From the IMG/VR virus record IMGVR_UViG_2526164632_000021: a DNA stretch of 11,115 bases; one strand, given 5' to 3'. The position numbers were made by a program, and so were the translations under genes. The DNA comes from a virus. Taxonomy: Duplodnaviria > Heunggongvirae > Uroviricota > Caudoviricetes. Shown here piece after piece: positions 1 through 11,115 of the stretch; position 1 is the first letter of the stretch, and every line of letters begins with the position of its first letter. Below the pieces are notes generated by a model that was given only the letters and a program-made list of their open reading frames with translations, searched no databases and was not told the origin of the DNA.

Positions 1-748
1 ACCATGTTATCGGAGAGCTGCCCACGTATGGTTATCGTCGGGTATGGGCGCTGCTTCGCAGACAGGCAGAACTTGATGGTATGCCTGCGATCAATGCCAA
101 ACGTGTTTACCGGATCATGCGCCAGAATGCGCTGTTGCTTGAGCGAAAACCTGCTGTACCGCCATCGAAACGGGCACATACAGGCAGAGTGGCCGTGAAA
201 GAAAGCAATCAGCGATGGTGCTCTGACGGGTTCGAGTTCTGCTGTGATAACGGAGAGAGACTGCGTGTCACGTTCGCGCTGGACTGCTGTGATCGTGAGG
301 CACTGCACTGGGCGGTGACTACCGGCGGCTTCAACAGTGAAACAGTACAGGACGTCATGCTGGGAGCGGTGGAACGCCGCTTCGGCAACGATCTTCCGTC
401 GTCTCCAGTGGAGTGGCTGACGGATAATGGTTCATGCTACCGGGCTAATGAAACACGCCAGTTCGCCCGGATGTTGGGACTTGAACCGAAGAACACGGCG
501 GTGCGGAGTCCGGAGAGTAACGGAATAGCAGAGAGCTTCGTGAAAACGATAAAGCGTGACTACATCAGTATCATGCCCAAACCAGACGGGTTAACGGCAG
601 CAAAGAACCTTGCAGAGGCGTTCGAGCATTATAACGAATGGCATCCGCATAGTGCGCTGGGTTATCGCTCGCCACGGGAATATCTGCGGCAGCGGGCTTG
701 TAATGGGTTAAGTGATAACAGATGTCTGGAAATATAGGGGCAAATCCA
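1..748 (+). mobile_element. IS2 (IS3 family), 3' portion running off the left edge of the window; right terminal inverted repeat at about 708-748
   Basis: The sequence 721-748 (gatgtctggaaatataggggcaaatcca) is the reverse complement of the IS2 terminal sequence TGGATTTGCCCCTATATTTCCAGACATC as I recall it. The reading frame upstream encodes the C-terminal part of IS2 transposase InsD. Homology to IS66 tnpC begins immediately after 748. Confidence 0.85.
3..737 (+). CDS. insD: IS2 transposase OrfB (InsD), DDE integrase-type catalytic domain; 5'-partial because the N-terminus lies upstream of the window
   Basis: The frame is open from position 3 with no stop ([26 protein letters not shown] precedes the first Met at 81). 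The translation ...[38 protein letters not shown]...LTDNGSCY...[19 protein letters not shown]... matches my memory of IS2 InsD. Stop codon at 735-737. Confidence 0.9.
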
Positions 749-1209
749 GTTCAGCAGAACAGCGTCTGGCGGCAAGAAAAACCAGAGCCGCGCCACTGAT
801 GCAGTCACTGTATGACTGGATACAGCAACAGATGAAAACACTGTCGCGTCACTCAGATACGGCAAAAGCGTTCGCATACCTGCTGAAACAGTGGGATGCA
901 CTGAACGTGTACTGCAGTAATGGCTGGGTGGAAATCGACAACAACATCGCAGAGAACGCCTTACGGGGAGTGGCCGTAGGCCGGAAAAACTGGATGTTCG
1001 CGGGTTCCGACAGCGGTGGTGAACATGCGGCGGTGTTGTACTCGCTGATCGGCACATGCCGTCTGAACAATGTGGAGCCAGAAAAGTGGCTGCGCTACGT
1101 CATTGAACATATCCAGGACTGGCCGGCAAACCGGGTACGCGATCTGTTGCCCTGGAAAGTTGATCTGAGCTCTCAGTAAATATCAATACGGTTCTGACGA
1201 GCCGCTTAC
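749..1209 (+). mobile_element. IS66-family element, 3' remnant (tnpC 3' end plus right terminal inverted repeat), truncated on its 5' side by the IS2 insertion
   Basis: Positions 751-1160 are about 96% identical (roughly 15 mismatches) to 10705-11115 of the second IS66 copy. The element ends with cgcttac at 1203-1209, which is the reverse complement of GTAAGCG, the same motif that opens the left end of the second copy at 8460. Confidence 0.75.
751..1179 (+). pseudogene. tnpC: IS66-family transposase TnpC, C-terminal fragment only (about 143 codons); the rest is displaced by IS2
   Basis: Translation [113 protein letters not shown]... is near-identical to the 3' frame of the tnpC at the right end of the window. 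The Met at 712 that opens the ORF-track entry lies inside the IS2 inverted repeat, so it is a chimeric artefact. Confidence 0.8.
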
Positions 1210-1217
1210 TGTTCATG

Positions 1218-2531
1218 TCATTCTCCTGTTCTGCCTGTATCACTGCCCACTTCATCCAGCCCCTTAACATCCTGCCACGGCCCGTCACCAAACCTGACCT
1301 GCAAATGCCGAAAAAAACCCTGAACCCGTGTGGTATCTTTGGGGTCAAGAAAGGTCAGTCCGGTGATGAGTGCGCCATCTGTATCCGGGAACCAGCCATG
1401 GCTGTTTGTCTCAATAATGTTTCCCGGCCCCAGACGGAACCGTATTTGCGTCTCCCCCGGGTCGCCCTTCGGCCCCTGAGGTCCGGTTGCCCCCACCGGG
1501 CCAGCCGCACCTGTTTCTCCTTTCGGTCCCTGTGGGCCAGCCGGGCCTGCCGCACCGGTATCTCCCTTTGGACCCTGTGGACCTGCATTTCCCGTCAGAC
1601 CGGTCTCTCCCCGCTCTCCCCTGTCGCCTTTCGGTCCCTGTGGTCCTGCCGGACCAGCATCACCTGCCGGTCCCCGTTCGCCGGTTGCCCCGACAGGGCC
1701 GGTGTCACCACGCTCTCCCTTATCCCCCTTCGGCCCCTGAGGGCCAGCGGGCCCCTGTTCCCCCTTTGGCCCGGGAGGTCCCACCACGGTGGGGATTCGG
1801 TTTACGGCGTCTTCCGCCGCTATCCTGCTTTGTTCCGCTGACTGTGCGCTTTCTGCTGACTCCCGGGCTTTTTCTGCTGCGGTCGTTGCATCCCTGGCTG
1901 CATTACCGGCTGCACTTTCTGCCGTCTTTCTTGACAATTCAGCATCTGCTGCACTTTGTGATGACTCACTGGCTTTTTGAGCGGCCGCAGAAGCCGAGGA
2001 CGAGGACGCATCCTCTGACTGCTTTGCTGAGGCTGCACTTTCTGCCGCCTGCCGGGCTGACTCCGATGCCTCCCCTGCTGAAGTGTCAGCATTTGCAGCG
2101 CTCTCTTCTGCCTGACTGGCTGATATGCCGGCATTCCTCGCTGACGTCTCCGCCTCTCCGGCATTCTTCTTCGCCTCCTCTGCGTTACGCACCACCTCTT
2201 CCACCATCAGTTCAAAACGGCGCAGTGCCTCAGGACGGGCATCATCCTCCGTCATGGCACCGAGAAAATCATTCAGCGTACCGGGTCGGGAATCTTCATA
2301 CACGGTGATGGTCCCGGCATGTGAAGGCGGAAAACCTTCAACCAGCAGGGTGACGCTGTACTGACCATGCTCAACATCCATGCTGTAACGTCCGGCTTCA
2401 TCCGGATTTTCAGAGGCCACCGTGTTCACCACCACCGTGCTGCTGGTTCGTCTGGCCTTCAGCACAATGGTGCAGTTCTGTACTGGTTTTCCTGTGCCAT
2501 CTTTAAGCACGCCAGAAATTTTTACTGTCAT
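1218..2531 (-). CDS. stf: Side tail fibre protein (lambda Stf-like), 437 aa, with a conserved N-terminal virion-attachment region, an Ala/Ser/Glu-rich segment, a collagen-like Gly-X-Y repeat and a short C-terminal domain
   Basis: N-terminus [28 protein letters not shown]...[19 protein letters not shown]...[16 protein letters not shown] matches lambda Stf (orf-401) as I recall it. Residues about 251-360 are uninterrupted G-X-Y triplets ([26 protein letters not shown]...). It sits downstream of lom as in lambda. A GGUGGA Shine-Dalgarno lies upstream of the ATG. Confidence 0.85.
1452..1781 (-). repeat. Collagen-like Gly-X-Y triplet repeat (about 36 triplets) inside stf; the DNA is correspondingly repetitive (ggnccn units)
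   Basis: Coordinates derived from protein residues 251-360 of the 1218-2531 ORF. The plus strand shows repeated ccctgaggncc / ggaccagc-type units. Confidence 0.8.
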
Positions 2532-2544
2532 ACTTTTCCACCAA

Positions 2545-2580
2545 TAAAAAAAGCCCGCAGCAGTGACGCCACGGGCTTCA
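2545..2580 (-). terminator. Putative intrinsic terminator on the minus strand in the lom-stf intergenic region
   Basis: Minus-strand RNA reads GAAGCCCG-(14 nt loop)-CGGGCUU followed by UUUUUUAUU. The stem is plus 2551-2557 paired with 2572-2578, and the U-tract corresponds to the plus-strand A-run at 2544-2550. It ends about 10 nt upstream of the stf Shine-Dalgarno. Confidence 0.5.
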
Positions 2581-2682
2581 GGACAGTGTAACTTTACGTT
2601 TCCTCAAACGCAGTTCACCCCATAAGGTGGATGAACCTGCGTATCATAACAATATTTACAGAAGATAAATCGGCGTCTGTTG

Positions 2683-3282
2683 TCAGAAACGGTATCCGAT
2701 ACCAACAATAAATGCATCCGTTCGCCAGTCGCCACTACCGGAACCTTCATAAGCAAGGTCAATGGTCACGGATTCGGTCGGGTTAAACTGCACGCCAGCC
2801 CCCCACGCCAGAGACGTGTTGCTGTGGCGACCGTCATCACTTCCGGTCAGCACATCGTGCGTTTTCCCCTTGTTGTCAGTTACGCGGAGATAATCCCCGG
2901 AGAAAGTCGACACACGGCTGTAAGCCACACCCACCATCGCATACGCGCTGAACCATTCATTCACGCGCACAGACGGCCCCGCCATCACGCTGAACCAGCG
3001 GTTACGCACGGAATCTTCATGCCAGCGGGTATCGCTGTAGTGCGTTTTTTGCTCATCCTCAGCATTGGCATAACTGAAGGACGTAATCAGCCCCAGCGCG
3101 TCCGTAAACTCATAACGGTATTTCACGTTAATCCCGTTCAGATTATCGCTGCCGGGAGCGTTCGTACGGGCATGAAGATACCCCGCGCTCAGTGTGGACT
3201 GATGTTCAGACGCCCATGCAGGCGCACCGGATACGGACAGACAGATGGCTGCGGACAAAATGGCTGCACAAACTTTACGCAT
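2683..3282 (-). CDS. lom: Lom outer-membrane beta-barrel protein (Ail/Lom/PagC family), 199 aa, with an N-terminal signal peptide
   Basis: Translation MRKVCAAILSAAICLSVSGAPAWASEHQSTLSAGYLHARTNAPGSDNLNGINVKYRYEFTD...AYEGSGSGDWRTDAFIVGIGYRF is near-identical along its length to lambda Lom as I recall it, with a C-terminal aromatic residue typical of outer-membrane barrels. It is immediately downstream of J as in lambda. Shine-Dalgarno GAGAGG lies 5 nt before the ATG. Confidence 0.92.
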   Translation of the reverse strand: MRKVCAAILSAAICLSVSGAPAWASEHQSTLSAGYLHARTNAPGSDNLNGINVKYRYEFTDALGLITSFSYANAEDEQKTHYSDTRWHEDSVRNRWFSVMAGPSVRVNEWFSAYAMVGVAYSRVSTFSGDYLRVTDNKGKTHDVLTGSDDGRHSNTSLAWGAGVQFNPTESVTIDLAYEGSGSGDWRTDAFIVGIGYRF

Positions 3283-3304
3283 AATTACCTCTCGCTTTTC
3301 TGCA

Positions 3305-3331
3305 ATAAAAAAGGCGCCATTTCTGGCGCCC
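3305..3331 (-). terminator. Putative intrinsic terminator on the minus strand between J and lom
   Basis: Minus-strand RNA reads GGCGCCA-GAAA-UGGCGCC followed by UUUUUUAUU. This is a perfect 7-bp GC-rich stem (plus 3313-3319 paired with 3324-3330) with a 4-nt loop and a U-tract. Confidence 0.6.
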
Positions 3332-3349
3332 GTATATGGGTTATAAAAT

Positions 3350-6300
3350 TCAGCTGATACTGATGCCTGCGGTGGCTTTCTTCATCACCACAACCAGCAA
3401 ATCGCTGATACTTGCTGTGGGATACCAGTTATTCACCAGCCATGCTGACACCGAAAACTCCAGCGTCATGTGACCGTGACCGGCAGGCATATCAATAACA
3501 CCACTGTAAATCAGCGTATTATCCAGCGCGGTACGGTTATAAATTTCAGCACCGTTTTTCCGCACTATCAGACGGCATGAGGAGTAAATATCAGTATGCT
3601 CTCTCTCATGCTTAGCGCCACTGAATGCCACCGCCGGAATAACAATTTGCCGGTCAAACGGCTGATCGTCATAAACCCTGACGGTAATGGTCCCTGATGG
3701 CCACCGCTCCGGTGCACGGGAGTCCCGGGGGAAAGCTTTGCCCACTGTTTTAACGAGATCGCCTTCAATCTGGTTGGCGGACAGTTTTCCCAGAACCCGA
3801 CAGTTTTCGTTAATCGTGACGTTGTTGAGCGTCCCGGAGTTCGCATTCACGTTACCGCTGATATCGGCATTTTTCGCCGTCAGCCGCCCGTCCGGTGTCA
3901 GGGAAAATGCCGGAGGATTACCGCCGCTGGTAATGGTGGGAGCCGTCAGGTATTTCAGGAACACTTCGTTCATGAATATCTGATCGCCCTGACCAACAAA
4001 CATCGGCTTTGTGTTGCCATTCGCAGGATTAATCATCGCAATCCGGTCAGCAGCCAGAAGCACCTGACTCTGCATACCTGCTGGCGTATTCTCAATACCG
4101 GCTCCGATACCCGCAATATAAAGGCGTCCGTCCTGCATCTGCTGCAGTTTCACGGCCCACATGCTGTTCAGGTTATTATTTGTATCAACCTGAACTTTCT
4201 GTATCTGCTGGATTGCCGCACTCTGGTCTTCCAGTTTTTTATTGACGGTCTGCGTGATTTCATTGCTGACATTCGTAATGGACGTCCTGATTTCAGCCAA
4301 GTCCGGCGCAAGCTGACCGTTATCAATCTGCGTCCACAGCTCCTGGGCCAGATGTGTTTTCCCGATTTCTCCTTTGAAAAAATCCAGGTAACCTTCCGCA
4401 TCATCGCTCGCCCGACCGACAGCCTCCACGAATGCCGATTTGCCAACGGTGTTCACACTGCGAACGTAAAAATAATAATCATGGCCCGGTTTGATATTGA
4501 TACTGGCGGCTATCCAGTACAGCGCCGTACCAAGATAACGCGCGCTGGTTTCAACCTGCCTGATATCAGCAATCCGTTTTTCCGAGAACCAGAACTCAAA
4601 CTGTACCGTCGGATCATAAACCGCAAAATGCGGCGTGGCGGTTATCTGAAAATAGCCCGGCGTCAGCTCAATCCGCGACGGTGCTGCCGGTGCGGCAATC
4701 CGGAACGATACCGATGCCGGATCGCCCTGCTGTCCCCACGCATTTACCGCCCGGACTGTCAGCCTGTAATTTCCCAGCGCCAGTTGCGTGAAGCGGTATG
4801 TAGTTTCCGTCGTCCTGGCCGTGCTGACCAGCCGCTCACTGCCATCGTCCGCTGCCACGGTCAGGCGAAGCAGGAAGCTCACGCCCTTCACCACCTTCGG
4901 CGTGTCCCAGCGCGCCAGCACCTGATATTCCCCACTGTCTGCGGTGACTTCTGCGGTCAGGTGCTGCACCGCTGGCGGCGTGACACCATTCACCGTGCCG
5001 CTCTGGTCGCCGTCAAAGTGCGCCCCGTTATCCACGATGGCCTCTTTTTCCGGTACATGCTGCACGGCGGTGATGGCATACGTGCCGTCGTCGTTCTCAC
5101 GGATACTCACGCAGCGGAACAGGCGCTGGCGCAGCATCGGCAGCTTCAGCCCCCACACGCTGTACTCGGCAACGCCGTCAGGAACACGGCTCACTTTTAC
5201 CTTCACGCCATCAGTGACGGACTGAACCTCCACGCTGACCGGATTGCCACTTCCGTCAACCAGGCTTATCAGCGTGGTGCCGGAAGATGGCAGCGTGATT
5301 TCACGGTCGAGCGTCAGCGTCCGGGTCTGGCTGTTCACCGCCAGCACGCGCCCGCCGGTGCTGATACCGGCATAGTCATCATCACAGATTTCAATGACAT
5401 CGCCCGGTACATGGCGAAGCCCTTCTGCACCCACGCTGAAGTCCACGGTCTGCGTTTCCAGCAGTTCCGTTTTAATCAGCCACAGCCCGGCGCGGTGCAC
5501 CTGCCCCCGGCTGGTACAGCCAAAGGCATCCATCTTCGTGACGTGACGACCGTAACGGGCAATGGCCTGCGTATCCTCCACAAGCTCTGTCGCCGTCTCC
5601 CAGCCGTTGTTCGGGTCAATCCAGTTCACCTCAACGGCATTATGGCGGTCCTTCAGGGCGCTGAAGCTGTAGCGGAACGGCGCGCCATCATCCGGCATCA
5701 CCACATTACTGCGGTTATAGGTCCACACCTTATCTGATGGTCGGTCCTGCACGAACGTCAGCGTCTGCCCGTTCCATACCGGCATACAGCGCATCGCCGA
5801 GCAGAAATCACTGAGCACATCCCACGCCTTGCGCTGTGTGGTCAGGTACGCATTACAGGTAATGCGCGGCTCCGTGCCGCCAAAGCCATCCGGCACTGAC
5901 TGGTCGCAGTACTGGCCGATGACATACAGCGCCCATTTGTCCACATCCGCCGCACCAAGACGTTTCCCCATGCCGTAGCGTGGATGGGTCAGCATATCCC
6001 ACAGACACCAGGCCATGTTGTTGCTGTATGCCGGTTTAAACGTTCCGTCCCAGATACCGCTGTATTGCCGCGTCTGCGGGTTATAATTCGACGGCACCTG
6101 CAGAATACGCCCGCGCAGATGATAATTACGGCTCACCTGCTGGCTGCCGAACTGCTCCGAGTCCACCTGCACGCCGACCAGTGCCGTGTTCGGGTAGCCC
6201 TGTTTCACATCGATGATTTCGGTGTATGACGACCAGAGCGTTTTGTTCTGCAGCTGGTCTGTGGTGCTGTCAGGCGTCATCCTGCGCATCCGGATATTAA

Positions 6301-6829
6301 ACGGGCGCGGCGGCAGGTTATCCACCACCACCGAGGCCAGATACTGCGAGGTGGTTTTGCCCTTAATGGTGATGTCTTTTTCCGTCACCCAGCCACCGTT
6401 ACGCTGTATCTGAACCAGCAGGCGGACTTCCGACGGATTCCGGTCCCCCTTTGAGGTGGTTTCCACCAGTGCCTGCACACCGAAGGTAAAGCGCAGACGG
6501 TCGATGTTTGCCGACGTGATGGTCCGGGTGATCGGCGTGTCATATTTCACTTCCGTACCCAGCACCGTCTCGGAGCCGGAGGATTCAAATCCCTCCGGCG
6601 GTGTCTGCTCCTGCTCACCTGCCCGGAACACCACCGTGACACCGGATATATTGGTATTCCCCTCACTGTCCAGCACCGGCGTACTGTTCAGCAGCACGCT
6701 TTTTAATCCGTCCACCGGACCTTCAACCGGCCCTTCGCTGATGGCATCGATCACACTCAGCAGCTGCGTGGACTTCAGGTTGTCCCTCGCTTCGCGCGGG
6801 GTATGCCCCTTACTGCTTCCTTTACCCAT
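3350..6829 (-). CDS. J: Tail tip host-specificity protein J (central tail fibre, lambda gpJ family), 1159 aa
   Basis: The ORF is uninterrupted and of the same size class as lambda J (1132 aa as I recall). It sits between I and lom, and conserved gpJ-like N-terminal and central blocks are recognisable (e.g. ...[19 protein letters not shown]...). Shine-Dalgarno GAGG lies 6-7 nt upstream of the ATG. Confidence 0.95.
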
Positions 6830-6841
6830 TCCTCACACTCC

Positions 6842-6872
6842 ATAAACAACAAAGCCGCCCAAAAGGCGGCTC
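6842..6872 (-). terminator. Putative intrinsic terminator on the minus strand directly downstream of the lipoprotein gene and upstream of the J ribosome-binding site
   Basis: Minus-strand RNA reads AGCCGCC-UUUUG-GGCGGCU followed by UUGUUGUUUAU. The 7-bp GC stem is plus 6853-6859 paired with 6865-6871, with a U-rich tail. Confidence 0.55.
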
Positions 6873-6895
6873 ATGAGTTACGACAGGATTAACTA

Positions 6896-7234
6896 TTATT
6901 TACATGCATTAACACTATCAGCAAAAATTTTTGGCGTTAATGCTGGTACACGTTCATAAAGAGTAAAACTACTGCCATTTCCTGCTTTTTTGATATCAAG
7001 CACAACATCATATCCCCCCATAGCCTGTGGAACTAAAAGGCTTACCCCATTCTCAATAGGAAGGGATGTTATAGGTGTTCCATTACCAGCCCATTGTCTG
7101 GATATGCAGCCTGACAATTCATCAATATTTTTTAATGAATTACCTTCCATTACAGGTTTTCCGGATTTTACGTAATCCAAAGATTTACATCCTGTTAAGG
7201 CAATAATCGTGCAGAATAAAATCGTTTTGTTCAT
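6896..7234 (-). CDS. Small predicted outer-membrane lipoprotein (112 aa from the ATG start), in a low-GC island inserted in the I-J gap; function unknown, candidate superinfection-exclusion or defence factor
   Basis: N-terminus MNKTILFCTIIALTGC-KS has a positively charged n-region, a hydrophobic core and an L-T-G-C lipobox; the residue after the lipidated Cys is Lys, not Asp. The region 6880-7307 is visibly AT-rich against flanks of about 55-60% GC. It is followed by its own terminator hairpin. The ORF-track version begins 4 codons upstream at a TTG (7246); I prefer the ATG at 7232-7234. Confidence 0.7.
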   Translation of the reverse strand: MNKTILFCTIIALTGCKSLDYVKSGKPVMEGNSLKNIDELSGCISRQWAGNGTPITSLPIENGVSLLVPQAMGGYDVVLDIKKAGNGSSFTLYERVPALTPKIFADSVNACK

Positions 7235-7307
7235 ATAGCTAACCAATAGAATAATTATCAGTGTTCGATATAAATATTAAATCAGTTAGAACATGAGTAA
7301 AATAATA
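7235..7307 (-). promoter_or_regulatory. AT-rich putative promoter region for the lipoprotein gene, in the gap between the I stop and the lipoprotein start
   Basis: Minus strand reads ...GTTCTAACTGATTTAATATTTATATCGAACACTGATAATTATTCTATTGGTTAGCTAT-ATG. It contains -10-like hexamers (GATAAT preceded by TG, also TATATC) and AT-rich upstream sequence. No Shine-Dalgarno is obvious. This is not validated. Confidence 0.3.
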
Positions 7308-7949
7308 TTACCGCCCAATTACCACAACCTGACCACCATCCCCTTCATCTGCCGTGCTGATCTCCTGAGATGCCACACGTGACCCCACGCGCATTTCACC
7401 GTACAGAACAGGCAGGACATTGCCCTGGGCAACCATGTTATCCAGTGAGGAGAAATAGGTGTTCTGTTTGCCGTTATCCGTTGTCTGTGTACGGGGAGTT
7501 CTGGCTTTCGGTGCCAGCATCTGCGCCACACCACCAAGCGTCATCGCCGCACCCATTGAAAAGAGAATGTCACTGAAAGCGATACTGATCCCCGGCATCC
7601 AGATTGCCGTAGCAATCAACGCCGCACCCAGCACCGCCTGAAACACACCGCCACTTTTTGCTCCCGCAAGACGCGGCACGATGTGGATCACGGCACCATT
7701 TGCCAGCGGCTCATTAAGACGGGATGATAATTCGGTTTCTCCTGCATCCCGCCCGGCAATCCGTACCTGATACCAGCCATCGCTCAGTTTCTGACGAAAC
7801 GCCGGGAGCTGTGTGGCCAGTGCGCGGATGGCTTCAGCCCCCGTTTTCACACGAAGGTCGATGCGGCGGCCAAATCGTTGCAAATCCCCGTAAAGGCAGA
7901 TGCGCGCCATGCCCGGTGACGCCAGAGGGAGTGTGTGCGTCGCTGCCAT
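7308..7949 (-). CDS. I: Tail tip assembly protein I (lambda gpI family), 213 aa
   Basis: Translation MAATHTLPLASPGMARICLYGDLQRFGRRIDLRVKTGAEAIRALATQLPAFRQKLSDGWYQVRIAGRD...MLAPKARTPRTQTTDNGKQNTYFSSLDNMVAQGNVLPVLYGEMRVGSRV.SQEISTADEGDGGQVVVIGR matches lambda I at both ends as I recall it. Its 5' end overlaps the K 3' end by 103 nt, as I recall for lambda K/I. Confidence 0.93.
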   Translation of the reverse strand: MAATHTLPLASPGMARICLYGDLQRFGRRIDLRVKTGAEAIRALATQLPAFRQKLSDGWYQVRIAGRDAGETELSSRLNEPLANGAVIHIVPRLAGAKSGGVFQAVLGAALIATAIWMPGISIAFSDILFSMGAAMTLGGVAQMLAPKARTPRTQTTDNGKQNTYFSSLDNMVAQGNVLPVLYGEMRVGSRVASQEISTADEGDGGQVVVIGR

Positions 7950-8446
7950 TTGTCGGTATACCTCTCTCGTTTGCTCAGTTGTTCAGGAATATGGTGCAGC
8001 AGCTCGCCATCACCACAGTAAATAGCGGCATGATTCGGCACCGATGAACCAAAGCAGCACAGCAGCACATCGCCCGGCTGCGCCGCTGACAACGGCACCT
8101 GATACAGCCCCGTTGCCTCCAGATTATCCAGATAGAGATTCTGACCGTGACGCCACCAGTCATCCTCACGATGAAAGTCCGGCATCTCAATCCCCGCCAG
8201 ATGGTAAGCATCCCGGAACAGTGTGTAACAGTCCGTCACCCCGTACTCAAAGCGCCGCCCGGTGAGATGCGGCACACAGCGGAACTTGTGAATCGCCCCC
8301 CGGCAGACCAGCCACCACGGCAAATCGCTCTGCACCTGTAGCCGCCGGTCAGCCTCACTCAGCCAGGGCAGACCACCGGGGTGGCTGTGGACCAGCGCCA
8401 CAATCTCACCCTGCATCTCTGCCTGCAGCCAGTCCTCCGGAGCCAT
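7847..8446 (-). CDS. K: Tail tip assembly protein K (lambda gpK family), 199 aa, with JAB/MPN-like and NlpC/P60-like motifs
   Basis: The length equals my recollection of lambda K (199 aa). It contains HSHPGGLPWLSEAD (a JAMM-type H-x-H...S..D motif) and a downstream Cys/His pair (TDCYTL...NHAAIY) consistent with an NlpC/P60 fold. Position and overlap with I match lambda. Confidence 0.9.
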   Translation of the reverse strand: MAPEDWLQAEMQGEIVALVHSHPGGLPWLSEADRRLQVQSDLPWWLVCRGAIHKFRCVPHLTGRRFEYGVTDCYTLFRDAYHLAGIEMPDFHREDDWWRHGQNLYLDNLEATGLYQVPLSAAQPGDVLLCCFGSSVPNHAAIYCGDGELLHHIPEQLSKRERYTDKWQRRTHSLWRHRAWRASAFTGICNDLAAASTFV

Positions 8447-8544
8447 CCGGAAATAATCCGTAAGCGCATCATTTAAACCGTCTTTCGCCTCCCTTTCCTG
8501 TTTCCGATACTAATGTCCATTTTCGCAGTAAAAGGACATTTAAG

Positions 8545-9195
8545 ATGAATGCACGAAAAGCGGTACTGGCAGATAATCCAGAATTGATCCTGCGTGTGCT
8601 ACAGCTGAGATTTGACGAGTCACTGTCGTACCCGCGCATTTCTGCGCAGACTGGTGTCAGCAAAACCGCCATTTTTTCTCTGGTGAGGCGATTTCACCAG
8701 GTATTCACTGACTGGCCTCTTTCCGGTGAATATTCCTGCGGGCAACTGGCCCGGGCTCTTTTCCCGGGGCGATACCCTTCAGCCCCGACCGTGACTCAGC
8801 CTGTGAAAGCAGAGAAACCCCGCCGGAACCGATTTTCACCGGAGTTTAAATGGAGACTGGTTCAGCAAACTCTTTTACCCGGTGCCTGTGTCGCACAAAT
8901 AGCTCGAGAGAATGGAATTAACGATAACCTGCTCTTTAACTGGCGGCATCTCTGGCGTAACGGTGGCCTGCAACCGCCCGGCGAACATGAAACATCGCTA
9001 CTTCCCGTGACGTTAACTCCGGAGCCGGATAATAAAATCCCGGCACCAGTGCAGATACCTGAACAGATAAATACACTGCCAGACAGTCTGTGCTGCGAGC
9101 TGGTTCTGCCGGCCGGAACTCTCAGGCTGAAAGGTGAACTGACACCGGCGTTATTACAGACACTTATCCGCGAAATGAAAGGGAGCAGCCACTGA
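8545..9195 (+). CDS. tnpA: IS66-family accessory protein TnpA (Orf1), 216 aa, with helix-turn-helix regions
   Basis: It is the first ORF inside the IS66 left end, with Shine-Dalgarno AAGGA about 8 nt upstream. The segment RRNRFSPEFKWRLVQQTLLPGACVAQIARENGINDNLLFNWRHLW resembles the transposase-type HTH of IS66 Orf1. Its stop overlaps the tnpB start (ATGA at 9192-9195). Confidence 0.8.
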   Translation: MNARKAVLADNPELILRVLQLRFDESLSYPRISAQTGVSKTAIFSLVRRFHQVFTDWPLSGEYSCGQLARALFPGRYPSAPTVTQPVKAEKPRRNRFSPEFKWRLVQQTLLPGACVAQIARENGINDNLLFNWRHLWRNGGLQPPGEHETSLLPVTLTPEPDNKIPAPVQIPEQINTLPDSLCCELVLPAGTLRLKGELTPALLQTLIREMKGSSH

Positions 9196-9542
9196 TGATA
9201 TCTCTCCCTGCCGGTTCGCGTATCTGGCTGGTTGCCGGTATCACCGATATGCGAAATGGCTTTAACGGCCTGGCCTCAAAAGTTCAGAACGTCCTGAAGG
9301 ATGACCCGTTCTCCGGGCATCTGTTCATCTTCCGCGGACGCCGGGGTGACCAGATAAAAGTGCTGTGGGCTGACAGTGACGGACTGTGCCTCTTCACCAA
9401 ACGCCTGGAGCGGGGCCGCTTCGTCTGGCCGGTCACCCGCGATGGAAAGGTTCACCTTACTCCGGCTCAGTTGTCCATGCTTCTCGAAGGCATCGACTGG
9501 AAGCACCCGAAACGAACGGAACGCGCTGGCATCCGCATATAA
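9195..9542 (+). CDS. tnpB: IS66-family accessory protein TnpB (Orf2), 115 aa
   Basis: Translation MISLPAGSRIWLVAGITDMRNGFNGLASKVQNVLKDDPFSGHLFIFRGRRGDQIKVLWADSDGLCLFTKRLERGRFVWP matches the highly conserved IS66 TnpB family signature as I recall it. Confidence 0.9.
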   Translation: MISLPAGSRIWLVAGITDMRNGFNGLASKVQNVLKDDPFSGHLFIFRGRRGDQIKVLWADSDGLCLFTKRLERGRFVWPVTRDGKVHLTPAQLSMLLEGIDWKHPKRTERAGIRI

Positions 9543-9561
9543 CCCGTTGTAAAGTGAGGAT

Positions 9562-11115
9562 ATGGACACCTCACTTGCTCATGAGAATGCCCGCCTGCGG
9601 GCACTGTTGCAGACGCAACAGGACACCATCCGCCAGATGGCGAAATACAACCGCCTGCTCTCACAGCGGGTGGCGGCTTATGCTTCCGAAATCAACCGGC
9701 TGAAGGCGCTGGTTGCGAAACTGCAGCGCATGCAGTTCGGTAAAAGCTCAGAAAAACTTCGCGCTAAAACCGAACGGCAGATACAGGAAGCACAGGAGCG
9801 AATCAGCGCACTTCAGGAAGAAATGGCGGAAACGCTGGGTGAGCAATATGACCCGGTACTGCCATCCGCCCTGCGCCAGTCTTCAGCCCGTAAACCGTTA
9901 CCGGCCTCACTTCCCCGTGAAACCCGGGTCATCCGGCCGGAAGAGGAATGCTGCCCGGCCTGTGGTGGTGACCTCAGTCCTCTGGGGTGTGATGTGTCAG
10001 AGCAACTGGAGCTTATCAGCAGCGCCTTTAAGGTTATCGAAACACAACGTCCGAAACTGGCCTGTTGTCGGTGCGACCATATCGTGCAGGCAACAGTACC
10101 TTCAAAACCCATTGCACGCAGTTATGCCGGAGCGGGGCTTCTGGCCCATGTTGTTACCGGGAAATATGCAGACCATCTGCCGTTATACCGCCAGTCAGAA
10201 ATATACCGTCGCCAGGGCGTGGAGCTGAGCCGCGCCACGCTGGGGCGCTGGACAGGTGCCGTTGCTGAACTGCTGGAGCCGCTGTATGACGTCCTGCGCC
10301 AGTATGTGCTGATGCCCGGTAAAGTCCATGCTGATGATATCCCCGTCCCGGTCCAGGAGCCGGGCAGCGGTAAAACCCGGCCGCCCGGCTGTGGGTCTAC
10401 GTCCGTGATGACCGTAACGCCGGTTCGGAAATGCCCCCGGCGGTCTGGTTCGCGTACTCACCGGACCGGAAAGGTATCCATCCACAAAATCATCTGGCCG
10501 GTTACAGCGGTGTGCTTCAGGCCGATGCTTACGGTGGTTACCGGGTGTTATACGAATCCGGCAGAATAACGGAAGCCGCGTGTATGGCTCATGCCCGGAG
10601 AAAATTCCACGATGTGCATGCAAGAGTGCCCACCGACATCACCACGGAAGCCCTGCAGCGTATCGGTGAACTGTATGCCATAGAGGCAGAAGTCCGGGGA
10701 TGTACAGCAGAACAGCGTCTGGCGGCAAGAAAAGCCAGAGCTGCGCCACTGATGCAGTCACTGTATGACTGGATACAGACTCAGATGAAAACACTGTCGC
10801 GTCACTCGGATACGGCAAAAGCGTTCGCATACCTGCTGAAACAGTGGGATGGCCTGAACGTGTACTGCAGTAATGGCTGGGTGGAAATCGACAACAACAT
10901 CGCAGAGAACGCCTTACGGGGAGTGGCCGTAGGCCGGAAAAACTGGCTGTTCGCGGGTTCCGACAGCGGTGGCGAACATGCGGCGGTGTTGTACTCGCTG
11001 ATCGGCACATGCCGTCTGAACAATGTGGAACCAGAAAAATGGCTGCGTTACGTCATTGAGCATATCCAGGATTGGCCGGCAAACCGGGTACGCGATCTGT
11101 TGCCCTGGAAAGTTG
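9562..11115 (+). pseudogene. tnpC: IS66-family transposase TnpC carrying an apparent -1 frameshift near 10380; 3'-partial at the window edge
   Basis: Frame 1 (9562-10569) encodes the TnpC N-terminus with a leucine-zipper-like region and a CxxC...CxxC zinc-finger-like motif, up to ...PGSGKTR. The reading then continues in frame 0 from about 10380 as [79 protein letters not shown]... to the window end. That downstream frame matches the tnpC fragment at 751-1179. One nucleotide appears to be missing around 10381. Confidence 0.8.

Follow-up and report, generated by a model that had tools for sequence, protein, structure and literature searches.

The I and J tail genes of lambda are separated by 60 nt (I ends at 15444 and J starts at 15505), and PhiR49 likewise has a gap of 60 nt. 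In the stretch of DNA analysed here (the window, 11,115 nt), which is part of a decayed, IS-riddled and defective lambda-like prophage of E. coli, the corresponding gap spans 478 nt (6830-7307) and carries a small gene. What is this extra DNA, and what might its product do for the phage or its host? An earlier note on the window had read it as a moron of classic layout, encoding an outer-membrane lipoprotein that could mask the receptor recognised by the adjacent J.

An AT-rich insert in the I-J gap

Alignment with the empty sites of lambda and PhiR49 located the insert (Table 1). The I-J gap of the window holds a cargo insertion of about 418 bp, the sole product of which is a 112-aa prolipoprotein. 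Sequences matching the I and J flanks were found in 110 phage records, none of which (0/110) carries the insert. The GC content is 0.30-0.40 along 6800-7300, with 0.55-0.60 on both sides, and that of the lipoprotein gene is 0.36, compared with 0.58 in the 1-kb flanks. In eight of the nine other prophage or phage contexts measured, too, the GC content of the gene was below that of its flanks, the exception being a Yersinia locus (L084). The description in the earlier note of a 478-bp gap with an AT-rich unit, against about 60 bp in lambda, is thus borne out. Two features of a moron, a term defined for HK97/HK022 by Juhala et al. 2000 (as cited in PMC3594210), are present in the insert, namely extra DNA and a deviating base composition. 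An 8-nt direct repeat (TTGGGCGG) brackets the insert, one copy being at the end of I and the other within the 3′ arm of the downstream hairpin. It was considered as an insertion signature but is probably a chance occurrence, as synonymous codon differences from lambda account for the copy in I.

Table 1. Features of the I-J region of the window (positions refer to the 11,115 nt stretch)
Feature	Position	Strand	Basis or remark
Tail tip/host-specificity gene J	3350..6829	-	Downstream flank of the insert
GC hairpin (9 pairs) and T-rich tail	6842..6872	-	Scan; just upstream of the J ribosome-binding site
Insert	6873..7307	-	Empty-site alignment; replaces 18 nt of the lambda/PhiR49 gap, net gain ~418 nt
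Lipoprotein gene	6896..7234	-	ATG to TAA, 112 codons + TAA; translation, PHROG 914 match
Cys111 codon	6902..6904	-	Invariant; within the C-terminal helix (103-111); would pair with Cys43 in a disulfide
Cys43 codon	7106..7108	-	Invariant; in helix 37-50 (alignments, model secondary structure)
Signal peptide and lipobox, residues 1-16 (MNKTILFCTIIALTGC)	7187..7234	-	Direct sequence reading
AT-rich leader, 73 nt	7235..7307	-	Separates the I stop codon from the ATG
Tail assembly gene I	7308..7949	-	Upstream flank of the insert

The earlier note had assigned the hairpin (GAGCCGCC-TTTT-GGGCGGCTT, then TGTTGTTTAT) to the insert as its own terminator. Lambda and PhiR49, which lack the insert, have a homologous hairpin, AAACCGCC-TGCG/TCCG-GGCGGTTT, in their short I-J gap, and the N15 annotation places a stem-loop at the equivalent site, between genes 20 and 21. 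The hairpin is therefore not specific to the insert and, judged by its sequence, appears native to the I-J gap of lambda-like phages, rather than a terminator brought in with the gene in this slot. Relatives of the gene that lie between K and I, or between T and H, each have a GC hairpin and T-run of their own.

An independent promoter, also part of the earlier proposal, was not detected. The leader contains no sigma-70-like promoter at the scan threshold and no clear Shine-Dalgarno sequence, and no sense-strand sigma-70-like site was found upstream of the gene in any of the four contexts scanned (the window and loci L007, L002 and L081); the scan is consensus-based, and a weak or non-sigma-70 promoter would escape it. 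The best match by eye agrees at 8 of 12 positions (TTTACT at 7301-7296, a spacer of 16-17 nt, then TAATAT or AATATT). Of the moron layout, the extra DNA and low GC stand, but the insert's own promoter was not found and the hairpin appears to belong to the gap. The gene has the same orientation as the tail genes of the window, all of which are on the minus strand. In the relatives examined in the K-I slot, the upstream gap is about 30-40 nt and there is a good Shine-Dalgarno sequence; at one Yersinia locus the gene directly adjoins the ORF before it. The product would be made at least in lytic growth, through antiterminated late transcription, and expression in lysogens is possible.

The encoded lipoprotein and its family

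The predicted precursor begins with MNKTILFCTIIALTGC, followed by KSLD. Its signal peptide has the usual n-h-c layout (MNK-TILFCTIIA-LTGC), with a mean hydropathy of 2.68 in the h-region, and the lipobox LTGC agrees with the pattern [LVI][ASTVI][GAS]C. The Cys16 codon occupies 7189-7187 and is followed by Lys at position +2. The mature protein is predicted to have 97 aa, with a mass of 10.3 kDa and a pI of 7.9. An identical RefSeq locus gives the product as WP_001332187.1, annotated 'hypothetical protein'.

The protein matches PHROG 914 over its full length (E 7.3e-33, residues 1-112 against positions 1-118 of the 118 in the profile), and a search with the family profile returned 125 clusters at E<=1e-3, nearly all of 105-120 aa. 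Among 65 diverse members of the family, C16, C43 and C111 are invariant and 62 have a lipobox or lipobox-like motif. The +2 residue is A, S, T, G, L, E, V, K, I or M, and in none of the 65 is it Asp; with Lys at +2, the lipoprotein of the window is predicted to sort to the outer membrane. A disulfide between the invariant Cys43 and Cys111 is probable. The ORF is intact (112 codons) in 57 of 60 E. coli copies (59 IMG/VR loci and the window), the flanking genes of which are mosaic, and it is also intact in the IS-riddled, defective prophage of the window. The full-length profile match, the family profile matches, the invariant cysteines, the lipobox and a confident structural model all argue that the ORF is a real gene and not a chance frame. 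That it is a real, inserted lipoprotein gene belonging to a mobile family we regard as almost certain.

The family is uncharacterised: PHROG 914 carries no functional assignment and has no Pfam counterpart, and a literature search found no paper on it. No Pfam family matched the protein at E<=10 and none of relevance matched the 65 relatives; this includes TraT. PADLOC-DB 2.0 (anti-phage defence profiles) gave no family at E<=10, a search of PDB sequences with the family profile gave no match at E<=10, and the sole NCBIfam match (VirB7, E 0.08) is confined to the signal peptide. One relative is labelled 'YceK' in IMG, without support from any Pfam match. Much of what the earlier note had seen in the protein is upheld by these comparisons: the 112-aa ORF with its lipoprotein signal and Lys at +2, the two further cysteines as a possible periplasmic disulfide, the distinctness from Bor, Llp and Cor, and the suspicion that the family might be uncharacterised.

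An AlphaFold2 model has a mean pLDDT of 83.7 (about 90 in the mature part) and predicts a compact alpha+beta domain, beta-alpha-beta4-alpha, which is helix-grip-like. The N-terminal linker is very short in the model, with the first helix beginning at residue 19. The top fold match is Flpp3 of Francisella, but many unrelated proteins that share this common fold (DUF302, KA1, the N-domain of BamC) score about as high. The fold class that takes in Flpp3/DUF3568, DUF302, KA1, the BamC N-domain and START-like proteins is generic and often lipid- or ligand-binding. Flpp3 itself (DUF3568; PDB 6pny, 2mu4, 9nlt) shares 6-9% identity with the window protein, which has no Pfam DUF3568 match, and the modelled likeness is best taken as a resemblance of fold class, not as evidence of homology or shared function. 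Llp and Rtp45, exclusion lipoproteins of solved structure (Rtp45 is present in the PDB as 9rps_D), are absent among the fold matches listed.

Distribution and genomic slots

The gene was found in 337 of 5,426 complete E. coli genomes (~6%); carriers include S88, an APEC O1:K1:H7 strain, and strains of O104:H4 and O111. A tblastn search of 50,697 phage records with the window protein gave no match at 1e-5, and with a Klebsiella relative as query (E<=0.01) the only phages matched were Fraca and LMessi. A scan of species-representative genomes with the family alignment gave only one locus, in Kluyvera.

The earlier note had asked whether a survey of homologous prophages would show the I-J gap to be a site of variable cargo, and the loci examined show that tail-operon gaps do vary in their cargo. 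In E. coli the gene lies between I and J; in Klebsiella, Citrobacter, Kluyvera, Hafnia and Serratia, and in the isolated phages Fraca and LMessi, it lies between K and I; in an HK97-like Enterobacter prophage it occupies the gap between T and the tape-measure gene (T-H). The Yersinia relative is directly upstream of I. One relative is found at a prophage end, adjoining the integrase, one is on a Rep3/ParA plasmid, and a Shimwellia relative occupies a non-prophage chromosomal site next to ecotin (a periplasmic protease inhibitor). PHROG 914 rides on mobile elements, with members in three siphophage tail-operon gaps, on a plasmid and at a prophage end. The last two locations speak for a protein that acts alone in the cell and against a role in tail assembly. 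The window gene is two genes from lom, and the same prophage also carries the effector genes tccP2 and espV.

Candidate functions

Several phage proteins provide points of comparison. T5 Llp (PDB 7qjf, 8a60) resembles the predicted lipoprotein of the window in being an outer-membrane, periplasm-facing protein with almost no tether, the gene for which is next to those of tail or receptor-binding proteins (T5 llp adjoins oad), but the mature lipoprotein of the window has no sequence similarity to it, and Llp is absent among the fold matches listed. Cor (phi80, N15 gene 24, HK022, T1) is a lysogenic-conversion lipoprotein from the tail-fibre region of lambdoid/N15-type phages, and acts on FhuA. 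It is shorter (78 aa) and encoded downstream of J, and only its signal peptide and lipobox align (hhalign, HMM). Lambda Bor/Iss, an outer-membrane lipoprotein of about 100 aa and accessory cargo of a lambdoid prophage, is similarly aligned in its signal peptide only; the window protein has no Pfam Lambda_Bor match, and bor is located by the lysis genes on the opposite strand. Llp has a functionally important disulfide and excludes by binding FhuA from the periplasmic side (PMC9586334). Rtp45 binds LptDE and excludes phages (PMC12685063), while Lpp021 of mEp021 excludes OmpA-using phages and Lpp010 of mEp010 excludes LamB-using phages, including lambda (PMC11893012). All three are likewise lipoproteins encoded among the tail or structural genes of E. 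coli siphophages. They differ from the window protein in that only the signal peptide aligns, in their precursors of 72-82 aa, and in that their genes are on the strand opposite to J, downstream of it. The type of mEp Lpp goes with the receptor used, and Llp pairs with pb5, whereas the window lipoprotein does not co-vary with the J end. At 97 aa the mature protein is also larger than the known exclusion lipoproteins (~55-65 aa). HK97 gene 15 is the archetypal tail-operon moron, in the gap between the T chaperone and tape-measure genes, the same slot as the Enterobacter relative, and its product is a superinfection-exclusion protein with chromosomal homologues (PMC3594210). That product, however, is a YebO-family protein, small and located in the inner membrane, and not a lipoprotein, and the window family has no Pfam match.

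By analogy with these systems, envelope-level phage exclusion is our best guess at the function, and we hold it tentatively, somewhat short of even confidence. Following established lipoprotein biology, Lgt and Lsp would process the prolipoprotein at Cys16, and with almost no tether the compact 97-aa domain would sit against the membrane, its two helices stapled together by the Cys43-Cys111 disulfide. There it may attach, on the periplasmic side, to an outer-membrane protein or complex needed by incoming phages, as Llp does on FhuA and Rtp45 on LptDE, and so block adsorption or DNA delivery; it might also reduce the number of progeny wasted on cell debris. The target would not be dictated by the receptor-binding domain of the neighbouring J. 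The precedent of small, disulfide-bonded, tail-side outer-membrane lipoproteins (Llp, Rtp45, Lpp021/Lpp010) favours this reading, as do the insertion with its low GC, the conserved lipoprotein features, the short linker, the mobility between slots and the intactness of the ORF amid mosaic flanks. It is weakened by the lack of any mature-part similarity to Llp, Cor, Rtp45, Lpp010, Lpp021 or Bor and of a PADLOC match, by the larger size, the missing co-variation with the J end, the generic fold class and the Shimwellia chromosomal copy, and because classic prophage exclusion needs expression in the lysogen and no promoter was detected.

A lipoprotein gene adjoining J could instead be matched to it, blocking the receptor of the prophage's own tail (or that recognised by Stf), as the earlier note had proposed by analogy; T5 llp beside oad, Rtp45 and the mEp Lpp types are precedents. 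The J of the window is 83% identical to lambda J overall. Of the 37 copies in which J is complete (36 IMG/VR loci and the window), 25 share its C-terminal end. The same allele (98-100% identical), however, is found next to J proteins of at least four C-terminal classes and next to one truncated J; the three further classes are 41% and 59% identical to the window's J over the last 150 aa or, in one case, not alignable. Conversely, the J end of the window occurs at 99% identity in VT1-Sakai, PPompW and other phage records, all of which lack the lipoprotein gene. Relatives elsewhere in the family adjoin J proteins ranging from 1,061 to more than 3,300 aa, and the plasmid copy has no J at all. Lipoprotein type and receptor-binding protein do not co-vary, and a mask matched to the adjacent J, or to Stf, is improbable. 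A lambda-like J end, which would imply LamB binding, is not borne out, and no receptor is claimed for the window's J, since its last ~150 aa diverge strongly.

The protein might also serve the host, like Bor/Iss or Lom, in serum resistance, adhesion or envelope robustness, with no role in phage conflict. Its architecture is Bor-like (an outer-membrane lipoprotein of ~100 aa on a lambdoid prophage; PMC3594210), lom, tccP2 and espV are carried nearby or in the same prophage, the roughly 6% of E. coli genomes with the gene include the strains named above, the ORF has stayed intact in a defective prophage, and Flpp3, the top fold match, is called a Francisella virulence determinant in its PDB entry. 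We nevertheless consider this unlikely, given that the protein has no homology to Bor/Iss or TraT, that no promoter for lysogenic expression was detected, that most family members are in late tail operons of non-pathogen genera, and that most E. coli do without the gene. An immunity protein or inhibitor directed against a non-phage envelope attack (a colicin, a T6SS peptidoglycan or lipid effector, a lysozyme or a protease) would fit a small, periplasm-facing protein with a predicted disulfide that has spread on phages and a plasmid. The Shimwellia copy adjoins ecotin, and most relatives directly follow K, which has an NlpC/P60 peptidase domain; the peptidase domains of K, however, probably have I as their substrate, in the cytoplasm, and not the cell wall. 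No lysozyme inhibitor or T6SS-immunity protein is among the sequence and fold matches listed, no cognate toxin gene was seen alongside the lipoprotein gene, and we judge such a role to be improbable as well. A helper confined to the lytic cycle of the carrying phage, for example an aid to lysis or release made from the late transcript, would account for the co-orientation with the late operon, the short gap and good Shine-Dalgarno sequence in the K-I slots and the failure to detect a promoter. Yet nearly all close lambdoid relatives are viable without the gene, copies on the plasmid and at the prophage end are outside any late operon, and the protein neither resembles o-spanins nor lies near the lysis cassette, all of which make this reading very improbable.

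Returning to phage exclusion, a more specific proposal is that PHROG 914 represents a new structural class of superinfection-exclusion factor, a ~10-kDa, disulfide-stapled, helix-grip-like outer-membrane lipoprotein that moves among siphophage tail-operon gaps and plasmids. It would differ from Llp, Cor, Rtp45 and the mEp Lpp proteins in having no one receptor-binding domain to which it is matched; its target would be a shared outer-membrane or periplasmic step of J-type tails, or else a common outer-membrane complex. From lambdoid prophages of pathogenic E. coli lineages it would be the first such lipoprotein to be described. In this full form the proposal is doubtful. Prophage cargo that remodels the envelope shapes which phages infect a strain, with consequences for phage therapy and for how Stx phages and other converting phages spread. 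Should the lipoprotein prove to exclude phages, the few lipoproteins of known mechanism would be joined by a structurally new family without a tie to one particular receptor-binding protein; if it has no phage phenotype, it would be one more accessory lipoprotein of unknown benefit. As the cultivable phages Fraca and LMessi carry relatives, the question is directly accessible.

Among the minor matches in the region, Rfam gave a sub-threshold hit to GcvB (19.6 bits, with the gathering score at 42; E 0.07), which is attributed to AT-richness together with the hairpin.

A low-GC lipoprotein gene inserted between I and J

The tail genes of the window all lie on the minus strand (Table). An earlier note on this sequence described a low-GC gene with its own terminator in an enlarged I-J gap. 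That observation is correct and the gene is real. The gap is 478 nt compared with 60 nt in lambda and phage PhiR49_1*, and its GC content is 0.30-0.40 versus 0.55-0.60 on both sides (0.36 for the lipoprotein gene itself, 0.58 for its flanks). Alignment to the empty sites of lambda and PhiR49_1* places about 418 extra nt in the window, directly after the I stop codon. E. coli FDAARGOS_1059 has the same arrangement (100% identity over the 751 nt compared), annotated in RefSeq as gpJ, a 'hypothetical protein' (WP_001332187.1), tail assembly protein I and a K pseudogene, the last being cut by an IS66-family element. Of 5,426 complete E. coli genomes, 337 have the insert, with nucleotide identities of 97.6-100% and no more than three copies in any one genome; carriers include S88, PMV-1, an APEC O1:K1:H7 strain, O104:H4 and O111 strains, and ATCC 11775. 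It was found in none of the 110 phage-isolate records matching the I and J flanks. The lipoprotein gene is mobile, of low GC content, and an insertion at this site.

The terminator fared differently. A GC hairpin lies upstream of the J ribosome-binding site (GAGCCGCC-TTTT-GGGCGGCTT TGTTGTTTATGGAG), but a homologous hairpin (AAACCGCC-TGCG/TCCG-GGCGGTTT TGTC(A/G)TTTATGGAG) is already present in the empty gaps of lambda and PhiR49_1*, with paired changes in the stem between window and lambda (GAG...CTT versus AAA...TTT), and the N15 record annotates a terminator stem-loop in the corresponding position, between its genes 20 and 21. In this slot the hairpin therefore appears to be native to the I-J gap and not part of the cargo. 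Relatives in other slots each have their own GC hairpin and T-run. Lambda-like phages retain the hairpin and its T-rich tail in the short I-J gap, within the late operon, where it could act as a terminator that Q antitermination overrides, stabilise RNA, or be a cargo-cassette scar or docking site.

An 8-nt sequence, TTGGGCGG (minus strand), brackets the insert at 6855-6862 and 7311-7318, in the 3' arm of the hairpin and at the end of I. The pair is probably a chance occurrence, because the I copy differs from lambda at synonymous sites only; alternatively, it could represent microhomology used for insertion.

The carrier prophage is defective. IS elements interrupt K (an IS679-like copy cuts its 5' end), the tail-fibre gene (cut by ISCro1 after the N-terminal domain) and the terminase gene (ISEc22), and the lipoprotein ORF is intact. 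The prophage, decayed by several IS66-family elements, lies at a tRNA-Ser and has tccP2 and espV effector pseudogenes aboard.

Features of the window, locations of relatives of the lipoprotein gene, and elements at comparison loci
Feature	Location	Position	Strand	Remarks
Tail-fibre N-terminal fragment	window	2531-1218	-	
lom	window	3282-2683	-	
J	window	6829-3350	-	
I-J gap	window	6830-7307		478 nt
Lipoprotein ORF	window	7234-6896	-	112 aa, MNKTILFCTIIALTGCKSLDYVKSG...VNACK (translation)
I	window	7949-7308	-	
K	window	8446-7847	-	
GC hairpin, T-rich tail	window	6842-6872	-	
GC hairpin, T-rich tail	lambda (L108)	766-793		
GC hairpin, T-rich tail	N15 (L095)	3308-3331		
IS66-family elements	window	8545-11115; 1-1179	+	
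IS66-family elements	carrier locus (L001)	11865-14480; 21846-24434; 36971-39305		
Relatives	E. coli			I-J gap
Relatives	Klebsiella, Citrobacter, Kluyvera, Hafnia, Serratia, several IMG/VR prophages			K-I gap; three different tail-module types
Relatives	Yersinia			immediately upstream of I, after large Arc/Ant/Bro/KilA insertion
Relative	Enterobacter, HK97-like prophage			between T chaperone gene and tape-measure gene
Relative	one metagenomic prophage			prophage end, adjoining integrase
Wider-family member	small Rep3/ParA plasmid with resolvase, metagenome (L101)	1393-1740		29% identical (wide family alignment)
Identical copy	150-kb E. coli plasmid, blood isolate (NZ_CP082081.1)	71460-71795		100% identical
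Relative	Shimwellia blattae chromosome (L087)	8001-8339		non-prophage, between yidB-like gene and ecotin
Unrelated lipoprotein gene	LMessi (L104)	3147-3494		115 aa, just upstream of I
Unrelated lipoprotein gene	L069	6409-6855		148 aa, just upstream of I

The lipoprotein and its family

In the signal peptide, a positively charged n-region precedes an h-region of 10 residues with a mean hydropathy of 2.68, and the lipobox is LTGC, with Lys at +2; the mature protein is 97 aa (10.3 kDa, pI 7.9). A word-indexed search returned only 20 clusters (E. coli, Jejubacter, Kluyvera, Klebsiella, Enterobacter), and an exhaustive profile search 125 at E<=1e-3, nearly all of 105-120 aa. When 65 of the 125 were aligned, the sole invariant columns were Cys16, Cys43 and Cys111, with Pro27, Trp48 and Gly63 near-invariant; a lipobox is present in 62 of the 65 members and Asp at +2 in none. 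The lipoprotein signal with a residue other than Asp at +2, and the two further cysteines, both picked out in the earlier note, are conserved features of the family.

The AlphaFold2 model, a confident one (mean pLDDT 83.7 and about 90 over the mature part; pTM 0.76), predicts a compact fold of order beta-alpha-beta4-alpha with no tether, structure starting three residues past the lipidated Cys. The model places Cys43 in the first long helix and Cys111 in the C-terminal one, and a disulfide between them would staple the helices together.

The sole match in sequence libraries was PHROG 914 (function unknown; E 7e-33, full length). No Pfam family was found for the lipoprotein or for the 65 relatives, and NCBIfam, PADLOC and a PDB sequence search gave nothing meaningful. 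Fold searches returned a generic helix-grip or TBP-like class, including KA1 domains and START and Bet v 1 proteins, at 4-16% identity. In a viral structure library, a single match reached E<=0.001, to an uncharacterised protein from Pseudomonas phage phiAH14a (E 1e-5, TM 0.83, 25% identity); between its K- and I-type tail genes this phage also has a gene for another lipoprotein, of 140 aa, which the paper on the phage compares with Cor (PMC4936722). The family profile was compared with T5 Llp, N15 Cor, Rtp45, lambda Bor, mEp010 gp116 (Lpp010) and mEp021 gp81 (Lpp021), and the likeness was limited to the signal peptide and lipobox, with no similarity in the mature part. The structures of Llp and Rtp45, both in the PDB, were absent among the fold matches listed. 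The protein therefore falls outside every characterised exclusion-lipoprotein family, in line with the first impression that it was neither Bor, Llp nor any nameable family. PHROG 914 is an uncharacterised family with a mobile distribution, and the lipoprotein belongs to the familiar category of temperate-phage accessory lipoproteins.

Relatives in other slots and expression signals

Relatives in tail operons are located in the I-J and K-I gaps, upstream of I, and between T and the tape-measure gene. The last slot, in Enterobacter, is shared with the HK97 gene 15 moron, an exclusion protein (PMC3594210). Two cultivable phages of E. coli, Fraca (Hendrixvirinae) and LMessi, have a family member at K-I (HMM E about 1e-24); the annotated Fraca homologue is shorter and without a signal peptide, and the ORF before the LMessi member encodes a second, unrelated lipoprotein. 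GC content is below that of the flanks in most tail-operon contexts. The Shimwellia blattae copy has a GC content of 0.62, above its flanks (0.53-0.55), and may be domesticated or an ancestral host form.

Unrelated lipoprotein genes just upstream of I occur in LMessi and L069, in tandem with a PHROG 914 member, and in phiAH14a (gene 83, 140 aa; PMC4936722), and siphophage tail operons appear to use the K-I junction as a general docking site for lipoprotein cargo. In Yersinia enterocolitica prophages (L084-L086, about 3400-8000), the lipoprotein gene is directly preceded, between K and I, by a 4-5 kb block that encodes Arc-like repressors and Bro-N domain proteins, KilA-N/ANT or pRha-type antirepressors depending on the locus and, in one copy, a SocA/Panacea domain protein, an arrangement reminiscent of P22 immI.

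A consensus scan found no sense-strand sigma-70-like site upstream of the gene in the window or in three relatives in other slots. By eye, the 73-nt leader offers at best an 8-of-12 promoter match (TTTACT at 7301-7296, a 16-17 nt spacer, and TAATAT or AATATT), and it has no clear Shine-Dalgarno sequence. Roughly 30-40 nt separate the gene from its upstream neighbour in the K-I relatives examined, and one Yersinia copy directly adjoins the ORF before it. Given the lack of a promoter in these scans and the short or absent upstream gaps, co-transcription with the late tail operon is the safest inference; the gene is co-oriented with the tail genes in every tail-operon context. At the Enterobacter locus (L007 7960-8000), the lipoprotein Shine-Dalgarno GGAGG can base-pair with CCTCC further upstream (CCTCCTTACTTCTGGAGG), which suggests translational masking.

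Possible function and the receptor-binding ends of J

The family combines conserved lipoprotein signals, invariant cysteines and co-oriented late-operon siting with further copies on plasmids and at a prophage end. The lipoprotein would probably be made from the late transcript and sit in the inner leaflet of the outer membrane with Cys43 and Cys111 joined. By analogy, our tentative best single guess for its function is exclusion of phages at the envelope, through a target independent of the adjacent J. Llp and Rtp45 bind FhuA and LptDE, respectively, from the periplasmic side, reshaping surface loops so that the receptor-binding protein cannot dock (PMC9586334, PMC12685063). Lpp021 and Lpp010 of mEp phages, whose genes lie within the structural cluster, exclude phages that use OmpA and LamB, respectively, and the authors state that no lambdoid-phage lipoprotein has been reported to exclude lambda (PMC11893012). 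A Bor-like role in host fitness is rather unlikely, immunity to non-phage envelope attack is improbable, and so is a purely lytic helper.

There is also little likelihood that the lipoprotein masks the receptor recognised by the adjacent J, as the earlier note had suggested it could. In 60 E. coli copies (59 IMG/VR loci and the window) the lipoprotein is 98-100% identical, intact in 57 and frameshifted in three. The insert and the last ~150 nt of I are 98-100% identical in nucleotide sequence across E. coli loci and the middle of I is mosaic (mean identity down to 84%; the most divergent locus has 62%), which indicates one recent allele spread by homologous recombination. This allele lies beside several J ends: of the 37 copies whose J is complete, classed by the last 150 aa, 25 have the window type, six an end 41% identical to it, three an end 59% identical, two an end not alignable with it, and one a truncated J. 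Conversely, VT1-Sakai, PPompW prophages, PhiR55_1 and others share the window J end at 99% identity, and no record of the phage collection holding these J ends has the lipoprotein gene. These comparisons do not support a target set by the adjacent J. The window J is 83% identical to lambda J overall, with identity collapsing over the last ~150 aa, so no receptor is named for it.

Module swapping is evident at the J tip: proteins sharing 93-100% identity across the N-terminal 300 aa and residues 401-800 differ in the C-terminal receptor-binding end, of which at least four kinds occur, unrelated or only weakly related to one another (window 3350-3800; L015, L038, L032 and others).
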